Positions 1 through 64,000 of a stretch of 64,000 nucleotides of DNA are shown one piece after another. The notes under the pieces are model-generated. The model searched no databases, was not told where the DNA came from, and worked only from the letters and a program-made list of their open reading frames with translations. How positions within the stretch are numbered: position 1 is the stretch's first letter; each line of letters opens with the position of its first letter. The translations under genes and the position numbers were made by a program. Source of the stretch: Octopus sinensis (lineage: Eukaryota); assembly GCF_006345805.1 (NCBI RefSeq), contig NC_043000.1, positions 131,130,001-131,194,000 of the forward strand, in the 5' to 3' direction.

Positions 1-296
1 TTCCTCCTTTCAGGTTTAATAAAATAAAGTACCAGTCAAGTAGTAGGGTCTAAACAATTGATTACTCCCTTCCCTAGAAATTCTCTGGCATAATGCCAAA
101 ATTTGAAACCACCACCACCACCATCATCACTATCATCACAACAATAGCAACAACAAAGCAGTGAGGTAACAGAATCATTAGAGCATCAGACAAAACACAT
201 AAACAGTATTTTGTTTGACTCTTTACATTCTGAGTTGAAATGCTGCTAAGGTCAGCTTTGGCTTTCTTTCTTCCAAAGTGGGAAAAATAAAATACC

Positions 297-528
297 TATT
301 TCTTTATTACCCACAAGGGGCTAAACACAGAGGGGACAAACAAGGACAGACATAGGTATTAAGTCGATTTGCATCGACCCCAGTGCGTAACTGGTACTTA
401 ATTTATCGACCCCGAAAGGATGAAAGACAAAGTCGATCTCGGTGGAATTTGAACTCACAACGTAACGCAGACGAAATACCGCTAAGCATTTTGCCCGGCG
501 TGCTAACATTTCTGTCAGCTCGCCGCCT
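297..528 (-). mobile_element. SINE family B (tRNA head, Meta-domain-like GACTTTGCCTTTCATCCTTTCGGGGTCGATAAA)
   Basis: Full reverse-complement copy. Confidence 0.85.
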
Positions 529-573
529 TAAAATAAAATAAAATACTAATCAAGTGCTAAAGTCAATAGTATT

Positions 574-987
574 AGGTGCAGGAGTGGCTGTGTGGTAAGT
601 AGCTTGCTTACCAACCACATGGTTCCAGCTTCAGTCTCACTGCATGGCACTGTGGGCAAACGTGCGTTACTATAGCCTTGGGCTGACCAAAGCCTTGTGA
701 GTGGATTTGGTAGACGGAAACTGAAAGAAGCCCATCGTATATATGTATATATATATACAGGCGGCGAGCTGGCAGAAACGTTAGCACGCCGGGCGAGATG
801 CGTAGCCGTATTTCGTCTGTCTTTACGTTCCGAGTTCAAATTACGCCGAGGTCGACTTTGCCTTTCATCCTTTCGGGGTCGATAAATTAAGTACCAGTTA
901 CGCACTGGGGTCGATGTAATCGACTTAATCCGTTTGCCTGTCCTTGTTTGTCCCCTCTGTGTTTAGCCCCTTGTGGGTAGTAAAGAA

Positions 988-1019
<32 letters not shown>

Positions 1020-1140
1020 TTGTCCCCCCAACATTGCTTGACAACCAATGCTGGTGTGTTTAGGCCCCCGTAACTTAGCAGTTCGGCAAAAGAGACTGAT
1101 AAAATAAGTACTAGGCTTACAAAGAATAAGTCCTGGGGTC
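574..1140 (+). mobile_element. SINE family A (tRNA head, CORE-like, internal microsatellite), interrupted by family B at 760-990
   Basis: AGGTGCAGGAGTGGCTGTGTGGTAAG head and GGCAC..TGGGCAA domain; 3' part truncated. Confidence 0.8.
760..990 (+). mobile_element. SINE family B inserted in the (TA)n core of a family A SINE
   Basis: GGCGGCGAGCTGGCAGAAACGTTAGC...GTAGTAAAGAAATA. Confidence 0.88.
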
Positions 1141-1314
1141 GGTGGCAGCGGTAGCGCTGGTGGCAGTGACGATGGTGATGGCAGCAGTGGCAGTGCTGAT
1201 GATAGTGGTGATGGCAGTGAGGTTCATGTTGATGTAATTAGACAATATATTGAAAGTGTTGGGGCTCAAGCTTCATATTCTTTATCATTTTCAATTCTAT
1301 ATAAAATACATATA

Positions 1315-1836
1315 CCGTAAATCTTCGAGTATAGCCTGGCCTTGAGTATAATACACAGGTGATTTTTAGGGGGTTGTACCTCTGAAAAACCTAAACCTTG
1401 TGTATAATACACACTCCTTCTCTAACTTGAGTCGTGCGTAATTAAGCCAGCAGCACCTAGTCGAACAAACACTTCCGCGCATGCATAATACAATAATGGC
1501 GATGTTCTTAACTGTTATATGGGAATGTAAATATGCTTGCAAATTGTTTTTGTTGCATGTTATTCTGTGTTCTGAATACTTTTATTTTAATAAATGTTGC
1601 TTATTGCAAATTATGGATGATTCTTTTATGACTTCATTACTTTCAGGCTTAGCTTAAGGCATTTTCGCGCCCGACATCACAAAATGCATCTGAATAAACA
1701 TTGCCGGACAGCAAATAGAGACTTGGACATTGCTTAGAAAATATTTTTTATTTTTAACCTCGTATATAGTACGCACTAGGGATTTTTACCTTTACATTTT
1801 GGGAAAAAAACGCGGATTATACTCGAGGATTTACGG
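1315..1836. mobile_element. Non-autonomous Tc2/pogo-like DNA transposon
   Basis: TIR CCGTAAATC(T/C)TCGAGTATA (18/19 match), with TA flanks at 1313-14 and 1837-38. Confidence 0.8.
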
Positions 1837-2289
1837 TACTTATTTTCTAACTTCCTATTATTCTCCAAAATATTTCCTTACTTTTGGGACACTATGTGTG
1901 TGCAGACTTAAGTCTATTCACTACAGTTAAGTATAACAAACTAATATGTGTGTGAACTTTTGTCTGCCATTAGATATAACCTCATATGTATTTGTATGGA
2001 CATGTGTACATTTTACAATTAAATACACACACATGCACAAAGACACATACACATTAACATGCATACTTTTGTGTGTGTGTGTATGTGGAGGTGCATGGCT
2101 TAGTGGTAGGGTCTTGCACTCATGTTTGGGGCTTTGATTTCTGGACCAGGTAACGAGTTGAGTTTTAGGACAAAACATTTCATTTCACTTTGCTCAAGTT
2201 CACTCAGCGGGCAAAAAGGAGTAATCCAGTGATAGACCAGTGTCCTGTTCAGTGGGGGGAAATCATGATCCTTTAGCGGATATATCCAT

Positions 2290-2620
2290 CTCTCTCTCTC
2301 TCTCTCTACACACACACATAGACACATGCACACAAGCAGACAGAGAGACAGACAGACAGAGAGATAGATAGATAGATGGATGGATGGATGGATGGATGGA
2401 CAGACAGACAGGCAGACAGATGGACGGCCGGACGGTCAGATGGATGGATGGATGGATGGATAAATAGATAGATTGATAGATAGATAGATGGATAAATAGA
2501 TAGATTGATACATACATACATATATACATACATACATTCATACATACATACATACATACATACATACATACATACATACATACATACATAGACAGATAGA
2601 CAGAGAGATAGAAAGATCCT
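2290..2620. repeat. Compound (GATA)/(GATG)/(CATA) microsatellite
   Basis: Direct reading. Confidence 0.95.
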
Positions 2621-3035
2621 TGTCTATATATGATACATACTTTTACAGAGAGAGAGAGAGAGGAGAGTAAGAAATTAATAAAGAGTAAGAGAGAGTGGGG
2701 TGTTGCCTGTTCTCTACATTATCTACTTTGATGAGTGTTTGTATACACGTGTGTGTGTGTGTGTCTAATTGTTTGCATATTTATTCTTCCTTATCTACAT
2801 ATACCTCCACCCTGTTGTAACATCTACTGCATCTTATCTCTCAGATCCAGCCTCAAAATCTTACCCAGTCCTTCCTCCCCCAATACAGCAAACTTCTGGA
2901 ATTCCCAAATCTCCAAAGATTTTTCTTGTATATGTCAAGTTACAAAGGCTCACATCAGTCTCGCCAGTCTGAGAGGGTTGCAAAGGTCACAGACAGTTCT
3001 ACTTTGATTATCTCACAGAAAAAAAAAATGTGTCT

Positions 3036-3071
<36 letters not shown>

Positions 3072-3192
3072 TGTACGTGCATTTGTGTGTGTGTACGTGC
3101 GTTTGTGTGTGTGTGTGTGTGTTTGCATGTGTGTGTGCATTCATGTGTGTGTGGGTGTTTGCCTATATAGTTATGTAAAGACTGTGTGCACA

Positions 3193-3588
3193 GTATGGTA
3201 AGTACCTTGCTTACGAACTACATGGTTGTGGGTTCAGTCCCACTGCGTGGCACTTTGGGCAAGTGTCTTCTACTATGGCCTCAGCCGACCAAAGCTTTGT
3301 GAGTGGATTTGGTAGACGGAAACTGAAAGAAGCCCGTCTTATATATGTATGTATATATATATGTGTGTGTGTGTGTGTATATGTTTGTGTGTCTGTGTTT
3401 GTCCCCCCAACATCACTTGACAAATGATGCTGGTGTGCTTACGTCCCTGTAACTTAGCGGTTCAGCAAAAGAAACCGATAGAATAAGTACTAGGCTTACA
3501 AAGAACAAATCCTGGGGTCGATTTTCTCAACTAAAAGGCGGTGCTCCAGCATGGCCACAGTCAAATGACTGAAACAAGTAAAAGAGTA
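3193..3588 (+). mobile_element. SINE family A
   Basis: Family consensus, ending in an (AAAGAGT) tail. Confidence 0.85.
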
Positions 3589-3624
3589 ATATCTGAACTG
3601 GTATTAATATATTGATGTGAATAT

Positions 3625-4031
3625 TACTCTTTTACTCTTTTACTCGTTTCAGTCATTTGACTGCGGCCATGCTGGAGCACCGCCTTTAATCGAACAAATC
3701 GACCCCGGGACTTATTCTTTTGTAAGCCCTGTACTTATTCTATCGGTCTCTTTTGCCGAACCGCTAAGTAACGGGGACATAAACACACCAGCATCGGTTG
3801 TCAAGCAATGCTTGTGGGACAAACACAGACACACAAACACACATACGCATATATATATATATACATATATACGACGGGCTTCTTTCAGTTTCCGTCTACC
3901 AAATCCACTCACAAGGCTTTGGTCGGCCCGAGGCTATAGTAGAAGACACTTGCCCAAGGTGCCACGCAGTGGGACTGAAGCTGGAACCATGTGGTTGGTA
4001 AACAAGCTACTTACCACACAGCCACTCCTGT
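3625..4031 (-). mobile_element. SINE family A
   Basis: Reverse-complement full copy, tail-to-tail with 3193-3588. Confidence 0.85.
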
Positions 4032-4454
4032 GGAGGGTTTGTGTTCATCTGCACATGTATGTACATGTGTAGAGATTTTTAATCATCAGCATGTGTTTGT
4101 ACGTGTGTGTAAAGGTTTGCATTTATCTGTATAGGTAAATTGTGTTTTGTATGTGTGTGTTGATGTAATTTTGTTTACATGTCTGTTATTTTCAGCTTGT
4201 CTACTTCTAATGAACCTTGCCTTTCAATTCTGTTTGCTATGTGGAACAGCAAGTACATGGGAGAGATAAGAGAGAGAGGGGGAGGGAGAAAAAGAGAGAG
4301 AGAGAGGGGAGAGAGAGAGAGAGAGAGGCAATGTGCTGAAGGTAGAAGAATCTGAATGAGAGACAGAGAAATAAGGCTGGGAAAAGGAGAAAAAGAAAGT
4401 GAGAGAAAAAAGGAGAGTCAGCTTCATTTTCCTTATATACCAAATGTGCTCTCT

Positions 4455-4690
4455 TACTCTCTTTTACTCTTTTACTTGTTTCAGTCATTTGACTGCAGCC
4501 ATGCTGGAGCACCACCTTTAGTCAAACAAATCAACCCCAGGACTTATTCTTTGTAAGCCTAGTACTTATTCTATCATTCTCTTTTGCCGAACCGCTAAGT
4601 TACAGGGATGTAAACACACCAGCATCGGTTGTCAAGCGATGTTTGGGGACAAACACAGACACACAAACATATACATACACATACATATAC

Positions 4691-4741
<51 letters not shown>

Positions 4742-4922
4742 ATATATATATACACATATATACGACAGGCTTTCAATTTCCCTCTACCAAATCCACTCAC
4801 AAGGCTTTGGTGGGCCCGAGGCTATAGTAGAAGACACTTGCCCAAGGTGCCATGCAGTGGGACTGAACCTGGAACCATGTGGTTCGTAAGCAAGCTACTT
4901 ACCATATAGCCACTCTTGCACC
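4455..4922 (-). mobile_element. SINE family A
   Basis: Full copy with an expanded (TA)n core. Confidence 0.85.
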
Positions 4923-5439
4923 TACTTAAATATTTTTAGTACTCTAAGATGTTGAATGATGTTATGGTAAAAAGTGGATGAGAAATAGATCTCCATTAGG
5001 ATAGGTTACCAGTCAGTTCTTAGGTTATATATGTATGTATGTATGCATGTGTGTATGTATGTACATATGTACGTATGCCTTCACTTTTTTTCTTGAGCAT
5101 TCTTTCTAAAAGAGAGCTGGTTTCTAACAAAGAAACAAAAATACTGTTGTGCCTCGAGAGAGTCATTATGCCAATATTACTAACAAACGCACTACTTCAA
5201 TTCCACTCCTTTGTTATTAGTTGGAAATTCAAGTAGCAACAGCAATAATTGTTACATATTGAACTTAAAAAAAGTCTTGCATATTTTTATTGTTCCACTC
5301 ATAAATTGTATCTGTAAAGTTTGCATTACCCAATCTTGTTTTATTTTTTTATTTGGAGACAATGTTTTTATGTTTGTAAACCAGATATTTTCCTGATTGT
5401 CACTTAGTTATTTACTAACATAACTGAGTATACCAATGA

Positions 5440-5640
5440 TTATTGGTATAAATATAAATCTATATAATCAAGGCAGATGAGCTGCAGATTTTGAAGCAGT
5501 TGTCCATAGATCTTCTTGCTGATTTTGAAAGAGATATTCTCATGTGAAAGGCAGTTAACATCTATGACTGCACATAATTTTTCTGTTCCATCCCAAATAA
5601 CTATGTCAAACCTTTTATATTTACACTTAGAAGTTTTGAT
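5440..5640 (-). mobile_element. R4/Dong-like endonuclease-domain fragment
   Basis: KYKRFDIVIWDGTEKLCAVIDVNCLSHENISFKISKKIYGQLLQNLQL resembles the PD-D-K restriction-like endonuclease segment. Confidence 0.55.
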
Positions 5641-5753
5641 GGGAATGTTGCTCTAATGTTCTCTATGTACTTTGTATGTACATATATGCAAATGTATGTA
5701 TATGCATATGTATGTATGTATGTATGTATGTGTGTATGTATGTATGTATGTAT

Positions 5754-5925
5754 AGGCACAGGAGTGGTTGTGTGGTAAGTAGCTTGCTTACCAACTACAT
5801 GGTTCCAGGTTCAGTCCCACTGCGTGGCACCTTGGGCAAAAGTCTTCTACTATAGCCTCAGGCCAACCAAAGCCTTGTTAGTGGATTTGGTAGACGGAAA
5901 CTGAAAGAAGCCCATCGTATATATG

Positions 5926-5958
<33 letters not shown>

Positions 5959-6176
5959 TTGTGTGTCTGTGTTTGTCCCCCCGACATCGCTTGACAACTG
6001 ATGCTGGTGTGTTTGCGTCCCCGTAACCTAGCGGTTTGGCAAAAGAGACCAGTAGAATAAGTAATAGGCTTCCAAAGAATAAGTCCTGTGGTCGATTTGC
6101 TCGGCTAAAAGGCAGTGCTCCAGCATGGCCGCAGTCAAATGACTGAAACAAGTGAAAGAGTAAAAGAGTAAAAAGA
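5754..6176 (+). mobile_element. SINE family A
   Basis: Full copy. Confidence 0.85.
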
Positions 6177-6696
6177 GATCCTTCTTCAAATCTTTGTTTC
6201 TTTCTTTCTCTCTTCATAACTTTTCCTTCTTTTCTTCCTCTCTTCTCATCTTCCTTCTTTTCTTCCTTTCTCACTCTTCTATGCCTGCATTTCATATGTG
6301 GCTGAAATAACACCACTGTTATGGTTACTATTAGTAATCATTCCTTGTGCATTTGTTGTTCTTACTATTATAGCATACACAAAGTTTTCCTTCCCACCGG
6401 TTACTCCTCTTACTGCCACTCTGGCTATCCCACCTCCTCCCTGACTCACCATTTCTAGATAAGATAAAGAGTAAAGTGTAGTCGAAGCAGCATGTTTGGT
6501 TTTATCTGGTGTGTTTCTTCAAACTTTGTTGTCTTGTTTTGTTCCTGACACTTTTTCACTTTATTAAAAGCAACAGTCTCACATCTTCCATAACTATCTC
6601 TCTCATTCCTCTTCGTCACCCTCTCCCATTCACTCTCTATTATCAACCTATCAATCTATTCAGCTATCTAAACACATGCATGCAAACACACACACA

Positions 6697-6746
<50 letters not shown>

Positions 6747-6926
6747 TACATATCTTATTTCTGTTTACTAGACAAAAAAAATTTTTTTACTCAACTTACT
6801 GCCACATACCATCAACATACACACACACAAACATACCACATACACACACACACACATGCACACACCACACATGCACAACAACAACATACAAATAATACAA
6901 TACCACCACAACCACAATTACTACTA

Positions 6927-6963
<37 letters not shown>

Positions 6964-7032
6964 GTTTTCTCACACACTTACAGTTCTATTAGTTTTTCTG
7001 TTTATCTTTTGGTACAGTGGAGGGGAAGGGTA

Positions 7033-7079
<47 letters not shown>

Positions 7080-7200
7080 ATGTGTGTGTGTGTTTAAATG
7101 TTTACTACATTCTACTCTTTCTTTCTCTCTTGTCTTTTTTACTTTACTCTATCTTTCATCTTTTTCTTTTTTTCACCTCCTTCCCTCTATCCTCTCTCCC

Positions 7201-7236
<36 letters not shown>

Positions 7237-7308
7237 ACTCTCTCTTTTCCCCATCTTCTCAGTTTTTGCTTTTACCTAAATCCTCTTGTTTATATGTATG
7301 TGTGTATT

Positions 7309-7349
<41 letters not shown>

Positions 7350-7744
7350 TTCTTTCATTTCTTATTCTAATTTGCTGTTGTGGTTTTTACAAGCCTCTTT
7401 TTTGTATTTTCGTCTTCTTTCGCAAAAAAGTCTCCCTCAACTTCAGGATGTACACAGGAACAGCAGAAACAAAAACAAACAAATTGGTCACTGTGGGTTT
7501 ATACACTTAACTCCAGAATAATGAATAATTTGATTGAGGAAAACTAAAGGATATACACAGATGACACAAGACTAGACAGCAGGGGCAAGAAAAAAAACAG
7601 AAGGGAACAAAAACTGCTGAAATTTTTTCTGTTCCAACACAACAAAACTATGTCAGTATAAACTTTGGTTTGCCTTGTTTGTTTGTTTTGCTAAACATTA
7701 ACACCATTCATACAGAAATTCTTGTCTGACAATCAATTTATCTC

Positions 7745-8440
<696 letters not shown>

Positions 8441-8872
8441 TCTATATATATTCATTTATTTATATCAATGTTTGTATATAATGTACGTGTATATATATAT
8501 TTATACGCGCTCGTGGCCTTTGCTAACCCCCCTCCCCACTAAGATCATATGCATGTGCGTGCTTGTGCATGTGTGTATGTGCATGCGTGTGTATATAGTA
8601 GGAGGTTATAGTTGGAGACACTTGCCCAAGCCACGCAGTGGGAATGAACCCAGAATCATGTGGTTGAAGCTACTTACCACACAGCCATTCATATTAATGT
8701 TATAATGTTATGTCAAGTCAAATATAAAAGCAATTTAACATTAAACAAGAATTACTCAATCCTTTTTTGTAGAGTACAATAAGTGGGGTGGCAGTGACTT
8801 TGAAGACTGTAAAATGATGACTAGCTAGCTAAAATGTCAAAGTCACTGTCACCGTCTTGCCTTGTAAAGAAT

Positions 8873-9283
8873 TAGGAGTGGCTGTGTGGTAAGTAGCTTG
8901 CTAACCAACCACATGATTCTGGGTTCAGTCCCACTGCGTGGCATCTTGGGCAAGTGTCTTCTGCTATAGCCCCGGGCCGACCAATGCCTTGTGAGTGGAT
9001 TTGGTAGACGGAAACTGAAAGAAGCCTGTCGTATATATGTATATATATATATATGTATGTGTGTTTGTTTGTGTGTTTGTCCCCCTAGCATTGCTTGACA
9101 ACCGAAGCTGGTGAGTTTATGTCCCCGTTACTTAGCGGTTCGGCAAAAGAGACCGATAGAATAAGTACTGGGCTTACAAAAAGAATAAGTCCCGGGGTCG
9201 AGTTGCTCGATTAAAGGCGGTGCTCCAGCATGGCCGCAGTCAAATGACGGAAACAAGTAAAAGAGTAAAAGAGTAAAAGAGTA
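8873..9283 (+). mobile_element. SINE family A
   Basis: Full copy. Confidence 0.85.
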
Positions 9284-9616
9284 TATATTGTATATGCTCC
9301 GGAGAAAGAGGCTATGCCAATGGCCTTCACAGATACTTATAAACTTTATTTATACATTGAATCATGAAGCTTTACTTCACTGCTTCTCCAACATTCCCAA
9401 TACTGTTACATTCCTTGAGTGATTTTGAAGAATGGTATAGTTGGGGACAACTTGATATGTGTAGTTCTTCATAACCCATTCTGTATGTATATATATATGT
9501 ATATATATCTTTGGGGCAGCTGATGACAGAAGTGTGTTGGATTGTTGGTCTGGTTGTTATTGTATGAGCGGAATAGTTTTATAAGACATCTATTTGATAT
9601 ATATGTATGTATATAC

Positions 9617-9648
<32 letters not shown>

Positions 9649-9711
9649 ATGTATATATATGTGTATATATATATATATATGTGTGTGTGTATGTATATTT
9701 TTATATATATA

Positions 9712-10050
9712 TACTCTTTTACTCTTTTACCCTTTTACTTGTTTCAGTCATTTGACTGCGGCCATGCTGGAGCACTGCCTTTAATCAAGCAAATCGACTT
9801 GTTCTTTGTAAACACACCAGCATCAGTTGTCAAGCGATGTTGGGGGAGGGGAGGGAAACACTGACACATATATATATATACATATACATATATATGATGG
9901 GCTTCTTTCAGTTTCTGTCTATCAAATCCACTCACAAGGCTTTGGTCAGCCCGAAGCTATAGTAGAAGACACTTGCCCAAGGTGCTACACAGTGGGATCG
10001 AACCTGGAATCATGTGGCTGGTAAGCAATCTACTTACCATACAGCGACTC
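9712..10050 (-). mobile_element. SINE family A (internal deletion)
   Basis: Reverse-complement copy. Confidence 0.8.
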
Positions 10051-10055
10051 ATGTG

Positions 10056-10101
<46 letters not shown>

Positions 10102-10567
10102 TATTATAATTAAATGAGGCAGCTAGTTAGCTGAGTTTTACCAAAAAGGGAAACAATAAATATCATTAAATATGACTGAGGATGTTAGAACACCTATACT
10201 GCTAGAAATAAGAGCTGAAGGGCTCTGTTGTTGTTGTCAATGCACATAAGTGCAGCAGGCATAGGTGGTCAGAAATTGGGGATCATGATATCTCTTTACT
10301 GTAAGGTTTCAACTTTAGGCTGAGGTATCATCAGAAGGGTCGCTGCAGATTGCCAGTTTCCAGATAACCCAGCTACAAGCATATATGTTTACTGTATAAA
10401 AGTTAATGGATGATATGATTTGGCAAATCACTAATGTTTGTACAATTAATTAAATGAAGCAGCTAGTTAGTAGTGTAGGAAAACAATACAGGTCAATAAA
10501 TATGACTGAGGGTGTTACAACACCTACTCTAATAGAAATAAAAGCTAGAGGGCTCTGTTGCTGCTAT

Positions 10568-10644
10568 CAATATATATATATATATATTATATATATATAT
10601 ATATTATATATAATATATATATATATATATAATATATTATATAT

Positions 10645-10677
<33 letters not shown>

Positions 10678-10745
10678 ATATATATATACATATATATATA
10701 TATATAATATATATATATATATAATATATATAATATATATATATG
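10568..10745. repeat. Interrupted (AT)n tract
   Basis: Direct reading. Confidence 0.95.
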
Positions 10746-11650
10746 TATCCATGCTGTTTCTAGGCTGGCATGGGTTGGACAGTTTGACTGAGGGCTGGCA
10801 AGCCAGAAGGCTGCACCAGGCTCCAATCCAATCTGGCAAGGTTTCTACAGCTGTATGCCCTTCCTAATGCTAACCACTCTGAGAGCGTAGTGGATGCTTT
10901 TTATGTACCACCAGCACAAGGGCCAGTCAGGCAGCACTGGCATCGACCATACTTGAATGGTGCTTTTTAGGTGCCACCAGCATGGGAGCCAGTCAAGCGG
11001 CACTAGCAGCAACCATGTTCAAATGGTGCTTGTTACATGCCACCTCCACAGGACCAGTCAGATGGCACTGATGTCAGCCACACTCAGATGGTGCTTTTAC
11101 ATGCCACCAGCTCAGGTGCCATTCAGGCGGTACTGTCATAGGCCACGACAATGACTTCACTTGCCTCAACAGGTCTTCACAAGTGCAGTTTATTGCCCAG
11201 TGATTGAAGGGTACTCTTAAATGGACTGTTTATGCTGCACTGGCATAGACCACAGTACGGTCTCACTTGGCTTACTGGGTCTTCTCAAGCACAAGATATC
11301 TCCAAAGGTCTCACTCACTTATCAGCTCAGTGAGGCCCAATATTCGAAGGTTGTTCTTCACCTCCTCATCCCAGGTCTTCCTGGGTCTACCTCCTCCACA
11401 GGTTCCCTCTACTGCAAGGTTGTGACACTTTTTCACACAGCTGCCCTCATCCATACGCAACACATGACCATACCAGCACAGTCATCTCTCTTGCACACCA
11501 CATCTGATGCTTCTTATGTCCAGCTTTTCTCTCAGAGCGCTTACACTCTGTTGTGTATGCTCACTGACATTACACATCCAGCAGAGTATACTAGCTTCAT
11601 TCCTCACAAGCTTACGCATGTCCTCAGCAGTCACAGCCCATGTTTCACTC
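10745..11650 (-). mobile_element. RTE LINE 3' fragment
   Basis: Homologous to 16750-17520 (3' UTR and ORF end). Confidence 0.8.
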
Positions 11651-11697
11651 TATATATATGTGTGTGTGTGTGTATGCATATATATATATATATATAT

Positions 11698-12275
11698 CCG
11701 TACGACAGGCACCCATGCCAACCCCCTTTGCTTGTGAAGACATGTTGGGGCAAGCGAAATCGAAATCGAATTGAACCAGCCAGGATCCCTGGTCTGGTGG
11801 TACGTAAAAAGCACTATCCGACTCGTGGCCGTGGCACGTAAAATACTCCAATGCGACCGTACGACAGGCACCCTTGCAACCCCCTTTGCTTGTGAAGACA
11901 TGTTGGGGCAAGCGAAATCGAAATCGAATTGAACCAGCCAGGATCCCTGGTCTGGTGGTACGTAAAAAGCACTATCCGACTCGTGGCCGATGCCAGCACC
12001 GCCTCGACTGGCTTCCGTGCCGGTGGCACATAAAATACACCAATCTGACCGTGGCCGTTGCCAGCCCCGCCTGGCACCTGTGCAGGTGGCACGTAAAAAG
12101 CACCCACTACACTCACGGAGTGGTTGGCGTTAGGAAGGGCATCCAGCTGTAGAAACATTGCCAAATTAGACTGGAGCCTGGTGCAGCCTTCTGGCTTCCC
12201 AGAACCCCGGTCGAACCGTCCAACCCATGCTAGCATGGAGAACGGACGTTAAACGACGATGATGATGATGATGAT
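11698..12275 (+). mobile_element. Young RTE-3'UTR-type element with an internal ~134-bp tandem duplication
   Basis: CpG-intact copy of the RTE 3' UTR ending in (GAT)n; direct repeat 11698-11831 / 11857-11989. Confidence 0.75.
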
Positions 12276-12336
12276 ATACACATATATATTTATGCATTCA
12301 TATATATATATATATGTATGTATATATATGTGTATG

Positions 12337-12374
<38 letters not shown>

Positions 12375-12389
12375 TACACACACACACAC

Positions 12390-13340
12390 ATCATCATCAT
12401 CATTATTTAACATCCATTGTCCATGCTGGCATGAGTTGGACTGTTTGACAAAGGCTGGTAAGCCGGATGGCTGCTACAGACTCCTGTCTAATTTAGCATA
12501 GTTTTCTTTGACTGGATATGTCAACCACTCTGAGAGTGTAATGGGTGCTTTTATGTGCCACCGGCTTTTATCTGCCACGACTGCAATTTTACTCAGCTTG
12601 ATGGGTCTTCTTCTCAAGCACAGCATATCGCCAAAGGTCTCAGTCACTAGTCATTGCCTTTGTGGGGCTCAAAGTTCGAAGATCATGCTTCACTACTTCG
12701 TCCCATGTCTTCCTGGGTCTACCTCTACCACAGGTTCCCTCCACAGTTAGATATTGGCACTTCTTTACACAACTGTCCTCATCCATATGCATCACAGGAC
12801 CATACCAGTGCAATCATCGCTCTAGCAACCACATCTGATGCATCTTATGCCTAACTTTTCTCTCAAGATGCTTACACTCTGTCAAACATGTACACTGACA
12901 TTGTTCCACATCCAGCAAAGCAAACTGGCTTCATTTCTTTCAAGCCTACGCATATCCTTGGCTGTCACAGCCCATGTTTCACTGCCATGTAGCATAGCTG
13001 TTCATACGCAGTCTTCATATAATCTGCCTTTCACTCTGAGAGAGAGGCCCTTTGTTGCCAGCAGAGGTAGGAGCTCTCTGAAACTTTGCCCAGCCTAATC
13101 TTATTCTCACAGCTACACACTTGGAGCATCATCTCCATGACTAACTTGGTCACTTAGATAACAGAAGCTATCTACTGCCTGGCAGTTGATGGATTCTATT
13201 TTCTGCACATTTTCTGTATTTATTATACCTGTCATCTTCCACATACAAAAGCTAGTTTCCCTATTAACCTTCCTCTGATATTGCTGCACCTTTTATGTGT
13301 CTAAAGCTTACATTAGGTGCATTTTATGTAGTTTCTATCT
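12390..13340 (-). mobile_element. RTE LINE 3' fragment
   Basis: (CAT)n tail followed by sequence homologous to 16737-17860. Confidence 0.8.
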
Positions 13341-13759
13341 ACGCCTTTTCTAAAGATCGAGCAGTAAATAAAAGCCAGAAATTAATAAGATCCTATTTTC
13401 CTTCTCCTTTAGGTGCCTTCGTTTGTATAATAAATTGATATTGCAGTAATGTAGTCAATAAGTAATCGAAAACAACCTAGTGGCTTTGAGTTCTTGTTTT
13501 GAACTTTACTCCCAACAGACTAACTAGTGTTTTATATTATCAAAGCACAAGAGGCTGAAGATTAAGTTGACCTCAGTGAAACATAATATCTAATTTGTAT
13601 TTAGTATCATATTTACTGGATTTTCCTTTATCTGATCTGAGTTATTTAATGACAATTTCATAACTATAAATACGAGAATCACAAATATATAGTGTGGTAA
13701 AGTGTAAGACTACCTACCAGTTGAAGAATTAGTGGTCTACATGCTGTCATTAGTGCTGC

Positions 13760-14084
13760 ACAATGTCCTTAACCAAGTCTTTTGCCTCTTGTTGCAAGGT
13801 CTGCCTATTTGTAAATCAATACTATGATGTAGGTAAGCAGCCAGAGCAGTGGACAATTAACTATTGTTTTGATAGCTTGCAGCACTGAGTTCAATCTTAT
13901 GTAGAAGTATCAGCAGACCCATTACAATGTATTCTTCCCACAGATGCTTCATCCATAAAGTTTTCAGTTATTGTCTATAACCAATGATGGATTCTTTGAC
14001 ATTAAGAATGGACATGTAATCAATTCCAACAGAACCAATAATTTTATTCAAGGCATCAGAAATATGATACAAGAATACCAATTT
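13760..14084 (-). mobile_element. Possible decayed hAT (Charlie/Buster-like) transposase fragment
   Basis: A single frame with stops, LYHISDALNKIIGSVGIDYMSILNVKESIIGYRQ*LKTLW, resembles the YLxDIFxxLNxLNxSLQG...KLxLW segment. Weak. Confidence 0.3.
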
Positions 14085-14097
14085 GCAAGATACAAGG

Positions 14098-14392
14098 AAT
14101 AAAGGAGCACTCCGTCAGTTACGACGACGAGGGTCCCAGCTGATAATGTGCAAGTGGCTGGGCATTCCACAGACACATGTACCCCTAACATAATTCTCAG
14201 GGAGATTCAGTGTAACACAGAGTGGGAGAAGGCTGGCCCTTTGAAATACAGATACTACTCATTTTTGCCAGCTGAGTGGACTGGAGCAACGTGAAATAAA
14301 GTGTCTTGCTCAAGGACACAACTCACCGCTGGGAATTGAACTCACGACCTTACAATCGTGAGCCGAATGCCCTAACCACTAAGCCACGCACA
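14098..14392 (-). mobile_element. SINE family C with a 13-bp TSD
   Basis: tRNA-like head TGGCTTAGTGGTTAGGGCATTCGGCTCACG...GAGTTCAATTCC and a GAGCAAGACACTTTA domain; TSD GCAAGATACAAGG at 14085-14097 and 14393-14405. Confidence 0.88.
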
Positions 14393-14699
14393 GCAAGATA
14401 CAAGGTATATTACCCAATTAAATATTAAACCCCTTAATTTATTTGCTAATTATATTTTTCCACCTACAGCCATATTACTAAAGCATGCCAATAAAATTAT
14501 TCCTGTTTATAAGACATCTCTTTTCCTGAATTGAATGCCAGCAAAGCAAATATTTTGTTTATGAGCAGATTCAAGCAAATTAATAATGCATTGGTCTTTC
14601 TCCTACAATATTGCTTACAACATATGGTGGCCCGATGAAGGAATCTCTGCATGATCTCAGTCTTATTTGTGTCTATGATGCATAATAGCAATATATGTC

Positions 14700-15168
14700 A
14701 CTCTGGTCGAAGTTTTTCTTGCTTGAGAAAAACCAAATTAAATCTTCTTCTGCTGGATTTTTCAGAGCTAATGTAGTGATTTTCTTTTGCTTTTTGCTTT
14801 TTCTAAATTGACTATTCCTCATCACATAAGACTTATATCTGATGGTTTATGGACAGCATTCCTGACTGTTCATTCTGACATATGGAGATCTTTTGCTATT
14901 GACCTCATGGACTTTCTGGGATTGTAATCAATGGTCTGTTGAACTTACTGGATAAATTCAAGTGTCCTGATGATTTCAGCTTTTTATGCTTTGATACTGG
15001 TGATATGTTTCCATCTTCAGTCTCTAGCGCCTTACAATCTTTGTAGATGGAAGATCCGGCAACTTTTAAAAATCAAGATATTTCTAAATTGCTATGCTCA
15101 GCCTTTATAACCACAATAACAGCATGCCTCTTCATTTCTTGAGTAAGATGAGGGTCTGTTTTCTTGGC
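14700..15168 (-). mobile_element. Degenerate Tc1/mariner (maT/DD37D-like) transposase fragment
   Basis: Frameshifted peptides [63 protein letters not shown] and EEDLIWFFSSKKNFDQ. Confidence 0.7.
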
Positions 15169-15180
15169 AATAAATAAATA

Positions 15181-15249
<69 letters not shown>

Positions 15250-15250
15250 G

Positions 15251-15282
<32 letters not shown>

Positions 15283-16736
15283 TACAACAGGCTTCTTTCA
15301 GTTTCCATTTCCCAAATCCACTCACAAGGCTTTGGCCAGCTCAACACTAAAGTAATGCAAGTTTGCCCATGGTACCATGCAGTGGGACTGAACCTGGAAC
15401 CATGTGGTTGGGAAGCAAGCTTCTTACTACACAGCCACACTATTTTTGATAGTATCTCTGACACGATAGTGTTAAAGCAGTTAATGATTGTTTTATGACA
15501 TCCCTATATGTACAACACCATATCCAAATCTGCAGTATAAAAATCGAATTCCTTTTAAAATCAGAATAGCTTGACTTCCTCTTTGGGATCAGATATGGTT
15601 TAAAAAAAATTCAATCTGAAAGAGAATCAATAAAATATATATCTATTGCCAGGAATGTAACAGAAATAACTTCAATAACCCATTTGAGTTTTGTGACAGT
15701 GTATTTAGTATTTCACATATTATGCATAAAATATCATATAGTACATATCCTACTACGGAAGTTATGTAATTCACCTCATTTCATGAAGGTCACACTTCAT
15801 GTCATAAATAGTATCTGCTATATATCACATGCTTTAAAGTACATTCTATACAGTATTTGCCATGCAGTACATGTATGTATAAAGCATGTTATCAGATAAG
15901 TTGACTGCTTAATGTTTGGTTAGTAAACAACCAACCAAGAAATTTGTTTTGCAGTCTTTTGTTAGTATTATGTTATGTCTGACTAATAAATATTCTTAAT
16001 TCTCAAATGGCACTGTTCACCTTGCTAAAAATAGGTAATACCGGATAGGGTTGAGTCATTGATTTTGGCAAAAACTGGTAATGATATTCATATTTTTGTC
16101 ATTATCAAGCTGGTTATTTGGAGCATAAGTTAACATAATATATTAAAGTAAGGCCTTGATTTATATCATTTAATACTTTTGCATTTGTTTCTATTCGTTT
16201 TAAGAATCGTCTTTTTTATTTTGTAATTTTTTTAGTTGTTTTAATCATTTGACTGTAGCCTTCAAGAATTTTTAGCCAAATGAATCAACCCAAGTATTTA
16301 TTTTTCTTTTAAAACTTGGTACTTTTTCTATTGGTTTCCTTTGCTGAACTACTAAGTTACTGGGATGTAAACACACCAAGACTGGTTGTCAAGCAGTGGT
16401 GTGGGGGCAAACACAGATACAAACACATACACACACATACATACATACATGTGTGTGTGTGTGTGCAAGCACATGGTCTTGTGGTTAGGCTGTTGCACTC
16501 ATGATTGCTAGATCGTGGATTCAATTCCTTGATGGGGCAGTACATTTTGTCCTTGAGCAAAACACATCATTTCACATTGCTCCAGTCTCCCTTCTATCAG
16601 TGGGGACTGTTGGCTTCTCACCGAACCAGCGGGGTGGCATCATTTGGAGGTTAAAACAATGCAAAAGCACTTTGTGACCAGCAATGTGTAACAACATTTG
16701 ATAGCCTGGTCAGTCACATGATATATATTTATATAT

Positions 16737-18110
16737 CATCATCATCATTTAACATCCACTTTCCATGCTGACATGGGTTGGACGATTTGATTGAGGATTG
16801 ACAAGCTGGGCGGCTGCACCAAGCACCAATCTGATTTGGCAACGTTACTACAGATGGATGCCCTTCCTAACAGCAACCACTCTGAGAGTGTAGAGGGTGC
16901 TTTTTATGTGCCACCAGCATGGGAACCAGTCAGGTGGTACTGGTATTGGCCATACTCAAATGGTGCTTTTTACATGCCACCAGCATGGGTGCTAGTCAGT
17001 TGGCACTGGCATTGGCCACAATTACGATTCCCTTGGTTCAACAGGTCTTCACAAGCATGGGATATTGCCCGACGATTGAAGGGTGCTTTTAAATTAGCTG
17101 GTTATGTGACACAGGCATTGACCATGGCTATGTCCTCACTTGGCTTGCCAGGTCTTCTCAAGGGCAGAATATCTCCAAAAGTCATGGTCGCTTGTCATTG
17201 CCTCTGTGAGGCCCATCATTCGAAGGTCGTGCTTCACCACCTCATCCCAGGTCTTCCTGGGTCTACCTCTTCCACAGTTTCCCTCCATTGTTAGGGTGTG
17301 ACATTTTTTCACACAGCTGTCCTCATCCATATGTAACACATGACCATACCAACACAGTCGTCTCTCTTGCATACCACATCTGATGCTTCTTATGTCTAAC
17401 TTTTCTCTCAGGGTGCTTACACTCTGTCGTGTATGCACAGACATTACACATCCAGTAGATCATGCTAGCTTCATTTCTTTCAAGCTTACACATGTTCTCA
17501 GCAGTTACAGCCAATGTTTCACTGCTGTGTAGCATGGCTGTTCGCACACAGCCTAGCTTTCACTCTGAGTAAGAGGTCTTTGTTGCCAGCAGAGGTAGGA
17601 GCTCCTTGAAATTTTGCCCAGGCTATTCTTATTCTAGCAGCTACGCTCTCAGGACATCCAACTTGGTCACCTAGGTAATGTAAGCTATCAACTTCTTCTA
17701 GTTTTCTTCCCTGGCATGTAATGGAATCTATTATCTGTACATCTTCGGAGTTTATTGCCTCTGTGCATCTGCCACAAAAAAACTATCTTCCCAGTTAATC
17801 TTCCTTTAATATTGCTACACCTCTTATGTGTCCATAGCTTATACTGAGTACATCTTATGAAGTTTCTACCTATACCCTTTCTACAGATCAAGTAGGGCCA
17901 TCTGTGTGAAGGTATTTGTGATTTGCCTGCCTTCCTACTTACTAAGACTTTGGTTTTTTGCTAGGTTGACTCGAAGGCCCTTCAATTCTAGACCTTGCTT
18001 CCATGCCTGAAACTTCTTCTCTAGTTCAGCTATTAGAGCAAAGCCACCAACATAGAGGTGCTCTCAGGGGCAGTTTGTCTTAAATTCCTCTGTTATTACC
18101 TGGAGGACTA
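16737..18110 (-). mobile_element. 5'-truncated RTE-clade LINE
   Basis: C-terminal ORF peptide IRCGMQERRLCWYGHVLHMDEDSCVKKC...GRGRPRKTWDEVVKHDLRMMGL, then a 3' UTR with GGATGCCCTTCCTAAC and a (GAT)n tail. Confidence 0.88.
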
Positions 18111-18129
18111 TAATGAATGAGAGTATATA

Positions 18130-18176
<47 letters not shown>

Positions 18177-18181
<5 letters not shown>

Positions 18182-18549
18182 ATATAAAATCTGTTCTGTC
18201 TGTTTGTGTGTGTCTTCTAGGATCTTGGGCATCCTCCATCTGATTGTGCTCAAATTTGATATGTAGACACCAACAGTATCAGGGCATGTATAAGTCTTGA
18301 AAAAATGAATGCAATCAATAAAGCCGTGGGGACGTGCATTTGTATGCGCAATAAAATCGTTTTTCTTGGAATAGAAAAAAAGTCTATCTTTATTTCTTCT
18401 TTTGCTGGTGTCTCAAATTTGGCTTAAATCAGTATTTCGCAAAGGGGAGGCCTATGGGACAGTCAGACAAGTTGTTCTGAGAATATTTGGTTTAAATGTT
18501 TGACAACTCAGCACCGTCCATTGGATGAGTGGGGGAGAGTTTTGCTCGT
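18177..18549 (+). mobile_element. Helitron-like non-autonomous element, family 2
   Basis: TATAAAATCTG 5' region, degenerate 3' hairpin CCGTCCATTGGATG and a CTCGT end. Homologous in reverse to 44381-44895. Confidence 0.55.
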
Positions 18550-19838
18550 ATATATATATATATATATATACAACAAACTTCTTTCAGTTTCCATCTACCA
18601 AATCCACTCACAAGGCTTTGGTTATATGAGTCTATAGCAGAAGACACTTGGCCAAGGTGCCATATCAGAGGGACAAAACCCAGAACTGTAACTGAGAAAC
18701 AAACATCTTACCACACAACCGTGCTTGTGCCTCTTTACTATACAAGAATTTAGTAAAATAATTTTGTCATTAGTAAATTAGTATTTGGAATATAAATTAG
18801 CATAAAATTTTGCTGGAAGGTTTTAATTAAGATCGCTATAAAACAGGGAGTTTGTATCATAGAAAGAAGGGTAGTTTCACGTGGGTTGGTTGAAAAGGGT
18901 TAAAAGTAAAACTACTCAGATTATTCACTGTCATGTGGCAGCAGTTATGATAATAGATAGCCCCATATCTACAAGCAACACCCCCCACCACCATCACCAC
19001 CACTACCATCATGTAATCTTTCCCTTCATCACTACCAAAACTTTTACCTCCTTCACCACTATTATAAACTGGACCTTTACTCTCGCTACCACCACCACCA
19101 CCACCACCACAACCACTACTACCACCATTTAATTCTCCTTGTCATTTTCACCTCCACCTTCACCACTAACACCACCACCCATCTTCACCAGCACCACCGA
19201 TAGCTTTGAGAGAAGACCTTACCGGCATCACAACTGACACCACCACCACCACCACCACTACAATTACTACTACTACTACACACACACACCAGCACCACCG
19301 TCTTCACCAGCACCACCACTAGCTTTGAGAGGAGACCATACCGTCATCACCACTGACACCACCACCACCCCAGCACCACCACTACTACTACTACTACTAC
19401 TACACACACACACACTCACACATACAAAACACACAACACACACACAGAACATAGTTGTGAAGATATGTATGAGTTGTGGCATGTCTACTTGCAAATGTTT
19501 GGGAAATGTCAGAAAGTATTCTTGTTAGCTAATACATGGGGGCGATGAAGGGGCAGAGAGAGGTTTCAAAGAAGATATACAACCCCCGTCTCTGTTTCAG
19601 ACAGAACACCAGCCAGGGTGTTTCTTGTAACAGATTATCAGCTGTACTTATATTAAATATGGCCGTTATATTGGGTGGGAGAGAGGCAGAAGGATGAGGA
19701 GAAGACTGGGAAATGTTGCATGGCCTTTAGAAGAGTTACTGAATAGAGAATGAAGAGAAAAAAATACTTAAAAAAGACATTATTTTTTTTTCTCCTGTGA
19801 TTTAAAATAGTCATCTTATTTTTCTTCCTCTCTCTCCC

Positions 19839-19891
<53 letters not shown>

Positions 19892-19935
19892 CTTTCTTCC
19901 TCTGTGTTTTTCTTCTAGAAATTCTTTTATCCTTT

Positions 19936-19938
19936 CAT

Positions 19939-19974
<36 letters not shown>

Positions 19975-20275
19975 GTTTAACGTCCGTTTTCCATGTTAGC
20001 ATGGGTTGGACGGTTCAACTGGGGTCTGGGAAGCCAGAAGGCTGTGCCAGGCTCCAGTCTGATCTGGTAGTGTTTCTACAGCTGGATGCCCTTCCTAACG
20101 CCAACCACTCCATGAGTGTAGTGGGTGCTTTTTACGTGCCACCTGCACAGGTGCCAGACGAGGCTGGCAACAGCCACAATCGGATGGTGCTTTTTACGTG
20201 CCACCGGCACGGAGGCCATTCGGGGCGGCACTGGCAATGGCCACGTTCGGATGGTTCTCTTACGTGCCACCGGCA
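19936..20275 (-). mobile_element. RTE 3'UTR-type element
   Basis: (CAT)n then CGTTTAACGTCCGTTTTCCATG...GGATGCCCTTCCTAACGCCAAACCAC. Confidence 0.75.
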
Positions 20276-20457
20276 CTGTTGTTTCAGTCAATTGACTGCA
20301 GCTATGCTGATGTTAGTACTTATTCGAAGTCTGGTAATTATTCTGACTCTTTTTGCCAAACTCCTAAAGTGCAGTATTATAGAAAGAAGCAACAGCTATT
20401 TTTTAAGCTGGGGGGGGGGGCAATGAAAATAAATAATCATACTGATATATACACAAA

Positions 20458-20865
20458 TAGGCATAGCAGTGACTGCGTGTTAAGTAGCTTGCTTACCAGC
20501 CACATGGTTCCGGGTTCAGTCCCACTGCGTGACATCTTGGGCAAGTGTCTTCTATTATAGCCTTGGGCCTCTTGAGTGGATTTGGTAAACAGAAACTGAA
20601 AGAAGCCCATCGTGTATATATGTAAAAATATGTTTATGTGTATGTGTATGTCTATGTTTGTGTGTCTTTGTTTGTCCACCCAATATCGTTTGACAACTGA
20701 TGCTGGTGTGTTTGCCAAACCCCGTAACTTAGCGGTTCAGCAAAAGAGACTGATAGAATATGTACAAGGCTTCCAAAGAATAAGTCTTGGGGTCGATTTG
20801 CTTGGCTAAAGGTGGTGCTCCAGCATGGCCACAGTCACATGACTGAAACAAGTAAAAGAGTAAAT
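20458..20865 (+). mobile_element. SINE family A
   Basis: Full copy. Confidence 0.8.
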
Positions 20866-20884
20866 ACATAATATATCTATATAT

Positions 20885-21200
20885 AACTGGCTCCTGTGCC
20901 AGTGGTACATAAAAGGCACCATTCGAGTGTGGTCATTGCCAGTGCCACCTGACTGGCTCCCATGCCAGTTGCATGTAAAAAGTACCCACTACATTCTCAA
21001 AGTGGTCGGCATTAAGAAGGGCATCCAGCTGTAGAAACCTTGCCAGATCAGATTGGGGTCTGGCGCAGCCTCCTGGCTTACCAGTCCTCCATCAAACTGT
21101 CCAACCTATGCCAGCATGGAAAGCAGACGTTAAAAGATGTTGATGATGATGATGATTATGATGATGAGGAGGATGAGGATGATGATGATGATGATGATGA
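20885..21200 (+). mobile_element. RTE 3'UTR-type element
   Basis: Reverse-orientation homolog of 19936-20275, ending in (GAT)n. Confidence 0.7.
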
Positions 21201-21861
21201 TATATAGATTTTATTACTACTATTCTTCTCCCTTTGATTGATGTAACCCCACCTGTGTTGTTTTTTTTTTTTTTGGTGTGTGTGTATTGTATCTCATCCT
21301 TTGATATTGTCCTCCATGACTTGAGCCTTTGTGGCCAATAAAGGAAATCATCATTATTATCATTGAGTCTGGAACTGAGACTCAAGTTATGAGCCAAACT
21401 CTCAGTTTCAACTTCAATAAAAAAAAAACATCTCTTTAACAACTTATACTGAGCACTCCATTCTTATTCATCCTCAAATACCAAAATATTTATTCGTTCA
21501 TAAATCTGTTACATAATATAAATCACGTCAGATATTTTAAACAACTGGCAGTTAAAAATTGATGTGCCTGATGAAAAGGTTTGGTTACATAATTTATATC
21601 ATGTAATACATTAATGAACAAATAAATAGCTTAACTATGGAAATGCACATTGCATAATTTGAACAAAATCTACATGCTCTTCATATATTTTTATTATTAT
21701 TTACACTGCATTTAATGTATAGCATTTGTTGCTACATACGTTGGATTTATGGAATACTTACATCATTTAACTATTGAAATATTATGTTGCTTGTTCTCAG
21801 ACAGATAGGCAAAGATAAAGATATATAGATATGTACATTTATGTATGTATGTATGTATGTA

Positions 21862-23109
21862 TTGGATTGGCAACTAAGTTCCTGCCGTTTTAAAAAATTT
21901 TGGAATCTATTTTTTCGAGAATTCTATTTTTGAATCATTTTGGAATCTATTTTGTTTTGGGTTTTTTTTTTCTAGTTAATTTTAGTTAATCTTTGTTTAT
22001 TTTCAGATCATTAAAATGGAATGTAAAGTTAAGAAAAACGAGCATTTTCAACACCTCCTTATTTTTGCTTTTAATCAAGGTTCTAAGGCCGCAAAAGCTG
22101 CTCGCGACATTTGTGCTGTGTATGGAGAGGGTGCCATAGCTAAAAGAACCACTCATGATTGGTATGCCAAATTCAAAAAGGGAAATTTTGACCTCAAAGA
22201 CGTACCTCATTCTGGCCATCCAGTTGAGTTCAATGAAGAGCGATTAAACCAACTTTTGCATGAAAAATCTCATGAAATGACAAGGGAAATGGCAGACAAA
22301 ATGGAATGCTCCCACACTGCTATAGAGAAGCATCTTCACTCGATGCGAAAGGTTCAGAAGTATAGAGCATGGGTTCCGCATGCTGAGTCACAATCTCCAC
22401 TGGTTTGCTTGCTCATCACCACTCAACTCATGGACATAAGCAACGATTTCTTTACTGAATCATTACTGGTGACGAAAAATTATGCTTGTACATCAATACG
22501 AAGCAGCGTAAGGAATGGCTTAGCCCCGGTAAATAAGTGACACTGCGTGTGAAAGAAGTTCTTCATCCACGTAAAATGATGTTGTGTGTATGATAGGACT
22601 GGGAAGGGATTATCCATTATGAATTGCTTGAATGGAACCAAACAGTTAACGCAGAACTCTATGCTCAACAGATGGAACGACCCAACATGGCTATTCAAGA
22701 GAAAAGACCTAATCGGCAGCATGGAGTTCTGCTGCACAACAACGCCTGCCCTCATATCACCAATATGACCAAGGAAGCCATTCAAATGCATGGCTGGGAA
22801 GTACTGCCACACCCACCATACTCTCCTGCTTTGGCACCAATGGATTTCCACCTCTTTCAATCTCTTTCAAATGCTATATGCGGAGTTTTATTCAATATTG
22901 ATGCAGAATTGAGAGCTTGGTTGGATCAATTTTTAGAGTTGAAATCTGGTGATTTCTACCACGAGGTATTGAAAATCTTGTTGAACATTGGGAAGAAATT
23001 GTAAACAACAAGGGTGAATACATTATTGATTAATTAGTTGTTATTTTTTATTAAACCTTTTAAAAAATTCAAATTTAAAAAAACGGAGGGAACTTAGTTG
23101 CCAACCTAA
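21862..23109 (+). mobile_element. Near-full-length mariner (DD34D-type) transposon with disrupted transposase
   Basis: About 30-bp TIRs (TTGGATTGGCAACTAAGTTCCTGCCGTTTT / reverse complement TTAGGTTGGCAACTAAGTTCCCTCCGTTTT) flanked by TA. Transposase fragments MECKVKKNEHFQHLL...WVPHA, IITGDEK and HPPYSPALAPMDFHLF lie in different frames, and HDNA is mutated to HNNA. Confidence 0.92.
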
Positions 23110-23121
23110 TATGCATGTATG

Positions 23122-23155
<34 letters not shown>

Positions 23156-23296
23156 TGTATGTATGCATGTATGTATGTATATATGTATGTATGTATGTAT
23201 ATATGCATGTATGTATGTATGAATGTATGTACCTATGTACGTATGTATGTGTATGTGTATGTATGTATGTATGTATGTATGTATGTATGTATGTAT

Positions 23297-25650
23297 GATC
23301 ATTTCGTGTCTCCTTTCTATTGAGTTGGATGCTTCAAAAGGATCCAACAAGTTAGAAGACCATCTCTCATCACAACATCTCACTTTTGGCATGGTTTCTA
23401 CAGTTGGATGTCATTCCTAAAACCAACCACTTTACAGATTGCACTAATAGCATTATTTCATACTACCCTGTCTCATCATAAACAACACGCTGCAAAAATA
23501 TTTAAATTCTTTACAAATGTTAAAAGTTTCTCAATCATTGATGACCTCTTATGTGGCCCCGCCCCCATATATGTAACATTGCTAAAAGTGCATCTTAAAG
23601 AATGGAGTTCTTGTTGTCTTGGTTCTCAGTCATCTCTTCTGTGAGGCCCAACATCTGAAGATCGTTTTTCACCACTTCATCCCACACCTTCCTAGGTCTT
23701 CCTCTGCCACAGGTTTCATCCACATTTAGAGATCAGCACTTCTTTATGCAGCTGTTTTGATCCATACACATCAGATGACCACACCAATGCAGACTTCTCT
23801 CTTGTATTCTGCATCTAATGCCTCTTATACGCAGTTTTTCTCTCAGAGCATTTACACTGGGTCATCCTATTAATAATACGGGTATTTTATACTTCTTTTA
23901 TTTTTACAAAATTACGATAAACAAAGTTCTTTTTTAATCTAAAATATACTCTCCTTCATTTTCTACAATGCTCTTCCATCTATTCGGTAGACTTTCAAGG
24001 CCCTTCTTCCAAAATTCACTTGTCCTTGATGAAAAATACTCCCCCAGTACTGTTCTAACCTCATCTACAGAATTCATATATTTTTCCGTTCAAATGATTT
24101 TGAACACTGCAGAATAAATGATAATCAGATGGGGCAATGTCCAGATATGGTGAGTTGGGTAGTGTTTCCCATTCAAACTGCTCCAGCCTTTGGAATGTCA
24201 TCCCCGCTGTATGTGGCCGAGCATTATCCTGAGGGAAAAACACTTTTCATTGTGAAACCAAAGATAGTCGTTTTTCTTCTACTGCTGACTTGAATGGCCA
24301 AATCCAAGCTTCTTTGCTAGTTCCTCAACAGTTGCAATGGGATTTTGCTCCACCAGGGTTTGCAGGATGTCCTTGTTGAGCTCTAGAGATCTTCCAGACA
24401 AGGCTTATCTTCTAGGCTATATTTTTCAGCTCAGAATTTCTGGAACCACCATTGACACTGGCTTGTGCTTATTGTCTGATCCTCATATACTGCATTGATA
24501 TTCCTCACACTTTCCATTGCATTGTTACCTTTGTTGAATTCATAAAGCAAAATATGCCAAATATGCTCCTTTGTCACTTCTATTATAGCTTTGAAAAAAT
24601 AATTGTTAAAATCAAACAGCACTCTCACTAAGAATAAAATAAAATGAAATTACTACCTGCTTTTGTAGCAAGTTGATGCAGGTAGATTATCCCCCAACCT
24701 GCCAACTTTTAGCTCATGCAATTGAAAAAACTGCATTATTTATGGGTGACTCAATACTTTGTCATACACGCATGCTGACTCTCCACACCAAGCAGAGCAT
24801 GCTGGTTTCATTTCTTTCAATCTGTTACATGTCGTCTGCATTCACAACCCATGTAGCATAGCTGTTTATACACAGGCATCATATAATCTACATTTCATTC
24901 TGAAGGAGAAACCCTTTACTACCAACAAAGGCAATAACTCTCTGAAGTCCACCAAGCTGATTCTTATTCCAGCAACTACACTTTCAGTGCAATCTCCCCC
25001 ACTACAAATTTGGTCACCTTGGTAATGGAAATTGTCTACTACTTCTAAAGGTCCCTCTGGGCATTTAAGGAAATCTGTGGGTTTTGGTGTTTATTATTCC
25101 TGCACATCTGCCACACACAAAGACTACTTTCTTTGTTAATCTTCCTTTGGTTCCACTGCATCTCTTATGTGTCCATAGCTTGCATTGGGTACACTGTATG
25201 GAATTTCTACCTACACCTTTTTTACATATCAAACAGGGTTATTTCCCTGAAGGGATCAATAATTTGTCTACTCTCCTGCTTACCATTACTTTAGTCTTTG
25301 CTAAATTAACTCTAAGACCCTTTGATTCCAGTCCTTGCTTCCACACCTGAAATTTCTTCTCTAATTCTCTCAGAGATTCAGCTATAAGAACAAGATCCTC
25401 AGCATAAAAGAGCTTCCTTGGGCAAGGAGTTTTAAATTCCTCAATTATAGCCTGGAGGACTGTAATAAACAAGAGGGGGCTGAAAACTAATCTTTTGTGT
25501 ACTATGTGCACACTAAATTCATTGCTCTACTAATTGTTGACTTTCACTTTACTGACAGCATCCCTGTAAATGGCTTAGATGACTTTCACCAGCCTCTCAT
25601 CTACTCCTAGCATCTACATCAACCACCAGATGAGGGCTTTCTCCATGTCA
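23297..25650 (-). mobile_element. RTE-clade LINE interrupted by the mariner at 23857-24754
   Basis: RT peptide FSPLLFITVLQAIIEEFKTPCPRKLFYAEDLVLIAES...GLRVNLAKTKVM. The sequence on both sides of the mariner is colinear with the 16737-18110 copy. Confidence 0.8.
23857..24754 (-). mobile_element. Internally deleted mariner (Hsmar1/cecropia-like) inserted into an RTE LINE
   Basis: Peptides KEHIWHILLYEFNKGNNAMESVRNINAVY...QWWFQKF and QDNARPHT...YLDIAPSDYHLF. Degenerate TIRs (TTGAGTCACCCATAAATAATGCAG), with TA at 24755-56. Confidence 0.85.
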
Positions 25651-26095
25651 ACAAATCCTAGTCACGCAGTGGGACTGAACCTGAAATGACAGGATTGCAA
25701 AACAAACTTCTTCAACATTACATCTATACAGGAACTAATTCAAGATAAATCAAAAACAATGATCAAAGTCTGACCTTAAAAATTGTGGCTCTAAAAATAT
25801 TACATTGTAAATTTATTGCTCAGGGTGTCAAAAACTAGTTGTTTTTTAAACCTGATGAAATTGAGGAAAAAATTACAAAACGAACATTTTAATTTGCATA
25901 ATATTTAAATATTTATACTATAGATATGAAGTTTAGAAAATGTATATTATAACTTTCAAACTAACCTTTGATCTGTTTGTTACTAAACAAAATTGAATTT
26001 ATTCATTATGATTACAAAGATAATAAAAAACGGTTAGCAAAAAGATGTGTGTGTGCGTGTTTATGTGCATATATGTATGTATATATATATATATA

Positions 26096-26258
26096 GGTGC
26101 AGGAGTGGGTGTGTGGTAAGTAGCTTGCTTACCAACCACATGGTTCTGGGCTCAGTCCCACTGTGTGGCACCTTGGGCAAGTGTCTTCTACAATAGCCTC
26201 GGGTTGACCAAAGCCTTGTGAGTAGATTTGGTAGACAGAAACTGAAAGAAGCCTGTCG

Positions 26259-26290
<32 letters not shown>

Positions 26291-26643
26291 TGTATGTATG
26301 TATGTATGTATGTATGTATGTATGTATGTATGTATGTATGTATGTATGTATGTATGTATGTATGTATGTATGTATGTATGTATGTATGTATGTATGTATG
26401 TATGTATGTATGTATGTATGTATGTATGTATGTATGTATGTATGTGTGTCTGTGTTTGTCCCCCCACCATCACTTAACCAATGTTATTGTGTTTACATCC
26501 CCATGACATAGCAGTTTTAGAAAAGAGACTGATAGAATAATTACTAAACTTACAAAAAGTCTTGGGGTGGATTTGTTTGACTAATGGTGGTACTCCAGCA
26601 TAGCCACAGTCTATTTACTGAAACAAGTAAAAGAATAAGAGAA
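26096..26643 (+). mobile_element. SINE family A with an internal (TATG)46
   Basis: Full copy; pure TATG array at 26261-26444. Confidence 0.85.
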
Positions 26644-27149
26644 TATATAAATATATATACATACAGGGAGAAAGAGAGAGTTAGTTAAAGTCATCATCAT
26701 CATCATCATCATCACCATAATGATGAAATAATTAAGAACTTTGACAGAGTGAAAAGTCTGTAAGTAGTGGGAGCAACAGGTAATTAATAAATCCCTTTTT
26801 AGCTTGCAGTACTGAATTCAAACTCTCTTAATGCTAGCTGATGATCTTATAAATATTTGTCTATAGAGTGTGTAACCGAACGATGGATTATTCTGCATTT
26901 TTTTTTCTTTTCTTTTGGCCATTTTTTGTCAGTTGCTGGCTCTCAGAGAAGGGACAGTGTCCATAGCTATCACAGGTCTTCCAAGGCTGGTCAAAATGAT
27001 GCCATTAATTTTCCACTTAAATTACACCATCATCAATAAATGTTTAATCTCACTGCTCCTGTTTTCTAAATAATTAATTTGAGCAATTTTTATCTTCATT
27101 GCAGTTCACCATGGTTTTCGAAATGAATTCTTGTTGATTCGGAACTAAT

Positions 27150-27205
27150 TTTTTTCTGGACATATACCAATATTGAACACAGGAAAGTTGACAAAAACAG
27201 CCAAG
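27150..27205 (+). other. Candidate splice acceptor plus short 5' UTR portion ahead of the ASB start codon
   Basis: T-rich tract then ...TTGAACACAG| (AG 27181-27182), 23 nt upstream of the ATG. This implies upstream non-coding exon(s), which I could not locate. Confidence 0.4.
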
Positions 27206-28186
27206 ATGGAGTTTATTACAATGGATAATTTCCAGTTCATGGAACAGTATATTGGAGATGTACGTGAACATAAGAAATCTATCGACATAGGGGAATGTCC
27301 GCTGTGTATTAGCTGTGCAATGTTAAATACAGATGACGTACAAGAAATTCTTCAAGATGAAAATGCTGAAAACAACCAAAGTACTTTGGATGGCAAAACG
27401 CCTTTGCATTTGGTCTGCATTCCAAAGGAGAATTCTAAGAGTTTTACAATCATCAAATTACTGCTTGAAAAAGGTTTTGATGTTAATGCAAGGGATGATA
27501 AAGATAGAACTCCTATATATTTTGCATGCATGAACCTTAATACTCAGCTCGTCAAAATCCTCATTGCAGCTGGGAGTCTAGTAAATACTACCATTTCAAG
27601 TGGACTCACACCTTTAAAGCTAGTCTGCAAGGCTGCTGAAAACACACTAAACTTAAATATTGTTCCAGCTTTAAACATTGCCAATTTGCTCTTAAGAGCC
27701 GGTGCTCAGAGGGATGACACTTGTTTGCCAGTTGCAATCCAATATGGACAGTACAGCCATGTAAAAGAACTTCTAGATTCTGGAATGGATGTTAACATGT
27801 TGGATGAGAGTGGACGTAGTCCTCTTGGGACTGCATGCTCTATACATACAGTCAGTGCTGATGTTGTGAAACTTTTACTTTCTTACGGAGCTAATGTAAA
27901 CATAGGGGGCGCTTGGACAAAACAAAAACCACTCATATTTGCTTATGCTCACAATTCCTTTAGCAAAATCAAAATTCTTCTGTCCTATGGAGCTTATATC
28001 ACTTCTGAAGAAATGACAGCTCTTGTGTCAATGAGTGTTTCAAAATCAATTCTTGAAAACCCAGAGATTGTTACTTTCCACAGCAAAGAGCTGCTTTCAT
28101 GTCGAATACTGCTAGCTGCTGGCTTCACACCAATTGTCCATGGCGTATTAGGAATTAGCCATGATTTAACGACAAAGATAAATCAG
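27206..28186 (+). CDS. Ankyrin repeat and SOCS box (ASB-type) protein, coding exon 1 (ankyrin repeats, 327 aa)
   Basis: Long open frame with several ankyrin repeats (DGKTPLHLVC...LLLEKGFDVNARDDKDRTPIYFAC; SGLTPLKLVC; LLDSGMDVNMLDESGRSPLGTAC; LLLSYGANVN; QKPLIFAYAH). The first in-frame ATG at 27206 has strong Kozak context (ccaagATGG). The exon ends at a CAG|GTTTGT donor (GT at 28187-28188), phase 0. Confidence 0.9.
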
Positions 28187-28209
28187 GTTTGTCTCGTTTT
28201 ATTTCTTTT

Positions 28210-28660
28210 CTTCTTTTATTTATTTCAGTTTTTGGATTGCAGCCATACTGGAGCACTGCCTCCAGGAGTTTACTCTTTTATGTGTTTCAGTCATTTGACT
28301 GCAGCCATGCTGGAGCACCGCCTTTAGTCAAGAAAATCGACCCCATAACTTATTCTTTGTAAGCCTAGTACTTATTCTATTGGTCTCTTTTGCTGAACTG
28401 CTAAGTTACAGGAACATAAACACACCAGCACCGGCTGTCAAGCGATGCTGGGGGGACAAACACAGACACACAAACACACACACACACACATATATATGAC
28501 AGGCTTCTTTCAATTTCTGTCTACCAAATCCACTCACAAAGCTTTAGTCTTCCTGAAGCTATAGTAGAAGACACTTGCCCAAGATGCCACGCAGTGAGAC
28601 TGAACCCAAAACCATGTGGGTGGTAAGCAAGCTACTTACCACACAGCTACTCCTGCACCT
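28210..28660 (-). mobile_element. SINE family A immediately after the ASB donor (duplicated tail)
   Basis: Reverse-complement copy; the TTTCAG...GCAGCCAT(A/G)CTGGAGCAC block occurs twice. Confidence 0.8.
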
Positions 28661-28884
28661 TAGTCAATTACATCAACCTCTCTACTTTGCTCTGGTATTT
28701 ATTCTTAATGGTCTCTATTTATTGACTGGCAACATTGCATTGCAGCATATTTTCACAAGGTACCCTATTTAATGGCATTTCAGATGCACATTTTTTTCTG
28801 AAAAATTGTCTCGAAATGTCACTCCAAGTCCTATATGCAAATTGAGCTTTTAATGCATTAAAAACATCTTTTTGTGAATATGGT

Positions 28885-29290
28885 AACTTTGGTATCAAAA
28901 CCTACCACTCACTGCACCACAGAAGACGCTGCCAGCTACCACCAATCAACAAAAAGGCTGGCCAGGCAGCAAAAACCCTGCGAGAATCAAGTCTGTTGGT
29001 TCGAGGAGCACAACTATTCAACTCCATTCCGGTACATGTCAGAAATCTATCAGGATGCAGTGTGGAATCATTCAAATTGCAGCTGGATAGATACTTAAGC
29101 ACCATTAGAGATGAACCCCATCTCCCAGGATATACACAACAAGCACAAACTGACTCAAACTCGCTCCTACACATGTCAAAATTAAACAGAGAATACAACC
29201 TGGCAACCACACCAGACTCTGAGGGTGGAGTCTTCGACTTGGCCTGAGCATGGACTCAAACTCAAATGAAATGAAATGAAATGAAATGTG
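28885..29290 (+). mobile_element. CR1-like LINE 3' end, second family
   Basis: RGAQLFNSIPVHVRNLSGCSVESFKLQLDRYLSTIRDEP...NSLLH; (AAATG)n tail. Confidence 0.8.
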
Positions 29291-29394
29291 CCTGTTGCAC
29301 TTGAAGTGCATCTGATATGCCTATGCATCTTTTATGTCCCTATATATAGCATATTGATCAGTGTTGTGATTTCTCAGGAATCCCTTTCTGATAT

Positions 29395-29443
<49 letters not shown>

Positions 29444-31391
29444 ATGGGCAGTGCACAGTTTCTACCCAATAGTTCTTGGCCATAATGCTTTGCACCATAT
29501 ACTGTATTATTGATTGGAGTTATGCCTTAGTGTCAGATGGATATTTGTGCGTGCGTGTGTGTGTGCGTGTGTGTGTTTGTGTGCGTGTGCATGTAATGTG
29601 TTGCGACATCATGTGATAGGTGGAAATGAATGTCAGTCATAAAAGCTGAGTCATCCATTTTCAGTCTTTCATCATCATCATCATCATCATGGTTCAACGT
29701 CCGTTTTCCATGCTAGCATGGGTTGGGCGATTTGACAGAGGACTGGCGAACCAGATGGCTGCACCAGGCTCCAATCTTGATCTGGCAGAGTTTCTACAGC
29801 TGGATGCCCTTCCTAACGCCAACCACTCCGAGAGTGTAGTGGGTGCTTTTTTCATGAAATAATTTCCAACCAGAAGAAAATATTTCCTTTCTAGAAACAG
29901 GGCATCCAGCCACAGAAAATCTGCCTCAATGAGTTCCATTCAACCCATGTAAGCATGGAAAAGTGAATATTAAGATAGCAACATATGTTGTTATTTCATT
30001 GGGAGTTATGACTACGTAGAATGTGTGTTGTATGAGGTTTGTCATATTATATTAAGTGGCTTTTGAGCAGAAAATGTGCTGGGTAGGTTGTGTTATTTTA
30101 CTGGTCGGTGATTGCATTAAAATTGTGTTGTGTGGGTTGTGTTCTATTGTTTAGTGGTGATTCTATAAAGTTGTATGAACAGGTCAAAGGATAGAGGTCA
30201 GACTATTATGGACACCTCTTCCCAGAGTGCATAGCATATGGTAATACATGGTTTAGTTGGAGTCACAACTGTAGGATTGCGATTTCAATTCCTGGACTGG
30301 ATGATATGTTGTGTTCTTGAGCAAAACACTTCATTCCACATTACTCCAGTCCACTCAGCTGGTAAAAGTGTGTAATTCTGTGAAGAACTGGTGTCCTATC
30401 CAGGGAGGATTATATATGCCAGGGAAACCAAGAAACTGGCCCTATATTCCTTACAGAGTAATAATATAATAATGAAATAATGTAGCTAACCATTTTCCCA
30501 GAGTCAAGAAAAGGCCAAATTACAGATGCATCAATCACAATTCAAAAGCAATAAAACCTGAGAGACAAAGGCTTTCCATGGGGAAATATATGAAGAACTG
30601 TGGCCGAAGTTGAGGGGAATACAGTGGCAGTGCAGCAATGCTGACTTCCCTTCTGACTACCAGGAAAACGCAGGGATTTGACTGGAGAGAAGCAGAAAAG
30701 ACAGTCCAGGGCCAAAGGACTTGAGAGAATAAATACCAATGATTAGGTGGGTGCCTTGAGATGCTATCAAAGCAAAGAAATTCAAAAATACTGATCCACA
30801 ATTATCATTTACAGACCCATTATTATCATTGTCATTTTATGTCTGTCTTTACATACAGACTCACATATGTATGGGTGTGTGAGAGTGTCTCTGTGTATGT
30901 GTACGTGTGTGTGTGTGTGTGTGTGTGTGTGAGTGTGTAAATCAAAGCTAAACAGAAACAAGACTAAACATGTTGCTTTCTCTGACTAACATGTTATTCA
31001 ATCAAAATAATATAAACAATTGCATTAATTTGTATGAGGGGTTCAGGTGCATTTTAGATTACGCTGACCCTAAATTGAACTCTATTTTCTTTATTTGTTT
31101 CTACAACAAACTTCAAACTACCCAAAACAAACAACATTTCTTTCTTACACCATATAATAAGAGATGGGAAGGCATTAGCCATAGGGTTGTTTTTCATGTT
31201 CTCAAAGACACAGATATAGAGATAATTAAGTAAAATTTCTAAAAGTATTGTTTCATTTAAACTGCTATTGTTCAGCAAGTAGAGGGAAAAGAGGATCATG
31301 GAAGAGTTCCAAAAAGATGAAAATGTGTATTATCAGAAAAGATTAGATGTCCAAATGAGTTGGGATTGATTCTCAGTGAAGGTAGCATATA

Positions 31392-31956
31392 TTAGGCTGG
31401 TGCATAATTATTGCAGCTTTTTTTCAACAAATTTTATTCCACAAAAATAATAACAATATTTAACAGAAACATCTTTAAATGACGGTCTGACCGTCTACCA
31501 AGCAAATAGGAAGCAGTAATTGAAGTAGATGGTGAATATACTCCGGAATAATCATTTAAAGATGTTTTTGTTACGTGCTGTTATTGTTTTTGTTGAATAA
31601 AATTTGTTGAATAAAGGCCACAATAATTATTTGTTTTTCCTTCTCGAGCCATGCCTGGCTCATAAGGGCTGGTTTCCTGGTTTCCTTGGTGTATAGGTTC
31701 CCCACCTGGATGGGATGCCGGTCTATCGCAGGTGAGCTGCATGATGCAGGAGGAAACAGTGAGAGAAAGTTGTGGCAAAAGAGTCAGCAGAAGTTTGCCA
31801 TCACCTTCTGCCGGATCCATGTGACGCTTAAGTGTTTCGCTCATAAACACACACAGCGCCCAGTCTGAGATTCGAACCTGCAATCCTTTGACCGTGAGTC
31901 CACTGCTCTAACCACGAGGCCATGTGCCTCCACACAATAATTATGCACCAACCCAA
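31392..31956. mobile_element. Mariner-derived MITE carrying a SINE insertion
   Basis: TIRs TTAGGCTGGTGCATAATTATTG / reverse complement TTGGGTTGGTGCATAATTATTG, with TA flanks at 31390-91 and 31957-58. Confidence 0.8.
31631..31932 (-). mobile_element. SINE family D with a 12-bp TSD
   Basis: tRNA-like head GGAGGCACATGGCCT(A/C)GTGGTTAGAGCAG; TSD CACAATAATTAT at 31619-31630 and 31933-31944. Confidence 0.85.
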
Positions 31957-32459
31957 TAAGAATTAACTTCACTCATGCCAGTACCATGTAAAGAGCACCC
32001 ATGGTGGTTCCATGTAAAGAGCACCCATATCAGCACTGCATAAAAATTGCCTTTGCTGGCCCCATGTAAGAAAAAGCACCCAGTACACTCTGCAAAGTGG
32101 CTAACATTAGGAAAGGTATCCAACCATAGATACCATGCCAAAACATGACCAGAACCTGGTGCAGCCTTTCAGTATGCCAGCTCCTTTCAAACTATTCAAC
32201 CCATGCCAGCATGGAAAACAGATGTTGAATGATGATGATGATGATGATGATGATGACAAGAAGCATGTTTCAATAGGAGATTAATGGTAAGGAGGTGATC
32301 ATGAAGGGGGTTTGCTCAGTGATTCTTTTATTGTTTATCATTTACTTGTTTTGGTAATTGGACTGTGGCCATGCTGGGGCACTGCCTTGAAGGATTTTTA
32401 CTCAAACGAATTGACCCCAGTGCTTATGCTTTTTTTTTAAAGTGTAAAAGGATATAAAA

Positions 32460-33056
32460 ATAATAATGAAATTATTGTATACAGTGCTCAGGTGCACCAC
32501 AACTTGTCAGAAAGTGCATATAAAGCATATGTATTAATGTACAAATGTCTGGAAAGTGAACAGTGTATGAGTCAGTTACATGCTTGCGTGTATATGGAGG
32601 GGAGAAAATCAAGTGTAGTGTTGGCGAATCTCAGAAAGCATGGAAGTTTTGAAGGATGCAGTGCTCCGACAACTAACAACCGATGCCAGCAGTTTGTTCC
32701 ATGCTTCAGCAACTCTCTGCGTGAAAAGATGTTTCCTGAAGTCATGGGAGCTGTGCTGTTTTCTGACTTTGTAAATATGTCCACGGGTGTTTTAGACAGG
32801 TGGAGTTTGAAAAGGTGCTCAGAGTTATTGCTAGTAAGATGGTTAATAATTTTATGGGTGTCTGCCAAGTCAGCTGCCAACCGTCGGAGTTTCAATGTGT
32901 CCATGCCCAGGGAAGTAAGGCGTTCAAGATATGGCAAATGCCTGATGGAGGGTATTCTTTTGGTTGCACGTCGCTGAACAGCTTCCAGACGATTGATATC
33001 CTGGGCAAGATAGGGGTTCCAGACCGGTGATGCAAATTCCAGTATGCATACTTATG
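32460..33056 (-). mobile_element. CR1-like LINE 3' fragment
   Basis: PYLERLTSLGMDTLKLRRLAADLADTHKIINHL...HLFKLHLS; (TTA)n tail on the minus strand. Confidence 0.85.
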
Positions 33057-33699
33057 GACTTCGTCTCTTTCTCTCTCTCTCTCTGTATGTATGTATGTAT
33101 GTATGCATGTATGTACATTCGCGCGCGTATATGTGTGTGTGAATACATAAACATGCCGTTACTCAACCTTCAGTAAATTTGGTGTTAAAGATGTAAGGGA
33201 GACAACTCATATTGGCTTTAAATTTTCTAGCTAAGCCAATAACATGTAATCATTACAGCTAATATAAAATTAACCCTTCTCCCTTCCTCTCCCTTCTCCT
33301 CCTCGCCTTCGCTTTGATCCTTTTTTGTTTTAGTTACTGTAATCCCTGCTTAAATCTTAATACAGGCTACTACTATAACAAATACTAAATTTCTCTCAAC
33401 TGTTTTTTTCTCACATGCTCCCTCCCTCTCTCACTTCCTTCCTCATCACTCTTCTGTCCCCACTTCAACCCATCCTCTCTCCTGTTTGCAGTCTCATACG
33501 TTCGTTCTTCCACAAACCCCCGAACCCCTTTTCTCCTTCACACATTTTCCTCTTACCTTTCTCATTCTTTCTTTCTCCATTACACCCCATTTCTATCCCC
33601 CCTCTCTCTCTCTCAAAACAAAGATTAAATACCCTGCAGGTAGTTGGGTTGTCACTGGTTGGGTGTCTCACTCTTCCTTACATAGTTATAGAAAGGAAA

Positions 33700-34300
33700 A
33701 ATAGCGGGAACAAGAATCTCCAAATAAATGACAATAATAATTTATTTTCGCCGAAATAAGCATTTCATCTCTGGACATTGGTAGCCTGGATGCCAGGGGT
33801 GGGTGAAAGCAGCAGAGTCGGTTGAATCACAATTGTGAAGACATTCTTCACAGATTCGCCTAAGTCTGGTGGATCGCCTACATGCGAAGCTTGTCTGGTT
33901 GCGTCTGTTTCGGTTGGCGGCAGGAGCGAAGAGAGAGAATAGCTATTTCTTTACTACCCACAAGGGGCTAAACAAAGAAAGGACAAACAAGGACAGACAA
34001 ACGGATTAAGTCAATTACATCGACCCCAGTGCATAACTGGTACTTAATTTATCAACCTCGAAAGGATGAAAGGCAAAGTCGACCTCGGCGGAATTTGAAC
34101 TCAGAATGTAATGGCAGATGAAATACTGCTAAGCATATCCACCAGCGTGCTAACGTTTCTGCCAGAGAGAATAGCGGTCAAGTCTAGCTGCTGATGATGA
34201 CTGTGCATGCGCATAAGGGACTTCTGGCAGGCCTTCTGGAAGACTAATCCTTGCGCATGAATGGATGAAAATCCCAAAATGGCGTCACTATAACCCTCTT
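33700..34300. promoter_or_regulatory. CpG-rich promoter-like island inside the ASB intron (split by a SINE)
   Basis: Locally CpG-rich non-microsatellite sequence with YY1-like CAAAATGGCGTC (34275-34286), NRF1-like TGTGCATGCGCA (34202-34213) and TGCGCATG (34252-34259), and E2F-like GCGGGAA (33704-33710). Confidence 0.35.
33944..34163 (-). mobile_element. SINE family B with a 12-bp TSD
   Basis: TSD AGAGAGAATAGC at 33932-33943 and 34164-34175. Confidence 0.88.
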
Positions 34301-34696
34301 TTGGTGCCAATCTTCCTAAGACTGCCCCTGGTTCTCTGATACAAACTTCTTGTTTTAAAGTGATCTGAATAATTATTTCCTCCTGAAATTCCCTGTTAAT
34401 TTATGTTCCAAATGTCTGCTTTATAATGAACCAAGTTATTTTTCTATATACTTCATTATTTTTGAAACCGTTTATAAAAAAGAGGTGTATTTCAAGAAAA
34501 ATTATGGTAACAAAAGTGTCAAAATATCTGTAGCATCAATTTAAGACACAATCTTTGAGTAGGAATGATAAATTTCTTTGAAATATCTTTTGAAATATGC
34601 CACAAATTTATCAACAGAATAACAAAAAACATGGAGATTTTATACCACTGTAATTCACTAATGATATAAAGGCAATATGAGAGTTTCTCTCACACT

Positions 34697-35093
34697 CTTT
34701 TACTTGTTTCAGTCATTTGACTGCGGACATGCTGGAGCAATGCCTTTAGTCAAGAAAATCGACCCCAGGACTTATTCTTTGGAAGCCTAGTACTTATTCT
34801 ATCAGTCTCTTTTGCCAAACCGCTAAGTTACAGGGACGTAAGCACACCACCATTAGTTGTCAAGCGATGTTGGAGGCACAAACACAGACACACAAAAATA
34901 TACACACACATACATATATATATACACATATACGACAGGCTTCTTTCAGTTTCCGTCTACCAAATCCACTCACAAGGCTTTGTTCAGTCCGAGGCTATAG
35001 GAGAAGACACTTGTCCAAGGTGCCACGCAGTGGGAATGAACCTCGAACCAGGTAGTTGGTAAGCAAGCCACTTACCACAGCCACTCCTGAGCC
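34697..35093 (-). mobile_element. SINE family A
   Basis: Full reverse-complement copy. Confidence 0.85.
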
Positions 35094-35812
35094 TAATACA
35101 GTATAGTTTTGTTCTAACAGAGCATCCATGTTTAAGTGGACATAAGTATTACCTCACAGTAAATATTCTTTTCTTTTCTACTCTAGGCACAAGGCCCGAA
35201 AATTTGTGGGGAGGGGTCCAGTCAATTAGATCAACCCCAGCATGCAACTACTACTTAATTTATCACCCTCGAAAGGATGAAAGGCAAAGTTAACCTCAGC
35301 AAAATTTGAACTCAGAACATAAAGACAGACGAAATACCGCTAAGCATTTCGCCTGCCAGCTTGCCGCCTTACCTCTCAGTAAATGTTAGCTCACAATCTG
35401 CAAGCCCAAAATACCAAACATGTTAGCACTGACTTTTAGGTGGGTGTGATTGATATGTTTAGAAATTAAATAATGTTTATACTATCCACTTGAAAAACAG
35501 TTAGTTTGTGGGTGTTAAGTATGCTTAATGCTTAGAACAGAAAGTAAAATCTTAATTAGAAAATATGTGGCTATTTAGTTTTCCTTTTAAGCCATCATCG
35601 CAAAGGCTACGCTGGAGCATTGCCTTGAGAAAGAAATAATACTTTATCAGCACATACACACACACACACATAGTGTGTGTGTGTGTATGTATTTATATTT
35701 ATTATTCTTAGACAAGAATATTGTTGACAGTGACTTCAAAGTTTTGGCCAGTTGGCCAAAACTTCAAAGTTACTGTTAAAAATATTCAGATTCCAAGCAG
35801 TGACCTTTAAAA

Positions 35813-35855
<43 letters not shown>

Positions 35856-35905
35856 GTAATAATAATAATAATATGATGATGAGAACATCGAAAAATACCT
35901 TAGGA

Positions 35906-36090
35906 ATGTATGTATGTATGTATGTATGTATGTATGTATGAATGTGTGTATGTATGTATGTATTTATGTGTGTATGTATGTATGTATGAATGTGTGTATG
36001 TATGTATGTATGCATGCATGTATGTATGTATGTGTGTGTGTATGTATGTATGTTTGTATTTATGTATGTATGTATGTATGTATGTATGTG
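35906..36090. repeat. (TATG)n microsatellite (similar tract at 23110-23297)
   Basis: Direct reading. Confidence 0.95.
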
Positions 36091-37094
36091 TTCAAAATTT
36101 CCTGATGAAGGCTGGAAGGTACATCAGCCGAAACGTTGTGTTAACAACAAATAAAATGAGGACAAATATCTGTTGAATGTAAATAATGTAAATAATGTAG
36201 ACAATGAGCAATATTCTTGTTCAAGAATAATAAATTTGTACTCTACTAAAGTATAGAATGACCCCCTCAGATTACTGTCAAATTGTTTTTATTATAACTA
36301 TGCATATGGCAACAAGCTGTCAGAATCGTGCATATGCTGGTCAAAAAGCTTAGCAGCATTTCATCCATCTTTACATTCTGAGTTCAAATTCCACCAAGGT
36401 CAACTTTGTATTTCATTTTTTCAGGGTCAATAAAATAAGGACCAGCTGAGGTCTGAGGTTGATGTAAATCAACTTACCCAAGCCCTTTGAAATTGCTGGC
36501 CTTGTGCCAAAAAAATTTGAAATCATTATAACTAAACATAAAAACAAACATTGATATATAGATATATATTTATTTTATTCCTTTTGTCTTTTAAGTTCCA
36601 GCCATGTGGTCGTGACCATGCTGGAGTACCACCATTACTTTCTACCTTTTCCACAGGCCTCTTAAGTAGATGATTTCTTGTGCATGGTGGGATTTCATAT
36701 CACTGCTCTCGCATGTGCCTTTTACACAATTATTAGTTCATTTGGTGTGTGACAGAGTTGACAATGCTGCCTTCATTTTGTACTTCATGCCAACACATTG
36801 GTTCATCTAATATCATGGATAGGAGAATGTCTGGTTCCATTTTAAGACATCTACATCTACATTACATAGATTCTTTAATTCTTTTGGCAAATCATTGAAG
36901 AGTTGTGGGCCTTTGAATGCCAAGCTATTGCAGTACCTAGACTTCATTTAGATGATTGGACGGTACTTTTGATACTTCACAATGGCATTTGTATAGTTTT
37001 CGATGCCAAAGTTAGTTGCTAGGCTTTCCAGAATTTTCCACTTAAAAGAAAGAAAAATAATAATAATAATAATAATAATAATGATAATAATAAA

Positions 37095-37290
37095 GGACTT
37101 ACAAACACATATAACATACAGAAAATTGCACTACTAGGCACTGCACACATCCTACGCAGAACACTTTCCATACAATAACCATCAGAGCATCACAACAAAT
37201 CACAGCACATACCCAAGGCACACAGAGCTGCGCTCGGTAGTGAAGTGAAAGCACGATATAAAAAATATACTACTGAATAATAATAATAAT
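37095..37290 (+). mobile_element. R4/Dong-like 3' end
   Basis: NIQKIALLGTAHILRRTLSIQ*, a 3' UTR and a (TAA)n tail. Confidence 0.7.
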
Positions 37291-37993
37291 GAAATTATTG
37301 TATACAGTGCTCAGGTGCACCACAACTTGTCAAAAGTGCATATAAAGCATATGCAGTAATGTACAAATGTCTGGGAAGTGAACAGTGTATGAGTCAGATA
37401 CATGCTTGCATGTGTATGGAGGGGTGTGTATACATCTCTTGCATTTTAGTTCCAGGGGAGAAAAACATATTTTCTTCAGCCTCCCCTAGCAGTTTATTCG
37501 CTGCACTGTGGTGGTCTTTTTAGTGTAGTAGTGTTTGATTTCTTTAAGCTCTGCTGTTAGTTTCACACTACGGGATGACCACAGCTGAAGGTAATACTTC
37601 AGACAGATGAGAACAAGGTCTTCCTCGGGGTCAACATGACTACTTGGTCTTTTGTCCTGAACGGCTTTAGTACCCATCCAGCCAATTATCTACACTTTGT
37701 TGCCATCTTGCTAATGTGCACAAGAAACAATGTGTCATTAAAACACTGATTCCTAAGTCTTTCACTGTCTGTGACTTTTTAGGGTTGCAGTGCCTTCAGG
37801 CCTCTTATGTGCAGGTTGGTCTGCATTTGTGAATTTCCCAACATTAATCTGCATGCTGTTTTGTTCTGCCCACTTGTATATTACATTTAGGTCCTGCTGC
37901 AAGGCTTGCAACAGCATCAGGGTTCTTTATAGCCTGTAAATATTTTGTAACAGTGATTGCGTGAGTGACTCTTGGCAGATCTAAGAGAGCCTA

Positions 37994-38209
37994 CGAGGGG
38001 TTCCTGAAAAGTTCCTGGCTTTGTGCAAAAGAAAATACAGGAGTATCAGTTAATTATGATTTTATTCAACATATTTCCCTCTCAGATTCACACACTTATT
38101 GCAGCAGTCCTTCAGTTTTTCTTAGCTCTGTAAAAGAACTCAGAAGGCCCGGCCTCCAACCAGGCCTTTCACGACACCCTTAAAGCAAGGAACTTTTTAG
38201 CACCCCTTG
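37994..38209. mobile_element. Mariner-derived MITE (partial copy at about 53970-54085)
   Basis: Imperfect TIRs CGAGGGGTTCCTGAAAAGTTCCTGGCTTT / AAAGCAAGGAACTTTTTAGCACCCCTTG, with TA flanks. Confidence 0.7.
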
Positions 38210-38348
38210 TACATCATGTCAGTAACCATACCAGAAATTAGATGTGATTGACATGGCTACTGTTCAGGCTACATCCATGCCTTTGCCTATCTGATGATTA
38301 TTCCATCAGCTACCAAATCGCCTTTAGACTTCACCCAAATGTCTTTAA

Positions 38349-38561
38349 CCCTTCTGATACCAACCTGGCTGAAACCGCCTCTGGCTCTGTAGTACAAATT
38401 TCTTGTTTTCATAAGTTTTGTATTAAAATCTTCCACCAAACCTTAGTCCTAATTTATGTTCCTGGCACTAGCTTAATGATAACTAAGTTATTTCACTAAA
38501 TTCTTTAAAATTAATTGAAAGAAACACAGAGCATCTCAAAATAAATATGGTAATGAAATGG
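38349..38561. mobile_element. piggyBac-like TTAA MITE, family 1
   Basis: TTAA flanks; the body is homologous to 45685-45905. Confidence 0.8.
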
Positions 38562-39739
38562 TTAAAATGGCTCAATATACAGAATGTATTGGATTTTTGT
38601 CAGTGAACAGGTCGCGGATTTTAGCGACGAAAATATTTTGACAAATTAAACTTAAATGTTGAAGTCAATCAAATGGCTTTTGTGTGTTTCTTAAATGGCT
38701 TACAAACACCTTCCACGCTGCAATTGTTATTATTAGAAGGTTATACAGAAAGTAACCTTGTAATATATCTGGAGTGGATTCCTTAAGGTAGGTCTGATAT
38801 TTGACTCAACTCTCTTCCAGTCAGTAACTCTGACTGTCAAACTGTTACTAAATGCACTGCCCTGCTTTCCTCTGAACCACACTAACAAGGCTGGAGGGAG
38901 GTCTGGACATCTGGACAACCCTGAACCTCGATAGACACACCCAAGGTTTGCATCTTGGAGAGGGCCGTTCAATGTTGCTGTAAATAGTAGCAAGAACTGT
39001 ATGATAGCAGGTTACCCCTCCTGTGTTGGGTTGTATAGTGGTTGGTATTAGGAATGGCAAACAATCATAGAAATCAAACCAATAGGAAATGCACGCTACA
39101 TAGGTGAGTTGATGCATCTAACAATACCAGCATACATAGAATGATGATGATGATGATAACAGTGATGTGTGTGTGTATGCATGTGCATATGTGTAAGTAT
39201 GTATGTGTGTTTGCATGTAAGTGTGTATGTGTATGAGTGTGTGTGCATGTATATATGTGTATGTATATATGATTGTGTATATATGTACGCATACATGTAT
39301 GTAAGTATGTATATGTATGTATACATAAATAGATAGATAGATAGATAGATGGATGGATGGATGGATGGATGGATAGATAGATAGCTAAATAGATAGACAG
39401 ACAGATAGATAGATAGATGGATGGATAGATAGATAGCTAAATAGATAGACAGACAGACAGATAGATAGATAGATACCACACTCTCGGAGTGGTTGGCGTT
39501 TGGAAGGGTATCCAGCTGTAGAAACTCTGCCAGACCAGATTGGAGCCTGGTGTAGCCACTGGCTCTCCAGACCTTAGTTAAACTGTCCAACACATACCAG
39601 CATGGAAAACGGATGTTAATCGATCATCATGATGAGGAGGAGGAAGATATATATGTATGTATGATGTATGTATATATCTATATCTATATATATGTATGCA
39701 TGATGTGTGTGTGTATGTGTGAGCACGTGTGCATGTATG

Positions 39740-39771
<32 letters not shown>

Positions 39772-40099
39772 ACATCAGCATTAGCCCGGACATTACAGAT
39801 ATGAGCTGATAAGAGATAAATATCTCCCTGAAGATGACAACTGTAACTTTCTCAGATGATGGTACATATTTCTGATACTCAGATAAACTATGGCAATGTA
39901 AAGCAAAGCTAATCTGCCAGTGACACTCTTTGAGAGCATTTGAGCTTACAGCTATTTTGCACTCATTATTCCATACTTATGTGCATAGGGTTGGATCTTT
40001 TTTTGTAATTGTCGCTGTCGTTGTTGTTGTCACACCTGCCCTCATTGTTAGAAATTATTTTTACACATTCACTGTCAGGGTTAGCTACACTGAGGTCTC

Positions 40100-40790
40100 A
40101 TTATAATAATAATAATAATGAAGTTATTGTATACAGTGATTACGTGCACTACAACTTGTCAAAGGTGCGTATAAAGCATATGCACTAATGTACAAATGTC
40201 TAGAAAGTGAACAGTGTATGAGTCACATACATGCTTGTGTGTGTATGGAGAGGAGAAAATCAGGTGTAGTGTTGGCGAATCTCAGGAAGCATGGATGTTT
40301 TGAAGGATGCAGTGCTCCGACAACTAACAACTGATGCCGGCAGTTTGTTCCATGCTTCAGCAACTCTTAGCATGAAAAATGTTTCTGAAAGTCAAGGGAG
40401 CTGTGCTGTTTTCTGAGTTTGTAAACATGTCCACGGGTGTTAGACAGGTGAAGTTTGAAAAGGTCCTCAAAGTTATTGTTTGTAAGATGGTTAATAATTT
40501 TATGGGTGTCTGCCAAGTCAGCTGCCAGGCGTTGGAGATTTAATGTATCCATGCCCAGGGAAGTAAGGTGTTCAGAATATAACAAATGCCTGATGGAGGG
40601 TATTCTCTTGGTTGCACGTCGCTGAACGGTCTCCAAACGATTAATATCCTGGGCAAGATAGGGGTTCCAGACTGGTGATGCAAATTCCAGGTGAGGCCAC
40701 ACCATAGCTATATAAAGCCACTGATAGATAGCTGGAGAGCAGCTTACAAAGGACTTGGTAAGTGATGCCAAGACACTGGCAACGGCCATG
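40100..40790 (-). mobile_element. CR1-like LINE 3' fragment (same family as 32460; short end also at 37277-37435)
   Basis: LYIAMVWPHLEFASPVWNPYLAQDINRLETVQRRATKRIP. Confidence 0.85.
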
Positions 40791-40859
40791 CTCGAATGGT
40801 GCTTTTTTACATGCCAATGGCACAGGACCAGTCAGGCGGCACTGGCATTGATGGTTAGT

Positions 40860-41190
40860 AATCTAGTACCTTTCTGGCACTCCATCATTTACAACAAGGG
40901 TTCTAGCTGATTCAAGCAACAGAAAAGCCCGCTCATGGAATTGACATGCAAGTGGCTGAGCATTCCGCAAACATGTATAATCTTAAAATAATTCTCAGAA
41001 AGATTCAGCATGACACAGAATACAACAAGGCTGGCCTTTGAATTGCAGATATAACTCTTGTTTGTCAGTTGAGTGGACTGGAGCGATGTGAAATAAAGTG
41101 TCTTGCTCAAGAACACAACATGCTGCCAGGAATTGAACTCATGATCTTATATTTGTGAGCTGAATACCCTAACTGCTAAGCCATGCACCG
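40860..41190 (-). mobile_element. SINE family C (other copies near 2088, 16482, 30245, 61765)
   Basis: Homologous to 14098-14392. Confidence 0.75.
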
Positions 41191-41329
41191 ACACTGTACC
41201 TTAATTGTACAGCTATAAATAGTAATGAATTTGTTCACTGAACATTCCAATAAAGTCTATATGAGTGTGACGGAGTGAGTTTGTGTGTGTGTGTGTGTCT
41301 GCATGTGTATATGTGTGTGTGTGCGCACG

Positions 41330-41374
<45 letters not shown>

Positions 41375-42008
41375 GTGTGTGTGTTTGCATGCATGTTTGG
41401 TTACACACGAGGAACAAGTTTGTGGTGTGATGTAGAAATCTTTTAGCATTTTTGGGAAACAGATTTTAAGTTGAAGTTAATGTACATTTTTTTCTTCTTC
41501 TTCTTGTGTATGTTGACAGGTAATTAATTCTAAAGGAAGAGGGTACTGCTTGTGTGAATAGCATCAGAGTGACCAAACAACTAAAGGAAAGAGGGAAGGA
41601 GAGGGAAGAGGGGGAGGACGATGGGGTGTGATGTCAAGAGGGGCAAAAAATATATAAAAACTGAGATGAGTTTGATATTTATTTACTGAGATTGAAAACA
41701 TACATTACATACCCTGAATGCCAGCTTTGCTTTCAAACCCATACATTGTTGCTACTGTATTGCACTGGCAGTTGAAGTCATAAGATTCCAGCTAGTAGAA
41801 ACCTGTCATGTGGCATTCAGATGTCTTTATCAGATGTTGTTTCTTTGCCAAACATTTAGATAAGATATTTGTGTGTATCATTCAAAAAAATAAAATTTAG
41901 GGAGGCCAAAAATTTGTATGTAAGCACTGCATTTTTACCAAGGAGTAACTCTTTTCCTTCAAACTGAAAAAAAACAACAAATAAGGTTTTTACAGCTGAA
42001 TTCTATAA

Positions 42009-42500
42009 TCATCATCATCATCATCATCATCGTTTAACGTCCGCTTTCCATGCTAGCATGGGTTGGACGAATGACTAAGGGTTGGCGAACCAGATGGCTT
42101 GCACCAGGTTTCAATCTTGATCTGGTAGAGTTTCTACAGCTGGATGCCCTTCCTAACACCAACCACTCTGAGAGTGTAGTGGGTGCTTTTACATGCCACT
42201 GGCACAGGGCCAGTCAGGTGGTACTGGCAACGACCATGCTCGAATCTTTTACACATGGCATCGGCACAGGTGCCAGTAAGGTGATGCTGGTAACAATCAT
42301 GCTCGAATGGTGTCTTTTACGTGCCACCGGCACGGAGGCCAGATAGCCACTCTGGCAACGATTATGCTCGGATGGTGCTCTTAATACCCTACTAGCACTG
42401 GGCTCAAGTGCCAGTAAGGCGACGTTGGTAACGATCACGCTCGAATGGTGCCTTTTAAGTGCCACTGGCACGGAAGCCGGTTAGCCGCTCTGTCAATGAT
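42009..42500 (-). mobile_element. RTE 3'UTR-type element (further short copies near 29670, 31960, 39420, 46685, 50230, 50760)
   Basis: (CAT)n tail plus the conserved CAGCTGGATGCCCTTCCTAAC motif. Confidence 0.75.
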
Positions 42501-42739
42501 AATACAAGTAATAATGTTCCATCATATGCACTCAAAGATTGAAGGGCTTCTTCAGTTTTCATATGGTACTGATATTTACTGACAAAGATATTCTGTTATG
42601 TTACTTTTGTGACTTTTAGTCATCAGTCATTTTTCTGGATATACAGAAACAATAAAATTCCGTTGAGTAAAATTAAGTTCTTTATGAATTTAGACTGAAA
42701 TAAATGACATACACACAATCACACACACGTATATATATA

Positions 42740-43071
42740 CTAGCAGTATCGCCCGGCGTTGCTCGGGTTTGTAAGGGAAATAACTATATAAGCATTTTTA
42801 GAGAGTTATAGCAAAAAAATAGCAAAAAAATGCATTAAAAATGGAAAAAAAATTATGGTAAATTTTTTTTTAAATCGTTGACTCATCGTAGACATTTTTA
42901 GAGAGTTACTTCCCTTATATAATAGCGAAAAATGCAATACCCAGAAGGGCTCGATATGAATCACGACTATAAGATACCCGGTTTTGGTTAAACTGCACCG
43001 CAAAATGTGGGAGTAGTTAGGAATCTAAATCGTAGGAGACAGACATACAACTTGACTTTTATATATAAAGA
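42740..43071 (-). mobile_element. Non-autonomous Helitron (left member of the head-to-head pair)
   Basis: On the minus strand it starts TCTTTATATATAAAA and ends with the hairpin CCCGAGCAACGCCGGG plus CTAG, between A and T. Confidence 0.8.
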
Positions 43072-43077
43072 TATATA

Positions 43078-43583
43078 TCTATATATATAAAACTCTAGTT
43101 GTGTGAGTGTCTGTCCCCTTCGATTTAGATTCCTAACTCCTCCCACATTTTGCGGTGCAGTTTAACCAAATTCGGGTATCTTATAGTCGTGATTCATATC
43201 GAGCCTGTCTGACTATTAGCGCGCGTCAATGATGAGTCTACGATTTTAAAAATAATTTAACATCATTTTTTATTCCATTTTAATGCATAAAATGCATTGT
43301 ATGTCGATGGCGGCAGAGTTGGCGTCCACGCTCACAGCTGCACCTGTTTGCTTCTCCCCCTTCCCTCCCTCGTGAAGCTGTGGGGAAGGGAGTGTAAAGA
43401 AATCAACGTCGTAATGCGTTGTGAAGGAAACCAGCGTTCTTTTAGAACAACGACTTCATGGCTTGAAGACACCAAAACAAAAATGGCTAAGAAAGCCCGA
43501 ATTTATAAGGGAAGTAACTCTCTAAAAATGCTTATATAGTTATTTCCCTTACAAACCCGAGCAACGCCGGGCGATACTGCTAG
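43078..43583 (+). mobile_element. Non-autonomous Helitron (right member of the head-to-head pair)
   Basis: Starts A|TCTATATATATAAAA and ends with the hairpin CCCGAGCAACGCCGGG...CTAG|T. Confidence 0.85.
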
Positions 43584-43594
43584 TATATATATAA

Positions 43595-43800
43595 AACAAT
43601 AATTATGGGTTTAGCAACAAGTTGCTTCACCACATACCGAAAATTTAGAAATAGCAGCCAAAACATCGTTATTTTCTTTTCACTACAAAATATGACTATG
43701 TGAGTTACAGATATTGTTATCTGTGGAGTCATATTTTGGTTGCTATTTCGAAATTTTCGGTATGTGATGAAGCAACTTGTTGCTAAACCCTCAATTATTG

Positions 43801-43802
<2 letters not shown>
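43595..43802. mobile_element. Foldback/MITE-like hairpin element in (TA)n
   Basis: 69-bp arms (43595-43663 vs 43734-43802) with 5 mismatches, plus an inner CAAAATATGACT...AGTCATATTTTG hairpin. Confidence 0.75.
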
Positions 43803-43866
<64 letters not shown>

Positions 43867-44050
43867 GAGTGTATTTTTACCTTGTTAACAATTAACACGG
43901 AAAAATAAATAAATAGTTACCAGGGCAGCAAAAATCTCACAAGTAAAGATGTTGTAACTCCTTGTTTATAAAGGTTGAAACTTCGTGTTTACGTTGAATA
44001 TTTTGAATAATATGAATAAAAAATGGAGTTAACACAGGTTTAAACAAGTA

Positions 44051-44148
44051 TTTTTACTTTCGACACATGTTTCGAAAATTCCACTGATACTATTCAAAAG
44101 AATAAATGGTATAAACAATGCAATCTTCTCTTCGGGAAAGTGAAAAAA
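44051..44148 (-). ncRNA. Type I hammerhead ribozyme motif (Penelope-like terminus), core U4-to-C variant
   Basis: On the minus strand: stem I ACTTTC/GAAAGT, core CCGAAGA (consensus CUGANGA), stem II GAAGATT/AATTTTC closed by G-C, GAAA, stem III AC-ATGT-GT, and a GUC cleavage triplet. Confidence 0.6.
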
Positions 44149-44380
44149 ACAAAACTCATCAATACGACATCTTAGCAATATATATATAAAAAAAATATAT
44201 ATATATATAAAAATATATATATATATAAAAAAAATATATATATATAAAAAATTTTTGTATAAGTTTTTACCGAATATGGTTCTTTTCCATACCGAAACTA
44301 CTTGGTAAAATTTATTATTAAATTAATAATTTTTTTACCCTATATCTATAATGATTATATATATATATATATATACATAT

Positions 44381-44895
44381 ACGAGCAAAACGCCACCACC
44401 ACCCCCGTCCAATGGACGGTACTGAGTTGTCAAACATTTAAACCAAATTTTCTCACAATTGTCCAACCGTCCCATAGGCCTCCCCTTTGAGAAACACTGA
44501 TTTAACCTAAATTTGAGACACCAGCAAAAGAAGAAATAAAGATAGGCTATTTTCTATTCCAAAGAAAAATGATTTTATCCCCACAAATATGCAACCGAAG
44601 AGTTTAAAGTGCCAGTAATGATAAGACAGTTGACTGGAAGAACTCAAACAAAATAAATACAGTAACAAAAGGGTTAAGCAGTAAGCTTGGCAGGAAAGAA
44701 ACGTACCTTTAAGCAGAACAAAAACAACAAAAACTGGAAGGTGCAGTTATGTACAGGTTGACGGAAGAAAAGCAGGACAAAAATGGCTTTATCGATCACA
44801 TTCTCACCTGGAATCGATTTTTGTAATTTTTTTCAAGACTTATACACGCCCTGATACCATCGGTATCTATATATCAAATTTGAGCGCAATCGGAT
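44381..44895 (-). mobile_element. Helitron-like non-autonomous element, family 2 (longer internal segment)
   Basis: Perfect hairpin CCGTCCAATGGACGG near the end. Both ends match 18240-18549 in reverse complement. Confidence 0.6.
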
Positions 44896-44979
44896 GGATA
44901 AATAAAATGCAGTCGTCTGGCCAGGTGGATCTTTTGAACTTTCAGAACAAGAGAAAAGGAAACCATGATGGTTCTCTGG

Positions 44980-45575
44980 AGGACTTTCATTCTCAGCCCT
45001 CTGGATTATTGCTCCCAACTGTGTTGTCAAACAGTGTAAAATTAACAATGGAACTTGAGGCAATCCAGTGAAGCTACACAATGAAAATTGATACAATGCA
45101 ACATATCAGCTGCTGGAAGAGACTGAAAGAGTTTATTTACTCTCTGGAATGAAGGCAGAACTGATATACAGTAACATACATCTGAAAAACCCTAGAAAAA
45201 TCTGTTCCAAACTTTGGCAGGATGGGGTGCTACTGCATGGTACCAAAGATCCCAATATTGCCATCAGGATACAGGATCAGATACTGCAATAGCTTGGGTT
45301 TCAAAGGGCCACAGCTCTTCAATATCCTTCAACAAAACCTGAGAGAGCTGCATGGTATGGATGTAGGCTTTTTCAAAACAAAACTAGATCTCCTTCTGTC
45401 AAGAGTTCTGGAGGAACCTACCTCTGAGCAAGAAACACAGACATGGGTAGTGACGTCAAACTCCCTCATCCACCAAATGTCACATATCAGAGGAGGTTTA
45501 GTGAAAGAGCAGCAAAGTAAACAGTGGTGCCACAGCATGGCCACAGTCCTTGGACTGAAACTTAAAGAAAAAATA
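44980..45575 (+). mobile_element. CR1-like LINE 3' end, third family (related copy on the minus strand at about 36600-37045)
   Basis: YCNSLGFKGPQLFNILQQNLRELHGMDVGFFKTKLDLLLSRV...NSLIHQM. Confidence 0.75.
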
Positions 45576-45684
45576 GAGCTGGAGTGGGGTATAGTCTCGG
45601 GTGGGTTGGTATCAAAAGGGTTAAACTGCACAACTTAAACACCAGGTTGTAATCAAGACTTGAATGGAGGTCAGTGAATCTTAA

Positions 45685-45905
45685 CCCTTTCGTTACCAAC
45701 ACAGCTGAAACCGGCTCTGGCTCTGAGTTATAAATGTCTTGTTTTCATAAGTTTTGAATTAAAATCTTCCACCAAACCTTAGTCACAATTTATGTTCCTA
45801 ACACTAGCTGAATGATAGCTAAGTTATTTTACTAAATTCTTTGTTATAATTAAAGTAATTGAAAGAAACACAGAGCATCTCAAAATAAATACAGTAATGA
45901 AAGGG
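45685..45905. mobile_element. piggyBac-like TTAA MITE, family 1
   Basis: TTAA|CCCTTTCGTTAC ... GTAATGAAAGGG|TTAA. Confidence 0.85.
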
Positions 45906-46222
45906 TTAAAGTTTTCAATAGTATCCCAACAATTCAATGGACTATAGACCAAAAATTCTGAAAAAAGTAAATCTGAAGGAATGTAAATCAAGTAATATAG
46001 AGAAACTGGTTGGACAGTAGAGAAAATGCACTGTCTGTTACATTAAATACACACAATTAATTGCATGTTGACAGATTGTACATTCTTATACTAATAACAC
46101 AGCTGAACAAACAAGTTAACTTCCTATTTGGCTACTTGAAATACGCAGAACATTTAGACTTGTTTGCATCCAAGTAAAGGTAATGTTTATTGTATCAAAT
46201 TTTGTCTTTGATTTATTATTTA

Positions 46223-46614
46223 CTAGCAGTATCGCCTGGCATTACTCAGGTTTGTTTCAACCCTTTAGAATTGGAATTTTTGAAAAGTAAAAATTTTGCA
46301 TTATGTAGCTTGTTATTCTCTTTAAGTGAACATTTTTCTGGTTGAAATACACCGAAAAATAATGACACAGCAGTCAAAAACTCGTAAAAAATAGGGATTT
46401 TCATAGAAAAAAAGCACCTTTTTGATGTAAATAATTTTTGGTGTTAACATGGTCCGATTTGAATTTTTTCTTCTACGGAAGGAAGAGCAAGCCTTCTTCT
46501 ATCATACTATCAATTTTGGTCAACTTGCACCACAGGGTCTCGAAGGAGATAGTGTTAGTTGAAGGCTACCAAACCTGCCATACGCAGACAACTTCAGCTT
46601 TATATATATAGAGA
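46223..46614 (-). mobile_element. Non-autonomous Helitron sharing the 3' end of the 42740-43583 family
   Basis: CTAGCAGTATCGCC(T)GGC at 46223; the minus-strand 5' end is TCTCTATATATATAAAG. Confidence 0.7.
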
Positions 46615-46967
46615 TTAAAATTACTGAATGCTTTTGAGGCATGAGACTGAATAGCTATGATGTTCAGAAACTAGATTACTGACCATCATAATCATTTAAA
46701 GTCCATTTCCTTTGCAGGCATCGGGTGGACAGTTTGACAAGATCCAGTGAGCCATAAAGCTGCATCAAACTCTAATGTCTGTGTTGGCATGGTTTCTACA
46801 GCTGGATACCCTTCCTAATGCCAATTGCTATACAGTGTGTACTGGGTGCTTTTCTCATGCTACTGTCACTGAGTAACTTGCAAGACAAGAAAAGAATAGA
46901 AAAAGAAAAGAAAATGCCCATCCTTGACTAAGTGGGCCACTACATGGAAATTAGTATCTAGCTAGTA

Positions 46968-47870
46968 CATGGTCTGATCAATAAGTATCCGGACTGTTGC
47001 CATAGTAATGAAGCTAAAGCACACAGAGTGAATCCACTTAACACATTGACCTTGAACTCCGTTGTGAATGCATACTAAGTTTTAACGTTCTAGCTCATTT
47101 CCACTGCTTACAGCAGTGCTTGGAAGGAAGGTGTGTAGCATGTGATTGCCGCATTGACCATGACAGAGAAAACTGAGCAGAGAATCTGCATCAAATATTG
47201 CCAAAAGCTTGGCAATACCTGCTCAGTGGCCTATGCAAAGTTTTCAAAAAGTTTCCATCATTCTCAACACAATCAAGATCTTGTGCAACTGAAATCTGAG
47301 TGCTGAAGCCTGAGTGTCTTTTTGGTCAGTTGAAAGCAGTTTTGGCACAAACTTGGCAGACACACATCTCATACCCAAATCTTCAATGATAATGGACTGA
47401 ACTGAACCATAACTAATCTGCACATCCTCTGATAACTCATAGATGATGATTCAAGGATTTCCCCTCACAGCTACATGCACATCTGTGATGTTTATCTCAG
47501 TTCTGCTGGTTGCAGGTCTCCCAGAACGTTCATCACTATCGACATTTTTTGGCCATCTTGGAAACGTCTGAAACACTCGTGCACTTGTGTACAGCTCATA
47601 AACTCCTCTCCATACACTTTCTGCAACTTAGTGTAGGCTTCTGAGCAGGTATCGCCATGACAACTTTCACTATCGTGATCAATACAATGATCACACGCTA
47701 CACACCTTCCTACCAAGCACTGCTGTAAACAGTGGAAGTGAACTAGAACATTAAAACTTAGTGCACATGCACAGTAGAATTCAAGGTCAATCTTAGCCAG
47801 GCAGCTTCATTTTGTGTGCTTTAGCCTTGTTACTATGGCAACAGTCCAGATACTTATTGATCAGACCTTG
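46968..47870 (-). mobile_element. Non-autonomous mariner (irritans/Hsmar2-like) with about 270-bp inverted 5' ends
   Basis: 41-bp TIRs with 2 mismatches (CATGGTCTGATCAATAAGTATCCGGACTGTTGCCATAGTAA) and TA on both sides. The minus strand gives GDTCSEAYTKLQKVYGEE...LGMRCVSAKFVPKLL...NFLK; the plus strand gives MTEKTEQRICIKYCQKLG. Confidence 0.85.
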
Positions 47871-48665
47871 TACATATGTTGTTATGTTGTTCCCTTGGTC
47901 AAGGTAAAACATTCTGCTTGCCACAGTCTACCTGGTTGGCGACAACTTCCACTTCTATTTTACAATCAAGTTAGTTGTTTATGGTAAAGAAAACATCTAA
48001 CTGTAAAAACTCATTTCTTCAAACAAATGCAAATTTGCAAAATTCATCTCACCCATGTTTACATAAAGAAATTGATGTTAAACTGTAATAAAATATAAAT
48101 AATATGGTTCTACATATTTTACTGGTTGCATTTATTACACTGTGGCCATGCTGGAGCACTTCTTCAAGGGTCTTAGAAGAGTATATTGTTTCCAGTACTT
48201 TTTTTCTGGTGCTTATTTTCTTGACTTCAAAATAGACTGAAAATCAAAGTCAACAAAGCATGAAGAGATGTGATCAGCATGGATTAAAATACCACAAGGT
48301 ATTTTCATATGACTGTTCAATTCTTTGCATCCCACACTGATAAGTACACACACATAGATGTAGGTTGAAAGAGTTCCACATAAATTTAGAACCCAAAGCC
48401 TTCAAACTTAGTAGTCAAATATCTCAGTTTTATCTACATTCAATAAATCCTGTTGAGTCAAAGATGATATAAAGACTTCATAATGTCCGTCTATATTAAC
48501 AATGTATTTGTTGAAAATTATTGATTTACTATGCTTTTTGTTTTGTTTTGTTTTGTTTTAATTCAAGCAAATGTAAACTTTAGTAGAATTATTGAATCTA
48601 TATATTTCTTACCTGAGGATATATTAGTTGCTGCTGTTGTGAAACCATAGGTTATCCATGATTAA

Positions 48666-48887
48666 CCCTTTTGTTACCATATTTCTGTTGAGATGTTCTG
48701 GGTTTCTTTCAATTAATTTTAAATATAACAGAGAATCTAGTAAAATAACTTAGTTATCGTTAAGCTAGTGTTAGGAACATAAATTGTGACTAAGGTTTGG
48801 TGGAAGATTTTAATTCAGAACATTTGAAAACAAGACATTTATACTACTTAGACAGAGGTGGTTTCAGTCAGGTTGGTATCAAAAGGG
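48666..48887. mobile_element. piggyBac-like TTAA MITE, family 1 (opposite orientation)
   Basis: TTAA|CCCTTTTGTTAC ... GTATCAAAAGGG|TTAA; the body is the reverse complement of 45685-45905. Confidence 0.8.
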
Positions 48888-51800
48888 TTAAAAAGAACCT
48901 ATGATCAAAGCTATTCCGGCCATGACTTTATGAATGAAGAACATTTAAATTCTATTCATAGCAAGTTGAGCAACTACAAAGGGACTTCCTTGTTGTTTTG
49001 AGACATATAAAAGAAATGGTGTAGGAGAGATTCTTGTTTATTCTGAGCGTTCTCTTAGTTAAACTTCTCTTGACCCAAAGATTGAAGAATGACAAGCAAT
49101 GAATAGATCCAATATGATTTTTTGGTTTAATCTTTTCACTGGTAGCCAAGTACAACTAAACATTTTTTATTTACCTTTCTCCACCACAACATTTTGGTAT
49201 TGACATCTATAGCGGTTTGGTTACTGTTAGTGTAATGCTACTTTTATATGTTTCCTATTTGGAAATAGATAATAAATATATTTTACTTTTGAAGTAGGAA
49301 TATATATTGATAAACCCGTCACTTATAACTTACTTATAAGTGTTATTATTATACATAAATCCTGACTCCAGCTACATAAACGCCACAGCGAGAAATATAT
49401 TCTCTGAAACGCTAACTGACATTTTATGTGTGCATGTATGTTGAAGATAAATAAATTTGTGTTCTTTTAACCTCTATCAAAAAATACAATTTCATAATTA
49501 CAGAAATATATTTCATTAACAAGTTGAAGAACATGAATAAAGAGAAAATAATTACCACATTAGTTTATTTATGTATATTTAGCATTTATAGTACAATTGG
49601 AAAGTAAAGTCATTTTGTCGTAGAGAATTACGACTTAAAAGTCACACTAGCTAATTCTTCATACTAACTACTAGTGTTCCCAACAATTCAAATATGCCTT
49701 GTTGGATTTTTATCATAGACATGGCATAAAAAATAACCAATATCTCAAAGGAGTGAGTGTCGTGGAGTTTAGTAACATCCCACAAACACTAAAGTTTTCC
49801 CCAAAAATTCAGGGTTCAACTTGACTTTAAAGAATTGAAATCGCATAAAAATATTCTTTTACTAATTTTCAGAATTCCTATATGAGCAGTTATTTCAACC
49901 AATGGGAAAACAACAATCATATTTCCTCGGCAATACAACATTACGTCATATTGCCAGCTGCCACAAATTGGTGGTGCTATTTGAATGGCTGCAGGTATAG
50001 CTATGTGGTTAAGAAGCTTACTTACCAACTAAGCAGTCATGGGTCCAGCCCCACTGCATGGCACCTTCAATAAGTGTCTTCTACTGTAGCCCTAGGCTGA
50101 TCAAAACCTTGTGAATGGTCTTGGTAGAGAGAAACTGAAAGATATATGTGCATATGCATGTATGTTTGTGTGTGTGTGTACATGTATATAATGTGTATGA
50201 GCGTGTGTGTGTGTGTATATGTGTGTACCCTTGTCCTGACATCACATGATAGTTATAAATAAGTGTCGCCTTCATACAAGTAGTGCCCCCTGTTTCCAGC
50301 CACAAGGAAATATGACCTTGCTTGGAAACAGGTGAGGGTTGATGACAGGAAGGGCATCCAACCATAAAAAAATCTGCTTCAACAAATTCCATCCATCCCA
50401 TGCAAGCATGCAAAAGTAAGTTGCTCGTTTCCATACCGTCAAAACGGTAGAGGAGTAGGGGCTGAAACCAGATGTGGTTCCTCCTGATGATGTCTTGAGC
50501 AAACTGGATCCTATAAAGGAGCTGTTGTGGTAGCAAACCACGAAACACGGTTGAAATTCCCTCATCACACTTTCTGCCCTTCATCTTCTACTACACTCTC
50601 ACCCAAAGTACACAACTCTACTCCCATAGTCTTACAACTTTTACCCATCCGTCCTGATTCTCCTGTCAAGGCTATCTTGATCTTCTGGTCATCTTCTCAG
50701 AATTGCTACCTTGAGTGAACAAATGCATCATAGAGCATTTGTTCTAACAGGATACAAAACAACTTCACCAGTGCCAATACCACAATAAAATGCACTCACT
50801 ACACTCTCTAAAGGAGTCGGTTATGGGAAGGGCATCCATCCACAAGAACCAGGTCAATAAAATCTATGACTGAAATACGATCCTACAACTCATCTAGGAG
50901 AACAGTAACTCCAAATAAGAATTGACTTGGATCTTGATGACACATTCAGCCTATGCTTGCATGGAAAACACATAAAATGTTGGTGAGGAGAAGGGTTGTA
51001 TGGACCAGTAGGGTTTGTTCTGTTTTTAGATACCTTTCTAATATCAGACACTCAATTTGAAACAAGAGTGTCATTTTTTTTTTTTTTTTGTTAAGCTTTG
51101 TGTTAACTCAAATTGTTTTTTAGAATCATCTTATAATTAGATTAGATTTCTCATCACTTAATTGTTTGGTTTTTTTTTCTTTCACACACCCTGTATCGGT
51201 TGCTCTCCCGACTGTGTCTAGGTGTATTTCCAATTCATTCAAATGGATAATAGTCAGCATTTCCAGTCTTACCCCACAGCACTTAAATTGTTTCAAATTT
51301 TGACACAAGGTCTGCACTTTTTAAATACTCAACTAATATTTTACTAAATCAACCCAGGAGGAATAAAAAAAAGCAAAGTTGACTGCAGCAGAAATTGAGC
51401 TCAAAAACTCAAGAGATCTTGACAAATGCTATCAAGTATTTTCCCACTGCTCTAATAATCCCACCACTTTGTAGTTTGTCCCATACCACCTAAATTAAAC
51501 TAGATTTATGCTGAGCTATTTTGCTATTGACCTATGTTAAATTTATTCAATTTTTTTTCTGTGGAAAATAATTCGTGAAAGAAAATTTAGCTTTTGACAT
51601 TTTTTTTATTAGAGTATGCTTGTTTACCTAAGCCATACAGGTTTTTTTTTGTTGCACGGTCATGTTTTCTTTGTTGTATTATATAGTTTACTGTCTTTGT
51701 TATAGTTTTTTATTGTTAAGCCTACCTGTGACACAGATGTTTTGAAGAGCTGAAAAGTAGTTAAAAATAGTAATAAGCAAATTAGGTACATCTTGCCATC

Positions 51801-54250
51801 TTAAAAAGTAAAAAAATAAACATCAGATTATATTTGTAATATTAAATCAGATGAGCATGACTGGAATATCTTTGATTATAGCTTTGTTTAATCAGGCCTA
51901 TTTTCAATATGTGCTGGAACTTTGGGGTTTATTGACTGGCCCCAGGTAACCATCTTTTGCTTACTGAGGACCTCTTCCCATTGTTGCTGTTTTTGTAATT
52001 GTTATTTGTTGGTACTGTTGTTAATTTTGTTTTATACGGTCTGATGTACCACTCTAGCTGTGTTGTATCCTATCTTTCGGACATTCCTCTTTGTTGTTAA
52101 GCCCTAGTGACACATAAAGGAATTATCATCATCATTATTATTGAGGTGGCAAGCTGGCAGAATCGTTAGCATGCCAGGCAAAATGCTTAGCAGTATTTTG
52201 TCTGCTGCTACATTCTGAGTTCAAACTTTGCCTTTCATCCCATCATCATCATCATCATCATCATCATCATTTCCATTTCACTTCTCAGAGCTCTCAATTT
52301 TACTTGCTCCAATTAATTAAGAGCAGACAGCAACCTGTTGTCTCACAGTGTCACCCTCCACAATACCTAACACCCATCTCAAAATTCTCCTTGTTCCCAA
52401 GGAGCAGTTTTCCAAGTATGTTCTGTCCTCATGTCAATTCCACTTTCTCCGACATACTTCTCAAACCTGGTGGTTAGTACTCCCAGAGCCCCTACAACTA
52501 CTGGAATGACTGTTACTCTCTTCATTGCCTACATTCATAGTTTTTTTGTTTTTTAGTAGCTTGTATTTTACTATCTTTTCCCGCTCTTTGTCACATACAT
52601 GTATGCCCCCAGGTATGGCATATCCACAATAACAATGTCTGGTCTCTAAGCATCAACCACTGAGTCACACTGGATTGCTTGTGTTGTGTCTTCTCAAGGC
52701 CACAATGGAAATAACTACATTTTTCCCATGTAAACCAAAATAATTTCTTTGTTTTCTGTCTTCTCAAATACAGCAACAAAATCTTCCCCCACTACTACTT
52801 TTGAATTTCCTTGCTGATTCAAATCAGCTAACTCAAGACTGCAATGGAAATAGCTACATCTTCTTCATGTAAATCGAAATAATTTTTTAAAATTTCTTTT
52901 CTTATTTACTCTGTAAGAACAGCCATGTTCTATGAAATATTTAAACTAATAAATTCTGTTGTGTTCCCTTTCCCCGAGCCCCTCTCTCTCCCTGTCAGGC
53001 ATGTCTTTCTTGTTTGTTTTGTGTTTTCTCACACATAACAGCATCTTCCTTCACTGGTGATGTGTTCACCCACCCCACCCCTACCAGCTCACTTTCTTGT
53101 ATACAGCTGCACAGTTAGACACACCCTCCTCTGCCCCATCTTTCTTAATCTCTTTCCTCACGTCTTCTTCCTCGTCCTGTTACATTCGCCACCATATTCT
53201 GCTCAATACTACAGATTTGCTTGTCAATTGTTTGACCTTCGGGCATGTCCCTTCGCGGCTGATAATATATGCATCTCTGGTCACGAGCAGTAGTGGAGGA
53301 GCATCATAGCCAAGTGTTGAGAGGAATTCTTTGGAGTTTAAATAATTCATCACTGGAAATATGGATGTTTCGTTCAACAGCCTTAAACAAACCTTATTCA
53401 GGGACCTTTTGAGCAGGATGGGTTACTCAACCTGAAGAAAATTCTGACTGGGCCCCACCTGCAAGGTCATGCACTGTTTCTCTTGATATGAGATCATCTT
53501 GTCGCACACATATGGTTGTAATGCATGTGCCTGGTGTACCCTTATCAGATGGGTAATCATGATGGGTATATTAGGCTCCATATATTTGTACCCCAGTGTC
53601 ACTTTGAGGGCATGTACTGCTCTCTCACTCAATAATAATAATGATGATTATTATAGTAATATGCAACACCAGGCAGTGGCTCTCATGGCTTCGGATCTTA
53701 ACTGACTGGAGGTGTTATCATGTACATGTTTTTTTGTCTTGGTATAAAAAGATGGGCTACAGCAAATATTTTACTCAATACCACAGATTTGCTTTCCAGT
53801 TGCTTACCTTAACCAGTTGAGTATGTTCCTTAGTGGCTGACAATATGTGCATCTCTTAACATGAGCAGGAGTAGTGGGAAAGCATCATAGCCATGTATTG
53901 AGAGGAATTCTTTGGGGTTTGAAGAATTTAGCTCTGGGAACATAGGTGTTTTGTTCATCAATCTTGAACTTATTGCAGCAGTCCTTTAGTTTTTCTAAGC
54001 CCTTTAAAAAAACTTGGAAAGTTGGGTCTCCAACCCGGCCTTTTGAAATATCCTTACAGCCAGGAATTTTTCAGCACCCCCTCATACCCTTCAAAGCTAC
54101 TAAAGTGTACATCATTGATACACTAGTATCGATTCAATCAATTACACCCCTTTCACAAATTATATGACTGTGTATTTGTGTCACTAAATCCTTGTCGTTG
54201 TTTTACATTGTTATTACTTACCAAATTTTTTATTTTCCTTCTTTCCTCAG

Positions 54251-54442
54251 GTACAAATGTGCAGTAGTTACCAGCATGTTGCACCTTGGTTTAAACTGCT
54301 TATCTACCCACAACGCTCTTTAATGGACTGGTGCCGAATAAGCATTCGCAGGAACTTACGTAATTGTGTAGATGACAGCATTGAAGAGTTGGAAATTCCT
54401 TTGGAACTTAAACATTTCCTATCATTAAAAGAATTCACATGA
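54251..54442 (+). CDS. ASB-type protein, terminal coding exon (SOCS box, 63 aa plus stop)
   Basis: Polypyrimidine tract and TTTCCTCAG| acceptor (AG 54249-54250). Phase-0 frame VQMCSSYQHVAPWFKLLIYPQRSLMDWCRISIRRNLRNCVDDSIEELEIPLELKHFLSLKEFT* contains a BC-box (PQRSLMDWCRISIR) and a Cullin-box-like LEIPLELKHFL. The phase matches the 28186 donor. Confidence 0.85.
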   Translation, partial: VQMCSSYQHVAPWFKLLIYPQRSLMDWCRISIRRNLRNCVDDSIEELEIPLELKHFLSLKEFT

Positions 54443-54674
54443 TGCTAAACCCAGACCTCTTTTAATATTTCATTTTATATTCTACCTTTTGCAGTTGGTA
54501 CCATCAATGCGAAGGACTATCATTGCATTTGTCAATTCAATTTCTCTGAAGAACTGGATGCCTAAATACAACAGCCATCCTTGCTGCTACCCCAAATTCT
54601 TTCTTAATAATACCCGAAAAGCAAATTATAGTGCAAAACTGTAAAACTCACAGTATGTGTTTGTTTGTGTGTGA

Positions 54675-54717
<43 letters not shown>

Positions 54718-54951
54718 TATATATATACAGTAGCTGTTTATTTATTTTGTGATACTGAACCAAAAAGAGCTCATGATAATCTTTTGTTAGAAGTGTGTGT
54801 GTGTGTTGAGTCTGATACTCATTGATATAACAGGATTACATATACACCCTATGCCCAAACGTAAAGATTTCATGCAATCAACCAATCAACTATATTGCAT
54901 GCTTGACTGTATTCATCAATGCACTGTGAAATAAGTACATATATATGTATA

Positions 54952-55057
54952 TATCTGTAAAATAATATGTGACAATTATTCGGACAATTATTCGGCATCC
55001 GAAACTCAGAGTTTTATCTTGGCTACTGAATAATTGTCACATATTATTTTACAGATA
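54952..55057. repeat. Hairpin with 30-bp perfect arms (probable inverted Penelope-like terminus)
   Basis: 54952-54981 TATCTGTAAAATAATATGTGACAATTATTC is the reverse complement of 55028-55057. The loop carries GAAACTCAGAGTT, resembling the 3' half of a hammerhead core. Confidence 0.85.
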
Positions 55058-55143
55058 AATTTCCTCTATTTACATAATATTGAGGTCTCTTTCTTTTGTT
55101 ATCTTACCGTTTTTACCAATATATATATATATATATATATATA

Positions 55144-55347
55144 TTTATTATATAGAAGGAGCTTCTACAGGACTAGAACTGTTTCATTCAAGAGAAATCT
55201 CAGGAAGCTCCTGAAGCTTCCTGAAGATTTCTCTTGTATGAAACAGTTCTAGTCCTGTAGAAGCTCCTTCTATATATAAATTAATTTTACTCTACTATGT
55301 ATTGAGTACCTTATTTACTGTGGTTAACCCCGAATCAACCCGGGACC

Positions 55348-55350
<3 letters not shown>
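55144..55350. repeat. First copy of a tandem palindromic unit (imperfect hairpin 55144-55280 plus tail); second copy 55401-55598
   Basis: Same sequence as 55401-55598, with a small duplicated centre (GGAAGC-TCCTGAA-GCTTCC) and a few substitutions. The copies are separated by (AT)n. Confidence 0.9.
55215..55265 (+). ncRNA. Type I hammerhead-like motif in palindrome copy 1 (weaker stem II)
   Basis: Same layout as 55464-55514: AGCTTC, CTGAAGA (55221-27), TTTCTCTTGTAT, GAAACAG-TTCTAGTC-CTGTA, GAAGCT. Confidence 0.4.
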
Positions 55351-55400
<50 letters not shown>

Positions 55401-55401
<1 letters not shown>

Positions 55402-55530
55402 TTATTATATAGAAGGAGCTTCTACAGGACTAGTACTGTTTCATTCAAGAGAAATCTTCAGGAAGCTTCCTGAAGATTTCTCTTGAATGAAACAGTACTA
55501 GTCCTGTAGAAGCTCCTTCTATATAATAAA
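55401..55530. repeat. 130-bp perfect spacer-less palindrome (centre 55465/55466)
   Basis: The left arm TTTATTATATAGAAGG...CTTCAGGAAG is the exact reverse complement of the right arm CTTCCTGAAG...CTATATAATAAA, checked base by base. Confidence 0.95.
55464..55514 (+). ncRNA. Type I hammerhead-like motif in the right arm of palindrome copy 2
   Basis: Stem I AGCTTC(55464-69)/GAAGCT(55509-14), core CTGAAGA (55470-76), short stem II TTTC-TCTT-GAAT (non-canonical U-U first pair), GAA, stem III ACAG/CTGT with loop TACTAGTC, and a GUA triplet ending at 55508. Confidence 0.5.
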
Positions 55531-55595
55531 TTAATTTTACTCTGCTATGTATGAGTACCTTACTACTGTGGTTAACCCCGGATCAACCCGGGACC

Positions 55596-55630
<35 letters not shown>

Positions 55631-56309
55631 TGTACATTTAAACACATAAGAGGCATCCATCATAGGATTCCTTGCATGCTAGAGAGAACAGTTAAATACC
55701 AAACCACTATTAGGGATAAAATTTTGAAGGAATGAAAAATAAAAACATCTGATTACCCTTTGATTTTATTAATTATATATATATGTATATATATATATAT
55801 ATTTAATTATATACATATAAAATTTTATTTACCATATTGAGTACTCTCTCACTCACTTTTGTCCTTTTACACACAAAAATGTTGGTGTAAAAACACACAC
55901 ACACACACACAGACATATGTTGCTACTTTCGAAACAGTTACAAATAAAGAAATTAAGAAAAAAAAAAGTGAAAAGTCTTTCAAAATTCATATTTTTTAAG
56001 ATGGATATTTTTTTTTTATAAGATTTTAATCATTCAGAGAAGCTCTTGTTTTAAATTAAAACATAAGGTTTCATCTATTGTGATTGATTGATTAATTGAT
56101 TTGATAATTGGATTAATATTGATGACAGTCTGGAATGTTATGATGGAGATAATAAAATTTACAATAAATATATAAATAAAAACAAAAAGCAAATAAATCT
56201 TGTATAGTTGTTGTTCATTCTTTGATTTTTTTCTTTAATACGCCTTACTTCCCTAGGCATGGATGCATTGAAACTCCAACATCTGGCAGCTGACTTGGCA
56301 AACACCCAT

Positions 56310-56349
<40 letters not shown>

Positions 56350-56844
56350 CTTTACTACCCACAAGGGGCTAAACATAGAGGGGACAAACAAGGACAGACA
56401 AAGGGATTAAGTCGATTACATCGACCCCAGTGCGAAACTGGTACTTTATTTATCGACCCCGAAAGGATGAAAGGCAAAGTCAACCTCGGCGGAATTCGAA
56501 CTTGTATGTGTGTGTGTGTGTGTGTGTGTGCACGTGCTAGAAATAGCAGCTAAATATCAACCTCAAAAACAAGAAGGCATTTGAGATTACACAGGACAAT
56601 CAGCTGACAAGCTGGTAATTCAAGTCCACTGCAAGCATTCCCTTGTCTTTTACCTTTTATCTTTTTCTTTATCTCGGTCATCTGACTGCAGCCATGCTGG
56701 AGCACACCTTGAAGAATATTTAGCCAAATGAATTGAACCCAGCACTTAATGTCTTTTTTAAACCTGGTTCTTATTCTATCGGTCTCTTTTGCCAAATTAC
56801 ACACACACACACACACATACATATATATATGTGAGTGTGTGTGT

Positions 56845-57207
56845 GGCTGTGTGGTAAGTAGCTTGCTTACCAACCACATAGTTCCGGGTTCAGTCCCACT
56901 GCATGGCACCTTGGGCAAGTGTCTTCTACTATAGCCTCAGGCCAACCAAAGCCTTGTGAGTGGATTTAGTAGACAAAAACTGGAAGAAGCCCATCGTATA
57001 TATGCATATGTATATATATATGTGTGTGTGTGTTTGTCCCCTGAACATCGCTTGACAATCGATGCTGGTGTGTTTTCGTCCCTGTAACTTAGCGGTTCAA
57101 CAAAAGAGACCGCTAGAATAAGTACTAGGCTTACAAAGAATAAGTCTTGGGGTCGATTTTCTCAACTAAAGGCAATGCTCCAGCATGGCTGCAGACAAAT
57201 GACTGGA
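56845..57207 (+). mobile_element. SINE family A (partial copies also near 15290, 16230, 18560, 49988, 56650, 58935)
   Basis: Family consensus. Confidence 0.8.
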
Positions 57208-57718
57208 GCAAGTAAATGTGTTGCTGAAAATCCACTTAAATTTCAAAAACTCGTGAATGTTTAAATTACATTTATTTACATATGTACCAAACTAGTTTCA
57301 ACAATATTTTTTATTTATCACTGGTAAAAGTGTAAAAACATCGTTATAAATTTCAATGTGGACAAATCAAAATTAAATTAAAATATTTCAATGTTGATAA
57401 AATATCATGTTCAAAACAGAATGTGTAAGCTTGAAATTAAAACTGTATATTAATTTGTTAGAATGTATAAGGTTCATTAATTTCAGTGGTGGTCGACAAG
57501 TCATACTGAAAAAAAACTGTGAAAATTGAAATTACAGTTTCTCATATCTTTAAACAGTCGGTTCCACATGTAATGGTATGTTTTAGGGAAAGATGTATTT
57601 ATAAATTTTTTTCTGTGATCAGATCTTCCTTGGTCAAGCATTTCGTTCTGCTTGGTTGGTTTCTTTACAGGATACAGTTATGGGTCGTTCCAGTTGGTTG
57701 GTTTTCTTAAAGGGTCTT

Positions 57719-57817
57719 TTTGTTGTATTTGTTGAAGTTTGGTTTCGATTGGTTTGAAATTATGTGACGTCAGCAACTCCAAACCAATCGAAACCGAACT
57801 TCAACAAATACAACAAA
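57719..57817. repeat. Hairpin with 38-bp arms (1 mismatch) and a TGACGTCA in the loop
   Basis: 57719-57756 vs the reverse complement of 57780-57817; TGACGTCA at 57765-57772. Confidence 0.85.
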
Positions 57818-57894
57818 TGCACCTGTAACAAAATATGTGTCACTAAAGAATATAACAGCTGAATAAAGAAAATTTGGACTGCAGAACACCCTGC

Positions 57895-58785
57895 ATTCAA
57901 TAAAAGTGGCCTACAATGTGTTTGCAGTGCCAGTACTCATACCAACATTTGATTGGATGCTTGATGAAATCTGAGCCATTGATGTGAAAACCTGAAAAAT
58001 ACTAACAAGCACACATAATTTCCACATAAACAGTGGTGTAGACCACTTCAACCTAAAATGAAAACAAAGCAGCAGAGGCTTAACATCGATCCAGAATGCC
58101 TTTGAATGTTGTATCATATCCCTTCGGCAATATCTTTTAACCACCAAGTGTTGAAGTGCATCCCTTGACCAAGTTTGTATACATGAGGCTGATAACATCA
58201 TAAGACTTGGAAGACAGTTCCTTGAGCAACACTCCTTATCAGATAATCTAGAATATATGCCCAAAGAAGCCACACAACTCTACTGCAATGAATCATCAGA
58301 TGAAAGGACGAGCCTATATGAGCAGAAGACTAGGCATTGATATATTAGTAGAAAGCTCCGAGATAATAGTAGCATTGAGCATCAAAGCAATCTATCATGG
58401 ACCAATAGCTACCTTCCACTTTGAAGGGCATGCATTTTCAATCCAGGAACAGGAAATATCAACCAATTACCTGATGCACAAAAGGGATAGAGATGCGGGA
58501 AAAGCAGAAAAATGTGACAACCGATGCAGACTTTGTGGAGTTAACACTGAAAATATCACCCACATCATAAGCAGTTATCCAAAAATGTCATCATGGTATT
58601 ATCTACTGATGAGACATGATATAGCAGGGACACTCTATAATGAAATCCATCATAAGGAAAACCCCGAAGACAAAGAAATAAGATCCCACAGTATGGTAGA
58701 AGCCAAAGTCAGTCGTAATAAAAAGGAACACTGATGGAATGTCCCAGTGAAAACCTCAATAAAATGTAAGCACCGGATACGTTGG
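57895..58785 (+). mobile_element. Decayed R4/Dong-like (restriction-like endonuclease) non-LTR retrotransposon
   Basis: AYNVFAVPVLIP..., then EGHAFSIQEQEISTNY...CRLCGVNTENITHIISS...RHD (CCHC knuckle region). Confidence 0.7.
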
Positions 58786-58789
58786 ACAC

Positions 58790-58905
58790 CGGTTACACTG
58801 GACACCTTATTAGAATGAAGGATAGCAGAGATCCCTAAGCAAATGCTATATGGGGAACTTGTAAGTGGAAAGAGAGCCCAGGAGAAACCAAGGCTGTGAT
58901 TTAAG
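58790..58905 (+). mobile_element. RTE/BovB-like fragment (another at about 60112-60230, minus strand)
   Basis: GHLIRMKD..IPKQMLYGELVSGKRAQEKPRL; the minus-strand copy reads KWAGHAVHIEYKRTPKCLFYGEL. Confidence 0.55.
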
Positions 58906-59235
58906 GACATACACACATACATACATTCTCTTATTCATTTACTCTTTTACTTGTTTCTGTCATTTTGATCGTGACCATGCTGGAGCACCGCCTTAAAGGG
59001 TTTTACTTGAAGAAATCGACCCCAAGACTTGTTCTTTAGAAGCCCAGTAATGATTCTATTGGAATCTTTTGCGAAATTGCTAAGTTATGCAGGACATAAA
59101 CACATCAGCATCAGTTGTCAAGAGATGACAGAGGTATACATTCATTACATACTTACACACAAACACACATACACAATGATGGCAGTCAGCTCTGTAATGA
59201 TTATGATCATTGCTTGTTAATGAGCTGCAATTTAA

Positions 59236-59454
59236 CCCTTTAGTATTTAAACCGGCCATATCCTGCCAAAATATTTAATCTGTTTTATGTTCAAACTGAC
59301 CAGATCCAGGCTCTCACACCTACCCTACAATGTTATTCTACATTAAGTAATTACACCATCAAGATCTTGAAGATATGAGATAATGCACGATTAATTCAAA
59401 TCAATGGGAATCAATAAGCATTATGTTTGATAGAATAATCGGAACACTAAAGGG
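59236..59454. mobile_element. piggyBac-like TTAA MITE, family 2
   Basis: TTAA|CCCTTTAGT ... ACTAAAGGG|TTAA, with a different internal sequence. Confidence 0.75.
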
Positions 59455-60233
59455 TTAAAGATAAATTTTCAACCCTGCTCATGATTTGCTGCCTTTACTA
59501 TAACTATTATATAAATGTGTTCTGTTTGCTGGAGGCTGCCTCAAAATGGTAGTGTCACAGAGAGAGAGAGAGAGATAAAGAGAAAGAGAAAGTGAAGGAG
59601 TGTGTGTGTGTACTCAAGGGGAAAGTTTTTTTTTTCCTCTCTTGTTCTTTCTCTTTGCTTTTTTTTTCCTAGTTTTCCATATTAAGCCTCTGGTGTATTA
59701 TACAAATGTCTCAATTAAAGGCAAATACACAATCATAACAATTGGCATTGTGTACGAACATGTCTCAATAGACTTCCAATAAAGAGATAAAGTTTCAAAC
59801 ATGATTGGCAGACATTGTCTTTTTTTTCAAGAGGCAATGATCTATTTTTACCCTCATCACTAGCTTTTGTTCATGTAACATGGCTAACTAGACCAGCCTA
59901 GAAAGACAAACTCGTTTACAAGTTGATTATTGATCTTTTATAGGGTTTTCTTTCTCTCTATCTCACTTCAGTTTTGCATATCTAACAAGACTTGTTTTAT
60001 ATTGTTTGAACACATTCAGTGTATTTTTATCCCCTTTGGGCCTTTAACCTTTCACATGAATATTACCCAGTTTTTACATTGGATTTAAAAGACAGTCTTT
60101 ATCATTTAACTTCAAATTTTTGAGTGGGTATTGTCCCAAGAACATAATTCTCCATAAAACAGACACTTTGGAGTTCTTTTGTATTCTATGTGAACTGCAT
60201 GGCCTGCCCACTTTGGTCTGCTACATTGTAAGA

Positions 60234-60465
60234 GGCGGCGAGCTGGCAGAAACTTTAGCACACCGGGCGAAATGCTTAGCTGTATTTCATCTGCCACTAC
60301 ATTCTGAGTTCAAATTCCATCGAGGTCAATTTTGCCTTTCATCATTTCAGGGTTGATTAAATAAGTACCAGTTACACACTGGGATCAATATAATCGACTT
60401 AATCCATTTGTCTGTCCTTGTTTGTCCCCTCTGTGTGGAGCCCCTTGTGGACAGTAAAGAAATAA
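60234..60465 (+). mobile_element. SINE family B
   Basis: Full copy. Confidence 0.85.
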
Positions 60466-60554
60466 GAAAGCTTCTATGCATGCAATATTTGCTAGCACCA
60501 AAACTTCAATATTCCTTACATAGTCTCACCAAGATGCAAGCAAAATTTTTCAAT

Positions 60555-60922
60555 GTGGCTGTGTGGTAAGAAGTTCGCTTCCCAACCGCATGATTCTAGG
60601 TTCAGTCCAGTTGTGTGGCACCTTAGGCAAATGTCTTCTACTATTGCTCAGGGCAAACCAAAGCCTAGTGAGTGGCTTTAGTAGACTGAAACTGGAAAAA
60701 GCCCATCGTGTGTGTGTGCTCATGTGTTTTGTCCCCACTACACCACTTGACAACCAGTGTTGGTTTGTTTATATTCCCTTAACTTACCAGTTCAGAAAAA
60801 GAGCCAACAGAATACGTATCAGGCTTAAAAAAGAAAAGTACTGGAGTCGATTCATTTGACTAAAAATTCTTCAAGGTGGTGCTCTAGTATGGCCACAGTC
60901 TAATGACTGAAACAAGTAAAAG
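60555..60922 (+). mobile_element. SINE family A (diverged)
   Basis: Family consensus. Confidence 0.75.
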
Positions 60923-60981
60923 AAGACACTTTTATTTTAAATGTTCCAACCAATTAACATGTTCATGTTCCACAGCAATAT

Positions 60982-61290
60982 GTGGAGGCACATGGCCTAG
61001 TGGTTAGAGCAGCTGACTCGCAGTCGAGGGATCACGGGTTCGAATCTCAGATCGGGTGATGTGTGTGTTTTTGAGCAAAACACCTAAGCTCCATGTGGGT
61101 CCGACAGAAGGTAATGGCGAACTTCTGCTGACTCTTTCACCACAACTTACTCTCACGCTTTCCTCCTACATCTTGCAGCTCTCCTGCGATGAACCGGCAT
61201 CCCGTCCAGGTGGGGAACCTATATGCCAAGGAAACCGGGAAACCAGCCCTTATGAGCCAGGCATGGCTCGAGAAGGAACAAACAAAAAAC
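60982..61290 (+). mobile_element. SINE family D
   Basis: Homologous to 31631-31932, with an (AAC)-rich tail. Confidence 0.8.
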
Positions 61291-61929
61291 AACAGTCATA
61301 AAAATACACACAGACAAAATCATGTTTAAAAATAGATATTTTATTGTCATTTTTTAAATTTATCATTGAGACAATAATGAAGATTATCATTTTCCAAAAG
61401 ATATCCATGACTTCTGTGTTCTATTTGCAGTTTTGTCATCAAGATTTACATCCTTATTCAACATGCTGTCAAGATATTTGAGAGAAGACTTTTAAAAATG
61501 TTTACCATATACCATTATTTCTGGATTCACATGAAGCTTTTCTAGGGCAAGATTGATAAAGAACAACAGTTTTAGCAAGTGACCAATGAAATTTTATTCA
61601 TAGACATTTGAAGAATTTTTTTTCATTGTGCACTACAACACTGGACAATAATCTCCAGTGTGCAAGAGCTCTTTTATTATAAATGCTAAAGTGAGTAATT
61701 TAGGATTGTTTTAGGTTGAGTAAACTTACCAGTTGTGTAGTAGCAAAGGCCATTATTGTGGAAGCACATGGCTTAGTAGTTAGGATGTTGGTCATACGAT
61801 CACAAGATTGTGGTTTTGATTCCTTGACCAGAAACACATCATGTTCTCAAGCAAAACACTTCATTTTATGTTACTCCAGTTCACTCAGCTGACAAAAATG
61901 AGTAATCCTGTAATGGTCGATCATTCTTG

Positions 61930-62158
61930 TTTCTTATTTCCCACAAGGGGCTAAACATAGAAGGGACAAACAAGGACAGACAAAGGGATTAAGTCGATTA
62001 CATCGACCCAGTGTGTAACTGGTACTTAATTTATCGATCCCGAAAGGATGAAAGGTAAAGTCGACCTCAGCAGAATTTGAACTCAGAACGTAAAAGCAGA
62101 CTAAATACTGCTAAGCATTTTGCCAGGCGTGCTAACAATCCTGCCACCTCACCGCCTT
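61930..62158 (-). mobile_element. SINE family B (variants or partials also near 130, 35170, 36308, 52145, 56348)
   Basis: Full reverse-complement copy. Confidence 0.85.
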
Positions 62159-63331
62159 CATTTTGGCAAATAGATAAGACACACTCAGGAAGAATATATG
62201 CACCATGGAAACAGGAAACTAGCCCTATGAATATATATGACACAGGTAGAATCTTATAGGCCATCAAAGACTGAGTTGTCTTTGATGCTTTTGTAATGTT
62301 GCTTTTTTCTAGGTAGAGGTGTTGGCTCTACGCAAGCCCAGTTTTACCTCTGGGATGAGTTGGTCCATATTATTCTGGCCTCTATCCGTTAACCTGTTCA
62401 GCACGGTAGATCCTACAAGGAGCTTGCACTCTGCTGGCATATTAAGTACTTCATACATTAGACTTTTTAATGGACTGCTCAAATAGAACTGACCATAGCC
62501 ATAACAACAATGAGTTATATGAGCTAATGCAGGCAAACCTTCCACAGGAAACTCAATTGAAAATATATACAATAGCATTTTCCTTTTCTTTGATTACCTC
62601 TCAACAACCAGCTAGCAAACAAGTATTGTCTGTTATTATAAAATGTTCTAAAAGCTTCTACTTTAGCTGGAACAAATTTTATCATTATATTTCCTAACAA
62701 TCATTTTGCTATATTTTCTTTAATAGTTGAGCAAATTTAATTGCTATTTTCTAGGAATCTATGTAGTCAAGCAACTACATAAAGTCTCCCTCATTGGCTT
62801 GTTATATTACTTGTATATTTGGGCAGATGAGATGAAAACATCTACTGATGATTGAAGCACCAGGCAAGCCACAGCATGTTACCTCATTGTAACCAGAACC
62901 TAACTGTTTTTGAGTGTGTCTTATCTATTTGCCAAAATGTCTTTGCCATTGTAACCACGAATATCTCCAACAAATTTCAGACAAACCACCTACACGCAGA
63001 TATACTGCTGCAAACAACAACTTTTTAATTGAATGGGCAATGATACCTAAAAATAACTATACAAAAATACATTACTAAATGTCCTTTCCTGGTGGTGCTA
63101 GTAAGTTAGCTATGGCCTGGGCCAATGTGGCCGAAACCTATCTAAGTATCTCAGCTGCACACACAAACCAACACTTTTCATTGCTGGCTGTTTTTTTCTT
63201 CCTTAATGCATTTGTGCAGAATCTTTATATGAAATAGCCACTTAGTTAATTAACTACAAATAAAGAAACTGAAAAGGTGGTAATTCAAACAATGTTGATC
63301 TAAGAACATTAATAGATCAGATGCTTCTTAA

Positions 63332-63552
63332 CCCTTTCGTTATCAACCCAGTTGAAACCGGCTCTTGCTCTGAGTACATATGTCTTGTTTTCATAAGTTT
63401 TAAATCAACATCTTCTACCAAACCTTAGTCACAATTTATGTTCCTGACACCAGCTGAAAGATAACTAAGTTATTTTAATAAATTTTTTTTTTATATTTAA
63501 AGTAATTGAAAGAAACACAGAACATCTCAAAATAAATACAGTAACGAAAGGG
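63332..63552. mobile_element. piggyBac-like TTAA MITE, family 1
   Basis: TTAA|CCCTTTCGTTAT ... GTAACGAAAGGG|TTAA. Confidence 0.85.
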
Positions 63553-64000
63553 TTAATGGCAAGAAGAGCTCTCATCACCTTTCACAAGGCTCCTGAGAGT
63601 GGTGGGAGAAAGTGGGGGAGAAACTATGACTCATGGGTTATCTGCAGATCAGGCAGCTGGTCCAAATGTCACAACAGAGAGAAGAATGTAACCAAAGGCA
63701 CCCAAGGGCCAGAATATGGTGTTAGAGTGGACAATGGATTAAATCTATGACTCATGAGTACATACATCTAACTGCTGCATGGTCACCATGTACCAAACTT
63801 CACTTGCATGATCTGGGCCAACATAAGACTATAATAGAAGATATATTCCCACGGTGCCATGCCTGTAGCAAGAATATATGTGAAACAATATCAAAATGCA
63901 TTTGTGAAAATACTATCTTGCAAACTTAACCCTTTGAGCCCTGACCTCCTGAACCTTATTTGACCATATACCTGGCTTCCTGATGCGCAACACTGGTAGG

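What the first reader, a model, noticed from the sequence alone, without database searches (positions are those of the whole stretch)
55401..55530. Self-masked hammerhead: 130-bp perfect palindrome ending in the first canonical poly(A) signal after the ASB stop
Seen: a spacer-less 130-bp perfect palindrome whose right arm lays out a type I hammerhead (stem I AGCTTC/GAAGCT, CTGAAGA, GAA, stem III ACAG/CTGT, GUA at 55506-55508). Scanning by eye from the stop (54442), the first AATAAA is at 55525-55530, 16 nt after the predicted cut. Because it is a palindrome, the same motif is encoded on both strands. Known: Penelope-like elements carry minimal type I hammerheads in their termini and often leave inverted terminal copies, and coleoids A-to-I edit dsRNA extensively. 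Inference: if the ASB 3' UTR runs through here, the antisense arm locks the ribozyme in a ~63-bp helix that is an ideal ADAR/Dicer substrate. Editing or co-transcriptional folding could gate cleavage just upstream of the poly(A) signal, acting as an editing-controlled mRNA switch. Caveats: stem II is short with a U-U first pair, and variant hexamers (AATACA, GATAAA, TATAAA) upstream could end the UTR earlier.
Basis: partly seen in the sequence, partly recalled or inferred. Interest (0 to 1): 0.7.

Follow-up and report, generated by a model that had tools for sequence, protein, structure and literature searches.

The report
Young palindromic repeat insertion, not ribozyme switch
The perfect 130-bp palindrome is real, but it belongs to a roughly 460-bp repeat lying in an (AT)n microsatellite downstream of an Octopus sinensis ankyrin/SOCS-box gene and missing from that site in two other Octopus species, so it is best read as an ordinary mobile-element remnant whose hammerhead resemblance is partial.

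Summary
Window 55401-55530 is a perfect, spacer-less 130-bp palindrome. Its right arm carries the hammerhead core boxes with three helices. AATAAA at 55525-55530 is the first on the + strand after the stop at 54440-54442.

The interpretation mostly fails.
- **Repeat context:** the palindrome is unit 2 of two ~250-bp units, each (AT)n + palindrome + ~70-nt tail. Unit 1 is imperfect and lacks an intact motif on either strand.
- **Not conserved:** the window is Octopus sinensis. In O. vulgaris (flanks ~99% identical) the orthologous site is a plain (AT)12 with both units absent. O. bimaculoides lacks them too, so this cannot be a conserved 3'-UTR switch.
- **Weak hammerhead:** it has U·U instead of G10.1-C11.1 and a 3-bp helix II. 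It has no Rfam hammerhead match. The catalytic fold is -8 kcal/mol against -108 for the hairpin, whose masking arm is transcribed first.
- **Likely origin:** the layout matches Penelope-like element remnants: (TA)n target, head-to-head truncated 3' ends, and an extra tail on one side. A genuine PLE minimal hammerhead at 36102-36140, and its inverted pair in O. bimaculoides, show the same layout but a canonical core.

Best reading: a lineage-specific retroelement-type foldback insertion that incidentally adds a hairpin and a poly(A) hexamer. Interest is low.

The parts
54251..54442 (+). Last coding exon (SOCS box) of the ankyrin-repeat/SOCS-box gene; stop codon TGA at 54440-54442
   Evidence: Translation. 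Pfam SOCS_box E=4.5e-9, 36.8 bits against a cut-off of 23.5. Identical to the C-terminus of O. vulgaris CAI9720846.1 / P0001.
55119..55141 (.). Left (AT)n tract, part of the pre-existing microsatellite that holds the insertion
   Evidence: TRF. O. vulgaris has only (AT)12 between the same flanks.
55142..55604 (.). Whole block absent from the orthologous O. vulgaris site; its boundaries are ambiguous within the AT tracts
   Evidence: blastn: window 54200-55141 and 55605-56326 align to L001 31352-32295 and 32273-32987, overlapping only in (AT)n. Empty site read directly.
55142..55283 (.). Unit 1 palindrome, imperfect: 59-nt arms, 93% complementary, ~24-nt partly self-complementary centre that is 8-9 nt longer than in unit 2
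   Evidence: (I4), alignment.
55284..55350 (+). Unit 1 tail (non-palindromic, present on one side only), ending in hairpin CCCCG-AATCAA-CCCGGG + ACCTAC
   Evidence: Homologous to 55531-55598.
55351..55398 (.). (AT)24 tract between the two units
   Evidence: TRF, 100% matches.
55401..55530 (.). Unit 2 palindrome: perfect, spacer-less, 2 x 65 nt (the finding)
   Evidence: I2. Reverse-complement identity and predicted RNA hairpin of -108.4 kcal/mol.
55464..55514 (+). Hammerhead-like motif: core CUGAAGA / GAA / A15.1-U16.1 / A17 present; helix I 6 bp; helix II U.U + 3 bp; helix III 4 bp with an 8-nt loop holding the palindrome ACUAGU
   Evidence: Sequence, descriptor, shuffles, energies. No Rfam hammerhead match.
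55417..55467 (-). Mirror copy of the same motif on the - strand (predicted cut after 55423)
   Evidence: follows from the perfect palindrome.
55525..55530 (+). AATAAA hexamer at the outer end of the right arm; first on the + strand after the stop; brought in by the insertion
   Evidence: Absent from O. vulgaris, whose first AATAAA lies 813 nt after the stop and corresponds to window 55738.
55531..55598 (+). Unit 2 tail
55599..55627 (.). Right (AT)n tract
   Evidence: TRF.

Best explanation
The palindrome is the younger or homogenised of two ~200-bp foldback units lying in a pre-existing (AT)n microsatellite about 680 nt downstream of the stop codon of an Octopus sinensis ankyrin/SOCS-box gene. 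Each unit is a head-to-head pair of short copies of one ~65-70-nt sequence. The A/T-rich ends, which carry AATAAA, point outward and the truncated ends meet in the middle. An extra ~70-nt tail sits on one side only.

This is the insertion footprint described for Penelope-like retroelements, which target (TA)n, form inverted and tandem 5'-truncated copies, and leave a one-sided tail. I therefore take the arms to be severely 5'-truncated 3' ends of such an element (inference). The hammerhead-like motif is then a degenerate or variant relic of that element's terminal hammerhead, or a chance look-alike.

The perfect arm identity of unit 2 comes either from snap-back synthesis at insertion or from arm-to-arm conversion (inference).

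For the host gene the element has no conserved role. If the 3' UTR reads through it, the RNA folds at once into a ~63-bp perfect hairpin. The element also supplies a new AATAAA. Self-cleavage is not expected.

Shown: the anatomy, the absence in two other species, the missing hammerhead features and the energetics. Inferred: the retroelement family, the way the palindrome formed, and any effect on the transcript.
For: Structure and tandem units.

Species and absence at the orthologous site:
- The window is O. sinensis GCA_006345805.1 (100% over 4.2 kb).
- The O. vulgaris empty site is ccaat(at)12acagtg.
- O. bimaculoides has only 65 nt of microsatellite in place of window 54955-55774.
- The flanks differ by 13 substitutions in 1359 nt between O. 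sinensis and O. vulgaris. The two units differ by 8 mismatches plus 5 gaps in ~200 nt. The units were therefore already diverged, either as two insertions or one dimeric one, or as an older array lost in O. vulgaris.

PLE-like layout:
- Literature description in PMC8557442 and PMC4209133.
- In-session control: a genuine PLE min-HHR at window 36102-36140, followed 13 nt later by AATAAA.
- In O. bimaculoides L002 (15268-15355 on the - strand, 15556-15651 on the + strand) the same ~96-nt PLE end forms a head-to-head pair. Its 3' ends point outward, with a 13-bp target duplication ACAACATAGGTCC and a 31-nt tail on one side.

Against ribozyme function:
- No Rfam hammerhead hit.
- U.U at 10.1/11.1.
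- Unit 1 motifs are broken.
- -8.0 against -108.4 kcal/mol, and P(hammerhead fold)=0.024 even in the isolated 51-mer.

Arm-to-arm concerted change: both arms of unit 1 carry GAACTG/CAGTTC and both arms of unit 2 carry GTACTG/CAGTAC.
Against: No sequence homology to any PLE was shown, and no RT/GIY-YIG coding remnant was found beside the element. Only a few neighbouring ORFs were scanned.

No second copy of the arm or tail was found anywhere searched:
- the rest of the window, or ~100 kb of O. vulgaris, O. bimaculoides and O. sinensis loci
- JGI metagenomes and IMG/VR
- 1.84 billion representative proteins

That it is a mobile family is therefore inferred from the presence/absence pattern and the layout, not shown.

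The motif does not have the PLE min-HHR signature: a bulged nucleotide after A9, G10.1-C11.1 and a 6-8-bp helix II. The tail is 68-70 nt, against the 30-40 nt described for PLEs.

A precise deletion in O. vulgaris, or an assembly- or haplotype-specific feature of the O. sinensis assembly, is not excluded.

The motif is rare in shuffled sequence (1 in 400), so it is not trivially dismissed as chance.
Confidence: 0.62

Rival explanations
1. Foldback or MITE-like DNA element, or a purely local rearrangement. On the local-rearrangement reading, a break in the fragile (AT)n tract was repaired by fold-back (hairpin-primed) synthesis, giving an inverted duplication. Unequal exchange between AT tracts then duplicated the unit. 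The hammerhead resemblance is chance.
For: The arms make up the whole palindrome with no spacer. (AT)n tracts flank every unit. The window holds other MITE-like inverted repeats, including one with a TA target duplication just upstream at 54946-55063 and a mariner transposase remnant. No other copy of the unit was found. The core boxes alone occur by chance.
Against: Neither the 65-nt arm nor the 70-nt tail has a source sequence nearby, or in O. vulgaris at this site, from which a local duplication could have been copied. The unit as a whole has no terminal inverted repeats. The units are about 4 times more diverged than the species' flanks, which does not fit a recent in-place duplication. 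The one-sided tail and the outward AATAAA ends fit the PLE footprint better.
Confidence: 0.22
2. A degenerate dimer of a non-LTR retrozyme: tandem ~250-nt units, each with a type I hammerhead, that is or was expressed as self-cleaving circular RNA. In such RNAs the ribozyme is normally masked in a rod-like fold.
For: Unit period ~250 nt with predicted cut sites 249 nt apart. GC is low: 0.30 for the array and 0.37 without the AT tracts. The type I layout has a 6-bp helix I, a 4-position helix II and a palindromic ACUAGU in loop 3, as described for metazoan type I hammerheads (PMC4209133; PMC7229834 and the 2026 preprint). The motif is rare in shuffles.
Against: Published criteria require complete hammerheads in at least two consecutive units. 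Unit 1 fails on both strands. There is no G10.1-C11.1 and no Rfam Hammerhead_1 match. Each unit contains a long (AT)n tract. No further copies were found.
Confidence: 0.06
3. One reading: a functional hammerhead in the ASB 3' UTR that is locked by the antisense arm and released by A-to-I editing or co-transcriptional folding, to control 3'-end formation.
For: The core boxes and three helices are present. AATAAA lies 16 nt after the predicted cut. The hairpin would be a good ADAR substrate (established knowledge of coleoid editing, not tested here).
Against: Absent from the orthologous site in O. vulgaris and O. bimaculoides. Missing G10.1-C11.1, 3-bp helix II, no Rfam hit. A 100 kcal/mol energy gap. 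The masking arm is made first. Editing would also change the essential core adenosines. The sister unit has lost the motif. There is no evidence that the UTR extends this far.
Confidence: 0.03
4. A young hairpin-RNA or microRNA-like locus: the transcript's perfect hairpin is diced into small RNAs.
For: A 63-bp perfect hairpin of -108 kcal/mol. Sub-threshold hits to many miRNA-precursor models. Both arms changed together between units.
Against: All miRNA hits are far below gathering scores (e.g. 64.6 against 100) and are generic long-hairpin matches. Nothing reaches threshold in the window. The element is not conserved between sister species. A single concerted change is equally explained by DNA-level arm conversion.
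Confidence: 0.07

Closest known systems
Penelope-like element (PLE) insertion remnants: inverted/tandem 5'-truncated 3' ends carrying terminal hammerheads (Cervera & de la Pena 2014, PMC4209133; Craig et al. 2021, PMC8557442)
   Same: Sits in a (TA)n microsatellite. Head-to-head copies with the 3' ends outward, tandem repetition, and an extra tail on one side only. A CUGANGA...GAAA motif a few dozen nt from the outer end, followed by AATAAA. Same layout as the genuine PLE remnant pair in O. bimaculoides L002 15268-15651, and the same hammerhead-then-AATAAA order as window 36102-36155.
   Different: No sequence similarity to that PLE family and no RT/GIY-YIG body nearby. The hammerhead lacks the bulged nucleotide, G10.1-C11.1 and the long helix II of PLE min-HHRs, and has a 4-bp helix III instead of none. 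No spacer between the arms. The tail is about twice the described length.
Metazoan non-LTR retrozymes / satellite hammerheads (newt satellite 2, Schistosoma Sm-alpha, mussel and coral retrozymes; PMC7229834)
   Same: Tandem units of 170-400 nt with low GC. Type I topology with a 6-bp helix I and a palindromic loop 3. The ribozyme is normally hidden in a stable alternative fold.
   Different: Only two units, and only one has an intact core. No G10.1-C11.1 and no loop-loop contacts. An (AT)n tract lies inside each unit. No evidence of a genomic family or of circular RNA.
Inverted-repeat (foldback/MITE, inverted SINE pair) elements in 3' UTRs that form dsRNA edited by ADAR
   Same: A long perfect intramolecular duplex downstream of a coding region. 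Lineage-specific presence. Expected to be an editing and Dicer substrate if transcribed.
   Different: Arms are only 65 nt and abut without a loop. Transcription across the site was not shown.
Viroid and viroid-like RNAs in which hammerheads of both polarities are masked in a rod-like fold and act only during transcription
   Same: The idea of a self-masked hammerhead, with the motif present on both strands.
   Different: In viroids the masking strand is made after the ribozyme. Here it is made before it, on either strand. Here the two-strand symmetry is a trivial result of the DNA palindrome.

Membership tests
Hammerhead ribozyme (type I) | Core boxes C3-U4-G5-A6-N7-G8-A9, G12-A13-A14, A15.1-U16.1 and H17 | tested here: met
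   CTGAAGA 55470-76, GAA 55489-91, A55492-T55507, A55508.
Hammerhead ribozyme (type I) | Three helices around the core, with helix II closed by G10.1-C11.1 | tested here: not met
   Helix I is 6 bp and helix III is 4 bp. Positions 10.1/11.1 are U55477 and U55488 (no pair), and only 3 bp follow. G10.1-C11.1 is called highly conserved even in minimal PLE hammerheads (PMC4209133).
Hammerhead ribozyme (type I) | Match to a curated covariance model (Rfam hammerhead families) | tested here: not met
   No hammerhead family at E<=10 in 5 kb or in 71 nt, and none at gathering score in the window. Caveat: the same models also miss the genuine PLE min-HHR at 36102, so this test speaks only to canonical three-helix types.
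Hammerhead ribozyme (type I) | Motif kept (with covariation) in related copies | tested here: not met
   Unit 1 + strand: A->T breaks a helix II pair (GTAT). Unit 1 - strand: the core reads CUGAGAU. The only inter-unit change inside the motif that is neutral lies in loop 3.
Hammerhead ribozyme (type I) | Catalytic fold reachable by the RNA | tested here: not met
   Hammerhead fold -8.0 against hairpin -108.4 kcal/mol. In the isolated 51-mer the MFE pairs core AAGA with UCUU and P(hammerhead)=0.024.
Hammerhead ribozyme (type I) | Site-specific self-cleavage | not testable with these tools
   Needs in vitro transcription of 55460-55530 and of the two-unit array.
Penelope-like element remnant | Sequence homology to a PLE pseudo-LTR, or an adjacent RT/GIY-YIG ORF | tested here: inconclusive
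   No similarity to the one PLE end available here, 36101-36196. The few neighbouring ORFs scanned show only a weak zf-RVT hit and a mariner HTH. No PLE consensus library was at hand.
Penelope-like element remnant | Insertion footprint: (TA)n target, inverted and tandem 5'-truncated copies, one-sided tail | tested here: met
   Description in PMC8557442. Same footprint in a genuine PLE remnant.
Penelope-like element remnant | min-HHR signature: nucleotide between 9 and 10.1, G10.1-C11.1, helix II of 6-8 bp, palindromic 15.2-16.2 / loop 3 | tested here: not met
   Only the palindromic loop 3 (ACUAGU) is present. The control at 36102-36140 shows all the features.
Non-LTR retrozyme | At least two consecutive tandem units, each with a complete type I hammerhead | tested here: not met
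   There are two units of ~250 nt, but unit 1 has no intact motif. Criterion from the 2026 preprint.
MITE / foldback DNA transposon | Terminal inverted repeats plus a target-site duplication, in a multi-copy family | tested here: inconclusive
   The palindrome supplies inverted repeats, but the unit including its tail has none at its ends. Any duplication is hidden in (AT)n. No other copy in ~165 kb of Octopus DNA.
microRNA / hairpin-RNA precursor | Match to a curated precursor family, or conservation of the hairpin | tested here: not met
   Best hit mir-3199 at 64.6 bits against a gathering score of 100; all others lower. Absent in the sister species.

The most novel reading that the evidence does not exclude
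The unit is a live or recently live non-autonomous retroelement of octopuses, a PLE-derived or retrozyme-like family. It would carry a divergent type I hammerhead that tolerates U.U at 10.1/11.1 and works in trans or as a dimer through its palindromic loop 3. Its recent arrival in this 3' flank would have given O. sinensis, but not O. vulgaris, a new poly(A) signal and an editable hairpin. That would be a natural experiment in how a 3' end changes between sister species.
Probability: 0.05. Interest if true: 0.6.

Novelty: new member of a known kind. Interest (0 to 1): 0.2.

Why it matters
The evidence points the other way.

What remains is modest but usable. It is a clean presence/absence difference between O. 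sinensis and O. vulgaris of a foldback repeat that adds a perfect 63-bp hairpin and a canonical poly(A) hexamer downstream of a SOCS-box gene. That makes it a handy species marker. It is also a small test case for how retroelement debris in microsatellites reshapes 3' flanks in a lineage known for heavy RNA editing.

It also shows that core-box hammerhead look-alikes need the G10.1-C11.1 pair, conservation across copies and orthology checks before being believed.

Tried and rejected
- **SOCS-exon protein search:** found nothing even though the exact sequence is in the database. This was a word-index miss. The 327-aa ankyrin exon worked.
- **Exact look-up of the last-exon ORF:** nothing.
- **Exact-pattern scans:** arm and tail in JGI metagenomes and the arm in IMG/VR gave nothing, as expected for collections with little animal DNA.
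- **HMMER search of a 45-aa ORF spanning tail and arm:** 0 hits against 1.84 billion representative proteins. There is no ORF-level trace of a family, which is weak evidence.
- **Logan contigs of the gene, L004-L008:** these turned out to be unspliced exon-1 sequence from another octopus, with no 3'-UTR information.
- **tRNA/SINE idea for the tail:** the - strand has a B-box-like GGTTGATCC, but ARAGORN finds nothing, Rfam finds no small-RNA match and there is no A box. Dropped.
- **Helitron idea:** there is a 3' hairpin and an AT target, but the termini are not TC...CTRR. Dropped.
- **LINE 3' ends:** those of the window's RTE-like LINE fragments are unrelated to the tail.
- **Supplementary PLE consensus files of PMC8557442:** not held.
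- **Assembly artefact:** considered but thought unlikely, because unit 1 is an independent, imperfect copy of the same palindrome. It cannot be excluded without reads.

Full report
**1. What is there**

Window 55401-55530 is a perfect palindrome: two 65-nt arms, 100% complementary, with no spacer (I2). It is not isolated. A self-comparison shows two tandem units, 55119-55379 and 55375-55627, 92% identical. Each unit is built as (AT)n, then a palindrome, then a ~70-nt non-palindromic tail ending in a small GC hairpin and ACCTAC, then (AT)n.

Unit 1's palindrome (55142-55283) is imperfect. It is 93% complementary, and its centre is 8-9 nt longer than unit 2's. No other copy of arm or tail exists in the 64-kb window.

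The right arm lays out CUGAAGA, GAA, A15.1-U16.1 and A17, with a 6-bp helix I, a helix II of U.U plus 3 bp, and a 4-bp helix III. The mirror motif is on the - strand. AATAAA at 55525-55530 is the first on the + strand after the stop at 54440-54442.

The gene is an ankyrin-repeat + SOCS-box protein with two coding exons. The ankyrin exon lies near 27.2-28.2 kb and the SOCS exon at 54251-54442.

**2. Is the hammerhead look more than chance?**

A descriptor set at the candidate's own stringency finds only this site, on both strands, in the window. It found a hit in 1 of 400 dinucleotide shuffles. Because the descriptor was fitted afterwards, the fair figure lies between that and the 0.02-0.15 per window of the looser versions.

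The core boxes alone are common. CTGANGA-N7-17-GAAA occurs six times in the window, three of them in this element, against 1.67 expected. So the resemblance is real enough to need an explanation, but weak as evidence of a ribozyme.

**3. Tests of the ribozyme reading**

- **Curated models:** no Rfam hammerhead family matches at E<=10 in a 5-kb search or in a 71-nt search, and none at gathering score. As a calibration, the same models also miss a genuine PLE minimal hammerhead in this window.
- **Helix II:** positions 10.1/11.1 are U.U. The G10.1-C11.1 pair is reported as highly conserved even in the most reduced PLE hammerheads (PMC4209133).
- **Sister unit:** it does not keep the motif. On the + strand an A->T change breaks helix II. 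On the - strand the core reads CUGAGAU.
- **Energetics:** the hammerhead fold is worth -8.0 kcal/mol against -108.4 for the hairpin. Even the isolated 51-mer prefers to pair core AAGA with UCUU, and the hammerhead fold has an ensemble probability of 0.024.
- **Order of synthesis (inference):** on either strand the masking arm is transcribed before the ribozyme arm, and helix I's 5' strand lies at the hairpin's nucleation point. Co-transcriptional folding therefore favours the hairpin, the opposite of the viroid case.
- **Editing (inference):** A-to-I editing of the duplex would also hit A6, A9, A13, A14 and A15.1.

**4. Comparative evidence, the decisive part**

The ankyrin exon identified the gene in Octopus. 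Cluster members gave the orthologous loci of O. vulgaris (L001), O. bimaculoides (L002) and O. sinensis (L003). The window is O. sinensis GCA_006345805.1, 100% identical over 4.2 kb.

In O. vulgaris the flanks align at 99.2% and 97%, and they meet in a plain (AT)12...ttaccgtttttaccaat(at)12acagtgtacattt.... Both units (window ~55142-55604) are absent.

O. bimaculoides has only 65 nt of microsatellite where O. sinensis has 54955-55774. It lacks the element, and also the small MITE upstream of it.

In O. vulgaris the first AATAAA after the stop is at +813, the orthologue of window 55738. In O. sinensis the insertion adds one at +1083, ahead of the hexamer at 55738, which now lies at +1296.

A structure missing from a sister species whose flanks differ by about 1% cannot be a conserved regulatory device of this gene.

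The two units differ by 8 mismatches and 5 gaps in ~200 nt, about four times the species divergence of the flanks (13 in 1359). The units were therefore already different when they arrived, as two insertions into the same microsatellite or as one dimeric insertion. Alternatively the array is older and O. vulgaris lost it by exchange between AT tracts.

Unit 2's arms are identical while unit 1's differ at four sites. One site differs between units but is the same in both arms of each unit (GAACTG/CAGTTC against GTACTG/CAGTAC). This points to snap-back formation or to arm-to-arm conversion.

**5. What it most likely is**

The layout matches the insertion footprint described for Penelope-like elements. 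They prefer (TA)n microsatellites, show strong 5' truncation, form partial tandems, carry an adjacent inverted truncated copy, and leave an extra tail at one end only (PMC8557442). Their hammerheads sit near the 3' end and often occur as close pairs on opposite strands (PMC4209133).

I found a direct control in the data.
- Window 36102-36140 carries a textbook PLE minimal hammerhead: CTGATGA, bulged A, helix II GGCTGG/CAGCC starting with G10.1-C11.1, GAAAC-GT. AATAAA follows 13 nt later.
- In O. bimaculoides the same ~96-nt end forms a head-to-head pair (L002 15268-15355 on the - strand and 15556-15651 on the + strand). Its 3' ends point outward, with a 13-bp target duplication ACAACATAGGTCC and a 31-nt tail on one side.

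The finding has the same plan: (AT)n, inverted arm, direct arm, tail, (AT)n, with a hammerhead-like box followed 16 nt later by AATAAA at each outer end.

The family assignment remains an inference. There is no sequence similarity to that PLE and no RT/GIY-YIG remnant beside the element. The motif lacks the PLE signature. No second copy was found in any collection I could reach.

**6. Rivals**

- **Local fold-back repair in a fragile AT tract, or a MITE-like DNA element:** this stays possible (about 0.2). It explains neither the tail nor the lack of any nearby source sequence.
- **Degenerate non-LTR retrozyme dimer:** it fits the unit size and GC content, but fails the criterion of intact hammerheads in consecutive units.
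- **Hairpin-RNA/miRNA reading:** it rests only on generic sub-threshold hairpin hits.
about 0.03.

**7. Verdict**

The Penelope pointer is supported by architecture. The ribozyme-switch mechanism is not supported. The feature is a lineage-specific repeat insertion of a known kind, and interest is low.

Whether the 3' UTR reaches the site, whether the hairpin is edited or diced, and whether any cleavage occurs could not be tested here.

Noticed in passing
window 36102-36140 (+), with AATAAA at 36150-36155; orthologous copies in L001 ~13566 and L002 ~11521: A genuine PLE-type minimal hammerhead: CTGATGA, bulged A, 6-bp helix II opening with G10.1-C11.1, GAAAC-GT with palindromic ACGT. It lies in the gene's 26-kb intron, directly after a long (TGTA)n tract. 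No Rfam hammerhead model detects it, even at E<=10.
   Followed up: partly
L002 (O. bimaculoides) 15255-15695: Head-to-head inverted pair of the same ~96-nt PLE 3' end (arms extend to ~140 nt). It has a 13-bp target duplication ACAACATAGGTCC, a 31-nt extra tail on one side, and a tRNA/SINE-like fragment plus (AAT)n in the spacer. It is a clean example of the PLE insertion footprint.
   Followed up: partly
window 54946-55063: A ~118-bp MITE with ~30-nt terminal inverted repeats (TCTGTAAAATAATATGTGACAATTATTC...) and a TA target duplication. It gives sub-threshold hits to the MITE-derived MIR1120 family. It is present in O. vulgaris but lies in the stretch missing from O. bimaculoides.
   Followed up: partly
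window 54955-55774 vs L002 25547-25612: The whole 820-nt stretch downstream of the gene is represented in O. bimaculoides by 65 nt of (CATA)n/(AT)n microsatellite. This 3' flank is an indel-prone, microsatellite-seeded region.
   Followed up: no
window 3352-3869, 3534-3687, 31404-31630, 42936-43217, 43584-43813: Several other long inverted repeats with short spacers (arms 56-151 nt, 83-96% complementary). Hairpin-forming repeat pairs are common in this window.
   Followed up: no
window 47492-47716 (-): ORF with the HTH domain of Mos1/mariner transposase (Pfam HTH_48, E=2.6e-7), a mariner remnant in the intron.
   Followed up: no
window 56350-56460 and similar sequence near 60400 and elsewhere: A dispersed SINE-like repeat (ttcctttactacccacaaggggctaaacatagaggggacaaac...) lies directly next to an (AT)n tract. 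A LINE 3' fragment (RLTSLGMDALKLQHLAADL...) ends at the other side of the same tract. (AT)n tracts in this genome often mark transposable-element junctions.
   Followed up: no
tool behaviour, vs 39-40: The word-indexed protein search returned 'no candidate' for a 63-aa query that is an exact substring of a database representative (P0001). Short queries can be missed, so a null result from that tool is weak evidence.
   Followed up: yes
window ~27.7 kb (ankyrin exon) vs P0001: The window's protein differs from O. vulgaris CAI9720846.1 by a single residue (R in the window, K in O. vulgaris, in LLLRAGAQ[R/K]DD). This is consistent with the window being O. sinensis.
   Followed up: yes
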